Origin: Haliotis cracherodii
Taxonomy: Eukaryota
Assembly (NCBI RefSeq): GCF_022045235.1
Contig: NW_027266265.1
Coordinates: 248,001-312,000, forward strand
Length of the DNA stretch: 64,000 nt
Direction of reading: 5' to 3'
The notes beneath the pieces were generated by a model that was given only the letters and a program-made list of their open reading frames with translations, did not search any database and was not told the origin of the DNA. The position numbers were made by a program, and so were the translations under genes. Shown here piece by piece: positions 1 to 64,000 of the stretch (its first letter is position 1; each line of letters starts with the position of its first letter).

Positions 1-2
1 GA

Positions 3-3000
3 GACAGTGGCTGTACTGGCGTAATAGTGAGGAGGTCAAAGGTAGAGGATGAATGTTTGTCCTCAGAAACACAATCTTGTAAGTTGGCTGATAGTAGGGT
101 GCTAATACTTCCCGTAGCATGGATTACCGTGGACACACCCTTTTATACTGGAAAGGTAAGAGCTGCATGTATGGACACACCACTCTGTGACCTGATATTA
201 GGCAATATTCCAGGAGTGAGAGAACCAAGCGATCCAGATCAGACGTGGGATAAGGATGATATCCAGATGGTAAGTGCTGTGGAAACAAGAGGCCAAAGAA
301 GAGTAAGACAAGAAGGCATGAAACCACTGAAGGCACTGAAACCTGTGGGGCTGACATTGAGTCGAGGTGAGTTCATTACCCAGCAACAACAGGATTCCAG
401 TTTGGACAAAGTCAGGAAATTAGTGGAGGAAGGGAAAATTAGGGAGACCAGGCATAGTACTTCCTCTTACTATATTGAGAATGATATGCTCTATAGGAAG
501 CATACCTTCACCAAGTTTGACAAGGGTAAGCAAGTTGTACAGGCAGTTGTACCAGTCGGGCTGCGTACCCAAGTGATGAAAGTAAGCCATGAAGCATTGA
601 TGGGAGGGCACCTTGGAATCAAAAAGACTTTAGATCGGGTTATGTCTCAGTTTTATTGGCCAGGAATAATGGGTGATGTTAGAAGACATGTGCTGTCCTG
701 TGATATTTGTCAACGCACAACCCCCAAGGGCAAGGTAAGAAGAATACCACTAGGACAAATGCCATTAATCGAAGTACCATTTGAGAGAATAGCCGTTGAC
801 CTGATAGGCCCGTTGTATCCTGTCACTGACAAAGGTAATAGGTATCTTTTGACGGTAGTTGACTATGCTACCAGATACCCAGAGGCAGTACCTTTGCCAA
901 GGATTGAAACTGAGTATGTTGCTGAAGCTCTTTTCGAAATATTCAGTAGAGTAGGTATCCCCAAGGAGATCTTGACGGACATGGGAGCCCAGTTCACTTC
1001 AGGTGTAATGAAGGAGGTAAGTAGATTATTATCCTTGCATCAGCTAACTACTACCCCATATCATCCAATGTGTAATGGCCTTGTGGAAAAATTCAACGGT
1101 ACTCTGAAGACAATGTTGAAACGAATGTGTGCAGAACGGCCATATGACTGGGACAGGTATGTAGCTGCTTTGTTATTTGCATACCGAGAAGTACCTCAAG
1201 AGAGTTTGGGATTTGCTCCCTTTGAACTACTGTACGGGCGTACAGTTAGAGGGCCAGTGCAGATTCTCAGAGAAATCTGGACTAAAGACATACAAAATCC
1301 TGAGGTAAGAACTACTTATGAGTATGTGTTAGATTTGCAAAACCGACTGGAAGATACTATTCATATAGCACAACAAGAACTAAAAAAAAAATCAGGTAAG
1401 TACAAAAAGTTCTTTGATGCAAAATCACAAGCACAGAAAATGAAAGTAGGTGACAAAGTGTTACTTCTGTTACCTACCGATTCCAACAAACTCCTACTCC
1501 AGTGGAAAGGACCATATGAAATCTTGGAGGCCTTTGGTATTGGCAATTACAGAATACAGGTAGGTAATAAGACTAAAACCTATCATGCAAACCTACTGAA
1601 AAAGTACATTGACCGAGAGGAGATCAAGGACACAACTGTATGTGACGTCAGCATAGCTCACCTGATGTATGCTAGTGCCGGGCTGGTAGATGTCAAAGCG
1701 GAAGAGGTAAGTATGCTAGACATAGTTTCACCTGCGCTAGTTTCAAAAGAAACATATCAGGATGTAGACATTTCCAAGAACCTGACAGAAGAACAACAAA
1801 TTGAGGTGAGAGAGCTCGTAAGTGAATTCAGGGATGTGCTGAGTGATTTACCAGGGAAGGTAGACTGTATGCAGTATAAGATCAAGTTGACATGCAATGA
1901 GCCTATAAGATCCAAACCATATCCGCTTCCACATCACATGAGGGACGTTGTCGCCAAAGAGATACAATCAATGTTAGATATGGGGGTGATAGAACCCTCT
2001 CACTCACCATATGCTTCCCCCATTGTACTTGTGAAGAAGGCTGATGAGACTTACAGATTTTGTACCGATTTTCGCAAGTTGAATCAAGTAACGGTCTTTG
2101 ATGCAGAACCAATTCCATTAGCCGATTCCGTATTTGCAAGGCTTCGACACTGTAAGTACCTAACCAAAATTGATGTGAGCAAGGCATATTGGCAGATCCC
2201 AATGGAAGAGAGTAGCAAAGAACTGACGGCTTTTATAACCCCTGATGGGTTATACCAATGGAAGGTGATGCCATTTGGAGTTGTCAACGCACCAGCAGTA
2301 TTTTCCCGACTCATGAGGCAAGTATTACATAGCATACCTAACACTGACAACTACATAGACGACATCATAGAAGGAACAGAGGAATGGTCACCTCATGTGG
2401 TAAGTCTGAGAGACATATTTACAAGGTTAAGGCAATTTCATCTTACAGCTCGACCATCAAAGGTAAAAATAGGATACAAACAGTTGGAGTTTTTGGGACA
2501 CAGGGTTGGGAGTGGCCTAATTCAGCCGGAGGGTAAGAATGTGGAGAAAATCCTAAATGTTGAACGACCACAAACTAAGAAACAGGTCAGAGCTTTGCTA
2601 GGATTAACTGGGTACTACCGGAAATTCATCCCAAATTATGCAGCCATAGCAGTGCCTCTGACTGATCTTACCAAGAAGGGCAAATCAAACAAGGTAGTAT
2701 GGACAGAGAGTCAAGAGTTAGCTTTCACGACGTTGAAAACACACATGTCAAGTTTTCCAATCTTGAAACTGCCAGACTTGGAGAAAACATTCCTAGTAAG
2801 AAGTGATGCTTCTGACGTCGGAATCGGAGCTGTTCTTTTACAAGAACAGGAAGGTGAGCGGTTTCCAATAATGTACGTGAGTCGAAAGTTGGCAGAACGT
2901 GAGAGGGCGTACTCTACCATAGAAAAGGAGTGTTTGGCAATAGTATGGGCAATACAGAAGTTAGAAAGATATTTGTATGGGCGGGAGTTCATTCTTGAAA

Positions 3001-3101
3001 CGGACCATCAACCCTTAGTATGGATGACCAAAGCCAAGTTGACCAATGGACGAGTGATGAGGTGGGCTCTAACTTTACAAACTGTATGTCTTGATGATTA
3101 G
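3..3101 (+). CDS. pol: Ty3/Gypsy LTR-retrotransposon pol polyprotein, Gmr1-type domain order PR-IN-RT-RNaseH; 5'-partial and truncated at the RNase H end
   Basis: Frame is open from the window edge. DSG protease motif at nt 3-11. Integrase HHCC (HEALMGGH..CDIC), D..D-x35-E (IAVDLIG, LTDMG..NGLVE) and WKGPY. RT YIDD at 2352-2363. RNase H DASDVGIGAVLLQ..EKECLAIVW..TDH. Confidence 0.95.
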   Translation, partial: DSGCTGVIVRRSKVEDECLSSETQSCKLADSRVLILPVAWITVDTPFYTGKVRAACMDTPLCDLILGNIPGVREPSDPDQTWDKDDIQMVSAVETRGQRRVRQEGMKPLKALKPVGLTLSRGEFITQQQQDSSLDKVRKLVEEGKIRETRHSTSSYYIENDMLYRKHTFTKFDKGKQVVQAVVPVGLRTQVMKVSHEALMGGHLGIKKTLDRVMSQFYWPGIMGDVRRHVLSCDICQRTTPKGKVRRIPLGQMPLIEVPFERIAVDLIGPLYPVTDKGNRYLLTVVDYATRYPEAVPLPRIETEYVAEALFEIFSRVGIPKEILTDMGAQFTSGVMKEVSRLLSLHQLTTTPYHPMCNGLVEKFNGTLKTMLKRMCAERPYDWDRYVAALLFAYREVPQESLGFAPFELLYGRTVRGPVQILREIWTKDIQNPEVRTTYEYVLDLQNRLEDTIHIAQQELKKKSGKYKKFFDAKSQAQKMKVGDKVLLLLPTDSNKLLLQWKGPYEILEAFGIGNYRIQVGNKTKTYHANLLKKYIDREEIKDTTVCDVSIAHLMYASAGLVDVKAEEVSMLDIVSPALVSKETYQDVDISKNLTEEQQIEVRELVSEFRDVLSDLPGKVDCMQYKIKLTCNEPIRSKPYPLPHHMRDVVAKEIQSMLDMGVIEPSHSPYASPIVLVKKADETYRFCTDFRKLNQVTVFDAEPIPLADSVFARLRHCKYLTKIDVSKAYWQIPMEESSKELTAFITPDGLYQWKVMPFGVVNAPAVFSRLMRQVLHSIPNTDNYIDDIIEGTEEWSPHVVSLRDIFTRLRQFHLTARPSKVKIGYKQLEFLGHRVGSGLIQPEGKNVEKILNVERPQTKKQVRALLGLTGYYRKFIPNYAAIAVPLTDLTKKGKSNKVVWTESQELAFTTLKTHMSSFPILKLPDLEKTFLVRSDASDVGIGAVLLQEQEGERFPIMYVSRKLAERERAYSTIEKECLAIVWAIQKLERYLYGREFILETDHQPLVWMTKAKLTNGRVMRWALTLQTVCLDD

Positions 3102-4253
3102 AGAGTGGTGAATAATAAACTGACAACTTTCATGTCTAGATGGTAATATTATGACAATAATAAAACACATCCGAAGGCATTTTTGTCACTGATGCGTCAA
3201 ATTTGGAAATTATTATCGTATTATACATTTATATACCGCAGGTATTCGGGTACTAGTATCTTCTCAATTGCGATTTTATTTGTTCCCCGACCAGTGGATC
3301 CGTTTGCATACCAGTTATCTTCTCAACTCCATGAGGAGTATTCAACCCAAGCAGGGTGACACCACACGTTTTGACACTTATGTTTTGGGTGTATGTAGGT
3401 ATCCGTGTTTCCGCCATCTGGCCATCTACCATCGGACGAGTGGGTTCTTTTGAGTGCATACGGTGTATAGAAGTAGTGTCAACACTATAAGGACCTGTAA
3501 AACTTGTTGGTCCCAAGGCTGAATAAATACCAGGTAACTAGCGGGATACGATCTCACCACCTGGCGCTTTTGACCGTTTTATATCATTTTGAAAGCCATA
3601 CTGATGCTTGAATGTTGTAACCTTGATCAAACAACTTTTCAGCAAGAGTTGTATGACCCTCTTACTTGACCCTCATGGTGCCTGGCCGTCAGCTGGATTT
3701 GTATGCCGCTGTCCCGCACTGTGATGACGTCTAGGATTAATACAAAGTGTATTACAACGTTCTTATTTCTGCACACAGTGTAAACAAATTGTCTAACATT
3801 CAGCCAGAGTTGATGGTCTCTCCAACAGTCATGACAGTATCTACATTCAGCAAATCCAAAACGTGTTGACTGCCTCGCCCTGGATGAAAGTACCGGTATT
3901 CTTAGTTTGCTACTTTTTTATGTTAATTGTAACATTGAGGCAAGTAAAGTCGAGCAAGCACCCTTGTTTGAAATCTAGATCTCGAATAATTCATATCATT
4001 GTAGAAAGTACATATCCTAACCTGGACATATGACATTTAGTCAAAGTATACATTCACTGAAAATATCCGTGAGTTTAATTTACCGATAAAAATTTGAAAT
4101 TGTTTAGGGTTTTTTGTTTCTTTTTTTTATATGTAAAAATAAGATTAGTTCATACGCAAACTGTTTCAAAGATTATGTGATGATACGAATGACATCATGG
4201 ATAATATATCTTAATGAAAGCCCATTTACGTCCATGTAGGTTCAAGTGTCAGA

Positions 4254-4430
4254 GGGGCGGTCGTGTAGCCTAGTGGTTAAAGCGTTCGCTTGTCACGCGG
4301 AATACCCGGGTTCGATTCCCCATTCCCCATTACAATATGTCAAGCCCCTTTTCTGCCCCCCATCCCCCCCCCAAACCCCACCCCACCGTGATAGTGCGGG
4401 AATATTGCTAAAACCATACTCACTCACTCC
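4254..4430 (+). mobile_element. tRNA(Asp)-derived SINE
   Basis: A-box TAGCCTAGTGGTTAAAGCG, anticodon arm CGCTTGTCACGCG, B-box GGGTTCGATTCCC, non-tRNA body, GGAATATTGCTAAAA tail and (CACT)n end. Confidence 0.85.
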
Positions 4431-4439
4431 AGTCTTCTT

Positions 4440-4675
4440 CCATCTGTAATTGTGTTACTTGTTAGACACACACAAGCTTTCTATCTGTGTTCACTTTGTA
4501 TTTGTATTTGATGTAATATGTACAAACATATCATTTAAATAATGTCTATATCGATGACGTCACATCCTTCATTTCAATATGTAATATATGTTGTATGGGA
4601 GCGGTGTTAACATAAGCTGTAAAGCTTGTTCACCAATCCTAACTCATTCCAATGAATAAAAATATGTTTAAACCA
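4440..4675 (+). mobile_element. CR1-like LINE 3' UTR/tail fragment
   Basis: GGGAG..TAAGC..GCTT..ATCC hairpin followed by AATAAA..TGTTTAAA, the same architecture as the CR1 ends near 12730-12810 and 61190-61300. Confidence 0.45.
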
Positions 4676-4825
4676 TTTGTAATTGTGTTATGAATGGTAT
4701 AAATTCTCTTGAAAACTGCATCAATGTTGGCCTCTTTCTTTAAGAGTTTCTGGATTTTGTGGCTAACTGTTCCAAAGTATGGGAGGCTGATCACAAAGGG
4801 TGCAGATTGTTGAGAGGGAAATTTC
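4676..4825 (-). pseudogene. Possible Penelope-like RT C-terminal fragment
   Basis: ISLPYFGTVSHKIQKLLKKEANIDAVFK resembles the PLE LPY..S.KI...L....I...FK motif. The match is short. Confidence 0.35.
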
Positions 4826-4859
4826 TGAGATTTCTTCTTTTTTTTCTTCTTTTTTCTCT

Positions 4860-6700
4860 CTATATTTTTTTTTTCAATCATTTTACATTTATTTGATAAA
4901 ATGTGACATTCCAGTACATAGTTGATTAATCATCTAAATAGATGATGGCAAGTTGACAAAAATTTATAGAATAGGCCAATGTCACACTCAATAATCGCTG
5001 CACATTTAGTAAGGTTGTAGTAGTTGCTTATTTCCTTCTGAACGACTTGAAATGACGGGAGTCTCTTATTTAACTTACTTTTAAATATAAGAGCTTTTGT
5101 TATCAAAAAGATGATATTTAGAGGGTCATTGCGCTTTTCTGGAAAACCAGTCATCACATGTTTCTTTGTAATTTCGAGTTGGATGTTAGCCTTTTGAAGT
5201 AGCCAAACTTCAAGTTGACGCCAGATTTGCTGAACAATATTACAGGACCAGAAAAGATGGATTGGGGTCTCGATATCAACTGAACAAAAACTGCAATTTC
5301 GACTTTCAACATAACCTAATTTACACAAGAGAACATTAGTCGGAAGTATATGATGAAGTATTTTGTATTGGAGCCATTGCAGTTTAGTGTCTCTCGTACA
5401 TAGCAAAGGCATTATATTGAATTGGGACCAGTTATCAGTTGAATCATCCTTTAGAATATTCTTTTCCCATTCCGTACAGTGTACATTTTTTGTAGTGATA
5501 TCTGAAATTAGTAAGTTGTAGAAGCATTTCGATCCATTTGCAAATTTAAGCACATTTTCGATACTTGGGGGTATAATTGGATTTTGCAACTTGTTCAATT
5601 CTTCTAGTTCAACATTACTTGCCTTGAAATAGTGTTTAATGGCCACGATAAGGCCGTTATATAGTAAGAAGTTCGTTTTTATCTCGAAAGATTTTGAAAA
5701 GTTGTCATACGACAGAAATTTTCTATCTTTGTCAAGTAGGTCATTTATGAAACGTACCACCTTTTAATTCCAGGTGCTATAAAAGACGGGCTTACGCCCA
5801 ATACATATATTACTGTTAAACCAAATATTATCGGCCAGTAAATGATTTGCCTTATGTTCCACTTGAGCGTTTAAATCCCACCAGGCGGTCAAAATATAAT
5901 TAACGATTTTAAAATCGTGTTTCTGCCAAGGGGAGTAAGGTTGAGGGCTGACCAAATAGACATTAACCGTTCACCTATTCTATTCCTTTCTTTATAATTT
6001 GTTACTGTCATATCATCAAGATCCTGGGTAAATATAATTCCTAGAAGGTCAAAGTCACTTTGGTCCCAACTGAGATTAAGTTGGGGGCATAATTTCATTT
6101 TTGAGCGTTTTTTTTATCCAATCCATATGAGACGCGTTTTTTCAATGTTAACTTTTAGACCTGAAAATCTGGCAAAGATGTTTAATACATTAAACACAGC
6201 AAAGAGACATTGTTCGGAAGCGTCTAAAATACATGTTGTATCGTCTGCAAACTGACTGATTAGAAATTCTACATTGTCTATCGTTACCCCTTTGATATTT
6301 TTGTTGTTTTTTATCATTATGGCAAGAATCTCTGCACAGAGAATAAATATGTATGGAGAGACTGGATCACCCTGACGACATCCCCTTTGTATATCAAACA
6401 TAGGCGAACCATAACCATTTACAAGTACACTGGATTCTATCCCGTTATATAATGTCATGAACCACGAACGTATTGATCGTCCAAAATTGAAAAAATCTAG
6501 TGTCTTATCTATGAAGGACCAGTCAACTGTATTGAATGCCTTTTCAAAGTCGATTAGTAGAAGTAGTCCAGGAATTTGGTGTGATTCTGTGTATTCTATA
6601 AGGTCATAAATTAATCTCGTTATCTCGCCGATGTACCTTCCAGACATAAAGCCTATTTTGGTCGTCGCTAATTAATATAAGGAGCACAGATTTAATTCTC
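4860..6700 (-). pseudogene. Tx1/L1-clade LINE ORF2 (RT + C-terminal Zn finger), frameshifted and internally deleted
   Basis: IDFEKAFNTVDW, GCRQGDPVSPYIF and SQFADDTT (6114..6647); CSFCSVDIETPIHLFWSC (4930..5760). Confidence 0.9.
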
Positions 6701-7259
6701 TTGATTCTGAGATTTCTTGGTGATGTTCTGTATTGTCTGTTATACTATGTTTTCAGGGTATTGGTTGTAGGGGTGGTTTCGTTCGTTTACAACTGCCGTC
6801 ACGGACGGACGCCATTTTTTACTTCTTGATTGCTATAACCAAACAAATATCAACAAATTCAATCGCATCAGCCCACATCAACCTACACAGCCAGCCAGCA
6901 TCAAAAGTGGGATCGAACAAGCACTAGTGTTATCGGACAATTAGTCTGTAGCCGGTGTAGTAGGCTCAAACGACTCCCCCTAAATGTGACTCTAGAGTCA
7001 TATGGACCTAGAGCCAGAAGACACTGTTATTAGCTCTACTCTGTTCTATTCTCGTGACAGATTTTAGTGTACAGAGCCATTCATTTGTTTGGGAGAGACA
7101 GTTAAAACACATGGTACTGCATAGCAATCATAAAATGCTGAATATACTGATTTGTAAAGATATGATTTCTGAGTCGACTTTCGTAAAATCAGTAAGACAA
7201 CATTACAGGTCATTATGCGAATTTCCTGCTCCAAATCCCAGTAGACGACCCTACTTGTA

Positions 7260-8110
7260 TATTTAAAGCAACATTGGTCGATGAGGCAACATTCGTCTAA
7301 GCGATCTAGTCAAGTACAGATAAAGGGTTGAGACTGAAAGAACAGGGCAAATGTTTATACAGTGCATAGTGGTAGTGAGATTATGATTACCATTTGTTAG
7401 ATTTGTCAAACAGACTATCCACTCACACTTCCTTTTAAAATCATAGACAAGCATGTATTATATGACCTCTTCCGGTCAGGTAAAACACATTCCTTAAATA
7501 CTTGGTAAATTTTGATTCACAAACACAACTACCTAAACTACACAACTACCTAAACGAAAACCAAATAGATAACCTCCAACAAAACCGCAAACCATCAAAT
7601 ATATTTACCCCAAAACTAAAAATCCCCAAAATAGACACATCTCTGGCAAACTCAATAAACAAACAAACCGATCCAAACATAGCTAAATCCACCACACTAG
7701 CTTACATACACGAAAACTGGCCAAAATGGTGCCACATCTACACAGACGGATCTTCCGATCCGATCACAAATCGTACAGGTTTCGGAGTCCACATAGCACA
7801 ACCAAATAGGAACACACAATCTTATCGACTCCCAAACAACCAATCCATCTTCACTGCAGAGTTAATGGGCATAGCATCCGCCCTCCATAACCAACATGCT
7901 AAAAAACATAAAAAAAATCCTAATACTCACAGACTCACTAAGTGGACTACAGGCCCTCCAAAATAAAAACACCAAAAACCGCCCTAAACCATGGCCCCTA
8001 AACTCATTAACCAAATACTCAAAAGCGCAAATAACTTAACAGAGGCAGGCAAACAAATAGCATTTATCTGGATCCCAGCCCACGTAGGAATATATGGCAG
8101 GGAATGGTGA
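7260..8110 (+). pseudogene. I/Nimb-clade LINE ORF2 fragment with RNase H
   Basis: HIYTDGS..SIFTAELMGI (7502..7966) and WIPAHVG near 8088. The strand is A/C-rich. Confidence 0.8.
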
Positions 8111-8700
8111 CGCTAATCTCGAACAGTAAAGAAATGGAAAGTAACATTCAATCACTGAACAATAAACTGGACGAGAAGAACCTAATAATCCAAAATCTAA
8201 ATGATCGCCTAGATCGAAGCGAACAATACTCCCGCCGCATGTTCGCATTGCAGGCATCACCGAACAAGAGGGAGAGAGTACTGATGATATCGTTATCGAT
8301 ATCTCGAAATCAATAGGTGTGGATGTATCCCCAGGAGATATCGACAACAGTCACAGGTTACCCAGGCGACGGGCTGCCCCCCAGGAGAGACCCCGCCCGA
8401 TCATCGTCAGGTCGGTGAGTAACGCGACAAAACGCTCGCTTCTTCAATCCAGAGCAAAACTAAAACTTGTGAAACGCGACCCAAATACGCCCAGAATTTT
8501 TATCAATGAAGATCTGAGGAAACCAAGGGCTGATATTGCCATACAAGCACGACGATTAGTTTCCGAGGTAAGGTTCGAATCTACAAGGGTCACCGGTGGA
8601 GTAATCCTCACTTATCTAAGGACGGGAGCGTGAAAAGTTGCTAATAACGCTCAGTTTGAGGAAGTGATCGGAGCAACAGAGCTTAAAATGGTTATCTCCC
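8104..8700 (+). pseudogene. LINE ORF1 (coiled coil + RRM, L1/CR1 ORF1-like) fragment
   Basis: Coiled coil ..LDRSEQYSRR, then DIDNSHRL..RPRPIIVR..IFINEDL. Confidence 0.7.
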
Positions 8701-9230
8701 TTAGCCAAGACAAAATGATTGACCATTCATAGTGAAATATATGTGACAATGGAACTAAAACTATTACATGTACCATTTAACTGTTTCTTTAAATTGTGAT
8801 TAGTCTATGTACTGAACTTCACAATTGTTTACTCATCCAGTGGGACTCTATCTATGACGTGATTATAGCCAGTCAAAAACTACTGAGAAATCATGTTCGG
8901 TTGTGAATTCTTCCTGTGATTTTACCAAATCAGAGGTATTATATCAATGTATTGATAATGATACATACATTGAAATCTACAATCTCTCACAAAACATTAA
9001 TGCAATGTGTATCTTCAGATTATGTCTTCATATTTTCATGAGTAAATTGTCATGTAAATTCAACAAGTAAAAAACCTTCGAACTATTGAACCATAACTAC
9101 TCAACATCAATGTATGTGGCTTGATCTATATCATTTCGTACTTCATGGTGTTACCTTCACAAGTGATGTGAGCACACCCAGGGATTAAAGCTTTGAAGTT
9201 GTTCAGTCATGCGTGCTCAACATAAGTGTA

Positions 9231-9264
9231 TGTTATGTTATGTTATGTTATGTTATGTTATGTT
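9231..9264. repeat. (TGTTA)n microsatellite
   Basis: About 7 perfect units. Confidence 0.95.
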
Positions 9265-10227
9265 TGTTATATTCCATTTAATGTGAATTTAAATGTTGAA
9301 CCCACTTATTTAGATGTATAACGGACTGAAGTTATTTTGTTTGCTGAAGGTGTATGCAAACTGAGATATATTTTCTCTTATTCAACTAAGCACTATTTTT
9401 GTATGATCTACCTAGAAGTGGATCAGACCAAACAGAGTAGAATATTTTGCACACTCTTGGATTTTGTTTTATTTTTTGTTTATTTAGTTTAATATACACT
9501 GTGGCTACTCGAATATTATTTCTTAAAAATAAAGATCGATAAAAAAAAAGAGGAAAAAGAAAATGAATTAAAACATTGTGCAGGTAAAGGTAAAAGGTGT
9601 GCATGTGTGCGCTTGTATAGATATATGTGTAGGTATGTAGTTATGTATGATAGTGGGGCAGGCAATGTGTGTATGTATGCCGTAATTCAACATAGTATTT
9701 TAGATCTTCCACATATTCAATGAGTATTATCACCTTAGCGACGGTCAGAAGCCAGTGTGTGTTCGGGGATCCATAGCCCTTGTTTGTATCACGTGTCAAC
9801 AAGCACATGTCCACGCGCTGTCCTGTTGTACCCTCGTCGGTTCATGCACGTGCATCTCGGTATACACGGACGGACCTCAATCATTACCGTCACGTGACAC
9901 CTGATCTGTTACCAGTTGGATTGTCCACAAAAGTACTTTAATGCAGATTACCCAATTAATCTTCTTTATTATTATTTTTTTTCAACATGATTCTTCAACC
10001 GAAAATTTAGATTGATGTATAAAGATTTTGTTTATGTTTCAAATGTTCATTTTGTATTTGTCATGATTTGTCTGTGGGTGTTCTGACATTCTTTCGCTGT
10101 GTAGTGTTCACTCAGCTTTCTATTGTCAGTATTTGGTTATATCTAGTGCACTTCAGCATTGCAAACTTATACTTCACGCGTAACCTCCCCGCCTGCCTCT
10201 GAAGAAAACAAACATATTCTGTAACAA

Positions 10228-12810
10228 ATGATGCCAGTTGATACAGCACATTATAGACAGGCGGTGTGGTTATTTGCTTCTAATCTTTACAGCAAAGCAC
10301 CTTGCAAATTTACTAAGTACTTGCTGTTTCTCTCTTCCTGTTGTATCTATAAGCTAAGGACGTCTATAATAGCAGTGATACTTCTCTTATGTTGCGGGGA
10401 TGTGCACCCAAACCCTGGGCCAGTAATATATGGTAATTTACAGGACAACGTAGATCTACTCTGCACCGAAACTTGGCTGCATGACGGCATACCTACTGTT
10501 GATATTTCAATTCCAGGCTTCCATTCGTCAATTAGAAAAGATGGACCATGTCGAGGCGGGGGTGAAGCTATATATGTAAAAAACAATTTATATGTTAAAC
10601 ACATGGATCATCTGCGCGCAAATGGACTCGAAGCATTATGGGTACAGGTAAGATGCAAGGCCAGTAAATACGTAGGAGGGACATTATATATGGCAGACAG
10701 AATCAAGGCTTACTGGGAGTTGATAGATCAGTCAATATGTAACGCAATACATTTGAATATACCAACTATTATAACTGGGGACTGTAATCTAGATATTCTT
10801 AGAGAGAGTAAGAAAAAATCAGATCACTTAAGCAATAAATGGGTTGACCCACATTATAACTGAGCCCACCAGGATTACACCTACCCCCAGAACTTTGATT
10901 GATTTATTGTTCGTGACTAATGTAGACAGTGTGTGGAGTTCGGGTGTATCCGATCCTATATGCAGTGATCATTGTCCCATATTCGTAAAAATTAAGGAAA
11001 CATACCTAGCAAAAATGAAAAGTCTACATTTACAACATGGCTCATTATGACGAAGTTATTGATAGCTTAACTGAGACAAAGAGGGATCATTTGTTATCAT
11101 CCAGAAATGTTGACGTTATGGTAGAATGTTTTACCCGGACAATTATTGACGTATGTAATGATATTATTCCTAACAAATGTGTAACAATTAGACCTAACGA
11201 TCAACTATGAATCACTGGTGAGATACGTCGACTGATCAGGAAACGTAACAGAATTCATAAGGTTGCTAAAAAGCTAACTTAGATTCTGAACCGTGTTATC
11301 TCCTATGTTCGCACTGTAAAGTGAAATATGTACTCAAGATTGATAGTAAGATTAATGATGCGTACGGTGAAAAAGTATGGTCGCGGCTAGTGAAAAACTA
11401 TTTAAGGGGCACCAGTAATACAACATTCCCTCCCATTAATTACCACGATATACTATATGTTGATACAAGAGATTTTGCAAAAGTTAAATATCTTTTATAA
11501 AATGGTTAACAATCTAGTACCAGTTTATCTCTCATCCTTAGTTACAAATAGAGTGTCGGATGCAAGTGATTATTACTTGAGAAACTGCTCACAGCTGCGA
11601 AACATAAAGTGTAAAACAAATAATTATGCCAAATCATTTATTCCAGATACAGTTAATATTTGGAACTCACTACCTATTGAATACACCAATGCCAGTATCT
11701 TAGGAAGTTCCAAAAGTTTTATAAAAATCAACGATAAGAAATGTAAAGTATGGATCAAGATTCTGTCAGGTTATACACTCCCGTCTCAGGCTTGGCAGCA
11801 GTGATCGTTACGCCTTAATTACTTACACTGGAGATTTTACGTGCGCTTTCCTACTGTAGCGTATTTCGCACACGGGCCTGGCCAGACCATTTAGTGTGTG
11901 TCCGAAAGTGGTGAAAGATTTTGCAACCCAGAGGGGGAGTTTAGTGGTTGCTTAGAAAAATTTTGTTTTTGAAATTTTTAGATTTGGAATAAATGCCAAG
12001 TGTGGTTGGTGGTTTTATATGGTTTGTTTGTTTGGGGTTTGGGTTAGATGCGCTTGATTAGGTCGGTTTTAATTAGGAATACGCCTAAGGCTTTGAATTC
12101 TTCTGTTTTATTTTTGGGGTTAAGTATAGTTGGTAACGTAAGAGCCTTATTTAGTTTGGTCTGTAAAATATTTCTATGTGTCTGGTAGTGGGTGCAGTGT
12201 ATGAGTGCGTGTTCTGGTGTTTCTAGTTGTTTGCAGTGTGGGCAGTTTCCTGTTGCGTGTTTTTTTAATTTTATTATTTCTTATTCGTTACGCCGACAAA
12301 GTTGCCACATTTATATCCGACAGATCGAGATGTTGTTGTGGCTATCATACGGAAGATGCACTTCATTTCTTTCTTACGCGTCCCTTAAACAGTACAGTAA
12401 GGCAAAATATGTAATATTTCGTAAAACGCTACGATTTAGATTCAATTCTAAATGGTAATTCACATTTAACGACAGTAACAAATCTTGAAATTTGGAAATC
12501 AGTGCACAGTTTTATTCTATCTTTAGAGATTTTGTCTGAGACGTTGGCTTTGCTATATGAAACTGCGTTATTGTTGTGCTGGATATAAATAATAATGTAA
12601 CTGTAGTTACGAAAGATAACCCAGTAATTAAAAACTTACAGAACAATACTCATCTTTAATGCTAATTATACAATGTATGCTATTTCTCATGTCACTTTCA
12701 ATACATTGTAATTTGTATATGTATCATGTTTGGGAGAGGCATTCAGATAAGCAAAATTGACTTCGGCCAATCCCTGTACTTTATGGAGATAAATATGTTT
12801 ATATCACAGT
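10228..12810 (+). mobile_element. CR1-clade LINE relic: APE endonuclease, RT core deleted, C-terminus and 3' tail
   Basis: GDVHPNPGP, TETWL, RGGGEAIYVK, ITGDCN, EPTRIT..LIDL..SDHCP; IFYKMVNNLVP; RLRLGSSD / CCGYHTEDALHFF split by an insertion. Confidence 0.85.
11815..12284 (-). mobile_element. 5'-truncated I/Nimb-like LINE 3' end inserted into CR1, with a 10-bp TSD
   Basis: TCGTTACGCC at 11805-11814 and 12285-12294. The minus strand encodes CPHCKQLETPEHALIHC and ends in a structured tail ..GCGCACGTAAAA. Confidence 0.85.
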
Positions 12811-12814
12811 ATTA

Positions 12815-15800
12815 AAAAGTCTCTGTACAGCAACGAAGAGCGACCTTTCTAGCTAAGTTCATCTACCTATCTCCGCTTACCCCTTAATACATACTTTTTC
12901 TCTCATTGGTCAACGCGCCCCCCCTTCCCCCCCACCCCCTCCCCCCCCCCCCCCCCCCCCCCCCCCCACACACACCCACACCCACACATCACCCTCACGC
13001 TTCACCAGACCCATCAATAGAAAAAAACACTTCCCAGGTCCCACTCCGCACACAATACAAACTCCGACCCCTTGGAATTCGGCAAAGACTTGGAAGACCT
13101 CATCTCCCCCCACCCCCCGTTCACAACAACCACCCCCTACAACAACAACAACCAAACCAAAACACATTCTTCTAGCCTTCTCTACCACATCCACGCCACT
13201 CAATGACACATACTCAATTAATAAAACCACACCCTACAAATACGTAAACAACTGTGGCAGAAGTTTTCCCCTCACAAGACACGCTAAATCATGCACGCAA
13301 ACACCCAAGCATCGACAGACTCAACATTACATGGCAGACACCAAAATGGCTAACACAGATCCAAGGTGTCCTACATAGAGACCACAGGGACACACAAGAA
13401 GGCATTACAGAGTACATCCATGCGCGTTGCAAACAAACTCACAACCCACCCACAGATCACAGATTTCAAGTACATAAACAACAGAACACCAATCCCAGAC
13501 AGGCCAACCACACAAACAGTATTCTTAACCTTCAAATCTACCACATTACCAACTCACATAGTTTTCGGTGCATTAGGAAACATCCAACATAATGCAACAT
13601 ATGTCACGCATTTACACACACAACAGCAACATACACACAACCGCCCATGTGCCAGAAATGTGGACCGTTTAGACATGAAGCCATTGAGTGCACATGGGCC
13701 CCATCCTGCATTCACTGCGACTCAGAGGGTCATACTGCTACCCAAAACACCTGCTGAATCAAACTTCGCATAAACAAACATATCAACAAACCAGCCAAAC
13801 ACCATCACGTACAACACCAACCATACCTGAATACGGTGACACAGACCTCACATTATCCTGCTCCCACCCTTCAACACAAATTCCACGCATACAACACCTG
13901 ACAAAGCATCCAAATGCATCCACACAACAACAAAAAAAATTGGCACACACACCTGTACTATAGTGGAGCACAGAGATTATTATATCAAGAAACTAAGGGA
14001 AAAGGCATTAAATGAAGCTAAACGTGACAACACTAAAATCCCTTTGGCAAGAAAACTTAGAAACTCAACGGAAGAACTCAAAAGAGCAGTCAAAAGTAAA
14101 CGTTGGGAAATGTTCACCTGCACTTTGAAAATGGGCAAACAAAACACTTAAATGCTATGGAAAAAAAATGAAAGCCATCAAAGGATTTTCACAAACATTC
14201 TCTGCCCCATATATTCTGAGCCTCAACACTAATGAGGAAAATGGTAATGCCATGGCTGCTCACTTTTCGGCCTCGAACGGCTCCGCCAACCACACTAAAC
14301 ATATACAAAACACAATAAAAAAATCAACCCAATTACACCGCCAGACCACCCCACATCCACCTACCATTCAACACATTTATAAATCTACATGAATTACTGT
14401 CTGCATTAAAACACAAGAACACCGCCCCAGCTACAGGCTCAGACAAAATATGTTACATAATACTAAATCATCCGCCTGTCAAAATTCAACAATTACTCCT
14501 ACAACTATACAATCAGATTTGAACCTCCGGAACAATACCTAAAACCTGGAAATCTGCTTTAACAGCAACGGTTCTTAAACCAGGGACCCCCAATTTACCA
14601 CCCAAACTTACACTAAAATATGAAATTATCACTATCCAAGAAGAAGCAAAGTTTCTAGGAATCACTCTTGAACAACAACTCACATTGGCTCCACCACATT
14701 GGTAACTTGGTCAACTCATGTCAAAAAGAAATTAACCTTATGAGAGCCGGTGCTATGGTGCTCCGGCCCTCCATTCTGTCACTGAAAAACTTGACAAAAA
14801 ATTAAATTCTATTCAGTATAAAGCAGTAAAAAGAACACTGGCTGTCAGAGCTGGTACTTCACTCAACGCATTATTAATACTGTCAGGCATCACATCAACA
14901 CAACTCAGACGCAATCAAACCACACTCAACTCCTGGGCTGGAGCACAACAAAGCCCAATCTACAAACACATCAGCCACAAATATCACAACTTAAGCCCTG
15001 CAATGCTTAAAAAAAATAAGGATAAATAAACCCATTTTTTTCTTATTATTTCTGACTATTTAGGCTCGATAAAACAAAATCGAAATTAACACTCGAAATA
15101 ACGCCCAGACATTATAAACAATATCATAGACATAAATTCCATTTTAACATCAAACAACAAAACAATAACATTACTATGGATACCCGGTCACACAGGCATA
15201 CAGGGGAATAACCTTGCAGATCTGGCAGCAAAATCAGTAACCACACACCCATCCCCCATAATAAACTTCAGCACCAGTAAATCCGATATTAAATCACTTA
15301 CAAGTATCACCAAAAAAACCCCACATAGTCAAAAGTCAAAATTTTAAAAATCGTAAATCCACATGGACAAAGTCCCTTTTCAAATAAGCCAGTTACAAAA
15401 TGCCGCAAGTTTACGAAGTCGGTCCTTTCAGATAAAGTAATAAATAGAATCCATAGCACTATAGCTAGATTCCTTAAATACACTAATCTACAAGACATGC
15501 CAATCCCAAACAATTTACCAGCCTTGAAACTAGAGCTATAAATCTTCACTTTTTAAGATTCGGATCAAGATCGAAATTCTAAGCCGCAAAATTGCTCCAT
15601 ACCCATACACGAATAGTAAGACCCTCTTTACCAGCCTCCCAGCCAAGGCCAAAGCCACTGCTAGCCGGCCACCGACACACACACTCACGCCTGACCCCCC
15701 GCAACTAGTCCCCAGGTTTGTAAGTATAGGTTACTCAGTCATCGCCTTTTTCTTTTGCTATAGATTATATATATAGATTAGATTAATCTACATATATAAT

Positions 15801-16056
15801 CTATATAACGACATTACTCCATACTTAGTACTATTGTATTTTATGTTACAGATTAGGCCTCCTCACAGCTCTCCATTGCCTTTAACTTCTCTTATGCCCC
15901 CAAAACCTCTTTATTATTTTCATTTTTCTAAACTTTACAGTTTTTGTGGCCAGACGTTTACTCATTCTTGCCCATTATTCATGATTAACTTAAAACCCGA
16001 CTGGCCCTGACTGCGACATAGCCAATGGCTGAAGCGGTCGTAAAATTCCCCAAACA
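12815..16056 (+). mobile_element. Degenerate, internally deleted I/Nimb-clade LINE (ORF1 Zn knuckles, RT pieces, RNase H, 3' tail)
   Basis: CQKCGPFRHEAIEC and CIHCDSEGH (~13650-13735); LWIPGHTGIQGNNLADLAAK (~15174-15235); tail GACTGC..AGCCAATGGCT-GAA-GCGGTC-GTAAAA (~16010-16046). Confidence 0.8.
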
Positions 16057-16981
16057 GACGTGTCTATTCAGTATTTCGGCCGTGGCGCAGCAAACAGTTG
16101 AATGAACAAATAATGGTAGTGGTCACGTGACTGACAGGACATTTGCTAAATTACAACTCTTAGAAATCTTACAGGAAATGTGTTTGATAAAGACAGCTGC
16201 CACTACATCACATCATAGTATTTACATGATATAAGTAGAGTAAACTGTACATTACTTGGTGATTTACGTATGTATTGTCTAAATGTAGCATCTATTTCTT
16301 TCTTGGGTCAGCTAAGCTTCGCAGATAACAGAACATGGAACTCGCCTTCAATTAACCCATATTTACAACATGTACAAATATGATATGAATAGTCCATGTC
16401 TTTGTTCTTTCCTATGTGTATTTTTAGAACAAGGTATAGAGATTCTAAACTTACATTTCACGCGGAGATGGGATTTATCATTTAATGTTAAATATTTCCC
16501 AGGTTCAAACAGATTTAAAGGAAGCATGATGTGAAATAAAGCGAGGAGATTTAATACTTTCCCGCCGATCCCGAACGGAAATATCAACGAGTCTTTTTTT
16601 TAAAGGTAGAAACAACTGATAACTCCTCCCCAACATCTTGGGCAATCCAAAGAGGAAAAGCCACAAGAAAATAATAATATTCTGACATCGGATGCACCTG
16701 TATCTTTACCTCTATCATCTAAAGATACCAGCAATAGGCAACTCTGGTACGGATAACGACAATGTGATATACAAGCAAGTTTATTCCAATAGTAAATTAC
16801 TTTCATCTAGGTTTCCTCTATTATAGCCTTATTTGAAGCCAACTTTCCAACAGCAAGAAATCTTTAAAACATGAGCAGCAAGCGTTTTACAGGCCACTGA
16901 CCAATTTAACCGAGAGGAAAACATTAAAGCTACATATTTATGATAGGAAACAACTCTTATATTTACAAATATATACAGACC

Positions 16982-17250
16982 GACCCGTGAGGATCCGGGA
17001 TAGAATAGGTCTTCAGCAACCCATGCTTGCTGTAAAAGGCGACTATGCGTGTCGTAAGAGGCGGCTACTGGGATCGGGGGTCAGGCTCGCTGACTTGGTT
17101 GATGCAGGACATCGTATCCCAATTACGTGGGTCAATGCTCATGATGTCAATCACTAGATTGTCTGGTCCAAACTCGATTATATACAGACCGCCGTTATAT
17201 AGCTGGAATATTGCTGGGTGCACCGTTAAAAACAAACAAAAAAAACAAAA
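16982..17250 (+). mobile_element. Structured SINE-like element (family X), full length
   Basis: GACCCGTGAGGATCCGGG..GGCGACT..CTAGATTGTCTGGTCCA..GCTGGAATATTGCTG..(AAAC)n; matches about 13 other copies in the window. Confidence 0.9.
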
Positions 17251-17927
17251 AAACCCGAAACGATCACTTTTCCTTTTGTGCAACTATACCACCATTTCTA
17301 AATACAACTTTATTTTTTAAAAATGACAATGTCTAGAATAAGATCTAGCCCCAAGTGTCATAAAACTGCTGTAGAGCGCGCAGTTTCTTTTGTAGACCAT
17401 TCACTGTATAAGAAAACATAACTATATCATCAATAAATAAAAGTAAAAATAGATCCTTAATTCCTTGAATTACAAATATCCCATTACTACATTTGTCGAT
17501 GACATTCTTTAGTATGTAACATATATAAAAGCGTTTTCCTCTCTAAATGGTCGAATGTCACCTTATCGTCTATGAAGGCCCCGTGAAAACGGCCTACTCA
17601 CCTACAGAGATATTCAGATCACAGAGCTTTTTAAAACGATTTTCTAAAATGCTTGTAAATAGTTTACCCGAGATATCTATAAAAGAAATGTTTCTGTAGT
17701 TAGATTGTTCACTCAATTTACCGGATTTAAACAAAGGAACGACCATACCTATGTTCCATACTGTAGGGGATATATAATGCCGTGTTAAAATAGATCTCTC
17801 AAATAATAAGCTGGGAAAGCACCAAAAAATACCGCCTTCACCCGCCGCCTTGTTCTATTTTAACTCATTACTACACTTTAACACTTCTTCATCAGTAATA
17901 TCACAAGACAACATCTCCGAGCAGAAG

Positions 17928-18152
17928 GTTTTGGTTGATTGCACTCAACAATTTTCCAGCTATATGACGGCGGTCTGTAAATAATCGAGTCTGGACCAGA
18001 CAATCCAGTGATTAATATCGTGAGCATCGATCCACGCAAATGGGGTCGAAGACATGCATCAACCAAGTCAGCAGGCCTGACCACCCGATGCCGTTAGTCG
18101 CCTTGTACGACAAGCATAGTCGCCTTTTACGGCAAGCATGGGTTGCTGAAGA
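17928..18152 (-). mobile_element. Family X SINE-like copy, 5' truncated
   Basis: Reverse complement of the family X body. Confidence 0.9.
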
Positions 18153-19061
18153 AATATCTTATCCACTGTTACAGATGTTAGAATTACTATAATTATATAC
18201 TGTTGTATCGAAGCTAGACAGTAATATTTTGTCTTTACAATTTCATTCCTTATAGTAACCAGACCATTGTTGAGGCCTTATATAGCATCGTCCCTCCCCT
18301 AGATTTTGACATATAGGCTTGAGAGCGCTCCAGAATGATTTGCAGTCTGATTTCATTGCCGCTTCCATAATATCCTCTGCCTCATCAAATTCATAATTTT
18401 CACTATTTAACTGGCAAACGAGGTTTTATTCCCAGGGGAAGGGTTTTAAATATCATAAGACCCCGAGGACTTATCTAACTTATAAACAGAGAAAAAGAAT
18501 CTTAAAACAACATTTATCAACAGTTTTATGTTCCAAATATATATACTTTCCATTTACCTTAGGAAAAAGGCGTAAAATATCTGTTGCTGGCGTACGGTTC
18601 TTGAAAAAGGCATTGTAAAACGCATTGTGATTTATCGACGCCTCTGTGGCCTGGTGGTACACTCACTGAGCTACAGACACAAAGGCTGCTTGTCCGATCC
18701 TCGGGACATGTTATGGGACTCAGAACCCAACCACATAGGTTTTGCTTTTACCGTGGAATGGAATGGAGGCCTCTGATTGCTCCTTTAAATCCCCTATTTC
18801 ATATAATCTTCAGATGAAAAACAGAAGATTATGTCTTCCAATGCGATTGCAGAGGTACGTTTGGGTACTCATGTTGACATTATCATACGACTGCGGGGGG
18901 TATTTAATTCCCCATAGGACAGTTCTAGTTAGCTTATGGCTAGTTATAAAGGCATATGTGACGTATTGCCATCAGTCTTTGTATGGCGTGCGTCATCCGT
19001 CATGCGACATCTATTTACAATCTAATACGATTTATTCAAAAATATTTTGAAAGATAGCACT

Positions 19062-19290
19062 TATAGCTCACCTGGTACGAAGTCCCGCGGTGGGCTCATG
19101 GCGCTCCATCCGTCGAAAGTCATCAACATTAACTAAAACAAATATCTTCTCTTATCCTACCCGGTAAGTTTAACCAAACATCGCAGGAAGTTTCCACAAG
19201 GAGTGCCTGGGCGGGCCAAATGGATTTCAATGACTACAAAATATTTAAATAACATTTCCACTAATATATGCATTCTATCGTAATAAAAGC
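19062..19290 (+). mobile_element. Helentron-associated (HINE/pearl-like) non-autonomous element fragment
   Basis: AGCTCACC..GGTGGGCT subterminal hairpin, then a CCATCCGTCG microsatellite remnant and an ATCTTCTC..AACCAAAC core typical of these elements. Confidence 0.5.
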
Positions 19291-19857
19291 GGTCATAGAG
19301 ATGGAGTATTGCTGAGTTTACAGCGTTAAACAACACACAAACAAAAATATTGTAATAAAAAATAACTGTTCATGGTTATTTTTTACTCGACACGGTACTT
19401 GTGAAACCGACGGGGTTTTTAAAACAAAAACATCATTGTATTCGAATTCCTGTCGTTTTTAATAATATAAATCTGGTGTATGCTTAACTGTCATAAGCGT
19501 GATACTGCTTCAAAGTGTCCATTATTTTATGCCCAAAACTCTGTTAATGAACTATTCTAACAAACCACCACCATCTACGACTTGGTCTGGCCTGCTCCAA
19601 ACTGACGCCACCGAAAAGTCGCATCCACTGAAGCAGTTGTAGGTTCACGGGCATTGTGGTCGAGTTTCCATAACACATATACATATTAAACGAAATAACT
19701 ACATCTGAATCAACCAGAGTCCTCCTTTCCGTCGCTGTGGTATTAGGATAGTAATGGAAAAGAGGTTGCCTTGTAAAGTATCGTGAGATAACCAATAAGT
19801 TGGATAGAAATCGGTTATAAAGCTCAGGGGTCATAACTCTTTCATGAATGTCCGATA

Positions 19858-20125
19858 AGTTGGTTGGTTGATTTTTTGTTTAACGCCGCACTGAGCAATA
19901 TTACAGCTATGACGGCGGTCTGTAAATAATCGAGTCTGGGCCAGACAATCCAGTGATTAATATCATGAGCATCGATCCACGCAATTAGGATCGATGACAT
20001 GCATCAACCAAGTCAGCTAGTCTGACCACCCGATCCCGTTAGTCGCCTTTTACGACAAACATAGTCACCTTTTACGGCAAGCATGGGTTGCTGAAGACCT
20101 ATTCTAACCCGGAATCTTCACGGGC
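19858..20125 (-). mobile_element. Family X SINE-like copy, full length
   Basis: Reverse complement of the family consensus with a (CCAA)n tail. Confidence 0.9.
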
Positions 20126-20309
20126 TAAATCTACAAAGGGAACGTCATATCGTTGATTGTGACGCAAAATATATGAAAAAGCTCTCTGTTGTCCACAAAA
20201 TCTTAAAATACATTCCCTTTAAATCTACAAAGGGAGTGTATTTTAAGATTTTGTGGACAACAGAGAGCTCTTTTTCATATATTTTGCGTCACAATGAACG
20301 ATATGACGT
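20126..20309. repeat. ~80-bp-arm near-perfect palindrome with a 16-bp direct repeat
   Basis: Arms 20142-20220 and 20229-20309 (2 substitutions plus one 2-nt indel), 8-nt spacer. TAAATCTACAAAGGGA at 20126 and 20220. Confidence 0.95.
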
Positions 20310-21599
20310 CATAATAGTGACGTGCGTAAATGGCAACATTTGAAACCTCGCGGTGCGCGTTCGGTTCCAAGTTTAATTTAGCGCGGTTAAATCTACAGGT
20401 AACCTAGAGGTACACTGAAATCACAGTATGTTTGTCTCCTAATTCCTAATTCTCTCTGTTGATTTCTATCGTGTTTTCTGTATGAAATGTATTGCCACAC
20501 ATCCTTTAAATATTGTAGTAACCGCAACATTGCATTCTGAAACCTATAATTGTAGATATATTTATTTAAATATGCTTACCGACAATGACTAAAAGTACTA
20601 TTCTATGAATATTAGCTTCCATGGTAATCTGGTCGTCAAATCGTCCGTTTCAACTAGAGGAGGTTCATCCTATTACATCTGCTTGACCAAACAGAATCGA
20701 GTAATTTCCAAATTAATGGTAGAATGATTAATACCCATAGTGTAATTTATTGCGTGGAAAAATATGTGAAACTTAAAACTTAATTCACCTCAAAGAAATT
20801 ACCAAATATGTAAAACAATGTTTGGCTTACGTTATGGACATCACCCGGCCTATCGTGACCGACGTTTACAAAATGACGTGTTCACTAACAACAGTACTCG
20901 GGGTTCTCAGAGGAAGATTTTCGTTGATTCAGGGTTCGAATATATACATATAAGTGTCAGGTAAATAATCAGAAACCACGACCATTTGTCATTTGATTCT
21001 AACATGCCAGAGGAATTCAGCTATTTATGTATCGCATCGGGGCATGAAGATGTATTTTGTAAACACTATCCAATCTGGTGGAAATGAATACACAATGCCA
21101 TTTAGAAAGTGGTCAAATGTAACAAATGTTATATTTGGGATAACGCTTCCTTAGGAAAGTACAAATTCTAGTACTGTTTATGGTTAAGTCCCAACCGAGA
21201 TTCGACTCGTAGAGTGAGGCACACGAAGTCAGCGATCTAACCCACTTAGACACCGAGGCTTTCACAAAAAATAAAATATGTAATATGAAAAATGAAGTAA
21301 TATGTCAATAATGGCGAGATTTCCGATGTACCTAATTTTCAGAGTTCGTGTTCAGTAATTTTGTTTTGTCTAAAAAGGTAAAATATACAATTTACGTTCG
21401 ATATAACACGTAGTCCAGCCAGCAATGTTCCAGAAAACGGGACAAAAGTTGAAATGTTGTGTACAGGGGAAGACCAGAAGATTACACGATCAGTTCATCA
21501 AAACAAAAATAAAAATAAAGTCAACCTTTCCTTCTTTCACAAACTGCGAATATCTTACTAAAACAGACACTGTATCCTAACTTGTGCAAACAATTTGAA

Positions 21600-22220
21600 A
21601 TATTGAATTTGTTTAAAGTTTAATTTTTAGAAAGCATTAGGAAGCCTTTTGGGCCCATCTTCAGACAAAGTAAACATCCTGTATATATTCAAAGACAGGA
21701 GACGAACACACCATAATGATACATAAGAACATGATCATCGTTTCTTTTATCTTTGAGTATACATCGTTTGGGTTCAGTGGTTGTCGTTGACATGAAACAA
21801 AGAATTAATTCTTTTTAAGCATATGCATGAGAATATATCGATCATAATTACAAGCTGCTTTGTTCCAAGTGCAGGAGATGCACAATGTACGATCAAATAA
21901 TTGTCTAAGTTTCCAATATTACTTGAACGTACTACAGGAAAACGTTTGACGAGTCTTACTTCAGTTTATAACTATAACCGAACTTTAGAAACTGAGAGAT
22001 GGAGACAAATAGCTTAACACCGAAAGAAAGTGTCCACTTTGCAAACTATCTAACGTAGGTGATGAATTCCATTCTTTCTTTCCTTCTGCATATTCAAAAC
22101 CCCCGAAAGAAAACACTGTTTTACACAGACTTCACTACATTAGACCAAATATGTATACAAAGGACTTGCTTTTCAATAATCCACGACATTGAGAAAAGTT
22201 CCCAAATTGTGTTACCTCAG
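21600..22220 (+). pseudogene. RTE-X-like LINE 3' fragment
   Basis: LETERW..ERKCPLCKLSNVGDEFH (~21985-22075). Confidence 0.6.
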
Positions 22221-22389
22221 TGAATCTGTATATCTATCAGACATTCAGTAGGAAAAACTGTATTAAATACTTCTATCAAAATTAGAGTAGTAGATGCTAT
22301 CTTATCGATTATGGTCTGAATATATGTGGAGCGATCTGATGGGGGATTAGATTTTTTACATTGTCATCAAATTCCTGTCCTTTTTTTAA

Positions 22390-22900
22390 CAAAGAGGGAG
22401 TAACTGTTGTTTTACACAGGCAGCCTCAGGTCCACCAATGGCTGTTGGCCTTTGTTATCATCCAAGCCATCGAAGCAGGGTGGGGAAGCAGCCATAAAAT
22501 GTCACACATCACTCCACAAGAGGATCAATGACCAGCAAAGGGTTTCCATAGAGTACACATACACCAAAGTGTCTCCCGGCCCTTCCCCTAAACATCCAAG
22601 TGTCTCGCCAGAAACATCCATGAAAACTCACATCAGCGCACTGACTCGTTTATTAATTTATGAACACTGTAACATGCGTGTGGCATTGCAAAGTTTTATT
22701 ACTGACAAGACCAACATCTGTGTTCATGAGGAGATCCGATCATCTGCTGGAAGCGTCTTTCAGGAATGGGTGTCGTGAAGTCTGTATCAATGAATTATAG
22801 GAAAAATTATGTTTCTGTAATCAATTACATGTTGATGAGAAAGTATAACAAAAAACCTCCTCCAGAATTTGTTCATCAACAGTTGCTAAAGTGATCTGTG
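22390..22900 (-). pseudogene. Possible piggyBac-like transposase C-terminal relic
   Basis: KFWRRF..YFLINM and a decayed Cys-rich ..PCF tail, with multiple frameshifts. Confidence 0.25.
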
Positions 22901-22979
22901 AAAACCTGTTAAAGGCGCTAGAATCTTTTATGATAAATAAATATGAAATGAATATAATCTTAAACTTTGTGATAATGGC

Positions 22980-23480
22980 AATCAATTTTTGACTGAGTTT
23001 AATTGGAAAAAATATATATACTGTTTATAGATGTAAACTGAAGCATGTAAAACTTTTAGATTTTCAATACAGATACATGGAATTATCCACACAAAGAAGG
23101 AACTATTAACAATGAATCTTGTAGACGTTATTGTATGTAGCTTTTGTAATGCTTTCAATGAGGACATCGGCCATGTCTTTTGGAAATGTAATGAAACAAT
23201 TGATCTCGAACTTTGGCTTAATAATTACCTTTCACAAAAAATAAATTGACAAAATATGTTATTTGGCGTGGTTCCAACTACTTTAATACTTTAATCAATC
23301 ATACACTTACATTGGGGAAAAAGGCTTGTCTCTGGCTTCAAAGGAATCAAACGGAAAATAGATATACTTAAACACGTATTTTCAATCGAAAAATGTATTG
23401 CTATAAAAAATTATGACAAAATTAACTTTAACAAAAAATGGTCAATTATATTCTCAGCATTTGATTCTTAACTCTCTGTT
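22980..23480 (+). pseudogene. Tx1/L1 ORF2 C-terminal fragment
   Basis: FRFSIQIHGIIHTK and CSFCNAFNEDIGHVFWKC. Confidence 0.7.
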
Positions 23481-23689
23481 GATACATGCTATGGCTGGGT
23501 CTGATTGTCTGTTATGGTTTGACGGAATACTGTATTACTCCACACCTCAGGGAACAAAAACAGATTTTGAAATTAAAAGAAAAATAGAAAACTCGGCCAA
23601 CAAGGCGGACGGAAGTAACGAACAGGGTTGAATTTCCCTCCATACACTCTATAGGGAGATACCAAACAAGCGCGATGCTCAAACAGATC

Positions 23690-24015
23690 TGAAAAGAGAC
23701 ATGCATGCTACAACGGAAACCGTTTCAAATAGTCGTTTATCCAGCCTTGAAGGTGAGATGCTAGAGGAATACGAGTTCAAAACCTACATTGAGGACTACC
23801 ATAGACGCGGACGGCCATCGACGTCACCTCTAACTAAACCTCGACCTATCATCGCCAGGTTTTATTTAGGTCAACGAGGCTCCATATGCTAATTGAAGCA
23901 TGAAAAATTCTGATGGAAGATCTTTTTGTGTCAGAGAAGATCTTCCAAATAGGACCTCGAGGACAAAAACACTCCTATGGCACAGGCTTGGCAGGACAAG
24001 AAGAAAGTTCGGTTT
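23690..24015 (+). pseudogene. LINE ORF1-like fragment
   Basis: HRRGR..KPRPIIARF motif, similar to 8319..8633. Confidence 0.45.
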
Positions 24016-24103
24016 ATCAAGGGTTGTTCACAAACTGGATTCAGTACCGGCCGTAATGGGACAATCCTCGTGACTGCATGGAATAAGGGGCTATACTTGA
24101 TGG

Positions 24104-24294
24104 GACCCGTGAAGATCCGGGGTAGAATAGGTCTTCAGCAACCCATGTTTGCCGTAAAAGGCGACTATGCTTCTCGTGAAAGGCGACTAACGGGATCGGG
24201 TGGTCAGGCGCGCTGACTTGGTTGATGCATGTCATTGATCCCAATAGCGGGGATCGATGCTCATGATGTCAATTACTGGATTGTCTGGTCCAGA
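24104..24294 (+). mobile_element. Family X SINE-like copy, 3' part replaced
   Basis: Matches the family from GACCCGTG to GTCTGGTCCAGA. Confidence 0.9.
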
Positions 24295-24612
24295 GAGTTT
24301 TTTTCATATATTTTGCGTCACAATGAACGATATGACGTTCCCTTTGTAGATTTAGCCCGTGAAGATTCCGGGTTAGAATAGGTATTCAGCAACCCATGCT
24401 TGCCGTAAAAGGTGACTATGTTTGTCGTAAAAGGCGACTAACGGGATCGGGGAGTCAGACTAGCTGACTTGGTTGATGCATGTCATCGATCCTAATTGCG
24501 TGGATCGATGCCCATGGTATTAATCACTGGATTGTCTGGTCCAGACTCGATTATTTACAGATCGCCGTCATATTGCTGATTGCGGCGTTAAACAACAAAC
24601 CATCCAACCAAC
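24291..24612 (+). repeat. Inverted duplicate of 19860-20190 (family X copy plus ~65 nt of its 5' flank)
   Basis: Shares the flank ..TATGACGTTCCCTTTGTAGATTTAG and the variants GACTAGCTGAC, GATCCTAATTG and TATTAATCAC. Confidence 0.9.
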
Positions 24613-24850
24613 TATACTTGAAAATACAAGAAACAGACATAAAATCACTGTACTGGCCAAAGCTTTTCTTTTGTTGTTTTTCGCTGTTCCCTCATATTGA
24701 CATGTAGATGTTTCGCTCACATAAGAGGCAAAGTTGTTTTTGTTAAAATTAGGTGTTTTCATTGGTCTCCAGAATGTACAAAATAAAATTATATACTTGT
24801 ATTATTTGAGACCAGAAATTATATGCTTATTAATTTCTGAGCTGAAAAAA

Positions 24851-25268
24851 GTCGAGTTTGGACCAGACAATCCAGTGTTTGACATCATGAGCATCGATCC
24901 ACGCAGTTGGGATTGGATGACATACATCAACTAAGTCAGCGAGCCTGACCACCCGGCAGGCATTGGTTGCAGAAGACCTATTTTTATGTCTATGTATTTA
25001 TGTTTTTTCAAAATGATCAATCATTTGTGTGCGTTGCATGTTTGTTGTTGAAAGCTGCACTCAGCAATATTACAGCTATATGACGGCGATCTCTAAATAA
25101 TCTAGTGTGGACTAAACAAGCCAGTGATTGACATCAAGAGCATCTATCTACGCAATTGTGATATGAGTACACGCATCAACCAAGTCAGCGAGCCTGACCA
25201 CCTAATTCCGTTAGTCGCCTTTTACAAGCGTTGCTAAAGACCTATTCTAACCCGGATCTTCACGGGAC
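24851..25268 (-). mobile_element. Two family X SINE-like copies (partial 24851-24985; near full 25040-25268)
   Basis: Reverse-complement matches to the family X body. Confidence 0.85.
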
Positions 25269-26509
25269 CAGAAATTGGGTGCTGGATTATTGACTGTAAT
25301 ATTTTATGGCTGACTAAGCTTTGAGTATAAGCTTTATGCCCCTAATCAGTTAAATACACTAAGCTGAAACGTTCACGTTAGGGTCTTAGCAGAAGAAATG
25401 AACTTGCCTAGCTTGTTTCCATTTGTCTGATGCTCTATTTTCGTACACATTTGTGATTAATTTTAATCCCAAAAATAACAATTATTACATTTGACAACTT
25501 TCTAAATGGGACTGTGTGTTCATGTTGCACCTAATTGTTGGAAATGAATAATCAATATTTAGCAGATGGGAAACAAATTTGACATATTTTAAATATTTTT
25601 TGTCAAAAGTTATGAATAAAGTGTGCCAATCCACATAGAGATTGAGAATGGATTAAATATAATATAATACAGATCACAAAGAATATTCTAAAAAGAGAAT
25701 TTTGGAGAGTAATAACTATGAACGAGCAATGATTGACAATTTTAGACAGCCAGATGTTGGATAACAGGAATGATAACTTAGAACAGCAATAAGGTTTGAG
25801 AAGGGGGAAAAGAGAACAAATAAGTTTTACCGTTTAGAAAAAGCACATTCGAGGAGATAAAAAATTAAGGATTGTAACAGCAAATAATGAAGTAATTACC
25901 GATGAAAAAAGAATGTTACAACAATTAGAAATGGTTATGAAGATTTATATTCACGGAAGATAGGCCCCTAGAATCTGATTTTGATTTTAAAAAATTGGGG
26001 GTTGAAGAAAAAAATTCAGAAAGAATCATTTGAAGAGGACGTAGCAGCACAAGAACTGTAACCAAGCTTGATGCAAATGACAAGTAACAAAATCTCCTGG
26101 GTGTGATGCCATGCCAACAGAGTTCTATCAGCAATTCTGGCATTAAGTGCCTTGTATGAGAAGTTTACAGTATACACTTCAAACAGGAACTATGCCACTA
26201 TCTCAGTAGCGTGGAATAATGACATTGTTGGATATACAAGGCAATGATCCTTTGCTATTTGAGAACGCCAAAAACTGTACGTAATATGAATTACAAGAAA
26301 ACATTGATGCAGAGCATTAAAGTTCCCCGCCATATGTGATGCCTCCCAAACGCATAATTATGATGTTACTGAAAGGCATGATGGAGCATAATTATATATA
26401 CCAAAAATAAATAACACAACGCTGTTGTGGAAATTTTTAAAAATTTATTTTGAGTATTGGGCAATACAGTTGATACATTTGCATAGGGTAGGTCTATTTA
26501 AAAATAGTT

Positions 26510-26732
26510 TCTTGTTTAACGCCGCACTAAGCAGTATTCCAGCCATATAACGGCGGTCTGTAAATAATCAAGTGCGGACCAGATCATCCAGTGATTGACA
26601 CCAAGAGCATCGAACTACGCAATTTCAATATGATGTTATGCATCGACCAAATCGGCGAGCCTGACTACACAATCCTGTTCGTCGCCTTTTACGGCAAGCA
26701 TCGGTTGCTGAAGACCTATTCTAACCTCGGAC
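26510..26732 (-). mobile_element. Family X SINE-like copy
   Basis: Reverse-complement match; diverged. Confidence 0.85.
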
Positions 26733-27206
26733 TTTCTTTAAAAAGTAGATCTAAGGAAATGGAAGCAATTTCTGGCACAAATGTAAACATGTGAAAATAG
26801 TATCAACACTGCCAACAACATTGGCAGATGCATAAACTCAAATAATAGACCACATTCTTATTACACTTGGCATTTGGTTATAATAAAATACTAAGGGCTC
26901 CATATGGCAAAAAAGTCATAATAGACTTTTTGTCACAACCACAGATGCACATACTCAAAATATTATCACGTAGTTGGAGAACATTTCAATACCAGGACTA
27001 ATCAATAACGGAGATTCCTCGTCTCTTGTTTTACGTTTTTTGGTCAGTTTCCTTTTTGTATTTCTTTCTTTCAAAGAATAGTAATTGTGATCATGATGAG
27101 TTGAGTTACTTGTTTTTTACTATGTACTGTTTTTTATCCAGTGTCAATAACTGTTGTGGAATGTGGTTTACTTGTAACAATGACTGGTTTGAGTTCATAT
27201 GATGAT

Positions 27207-27393
27207 GATTGATTGGTTTGTCGTTTAACGCCGCACTCAGCAATATCCCAGCTATATGACGGCGTTCTGTAAATAATCGAGTCTGGACCAGACAATCCAG
27301 TGCCTAATATCATGAGCATCGAATCAACGCAATTGGGATCGATGCCATGCATCAACCAAAGCCTGGCTATCCGATCCCGTTTGTCGCCTCTTA
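27207..27393 (-). mobile_element. Family X SINE-like copy, 5' truncated, inserted at the end of the DUB-like relic
   Basis: Reverse-complement match. It supplies the spurious C-terminus of ORF 27134..27790. Confidence 0.9.
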
Positions 27394-27960
27394 CTGTTAA
27401 GATGTAACATAACAATTCATCCATACTACTTAACAGAAGTAAAACCGCTTGTCCATTCGGATCAATCTGACCCAAACCATTCCGCTGATGAGAGTCAAAT
27501 AATGAATACGGATCAAAATCCGTACAAATTGCAATGGAGACATCATTAAAAGTTACCAAAAGTGACGGGAATATCAGTATTGCTTTTAGAAACGATTCTA
27601 TGAAATTTGTTTTCCCTGCATCAATATTTGGAGCACCTGTGACGGAACCATAAAACTGATTATGACCCAAATACCCCTCATAGCCTTCGGTGTTAACTAT
27701 GTGACTGTAGAGAGCTGTGCCTTCATCGAACAGATTATCGAGGTCAGTTGAACACGGTACAGACGCAAATAGATTTGAGCCATGGGACACAAAATATATG
27801 AGTGACCAGAGCTACGGCTGTAAATTGAATTCCATTAAACTGTTGAAAAATACTACAGCCTTGATGCAAATTCGCCGACACACTACTCCGATTTTGCTTT
27901 GACTTTGCTACCAAACGTTTCACATGTGGCTATGTGCGGTGCACTGATTAAAAACACCGG
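27394..27960 (-). pseudogene. Herpes-tegument-like (peptidase C76/VTD) deubiquitinase relic, probably Helitron/Helentron-derived
   Basis: DLDNLFDEGTALY..YSLFDSHQRNGLGQIDPNGQAVLL..SMDELLCYI. The upstream decayed FG..E*CV may be the catalytic QC motif. Confidence 0.65.
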
Positions 27961-30200
27961 GGGACTGGTTTAATTCAAAATACGGAATATAACTATTCCA
28001 AATATTTCCAGTGAACATGAGCATCCAAACAATCAAAAGTGTGGTATGTAGAATGTGGAATTCAGCCATATTACATTTAAATTGAGATGGCGTTGTTGTT
28101 CATGAATAAGCATATTCAGAACATATTTTTTATTATGCTGTTATTTACGATCTCCGGAGCACAGTTCTTCTTTTGTATACACCGTGAAAATCAGAAAATT
28201 AGTCCTTGATGAAAAAAGGACATCGGTTTACACATGAATGGTTTAATAATGTCAGCTAATGACCAGAAACGGTCAGATGCGTCAATCAACTACATAAAGA
28301 CGATTTTGAAGTATCTCTTATTGCTGGAAAAGAACAGCATCAACATTCCACGCACATGATTTGTATGTTTCGTTCCCGTAAATGCGTGGCTTGAAATTTC
28401 AAATAAACCAACATGTCGACCACATCCATGCTACAAAATTAACGTTTCCCTATACTTCCCCGCCCTTATCAAGAATAAGATAAAAGCAAAGGCTATAGCT
28501 AATGTATTGAAAAATGTGCTGCCCGATATTATTCACCCTGCCCAGACAGGATTTGTAAAAGGTACATGTAGATATTGGTGAGAATATTAGATTTTTATTG
28601 GTCCTGTTGGAGTCGTATGATGATTCAGATATTAGTTTCTCTAGATTTTCAAAAAGCTTTTGACTCCATTGAATGGGATTAAATGCTGTAACGTTTTGAA
28701 AAGATATATTTTGGGGTCACAATGTATACATGGGGATAAGGAAGTGAAAGGAGTTTATTTTGCAGGTGATACAAATTTAAGCTCAGAAATTAAAGCAGTT
28801 TAATAATTTAATAACTCGCAACGATCTACAGGCTTAAAGATCAATGTGAAAAAGAGTAGTATTATGCCCATTCAGAATCAACAGGAGTAAATGGAATTGA
28901 GGTAGTATAACGGTATGAATGGAATTCAGCTATTTAGAGATAATAGTAGACTGGCAACTGAAAATATTAGACCACAAATTCTAAAAATAAAGAAGATTCC
29001 AAATGTGGTCATCAAGAAATTTATCACATTTTGGAAGAATTTTGCTATCCAAAGGGGAAGGTTTAGTTTACCAAAGTAGCATGATGCAAGTACCATCAAA
29101 ATTATGTAAAATATCAACTTTGAATTGTTTAAATTTATTTGGAATTAGAAAAAGGAAAATGTGAAACGAACAACTATAATAAATTCAAAGGAATATGGTG
29201 GAGCTTCGGCTTTAGAGGTTACATGAAGTGAAGCACTATATTTAGCATGGATACCAAGATTCTATTCTTCAAGCGGCTGTTGAAAAGTTTATACCAGATT
29301 TGTGTTTTAATCAAGTAGGAGCAATTCCATTTCTTTCAAGATGTAATAATGATGTGAATATGCTAAATATTTCTTTACCATCTTTTTATAAAAACATGTC
29401 GAATTGCTGGTTGAAATTGCAGAGATAGAAAACGATATTTTCAACCAAATAATATGGAACAATTGATATGTCACAATAAACAAAAATCCATTTGTAATGT
29501 GTGTTGGGTAGAATCTGTAATTGATATTGTAAGAGATTTGATGGATGATAGTGGAAGGATAATGACCCAACAGGAAAGGCAACACACATATAATCTGAAT
29601 ATTACCAATAGATATGATAATAATATTACAAACTGTTAAAGGAGCAATAGTGTGCAATATATATTACCCTTAAAGACAACGAATTCAGTTTTCGTTTGAA
29701 GCACCCCCAGGGCTGCAGGAAAAGATCATAAACCAACATATATAAAGTTAAAACAGTTTTATTAATTTTTGATTAAAAGGAAAATGACTGTGCCTTATAA
29801 GTTTGTAGACTCATCACAGAAGGGCAAGATATATGCTTTTATTATAGACCTTCCACTACCCAATACGCTGAAGAAATTGCAGTTTAAAATTATACAAAAC
29901 ATTGGGCCTTGTAAAAAAGTGCCTTTTAAGCTCAACATAGTAAAACACCAGATTGTAATGTTTGTGAAACAGGAGATGACATAAACCTTTACCTTTTTGG
30001 CTGCAGTAATGTTGCTGAAATAGTGAAAAAAATATGAAACATTTCTTAATAAGTAAACAAAACAACCTCTTTCAATCAATTCATTACTGTATGGTTCATT
30101 AGATAATACTCACCCTGTATTCATATTTCTGAAACTTTATGTAGAATATTTTATATTTAAGTCTCAATAGGCAAATATTAAGTTGTAGGTAGAAAATAAT

Positions 30201-30203
<3 letters not shown>

Positions 30204-30259
<56 letters not shown>
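30204..30259. repeat. (TA)n microsatellite
   Basis: About 28 units. Confidence 0.98.
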
Positions 30260-30262
<3 letters not shown>

Positions 30263-30595
30263 TACCTTGCAATGTTATTAACTGATCTGCACATTTGAAC
30301 ATTGTTTACTGTATAATTTGGAAAAGCGGCGTTAAACCCAACTCACTCACTCCAAATCATTGTCTTCGGCATGTCAGGTACAAGCTATGACATCCTCAAT
30401 GAATGAAAGCAATCTGAATAATTTCATTTAATTATTGTGATAAGTAAAGACTTACATATGCCTCAAAACGAAAGGTGTCTGTGATACGTGTATGACTACC
30501 TAACTGAATCAGACGTACCCGAATACAGTTAGTGCCTGTCAATATAGAAGACAAATAACATACCTTAATATTCCGTTGTCTGCAATGCTGACTGT

Positions 30596-31170
30596 GCGAC
30601 GGTTGAACTCCAAGGGTAGGGTGATGAAGTGCCGAGGACTGTATGACGAACCCGAAAGCCACGGAATTGTGTTTTTTACTCCGTTACTCCCGAGCTCGTC
30701 ATACCGACATCGGCTTTTCGACCCTGCTACGACGGTAGAACTCTAAGAGTAGCCTTCTGTGACATCCTGTGGGTAGGGTGATGAAGTGCCGAGGACTGTA
30801 TGACGAACCCGACAGCCACGGAATTGTGTTTTTTACTCCGTTACTCCCGAGCTCGTCATACCGACATCGGCTTTTCGACCCTGCTATGACGGTAGATCTC
30901 CAAGAGTAGCCTTCTGTTACATCCTGTGGGTAGGGTGATGAAGTGCCGAGGTCTGTATGACGAACCCGGCAGCCACGGAATTGGTTTTCACTCCGTAGCT
31001 ACCGACCTCGGCATACCGACATCAGCTTTATGACACTGCCGTCTGTTACATCCTGTGGGCAGGGTGTGGAATCGCCGAGACCTGTATGGCCCACCCAGCA
31101 GCCACGGTATTGGTTTTCACTCTGCGGCCATACCGACATCGGCATTACGTCCTACTACGACGGTAGAACT
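30596..31170. repeat. 157-bp tandem repeat (~3.7 units), each unit an imperfect inverted repeat
   Basis: Units start at 30614, 30771, 30928 and 31057. Unit 3 is shortened to 129 bp and unit 4 is diverged. Confidence 0.95.
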
Positions 31171-31760
31171 TTCATTAAGAACCTATATAAACTTTCACAG
31201 GAAGTACAATTCACCATGAAAATAATCCATTTGCTCATGTTTTAGATGAAGTAGAATAAGTACCCAAAGACAGCAGAGATCAGCAATTCAAGATAGATTA
31301 TAGTGTCTGTAATTCTGATCAGTTAAAAAGATTTATATGCTTTAAAATATTCATGAAATACCTGTCTATAGCGGTGTCGGCTGGTGCACTGGACATCCCA
31401 GCCTCGGATATTCAACGTAGTGCTGTGCTGAACTTTTCCCTTTGATCACTGGAACCTTCAGACAGCGGAATGACGCGAGAAGGCCAGTCACTTCGTGGTC
31501 CTGTCAACAACTCACAGTAGGCCTTTTGATTGGCCAGCTCTCAACAAGGATTGTCTGGGTATAAGAGGCTCCACCCCCTTTCTCGTGCCACGACAATCTC
31601 CAGTGTCAGTGAAAGCGTGTCATGGTATAAATAGAAACAATCACTGGCCTGGCTTGGCCTGTCTGAAATTGTAGACAAAACATTTCATAATGCCTTTTTT
31701 TAGAATCAGTCTGCTGAAATTAAAACATATATCTCCTGGATTGTCAGGATGCTCTGCTGC

Positions 31761-31767
31761 AATAATG

Positions 31768-31821
<54 letters not shown>

Positions 31822-31822
31822 T
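31761..31822. repeat. (ATA)n microsatellite
   Basis: About 20 units; source of the poly-Ile ORFs. Confidence 0.98.
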
Positions 31823-32054
31823 CAACAAACACATCAAAACAAAATACAAAACTTAAGTTTAAGCGTAATATTTAAATAAAAAAAGATTTTAAGAAGCTCT
31901 GGGCAACAAAAACATAAACCCGTTTATGAGTATATAATAACTTTACGATTTGTTGAAAATGGAGATACTAGTTGGGATGAAAGATGTACGAGCTCTTCTA
32001 GTTTTTACAACTGGATTTTGGTAGCGGCGGCCTGAAGGCAAAAATGAAGATACG

Positions 32055-32390
32055 CTTTAAGTTTGTACAGGTTATACAGTGACATGACCAAACCCCTCAC
32101 ACTTTAGGTTTGTACAGGTTATACAGTGACATGACCAAACCCCTCACACTTTAAGTTTGTACAGGTTATACAGTGACATGACCAAACCCCTCACACTTTA
32201 GGTTTGTACAGGTTATACAGTGACATGACCAAACCCCTCACACTTTAAGTTTGTACAGGTTATACAGTGACAGGACCAAACCCCTCACACTTTAGGTTTG
32301 TACAGGTTATACAGTGACATGACCAAACCCCTCACACTTTAAGTTTGTACAGGTTATACAGTGACATGACCAAACCCCGCACACTCTAGG
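32055..32390. repeat. 47-bp minisatellite, 7 full units plus a partial
   Basis: CTTTARGTTTGTACAGGTTATACAGTGACATGACCAAACCCCTCACA starting at 32055, 32102, 32149, 32196, 32243, 32290 and 32337. Confidence 0.98.
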
Positions 32391-33254
32391 TGTGAGGATT
32401 TGGATAAAGTTTTGGTCGTAAAATGGATTGAATAATTTACTAAACATTGACATAGTTGAGGTCCTGATTTAACTTATGGATTGTGGCCGCTCACAGTATG
32501 TCAGTGCAATGTCTGATGGCGACTGACGGAGAGGTTTGTGCCACATATACGACGTGCCGTCCTGCACTGTGACTAGAACAGTCGGGTGTTGTGAATATAA
32601 CCTGCATACAGCCATTACTGCATGCATTGTTAGGAATACTTTTAGGCGTGTTTTGATTTTCAACGAGCCCTGATTTTATAGTGTTATGCATGTTCGAAAT
32701 CACCTCTCAGGCTACAAGGCATAAGAAACTGAAACTGTGTATGAATGATATGGTCTCTCTAAAACATACTCACCGAATTCCGACTCGACTTTAACCATGA
32801 CTGCCATTATTTCAACAGAGCTTTAGCGCCTTCTTCCAATTGAAATTACTTGCAAATATGATAAACAAATAATTATTCGTTGTTGCGAAAAAAGTAACAT
32901 GTTAGGTTCAAAGAAACAAATGTTACAATTGTTAATGGCGTCTGTATTTTTTCATAATGTGCACAAACTTCGGCATATCATCTTGGTCAGCGTCTACGAG
33001 GTTACCGTTAATCTCATGTCGCACGGGGGCTAGGAATGCATGCCGCACGTGCGGCACGAGCAAAGACAGTTGTAACCCTGCAAGCTTACTGGTTTGATAA
33101 GAAATTCTCAACAACAGTTACTGTGACCATTTCAATGTATTAATAACTGCGCTGTATATTCACTATGACTTTATGGTTTTACCAAATGATCAATCATCTG
33201 TGTACATAACAAACTGTTTGCTAAAACTGATAATTTCGCCTGATGTTGCAGTTT

Positions 33255-33722
33255 TTTTGTTTGTTTGTTTGTTTAACGCCGCACTCATCAATATTCCAGC
33301 TACATGGCGGTGGTCTGTAAATAATCGAATCTGGACCAGACAACACAGTGATTGACGTCATGAGCATCTATATACGCAATTGTGATACCACCTGATCCCG
33401 TTAGTCGCCTCGTACGAGAGGGATGGTTCACTGAAGACCAATTCTAACTCGCATCATTACGGGTCTGGTTGGTTGGTTGGTTTGTTGTTTAACGCCGCAG
33501 CTGTATGACGGCGGTGTGTAAATAATCGAATATGGACCAGACAATCCAGTGATTGATATCATGAGCATCGATCCACGCAATTGGGACCGATGACATGCAT
33601 CAACCAAGTCAGCGAGCCTGACCCCCCGATCCCGTTAGCCGCCTTTTACGACAAGCATAGTCACCTTTTACGGCACGCATGGGTTGCTGAAGACCTATTC
33701 AACCCCGGAATCTTCACGGGAT
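33255..33722 (-). mobile_element. Two tandem family X SINE-like copies (33255-33465 internally deleted; 33467-33722 full)
   Basis: Reverse-complement matches, each with a (AAAC)/(CCAA)n tail. Confidence 0.9.
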
Positions 33723-34018
33723 CACGGGTCTGGTGTGGTTTAAATGCGTGTTGGTGTGTTAAATTTCATGTTGGTCATTCGCTTTAAAAACATCGTAATC
33801 TGTGAGCGTAAGAGCTTGTATAAAGAGCAGACAAACTGCAAGGCAGAATTTGAATTTTGTAACTAAATGTTGTGTAACTAAACATTTCAAACATATTCGA
33901 AGACCATATGGGTCCATATTCATCCAAATTAAACACCAGAAACACACACCAGAATGTAACATCAGAAACACTTTCAACTGTTGATTTTAAACATTATAAT
34001 CTGAACACGAACCGTGTA

Positions 34019-34114
34019 ACTGAGAATGTGAGCCAAGGGTTGTGGGACACTGGGGAGGACCGAAGGCCGAAGGCCCGACTCAATATCCCAATGTCCCGGG
34101 TTTACATTATCAGT
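34019..34114. repeat. Imperfect ~36-bp-arm hairpin with a CCGAAGG-repeat loop (possible Crypton-like element end)
   Basis: ACTGAGAATGTGAGCC..TGGGACACTGGG vs CTCAATATCCCA..GGTTTACATTATCAGT; about two-thirds paired. Confidence 0.55.
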
Positions 34115-34845
34115 CAAAACCGAGGAGGTTTTTATCCAACTCATAAAATGTCTAAATGCAAGAAATACTAGAAAGAATAAGAACACACCGGGATACCGTA
34201 TAGTGAAACAATACAGTGCATCGCGTTATAAAAGGATTTCGACAGCAGGCGAGAGAAAGACCACGTGCATCATGCGCACTACTGAAGTTGTAAGATGTAA
34301 GATTGAATGTAAGATTAAAATACATGACATGTAAGATTGAATTATCACCTGCCTCGGTGGCTCAGTGGGAAAACAGAAGGTTACAAAACTAAACATGATA
34401 TGTAAAGTTGTGAAAAAAAATGTGACTTTTAACCAATCAAAAATCAACATTGAAGGCCAGGTTATAAGGCTAGAGGGTAAACTCCTAAAGCTGAGTATAC
34501 CTACCGGATGCCCGGGGTTTCCTGGTTAATTAATACATTCGCAGTTTATCAACATTGTAAAGAACCTACTCACACACAGTAGTGTTACTTCAGAAAAGGT
34601 TTAAACGTGTGTCTTTGAACAACAAAGCCTCTTATCCCTGGTATTACCGGACTGAGAACAGTAACAGACTAGTCACTAGTTTCAGGGGAGATCCTTGGTT
34701 TCATGACTTAATGTTGGTTACATAGAAATAGTGGAAGCGTCGACATGCCATATTCATTGACTGGTTATTATTGATGGATGCAACTCTCCCTTTCTCGTAA
34801 CCCTGGAATACTAGACCTATCGACGTCGACCATGATATCTCGCAA

Positions 34846-35006
34846 CCGCCTCCGTGCTCTAGTGGATAGAGCGTCTGCCTGGAGATCGGAAGGTTGTTTA
34901 TTCAATCCCCAAGACATGGCGACTAACGGGATCGGGTGGTCAGGCTCACTGATTTGATTGATCAATCAACCAATCAACCAAGCAATCAATCAAGCAATCA
35001 ATCAAT
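34846..35006 (+). mobile_element. Chimeric fragment: tRNA-like SINE head joined to the family X middle segment, then (CAAT)n
   Basis: CTAGTGGATAGAGCG A-box and TTCAATCCCC B-box remnant, followed by GGCGACTAACGGGATCGGGTGGTCAGGCTC. Confidence 0.6.
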
Positions 35007-35059
35007 AGGCCCGAGGCCTATAGTACATATGACAGAGATGTTGCACACAATTTTAACTA

Positions 35060-36528
35060 TACTGAACCGCAAAGGAAACGTCACTCCAAGTAAGATTGCA
35101 TGAAAAGTTGTCATTTAAATATCTGTGAAATTTTGTCAAAGTTTCTGAAATTTAACATTACCTTGTCAGGAAAAATGAAATTTGATGATAAAAAAAACAA
35201 AGATGACAATAAAACCGATAGCCCAAACGCACCACGGCACGCGGGCTCCGTGCAAATTGAAATGCTCATACGTTCCCCCATTTCCTGCCCTATAAAAAGA
35301 CACCCAGATCGGATAACATTCATTCGTTATTGAATTGCTACCACATGCCAAGATTGACAAGAAATTAGCGACACCAAGCCCTTGGACGATTGCAAACTGG
35401 ACAAACCGCCCGGCAAGTAGCCAATGCATTTCAAGTCCACGTAAGGACCATTTACCGGCTCCAGCAACGGTACCAGACCACCAACACTACAGATGACCGA
35501 CCACGTAGTGGAAGACCAAGGGTCACCACCCGACGTTAGGATCATCAGATTGTGCGACAGCATCTTCAAGATCGCTTTGTTACTGCTGCAGAAACTGCTC
35601 GACAGACCATGGGGACACACCAGCGACACATTAGTGCGGACACCGTGCGTCGACGATTGACGAGCAGACACCTCCACTGTCACAAGCCACACCGAAGACC
35701 CATTCTGACACCACGTTATCGCTGGGACCGTCTTCAGAGGGCAACACAGCACCAGCATTGGCACCACCAGCAGTGGAGAAGAGTCCTCTTCTCAGACGAG
35801 AGCCGTTACTGTATCTCAACAGCAGATGGTAGAGAGAGAGTCTGGCGACACCGTGGGGAACATTATTCAGATGCTTGTGTTGTTAAGAGAGACTCGTGGG
35901 GTCGTCCGAGCATCATGGTGTGGGGTTGAATTGGTCTTGCACAGAGGGTCGTCCCTGTGGTCTTCCAGAACATCGGTCCAGGGAGAGGCAATGGTGTCAC
36001 AGTAGCTCGGTACATTGATCAAGTCTTGAGACCACACGCCATACCGCCGCAACCACGAGTTTCATCATGATAACGCCCATGCCCACATTGCAAGAGCAAC
36101 AAGAGAACCATGCAGTGACCTGGCATCAGTCCCGATATTTATCCCATTGAGCACCCGTGGGACGAGATTCAAAGACGGCTGAATGACGTCCGCCCAAGGC
36201 CGACAACTGCAGCTGAACTGCATCAGGTGTTCCTCAGAGTGTGGGCTCAAGTGCCTATGGCCTTCATGAACCGCCTCATCCATTCCATGTATCGACGTTG
36301 CACGGCAGTCATCAATGCACATGGCTGACACACGAGATACTGACTTCTGATGCCATTTTCTCAGGGACTAGTGTTGTGTTTCACTTTAAGAACGTTTGAC
36401 ACTTTAATTTCAACCTTGATGATCAGTTTTGCCAAGTTTTTCCAAGTCTCAAAGTATGTGTACAGTGTTTGGACAAATAAGGTTTCTCATATATCTATCC
36501 ATGGTGACGTTTCCTTTGCGGTTCAGTA
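35060..36528 (+). mobile_element. Tc1/mariner DNA transposon, complete ends, transposase pseudogenised
   Basis: Perfect 25-bp TIR TACTGAACCGCAAAGGAAACGTCAC (35060-35084 / 36504-36528) with TA TSDs on both sides. Confidence 0.95.
35345..36343 (+). pseudogene. Tc1-family DDE transposase (stops and frameshifts)
   Basis: MPRLT start, VLFSDESR, MVWG, HDNA, SPDIYPIEHPWD, HTRY* end. Confidence 0.9.
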
Positions 36529-36659
36529 TATTATTTACACTTTTGGTTCAATATAACAATGCGTGGGATATGTACATGGCTAAGTTTTGCATTATCAATT
36601 TATCTAGACAAATTGTCGGAATTTCACAATATTTGGATCGTTAAAGTAGTATACAGGAA

Positions 36660-37770
36660 TATATTTTTTTCTCACAGTGGAGTACAATGGGCATACGAGT
36701 ATAAAGTGATGTCCATCCTATGAGGAAAAGAATTGGTAAATACACTTTCAGATTGCATAAAATGATCATATCAAACATTTCCAAAACCACTAGTGAATAA
36801 CATTTTTTTCACATAAGTTACCCAATTAGTTTTCCATTCGTATGGTATAACATCATCATATTGTAACATTTGTTAAGGTATCTCGATGAATTTATTTTAA
36901 GGAGTTTCAGCCAGTACTTTATTGACTTTCAGCTGTGAATATATGAATAGAGGAAATCTACCACATTCTAGCATAAACCATTGCGCTAGATGTGCTGGGT
37001 TTTACACCGAGAATCTTTTACATGCAATCAGGTGGACCTTTTCGATATCATTAAATTGTATTAATCCCCATATTTCGGCACCTTAAAGTTAAATTGGGTT
37101 AATTTTAACATCAAAGATCTTAAAGAATGACTTGTAACCTATATCACCAAGGATATGTATATTCTTTAATATACCAAATAAAACCGTTTTGGCTAGAACT
37201 GATGCTTCTCTTACATGAACAGACCAATTTAGACTGTTTCTGAAATAAACACCCAAATATCTATAGTGTGTAGTCAGAGTCAAACTTTCACCTTTAAAGG
37301 ACCATTTTTCATTTTGGCAAGTTTGCAACCATTTTTGAATACAGTAATTTTGATTTTGACTCAATTAACAGTGAGTTTCCATTTATCACAGTAATTTTCT
37401 AAGACATCAATTTGCTTTTGCAAGTCACCAGTTGTGCTTGAGAACATGATAATATCCTCTGCAAATGATAATAGAAAGAGTTGAACAACAACTGGATGTA
37501 ACTGAATGCCGTTTGTACAATTGTTATGGATTTCCGATACTAATTCATTTATGAAAAAGGAAAATATAAACGGACTCAATATACATCCTTGGCGGATGCC
37601 AAATTTGCATTCAAACATATCAGACATCAAACCCTGGTCCCGTGCACCCCTTTTAACATTTTCCTATATACTACATAATAACATCAATATTATGGAACTA
37701 AGTCCACGTGCAGTAAATGATCTCCATAGTTTACACCAGTGTGTAGAATCAAATGCTTAAGAGAAGTCAA
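36660..37770 (-). pseudogene. RTE-X-like LINE RT fragment
   Basis: GIRQGCILSPFIFSFFINEL, LSFAEDII, YRYLGVYF. Confidence 0.8.
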
Positions 37771-37775
37771 CAAAT

Positions 37776-37905
37776 AATCCAATTGCGTAGATCGATGCTC
37801 ATGATGTCCATCACTGGATTGTCTGGTCCAGACTCATGTATATACAGGCCTCAGTCAAATAGCTGGAATATTGCTGAGTGCGGCGTTAATCAACAAACAA
37901 ACAAA
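37776..37905 (+). mobile_element. Family X SINE-like 3' half
   Basis: CCAATTGCGTAGATCGATGCTC..GCTGAGTGCGGCGTTAA(CAAA)n. Confidence 0.85.
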
Positions 37906-38199
37906 GAAACCAAGAAACCAAGGCATGGTAAAGTCGGTACTTGTCCTATACCTGCCGGAAGTCAGTATAATGTCCATGCTTGCATGCGTGCGTGCTTGCG
38001 TGCGCGAGTGCGTGTGGTGTGTGTGTGTGTGTGTGTACTTAAGGTATATAGTACTCAAGTGAGTAGGTAAGTAATTCGTGTCACAGGACATGATATAATA
38101 GCCCTATATCAATCTATATCGTGGCAGTCTGTACGTTACTCTGTACACGCCAGCCCAGAGGTCAACAGTGTGAGTGTCGCCGCAAACCGAGGCCACGAG

Positions 38200-38500
38200 A
38201 ACACAGTATAAGGTACTTGCGGAAACCATGCAGGAAGGAATACGACTTACCTTGGACTGAGGAATTATTTAAAATTGCACCACGGACACGAACGCAGGGC
38301 ATATCTGTCTACACAGTGAATGATTTCCACGATCAGGTTTTTACGATCAAGAGCTTTGAAAAAGTAAACAAAACTTTAGACCACGTATGGAATATTGAAA
38401 AAGGTGTTGAAGAGATAGAGAGAAAATGCAAAGAGTATTCCTGGGTGCGACTGTGTGGACATCCAGTTGGTGGAAGAAAGTTAAATTCAAAACATTCAGT
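38200..38500 (+). pseudogene. Polinton/Maverick-like integrase C-terminus with chromodomain remnant
   Basis: RKEYDLPWTEELFKI..VYTVNDF..IEKG..WVRLCGHP resembles the K.Y.P.WTEE.F.I and VKW.GYP motifs. Confidence 0.5.
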
Positions 38501-40429
38501 GAACATTGCTTGGCATTATGGAAGACAGCTCAGATTCAAAATTCTATAGTAAAAACACACCCAGGTTGTCACATCGTCTACAATCAAAGGTGTGTGGATG
38601 GTGTCCTTGGCTGAACTAAGGTTTGTTGACCATGTTAATAACCCTTCTGTAGACAGACCTGTTGTGCAGTCTGTGAGGCAGTGGATGCATTACGTGTCGA
38701 CTTTAGAGACGGACCCAATTTCCAGTTTGAGTGAACTGGGATTGTATTGCGAATGTAAAACCGAGCCATCAGTTACCTCAACACCTGATACAATTTACAA
38801 TCATTGCTATGTATCTCATTGTATGTCTATATTTACAAAATTAGAAGATTTTAAATAATCATTGTATTCAATGAACTGTTCGCATAAAATCCTAGATTGT
38901 TTTTGTTTTGTTTTGAAAGAAACATATTCTTGCTCTGCGTCCTAAGGGAAAGACCATGTCGAGATATGTGTTAAGACATAATGATTTTCTAAGGCATTAT
39001 CAATGACAGACCTGAGGTTTTGGAAGATATTATAGGGTGAACATGGAGCTGATGCAAGTAATGGTAGCTACTGTGAGACGGTTACTGGAGAACAAGTTAG
39101 CCGTGACTAGCTTGTACGTTCGAGTACAACCGACCCCAGACGCAAACGGTTGTTACTTCGACATATGCCACTCATAACTACCAAACCATCTCAATGCTGT
39201 AATAGATGAGGCGTCAGACGTGCAGGGATTCTTGCTGGTGAGGCGGCCTCGGAAAAAAAACCATGTGTATGGCCCAATGTATTCAGTTTGATTTGAATTG
39301 ATCAGGGAAAGTGTAAATCTAAATTTGTAGGGAGAAAAGCCAAGTTGAGGATGGACGAGGTGGGCACCGTGCATAAATGGAGATAACTCCCGTTGTGTTA
39401 GAATAGAGCTGCTCTCTGCTGGACCTTTAGCAGACAAGTATATAGACAATGCTGAAGGATATAAAATCAGCAGACAACGAGCACAATAGGACTGCCATGG
39501 TGGTTTTTGCCCGATGATATGGATAGTGCCCGCCCAAACCACGCTATCAGCCAGGCCAGGTCACGTTTAGAATATCCTGATTTCACTGAAGTGTTAGATC
39601 AGTGTGATCTTATTGGTATACAAGAAACTAAATCTGACGAATACGATGATATCCAGATAGACGGGTTTAAACTATATATCCAACATAGGCAGAATTGTGT
39701 ACGGCGTTCAGGAGGAATATGACTTGGATATAGTTGATGTATTAGTTGATCTCAATGTACCATACATCCGATGTACAAAATATGAGACTATTATCAGTAT
39801 TTATGCCTATAAAATGTTATGTTTATTTGTCTGTAATGGACGCATTGGAAATGATAAATCGCAAGGTGGGCCATTTTGAAATTGATGAATTTTCACCATA
39901 ATATTCAGATTACATTGTCCTGGTAATAACACGCTAGGTGGACCTCAAAATCCTATATACTACTACTAAATTCCGGTATTTCTTCTAACTAGGGCGGAAC
40001 GGCAAGGGCGCCCCATGTGTTGCTATTAACAAATCAGTGTCAGACACTGGGTACGCATGAGCAAATGCAGCATGTTCCACGCCCGGCAGAAGGGGAAACC
40101 CTAAACAAAGTTGCGACAATAGACGGTTGTTTGGTCCTGAATGTAAACTAATGCGAAAATGTTATACAAAAGTTAGAAAACGATTGGAAAGGAAATGAAA
40201 GTGTAATAAATATATTACACTATAGAAATTGCGCGAAAACATAGAACAAATGTTTTAATATTTTTTTACAAAACATGAGAATGCAGTTAGTGTGAAACAT
40301 TTTGAGACTATAGACATAGGCAGCTACTAATATGATAACCTAAATGCTGAAATCACGATACAAGAAGTTAGACAGACAGTGAAATCAGTGACACGTAATG
40401 AAGCAAGAGGTCTCGATTACATAGAAAAC

Positions 40430-40685
40430 GACCCGTGAAGATCCGGGCTAGAATAGGTCTACAGCAACCCATGCTTGAGGTAAAAGGCGACTATGCTTGT
40501 CGTAAAAGGCGACGAACGGGATCGGGTGGCCAGGCTCGCTGACTTGGTTGATGCATGTCTTTGGTCCTAATTGCGTGGATCGATGCTCGTGATGTCAATC
40601 ACTGGATTGTCTGGTCCAGACTCGATTATGTACATACTGCCTTCATATAGCTGGAATATTAGCGTTAAACAACAAACAAACAACG
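40430..40685 (+). mobile_element. Family X SINE-like copy inserted in the RTE-X RT region
   Basis: Full consensus match. AACGAC is duplicated at 40427-40432 and 40682-40687, and removing the copy restores GLDYIENDY. Confidence 0.9.
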
Positions 40686-40871
40686 ACTACAGTATTCATT
40701 CCTTTGATCTATTCGGATTACTTTATGTTGACCTGTTTAGTTTAATACTTTCAACTTGTTCACTCCCAGAAGAATGGCTTATAGGAATTATTAGACCCAT
40801 TTATCAGAAAAAGGTGATCCTTTGGAAACAAACTCCTATCGCCCAATCACTATTTTGAACTGCCTCGAAAA

Positions 40872-41870
40872 TTGGGGATGGTAAATATCCTGTATTAGTA
40901 ATAAACATTATATTAAACGAGCTTTGGTGAGCATAATACACAGTGTTTATACCTAATACAGAATATGTACCATCCCCAAACACACAAGCGAGATAATCTC
41001 TTTATCATATAATGTCATTCTTCAATTCCGTGCTCGAAAAATCTCTTCCCATCTCTCAAAAAAAATTATCTAATCGTTGCAAGTTTTCCTGGAATGTGCG
41101 CATTAATACATACTACGTACGAAGGTTAGTAGTGTGTCAGTCGGACAGTGGCAATAGTCAATATAGTTCCTATTGGAACCTGTTTCTTATACAGTGGCGT
41201 AACTACATATTGTCAAATAACATGTGCCAACACAAAGTGTTTCTACTTGCCATTCGCGGCAATCCATCTGTGTGTCCGATAGAGTAACTGCTCTTTATCA
41301 AAGGGAAGCGGCTCTAACCCTAGTATGTGAGATGTCACGTTTGTTTAGAGTCTGCCTGTTTTGTCATAACGTTACGAAAGTGCAGTCAGATTACACACAA
41401 ACGAAACAAGGTAACAATTCGGACATATTTCGGCCGAATCCAAAAGTTTTCATTTGGGGAAAAGGTTCCAAGCCGCAGAGGCCTACAAGCACGGATAAGA
41501 AAACTTATCCCGCTAGGCTAGTGTCCTCGCTAAATTGCTTCGCAATTTATATCTCCAAAGTTGCCAAACCTTGTAAAATGCCTTAGCTACGTGACGATTA
41601 GACACTGATTAACAGTATATTAGACTATTCTTTTGATAATAAAAGCAATTATCCCAGTAGTTTCTCCAGATTCACGATTGTTAATTATGACTCGATCACA
41701 GAAACAGTGACTTGAAGTCCCTACTTGACCTTGGATATTTGCATCTTTATCAGCATATGACCCCAACGGATATCGTTTTTATCCGTTGGTTTTATCCTGC
41801 CGAGAAACCTACCCATTATATGATCTTTACTAGTACATGTATTATAAATAAAAGAGTAAACTACTTCTTA
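40872..41870. mobile_element. ~1-kb non-coding insertion starting with a 36-bp-arm hairpin (Crypton-like non-autonomous element?)
   Basis: Arms 40872-40907 and 40944-40979 differ at 4 of 36 positions. The insert interrupts the RTE-X RT between LNCLE and ..RTTDNIF. Confidence 0.5.
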
Positions 41871-42542
41871 TAGGTAAATATTATTACCAGTCCAAGAAAG
41901 GGTCCGTAAGCATTTCCGAACAACTGATAACATCTTTGTTTGTCATGCTTTGTTTTTCAATTACTTAAAAACAATAAGAAAAAACTTTACCGTGCTTTTA
42001 TTGATTTTACTACATCATTTGATAACGTGTGGACAACAGGCACAAACACAGCGGTGTTACGGGCAATTTCTTCAGACTGATACAGAATATGTATAACAAT
42101 ATTAGGTCATGTGTACTTTGTAATAATAAAGTTACAGTATTTTCCCCCGAGAAATTCGGGAGTAAGACAAGCGGAAAACTTGTCCCAGTCCTATTTTAAG
42201 TCATTCTTTCTGAATGATCTGGGATGTACTTTGATAGAAAAGGGATGCAAGGGAGGTGATCTGAAATGTTTTATTGAAGATTGTTGGATATTATATATGC
42301 AGATTTTACTTCTTTTATATGCAGATGATACCCTTATGTTTGGAGAAAAACCTGAAATGGTTAGATTTCGTCCATGATTAGTGTGCAGAATGGAAGCTGT
42401 AGATGTCAATATCGTTAAGACAAAAAAAAATTTGTTTGGGAAAGTCAAAATAAATAAATAAAGCTGGAATTAGTATATCTTGCTATACAATTTCATTAGA
42501 ATAGAACTTTTGTACATGCGATCAAGACCTTGGCAGAGAATG

Positions 42543-42823
42543 GAGTGAGTGAGTAAGTTTGGTTTAACACCACTTTTAACTTTATTCGAGTTATTTCATG
42601 GCGTGTCAGCTTAATGTGAGAGGAAAGCTCGAAGTGATGCAGGCCTCAGACGTTTACCATTTCGTTGAAACCCACGAGCACGGGTATGGTGCTGACAAAC
42701 CTAGAAACATGATCAGGCCGAACAGGGATTCGAACCCACAAACATAGTTTTCTTGAGTGCCCCAGGGATGCCACTCTGCGCAGCGAATCGCGGCTCCTTA
42801 GACAACTGGGCCACCCGTGTACC
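42543..42823 (-). mobile_element. tRNA(Leu/Ser-like)-derived SINE
   Basis: Minus strand has GGTGGCCCAGTTGTCTAAGG A-box, GGGTTCGAATCCC B-box and a (CACT)n tail. Confidence 0.75.
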
Positions 42824-43759
42824 TGCGGAGAATTGAAGAAGAGCTTCATTTTGTTCACTTAAAAAAACTCAAAACATAAATCTCCTTCTTTTGAGAACAT
42901 ATGTTGTGATCATTACACCAATACCATGATATGGTTCTGAGGTCTGGGGATTTGGGTACGCTGATGTGAGTGAAAACTCTCTGTTAAAGTTTCTCCAAAT
43001 TGCTGCTGGTCTGAGATCCTCCACCCCACACAGCATGGTACATGGTGGACTCGGAAAGATACCTTTGATTATTTAAATACAAAAGAGAAAGATAAAATAC
43101 TGTAAAAGATTACATTGAAATTGTCAAAACTATTATGTAACTTTTAAAGGGCCGATCATAACACAAGTTCAAATAGATACCCATGGTTAAACTACGTACA
43201 GGAATTGCTTAATAACTGTGGTCTGGCTGAAGTATTTAATCCACCACATTGCTTTAATAGCCATTGGATTGCGTTTACTGTCGAATGAGTTTTAAAGAAT
43301 AAGTTTTATCAAAATTAGAGAAGCAATATATAAACTAGTTAAAAAAGACAGCATAACCAATATTTAAAAGACTTAACTTCACGCAGTAGATACTTACTCT
43401 AACCCCAGTCTATAGCATACCCAATATCTGACCACAAATTATAGCCTCCCTATTGAGACAGGACAGAACGTACATTATGTAATTCCCAAGCAATAGCAGA
43501 CGAATGTCATTTTATTTTTCGGTGCCAAGCTCTCAAAGAATACAGAAAACTATACATCCCAAATAAAAACTTAATTAGACCTGATATGATATGTTTTCAA
43601 CGCCTCTTCGATTCACTAAACTAACTAAAAAAAACTTAGCCAATTTAAAAAATATTGGGGTTTTAAAAAAACCCATGTCCATCTTAATGACACTTGTGCT
43701 TCATTTGCTTCGTGTTCCCTTGTACCAAGTGGCGGTTGTATGGAGAAATTGAAGTTTGA

Positions 43760-44950
43760 AGCCACTAGTGCCCCCCCTTGTAAGGACATACAAGGCTTGT
43801 TTTGCTTGTGCAATGTTTTGTCCTTTATAGCACCATTTTTCCGAAGAGCGGAGTCGACCACCTTTACGAAATACCATTATTTTTGTCTTACTCAGAATCA
43901 TTCTCATGCCAGTACTAACACAGATATCTTAAAGTACATTAATTTTCATTGTAATTGAATGGCAGTGTCAGATACTCCTCCTACATCATCTGCACATAAA
44001 AGAGCTGCAACACGGGTTGTCGGAGGAGACAAAGAAAACATTTCCACCATTTATATCCAACATATTAACTGGCTGATCTATAACAATGATAAATATAAGT
44101 GGGCCTAATGTGCAAGCCTGACTGGTAAAATGATCTGTTAATCCATTGCCTGTTCCAACACAAGAGGATAGATTAGCGTACATTGGTACAACAAAATTTA
44201 GACATTTCCCCCTGATACCCATGTTCATGAAACTCTGGAATATAACTTCATGATTGACAAGAACAAATGCTTTTTTAAATCGATAAATTTACAAAACAAT
44301 TCTCCCTTTTTAGTAAAATATTTTTGTATCATAGCCTGTAAGCAGAAAATCTGGTCAGCGGTTGAATAACTTGGCCTAAAACCGGCTTGCATTTCAGATA
44401 ACGTGTTATTTCTAAAATGAGTCAAAAATGGATATTCTTCAATATTTATCTAGCTCTTGAGTATTTCCTGCCTTGTGGACAGTGGACAATTAATACTGTT
44501 TCCCCACTGTAAACACTGTAAACACAGTAAACACAGTTGTTTTAGAGTTGGGGCTATATAGTTACTGTTGCTTGCAGTAATTCACCTGGAAGACTGTCAT
44601 GTCCAGGGGTCATACTTTTAACGCTTTTAAACAAGAATATATTTCGTCTTCTGTTTGTGTTCTGTTTAGATCATTTACGTTGCTAAAATGCTCTGTCGAA
44701 TAAAGATCCAAATTAATGTCAATCATAGTTGAATAATCAAATACAGTGTCACTGACATACAGAAGATTTTTAAAATCTTTACACCATTATCAACTGATAT
44801 ATTCATGGTGATTGTACGACTGCTTCATCCTCTTTTAAGTATTTTTCCAAAAGACACCTTTGATCTCTTCTTGAATTTATTAACACAGTTCTTTGTCGCT
44901 CAAAAAAAACTTCCTTTTTCCTGAATAATAGATTCTTAAAATCATTGCAT
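43760..44950 (-). pseudogene. RTE-X-like LINE RT fragment
   Basis: SEMQAGFRPSYSTADQIFCLQAMIQKY and SKTKIMVFRKGGRL. Confidence 0.8.
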
Positions 44951-45027
44951 TATGACAGTTTGATTTCTCTGTGATTGGCCGAAATTGTGTTTTGTCTTCA
45001 TGTCATTAGCACAAGCTGGTTATAATA

Positions 45028-46521
45028 TACTCAACAACAAAAGTTCATTTGACACCAATATTTTAGTGTATTTTTCAAACAAGTAAACTTTGGTTTTCAA
45101 TATTGAAGCACATGTATGGAATCAAGTCAGAAAAAAGCAACTGATACAGAAAAACATGCATTCCATGCAAAAGTTGACTTTTATGCAAGCCCTATGCATT
45201 TCACTACCCAAGAATGGGTATAAAAACATGCGCGTTAACGGGATTCCATATGCATTGTTTAGCATCGTGCTGACAACAACCTCTCAGAAAAAACACAAAA
45301 TTAAGCAATTATTCAACATTACAAAATGCCACGCCAGTCCGAAAATGAGCATCTGCGAGCCATTAGTATGCTTGAAGCAAGATCGAGTCAACGTGATTTT
45401 ACAAGACAATTTAACGTCCACAGAAACACCATTTGGTGTCTATGGCAACGTTGGCAACAGACGAATGAGAGACCACCCTCGGAGTGGCAGGCCACATGTA
45501 ACCAATAATCGACAAGACAACTGGATTCGAAAAACACACCTACGAAATCGATTCCAGCCAGCCACAGTGACCGCAAGAAGCATCCCTGGCCTTCGACGAA
45601 TATCTTCACATACCGTAAGTCGTCCCCTCAGATGCGCAGGGATCCGCCAGACGTCCCTTTTTCTACAGGAAACCACCATCAAGCACGTCTACAGTGGTGC
45701 AGACAGCGTCTACGCTGGACGGCCATGCAGTGGGGACAAGTTCTATTCTCTATTCTAGTCTCGTTTTCACCTCAGGCACAGCGATGGACAGATTCGAATG
45801 TACCGACGTCGAGGTGAACGTTACGTCAATCATTGTGTCATGGAGGAAAATCGGTTAGGGGGCGACAGCGTTATGGTATGGGGTGGGATTACAGCAAGAC
45901 AGAGGACCCGTTTGATAGTGGTAGCGGGAAATCTCAATGGACAGTGCTACCGCGACGAGATCATCAGCCCTGTTGTTCTACCGTTTTTGCGTCGTCATGG
46001 CCCAGGCATTACCTTTCAACATGACAACGCTCGGCCTCATATTGCTCGACTTGTACAGGATTCTTCAACAAAACAACGTGAATGTCATCCCCTGGCTGGT
46101 TCGCTCCCCTGATCTCTCACCAATCGAGCACATCTGGGATGAGATGGATCGTCGCCTTCGACGTTAACCACGTGTTCCACAGACACTGCAGGAACTTCGA
46201 AACATGCTCCAGCAGATATGGACAGATACCCCACAGGACTTTGTGAGACGCCTGGTCCATTCCATGAGACGAAGCTGTGGTGCTTGCATCGCAACCAGAG
46301 GTGGACACACACGCTATTGGTTTGTAAATTGACATTTTGGCATATTCATGTTTTTATTTATGAAAAGACGCATTTTCTTAAGTCAGTATGGCAAATTTAA
46401 CCATTTGAACACTTACAGGAGTCATTTATCTGTTGCAAACCGAAATTGTTTCCGATTTGGTAAAAAACATAACTTTGAATTAAATCTTATTCAATTTCAC
46501 AGGAACGTTTGTTGTTCAGTA
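45028..46521 (+). mobile_element. Tc1/mariner transposon with imperfect TIRs; transposase pseudogene at 45326..46320
   Basis: Left end TA|TACTCAACAACAAAAGTTC; right end reads TACTGAACAACAAACGTTC in reverse complement. Motifs MPRQSE, SVMVWGGI, FQHDNARPH, SPDLSPIEHIWD, HTRY. Confidence 0.9.
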
Positions 46522-46759
46522 AACACGTTTTCGTCAAAAGTTGCAAATATTTAATCATTTGTCACAATAAATATATCCGAGAATTTTGTGAATTTTGTCT
46601 GTTCCATATATGCTTTGTCAAGGGGTATACATTCTTATACTTATATAAATACTTATATCCTCAGTAGTAGTATTTTGGAGCACTGATTGAGTTGAACAAA
46701 GGCGACATCATTTTTCCAATTAAATGCACAAACAAGTGGAAAATGGCTAGAATCATCCC

Positions 46760-46980
46760 TTTGAAGAATCCCCGGCCACGTCATACCAATAGATGGTACT
46801 TGTTGTTACCCTGTCTGGCGTTCAGCATTAATGGGCTAAAACAAGGACTGGTCGGCTCGGAGTCAGTATACTTTGTCTGAGTGGGGTATTCGTGTTAAAC
46901 TGCGGCATGGTTTCTCACTGGGCTAGCACTATAAATCGGCATAAGTCCAGACTAGTACAATGCATGTCGAAATATGACCT
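46760..46980 (+). mobile_element. V-domain SINE (RUDI-like) fragment
   Basis: GTCATACCA..ATGGTACTTGTTG..CTGGCGTTCAGCATTAA..GGACTGGTCGGCTCGGAGTCAGTATA resembles the V-SINE core. Confidence 0.6.
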
Positions 46981-46984
46981 CATC

Positions 46985-48760
46985 TCATTTTCAATCTGTT
47001 CCATGTGAATACTACTATTAACATAATCAGTAAACTCTGAGTCAAAATTGATATCATGATTTGGCATTGACAAATCCTTGAAATATTTAGCAAACAGATT
47101 ACAAATTCCGTCTTGTGTATTACAGGACTCGTCATTATACACAAGCGTCTGGGTTTGTTCCTTCTTTCTTTTATATCTCTTGGTCACCCTTAAGCACTCT
47201 GTTATATCAACCTCAGCTGTTTCATATATTTCATGATACTTTTGGACTTTCGGCTTTTGTTTGAAATGACGATGTTGCTTTCTAAAGATACATTTTGCTG
47301 ATTTATACTCAGTGTAATTTGCATCCTCTTTATCATGGGATTTACCACGAGAGATCCATTGATAACGACGTTGTTGCATTGTACGATGCAACGTATTTCA
47401 ATTATCATTTTCCAGTGTGGTTTTAAATGAGTCTGGGATTATGAAGATGGTATACTTGTTTAGCTGCAGTATGAAACGATTGTAGGACATCGTCGTGATA
47501 ATGTTCAATGTATTCATTGGGAGATGCGTACTCGTCAAACTGAGCACATCTAAAATAGTTTTCAGTTTCATATCGGTTTCACTACGTCATTCATCGCCAT
47601 AGCAGCGTGGCTGGGAATCAGTACCCAGACATAAGGATATTGGACAGAGATCAGATACTGGGTACTGAACGTCAGTATCTAATGTATAACCAACAGCGTT
47701 ACTAACATGTTGGCGATTAATGAACTCATAAAGTATCATACTTCTTATAGTTTTACATTTGCTTGTGGAGGTAAAAATAGTATGATCATCAAAGGGTAGG
47801 ACAGACATTAGATTCCGTTCAGTTAGCACTCTTTGCAGATATTTTGCTCTGCGTTTCAACGTAATTCCATGACGCAGAGTTGCATTGAAATCAACTTGTA
47901 AAAATGTCGCAGCTCATAAGTTTTGAGAGAATTTCATCTAAGCAATTCATTGCCCCACGCACATTCCACATAATCATGCAAATGATTGCCATTAAAACAA
48001 GTATATTTGTCACAAGTCTACAGTTGTTCATCTTAATTATTTATGTTCAACCTTTTCATCATTGTACCACACATTATTCGGTAGCCATTAACGACAATTA
48101 ACATTTTCGGTCCAGAAGCAGTCATCACCCATGATGGTATCCGCACATTGCCGTGGGACAGTTATTCGAATGGTGAAGGTAGGATTGCGTCGACCTTCCC
48201 AGTGTTTCATGAGTCTCACATTTGTGATAGTTTGATCACTATTCATACGTAGTCACATATAGCATCTTTAACAACGTCAAATGGTTCGTCAGCTCTAACA
48301 TAGCTCAGGACGAGGTTTTTTTTCTATTACTTTAGACACCGGTGAAAGACTTTTCCCACTGATTGTTGAATGTAACATTTCTTGACTTCTGTACATTGAT
48401 TGCTGGTTCATTTTGTTTTTGTCTGTCAACGTCGACGACATGCGTGACAATAACGGCTCGGGAGTAGCGTCGTCAGAGCTTGGGTCTTTACCGCCTGCAT
48501 TGTCATGACCCTAAGGTCTGAGCCTATATCCGTCTTCATGGACTTTTCATTTTAACGATGTGTCTGAATCAGAAGTGCATACCTTTTCACTTCATCTCTC
48601 TTTTCATCATATGCGCTGATTAGCTGAAACATATCTCTGGCATATTTGTCATGAAATTAATCCAGTTGTCTGCGCACACTGTCAAACTTCTTAATGACAT
48701 CTTCATGCAAGAATATTAGTTTCGCTAATTCACCTGACAATATGTCTTTGTCATTTTCAA
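46985..48760 (-). pseudogene. Non-LTR retrotransposon 5' half relic (ORF1 end, endonuclease, tether)
   Basis: FWTENVNCR*W ORF1 terminal motif (~48090-48120) and WISRGK..YKSAKCIFRKQHR. Confidence 0.55.
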
Positions 48761-49949
48761 GAGTAGTAGATTTCATACGTCACCTGCGTACTTCGCATAT
48801 GGAAAAAGAAAATATAATGTCTTACACACAAAACTGAGATACATGTGCAGTCAATTGAATTATGATTTATATAGAATTGGTATAAAAGATCACCAGAACT
48901 GTACATGTTCAAATACATGTGAAAATGCATGCTATAATCTCATGTAATGTACATTGTTTAGTCATCAGCGAGAAATTATGTTTAACAGCCTTAAAAATAT
49001 TGTTCATAACATACCTGTTGATGTACACCTTCTGTTTTTCCGAAATGCAGATCACGTTGTTACAGAAAATGAAGCTATATTTAAGGCAGTACAACATTAT
49101 ATATGTACAATGCATCTCTCCCCTTCAAACTCTATATTCACATTCCGAATGACACTTTCATGATCTGGTAAGCGACGCTCTGATTGGTCGGATGAAAGGT
49201 CTTTCTGACGCGACCCCTAATGGGATGTCCTCAGATCTTCGATTAGCGGTAGCGAGAACTAAGATCTTATTTTAATGAGATTGGTATGCATATATGTTGA
49301 ATTTGAAATTGTGAAATTTTGTAAATACCAGGTAGAGGGCAATCTCAGTTGAAAGAACTTGTTCCCCAATCCCGTTCACTTCTTGTGAATTAAATCAGAT
49401 TACATACAAGCCTGCCTTGGTCTAGTTAAAATATCAGTCTCAATCACATGAGCTGGAATAGCACCTTTAACAAACTTATAATGCAGATACAGATCAGATA
49501 CATACTTTTCTGCCATACTTTTAGTTTGACCATTAGTTTGACCATTTCTATTGACTCTTTATCCAGATGCCCTCTGGAAAGTCTCCACACTCTGCCTTAG
49601 CTACATCATAGATAGATTCTCGGATGCGATTGAGCCCATTATCATCATTGTCATAGATGTCAACCAATTTCTGCTCAAGTCTTTCTAATATTTTCGCCAA
49701 TAATCTCTTCAAGTAGTTTCAAGATATTGTAGTCCAGTTCACCTGGCAGTTGTGTTGAGTATGCTTGAATGGAAGTTCTTTGACTTATTGTCACTATACA
49801 GGTGAAAGGAAGGATTGTTTTACCTTATAATGAGATGACCTGTGGTCAACAACAAATAAGTCTAAATATCTCGGGGCAGTACATCCACGAATCTCCAGAA
49901 ATTCAAAATTATTGTCGTCCATTGTCACACAGCGTTGTAGTATGCATCA

Positions 49950-50560
49950 TACTGTTTCGTCGAAGTCGCAATTGTAAGTTCGGATCAGTGGGGTTGAAGA
50001 AATAATAATAGGTGGAATAAAGATAAACCACCATACACACCACACCGTAAATGATGGGGGTTAAATTTACTTACAATAATATATATACCTGATAGGGGTA
50101 GCGTATAAAGAACACAATAGGAAGAAGTAAATATAAACCGTCTTAAAAAAGTTTAAACTAAAATAAATGGCGGCTACCATAATGTTAAGGTGTTAATGTT
50201 AAGTTAAATAATTGTACAGCATAGTGGGCTAAGATAATGAAACAGGTAAGCTGTTTAGTAATATGGGGGCCTACTAAAGAATGAAAAATTGGAATTAAGG
50301 AAACGTTGGGCTTGGGGTGGGGTCGAGAAGATGGGGTAAGGCGGTTGTTAGTGGCTGTGAGCGAATTGTCTTGTTATTAATGACCTTGACATTTGCGGCG
50401 GCGCTGGGTTATTGAAGTTCTGCTTTAGTAGCATGGATATGAGCGATTTGGCGCGCGGACGTCGTAGAAGACAATCCGCGCTGGAAATTTAAATCTGGAT
50501 CCTAAATGAGAAAATGTTGTTATTTGGGAAACGGTTGTAGGCGGCGTTTGTTTGGGATGG
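49950..50560 (-). mobile_element. I/Nimb-like LINE 3' UTR fragment
   Basis: Reverse complement GGATCCAGATTTAAATT..AAATCGCTCATATCCATGC is similar to 15560-15610. Confidence 0.45.
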
Positions 50561-50574
50561 TCTTTTCTGCATTC

Positions 50575-64000: not shown

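Follow-up and report, generated by a model that had tools for sequence, protein, structure and literature searches.

The window, the whole 64,000-nucleotide stretch of Haliotis cracherodii DNA analyzed here, carries a SINE on both strands. Nineteen BLAST pieces merge into 15 copies, 14 of them within 16,982-40,681, close to the roughly 14 copies, mostly between 17 and 41 kb, that an earlier sequence-only reading of this DNA had counted. A model of the element's head, built from 18 sequences, detects 10 heads in the window. The copies are listed with the evidence for each.

16982..17255, + strand: full-length copy under study, with head, body, Nimb-type tail and A/C-rich end (sequence, BLAST)
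17940..18164, - strand: 5' truncated copy (BLAST, head model)
19863..20126, - strand: full-length copy (BLAST, head model)
24104..24294, + strand: copy with intact head, 3' part absent (BLAST, head model)
24354..24605, + strand: full-length copy (BLAST, head model)
24845..24982, - strand: fragment (BLAST)
25032..25268, - strand: copy with a single hairpin unit (BLAST, head model)
26507..26731, - strand: diverged copy (BLAST, head model)
27213..27394, - strand: 5' truncated copy (BLAST)
33251..33465, - strand: copy with an internal deletion (BLAST, head model)
33475..33722, - strand: full-length copy that landed at the neighboring copy's 5' end (TSD search, head model)
34918..34962, + strand: fragment (BLAST)
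37779..37917, + strand: 5' truncated copy (BLAST)
40430..40683, + strand: full-length copy (BLAST, head model)
63055..63151, - strand: diverged fragment (BLAST)

Forty 10-kb stretches of the host genome (400 kb), chosen regardless of content, held 104 SINE pieces, 77 of them at least 100 bp long. The window's density of 0.23 copies per kb is therefore ordinary, and the window is not unusually rich in the element. Extrapolation from the 400-kb sample gives roughly 2x10^5 copies genome-wide. A 16-letter word from the head has 19,829 exact matches in the 1.18-Gb host genome, and its reversed control has none.

At 33,251-33,722 (- strand) two copies are nested, and the target duplication of the inserted copy takes in the first bases of its neighbor's head. 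A near-perfect 74-nt hairpin (20,188-20,261) flanked by 48-bp inverted repeats belongs to a MITE-like element at 20,127-20,310, to which 24,291-24,353 is related. The SINE copies at 19,863-20,126 and 24,354-24,605 have a common 5' flank, about 65 nt of this MITE-like element, so that a SINE-in-MITE unit was probably duplicated. Just upstream of the copy under study, positions 16,969-16,982 match 12-13 nt within the 3' part of that copy (17,180-17,191), perhaps as a template-switch scar or through insertion into an older copy; the TSD search found none at this copy. A tRNA-like match at 4,259-4,328 (+ strand, 33.8 bits) with a poor acceptor stem probably represents a tRNA-derived SINE's head.

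The copy at 16,982, which has GACCCGTGAGG at its head, is laid out as follows.

16984..16999, + strand: pseudoknot 1, 5' half, with S1 5' strand 16984-16987, single-U loop 16988, S2 5' strand 16989-16995 and S1 3' strand 16996-16999 (sequence, covariation)
17000..17014, + strand: loop 3 and S2 3' strand, with the loop's conserved final AGAATA at 17002-17007 and the S2 3' strand at 17008-17014 (covariation)
17015..17027, + strand: pseudoknot 2, in which P3 pairs 17015-17017 with 17025-17027 and encloses the PK2 5' strand CCCAT at 17020-17024 (covariation)
17029..17072, + strand: conserved hairpin GTCG-TAARAGG-CGAC and PK2 3' strand (sequence)
17078..17170, + strand: family-specific body with three predicted hairpins (fold of the copy at 24104)
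17187..17255, + strand: 3' tail akin to the tail of host RNase-H-bearing LINEs, then an (AAAC)n-type repeat (alignment)

In this copy the conserved hairpin is present as two 22-nt tandem units (17029-17043 and 17051-17065), followed by the PK2 3' strand GGG at 17070-17072. The unit is doubled in the main SINE subfamily (window 17,024-17,067 and most host copies) and single in older SINE subfamilies, LINEs and viruses. Both sides of the hairpin are invariant in an unfitted alignment; as to its register, GUCG/CGAC suits the variant at locus L295, and GYC/GGC suits the host's first unit and locus L214. The core words of the hairpin (window 17,051-17,065) resemble the stretch of small-subunit rRNA where helix 44 ends, which may be coincidence. 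Downstream of the head, all three hairpins that had been proposed by eye (GTCAG/CTGAC, CTGGA/TCCAG and one more) appear in the predicted fold of the body, computed on the copy at 24104 (z = -2.3).

The sharp 5' start described in the sequence-only reading is borne out: 8 of the 15 window copies begin at element positions 1-3, and 30 of the 80 body-containing copies in the 400-kb sample begin at positions 1-7; starts peak again at positions 60-69 (13 copies). GACCCGTGAAG occurs exactly at two places in the window and with at most one mismatch at four (0.46 expected). TSDs abut G1 directly in 17 of 24 TSD-bearing copies (46 examined, a sample enriched for intact heads) and in 6 of 10 such copies among 27 unselected full-length ones. 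The first letter of full-length copies varies, being G in 16 of 27, and neither TSD sample (46 and 27 copies) has an excess of an extra untemplated G at the junction. The (AAAC)/(CCAA) tails are present as described earlier. The TSD-like AACGAC at 40427/40682 is weak: the initial three bases of the element itself make up half of it, and the TSD search found none there.

Four copies were scanned with A and B box consensus patterns and for T4 runs. No Pol III signal was found in them apart from one loose B-like match, at position 149 in three of the four, and to this extent the earlier statement that A/B boxes are absent holds. From locus to locus, the sequences upstream of G1 are unrelated; together with the TSDs that abut G1, this means that no tRNA or 5S head upstream of GACCCG, which the sequence-only reading had named as a danger to its proposal, was missed. 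A tRNA-, 5S- or 7SL-headed SINE was rejected on the unrelated flanks, the TSDs at G1 and the lack of Pol III boxes in the four copies scanned. The element is a SINE without a Pol III promoter, likely mobilized by a LINE, as had been suggested.

The SINE itself is likely already known, in keeping with the earlier guess that the repeat had been catalogued. The available text of Matetovici 2016 (PMC4758252) describes Haliotis LP-SINEs (Hdi_LP/Hmi_LP) of 255 bp; their initial ~70 bp correspond to the 5' ends of three LINEs, Nimb-17_LMi, I-3_DR and RTE-9_CPB. It proposes that this 5' domain is a promoter, notes the analogy with a trypanosome promoter/ribozyme, and places a related 5' domain before tRNA heads as well. 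Our repeat has the same size (about 255 bp), variable flanking TSDs, a short tandem-repeat tail, neither tRNA head nor Pol III boxes, and a ~70-bp LINE-derived 5' domain. A head of the Nimb-17_LMi type is indicated by the heads of the host LINEs and by a core and layout like those of the scallop 'Nimb-17 homology' block (compared by eye), which has the same AGAAT loop and TCGTAAGAGGCGACTAA core as the SINE head (PMC4758252, Supp. Fig. S2); in that scallop alignment the core words are kept and the stem letters differ. The repeat is thus likely the Haliotis LP-SINE, a comparison made through the published description and the alignment of the scallop relative rather than the LP-SINE consensus. 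Unlike the present analysis, the available text of that paper proposes a promoter and describes no head fold, viral copies or upstream ribozyme, and by what means the LP-SINE, lacking a Pol III promoter, acquires an exact 5' end was a question left open in 2016. We found no description of the head fold, the viral copies or the ribozyme-then-knot LINE head in the open-access literature; subscription papers, Repbase and Dfam lay outside this search.

Comparative evidence indicates that the SINE head (~70 nt) is a conserved RNA structure of two tandem pseudoknots with four helices, referred to below as the knot. In the first domain, an H-type pseudoknot, S1 pairs positions 3-6 with 15-18 and S2 pairs 8-14 with 27-33; a single U makes up one loop, and AGAAUW closes off another. 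The second comprises P3 (at least 3 bp) and PK2 (4-6 bp), with the conserved hairpin in the PK2 loop and PK2 closed by the letters that follow GACUAA. Covariation, the check that the sequence-only reading had called for, was assessed on 26 representatives picked by eye and parsed by script, from which single host copies in a degraded state and clusters that have insertions beside the anchors were excluded; seven of the 26 were parsed in the wrong register, as judged by eye, and were retained in the counts. Across the 26 lineages, each of the four helices forms more pairs with its true partner strand than it does after partners are shuffled: 86/104 against 64.8 for S1, 156/182 against 123.2 for S2 and 67/78 against 46.1 for P3 (each reached in 0 of 20,000 shuffles), and 111/130 against 96.3 for PK2 (1 of 20,000), these shuffle counts not being probabilities since partner shuffles ignore relatedness. 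After related families were dropped (20 lineages), each helix stood at 0 of 10,000 shuffles. In the seven viral sequences alone, S1 was matched in 22, S2 in 2 and P3 in 47 of 10,000 shuffles, and PK2 was not significant (1,353 of 10,000). An unfitted MAFFT alignment has double changes in 6 of 6 S2 pairs and 2 of 3 P3 pairs, with a covariation score of 0.497 against 0.191 (0 of 500); S1 and PK2 are misaligned there and were not counted. PK2 is broken at two loci, L118 and L121.

The pseudoknotted head seen by the sequence-only reading is thus supported, as a predicted double pseudoknot with covarying helices, and two of its four proposed pairings are at chance. GAAGATC with GGTCTTC holds. For CCCGT with ACGGG and GGGTT with AACCC the strands were correctly recognized and the partners were swapped: these pairings score 73/104 against 71.7 shuffled and 73/104 against 72.6, so that the proposed closing stem and loop pseudoknot were rejected. 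Repeat families begin at S1 with 2, about 66 or about 130-140 extra nucleotides in loop 3, so the 5' end follows the structure and not the spacing. About 20 unpaired or invariant letters are common to viral and mollusc heads; their conservation is partly built into the search patterns, and the LINE copies found by protein homology provide the independent check. Such sharing fits a factor-binding or catalytic core no less than the exonuclease block proposed below.

No Rfam family matches the head (window at the gathering score; 16,900-27,500 and six viral loci at E<=10), in agreement with the earlier view that it lies outside the known ribozyme families. Within the same scope, the twister, twister-sister, pistol, hatchet, hammerhead and hairpin ribozyme models gave no match. 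An HDV-like ribozyme was likewise rejected for the SINE head, which has its covarying helices in another order, no P3/L3 core and no Rfam match.

Relatives were found with an exact pattern of the conserved core. The whole head architecture is present in seven viral contigs, representing six distinct RNA-virus-type sequences. Four of these encode an RNA-dependent RNA polymerase, which is tombus-like (RdRP_3) in three and toti-like (RdRP_4) in one; two are known by capsid domains only (S-domain; peptidase A21). All six have the element in coding-strand orientation, 7 to ~125 nt past the last stop codon, and two of the six carry it in tandem. Looser patterns added one true viral carrier, L295; the other new matches were chance (at most 29 bits, against at least 45 for carriers under the head model built from 18 sequences), and the same model gives a host LINE outside its training set 68 bits. 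Separately, a contig of a large DNA virus (MSV199, Bro-N and NAD-dependent ligase genes) has the element at L118:9,978-10,059, between two same-strand ORFs, with the first knot intact and the second broken.

A metagenome scan returned at least 122 stretches with the conserved core. Among the matches listed, 139 over all loci, there are 34 clusters, mostly eukaryotic repeats that start at the element. In the metagenome repeats L190, L202 and L255 the element stands directly before a tRNA-like segment, by eye as in scallop MESC SINEs. Prokaryote genomes gave 30 pattern matches, 7 of them with the full architecture. A bacterial origin was rejected: the seven, in assemblies L274, L282, L283, L286, L265, L275 and L279, are surrounded by low-complexity or repeat-like letters or lie in a LINE, and we interpret these head-bearing repeats and LINEs as contaminants from eukaryotes; ten other prokaryote matches run against the head model scored below 20 bits or were unlisted. 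A complete two-ORF LINE with the head, L421, also lies in a prokaryote assembly and is likely host contamination. No TSD was found at its 5' end, so it is unusable as an example of a LINE starting at the knot. An element common to mollusc and other retroelements and to the 3' UTRs of tombus-like, toti-like and tetra-like viruses points to an exchange of RNA modules among viruses and transposons.

One carrier has a downstream gag-like ORF, and its protein, used as a query, led to a host LINE family. The related gag-like ORF1 has a weak zinc knuckle and ORF2 has the order APE-RT-RNase H; on sequence grounds the family is likely a member of the I superfamily's Nimb clade. Its tail aligns with the SINE tail over ~60 nt. 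Earlier partner candidates from an RNase H search were discarded as other LINE families, in which the head is absent and the tail different. The knot is present in 24 of 25 host LINE loci found by protein homology, a search free of nucleotide pattern bias, and in these LINEs a predicted HDV-like ribozyme begins 57 nt upstream of it. This ribozyme has a G1-U wobble in a 7-bp P1, P2, P3, P1.1 and the C in J4/2, and aligns end to end with Rfam RF02682 at 27.5-29 bits, under the 44-bit gathering score. The available part of PMC5786205 does not list Nimb or I among the clades with HDV-like ribozymes.

Among the first 30 of 608 matches to the knot sequence, loci chosen by that sequence alone, the ribozyme lies upstream in all 30 and none begins at the knot, which puts the share of knot-starting copies under about 10%. 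All ribozyme pairing checks are passed by 27 of the 30, and of 16 LINE copies whose tail was located, 14 have TSDs that meet G1 of the ribozyme, consistent with self-cleavage of the predicted ribozyme before G1. The host genome holds 787 exact ribozyme-to-knot junctions. Within LINE copies the knot is intact (S1 149/150, S2 174/180 and P3 89/90 pairs).

We propose, with moderate confidence, that the head is a passive block to 5'->3' exoribonucleases, similar to the xrRNAs of viruses. We arrive at this predicted function by elimination: a ribozyme, a promoter or a reverse-transcriptase stop within the knot would yield copies starting there, and the absence of such copies among 30 LINE loci argues against a self-cleaving head, an internal promoter and a reverse-transcriptase stop alike. 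A passive block would give no knot-starting LINE copies where a ribozyme protects the 5' end, and exact starts where decay frees the SINE from read-through transcripts. The covarying helices, a 5' end that tracks S1, and the position and tandem copies in viral 3' UTRs speak for it as well. In this hypothesis, SINE RNA would be made by read-through from host promoters, Xrn-type decay would trim it back to the base of S1 and so fix the SINE start, and the protein of the I-superfamily (likely Nimb) LINE would recognize the shared tail and copy the RNA to its trimmed end. The LINE ribozyme would leave an RNA with a 5'-OH that is not trimmed, so that LINE copies would retain the ribozyme, and viral RNAs would be cut back by the knot to a short 3'-coterminal RNA. 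The retention of the knot in LINE copies, where it is intact and none of 30 copies derives from an RNA trimmed to it, is not accounted for by exonuclease blocking by itself. As it stays intact inside the LINE RNA, it likely has a second role, in translation or RNP assembly, with cap-independent translation as the leading candidate.

Known xrRNAs depend on pseudoknots and often occur in tandem in 3' UTRs (available text of PMC8374639), and those of plant viruses stop Xrn1 at the base of the first helix (available text of PMC12397905). The knot resembles xrRNA classes 1-3 (flavivirus 1 and 2; plant-virus 3) in being a compact pseudoknot shortly past the last stop codon in viral 3' UTRs, in its tandem copies, in its spread over unrelated virus families and in an RNA that starts where the first helix has its base; in the SINE, a pseudoknot-dependent fold supported by covariation lies at the 5' end, at S1. 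It differs from the known classes, as compared by descriptions and Rfam, in secondary structure, being an H-type pseudoknot followed by a second one with an inserted hairpin. Knots of the SINE type are also mostly found in host retroelements, and their resistance is a prediction; the hallmarks of xrRNAs are an Xrn1 block in vitro without proteins and a 15-16 nt ring around the 5' end. More tentatively still, the head may be a new xrRNA class, the first to be at home in animal genomes, in very many copies, and to be exchanged among retroelements and several families of RNA viruses, and the element a third SINE design, with no promoter and no ribozyme and a 5' end cut from host transcripts by decay enzymes. 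An exonuclease block, if true, would explain the precise start of LP-SINEs and supply a cellular xrRNA. The available text of the 2021 review had xrRNAs characterized in viruses only and cellular ones expected (PMC8374639).

The main alternative, rather unlikely and named also in the sequence-only reading (a translation structure), is that the knot mainly serves as a cap-independent translation element that binds an initiation factor or the ribosome. Uncapped viral RNAs and ribozyme-released LINE RNAs would use it for translation, and the SINE would sit on ribosomes near new ORF2 protein, the bound complex incidentally setting the 5' end. The LINE RNAs with an intact knot are predicted to be uncapped after HDV-like cleavage, three viral carriers are tombus-like (RdRP_3), and the hairpin of 17-19 nt, itself strongly conserved, is reminiscent of a conserved 17-mer in 3' enhancers of the BTE class. 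Plant members of the tombus-like group use 3' UTR enhancers (available text of PMC5712577). The 3' CITEs of Tombusviridae (BTE, PTE) share with the knot a 3' UTR site in tombus-like genomes and a short, highly conserved hairpin; the knot differs in having no Rfam sequence or fold match at the six viral loci and, in four viral genomes, no 5'-3' kissing signal above controls, and in being common to retroelements. For 4 of 4 viral genomes, complementarity of the element to the 5' end reaches 5-7 nt at best, within the range of control windows, for contigs whose 5' ends are possibly incomplete. Scanning from the knot would moreover miss ORF1 of the LINE, which starts 440-690 nt downstream behind 8-14 upstream ATGs, and a precise SINE start needs an extra step. 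The ATGs and the weak 5'-3' pairing tell against the idea in its simplest form. A translation element would still be an undescribed motif of uncapped LINE and viral RNAs.

The sequence-only reading had favored a new class of self-cleaving ribozyme, here cutting just 5' of S1, or else a promoter, and both are weakened by the LINE copies. We consider a ribozyme very unlikely, its attractions being the double pseudoknot with a conserved unpaired core and no Rfam match, the TSDs directly at the SINE's G1, and an RCNRA after the hairpin that resembles the J4/2 strand of the HDV consensus. HDV-like ribozymes of R2, RTE and L1Tc/Pr77 do set an exact 5' start where no Pol III promoter is present (available texts of PMC3383444 and PMC5786205), and ribozymes exist in linear toti- and tombus-like genomes, where those in the available text of PMC13725137 lie in 5' UTRs or are paired. 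The SINE head, however, has neither the nested P1/P2/P3/L3 layout nor the P3/L3/P1.1 core of HDV, and it coexists with a canonical HDV-like ribozyme that heads the host LINE and is kept complete upstream of an internal knot at which no copy begins. The variable first letter of the SINE also counts against cleavage, which in a viral 3' UTR would remove the replication end. Equally, we find it improbable that the head is an internal Pol II promoter acting at the DNA level with a secondary RNA fold, despite its 5'-end position in several LINEs and SINEs and before tRNA heads (available text of PMC4758252) and the dual promoter/ribozyme precedent of trypanosome Pr77 (available text of PMC3383444). 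The stem letters change in compensating pairs, the conserved block lies at distances from the 5' end that differ by over 100 nt, LINE copies do not begin at the knot, and RNA viruses without a DNA stage carry the element in their 3' UTRs. A LINE reverse transcriptase can copy the cap and so give an extra G, of which the SINE junctions have no excess. A promoter or a cleavage activity that operates in the SINE could be hidden in the LINE by the ribozyme upstream.

The host genome contains a young I-superfamily (likely Nimb) LINE family of ~6.1 kb headed by a compact HDV-like ribozyme (for example L323-L342; C7:1947000-1955500 and others), and many of its copies are clustered at C2:20.8-21.75 Mb. 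Tandem arrays of the SINE head alone occur at C1:4,975,494-4,975,821, with a period of ~52 nt, and at C1:621,894-622,389.
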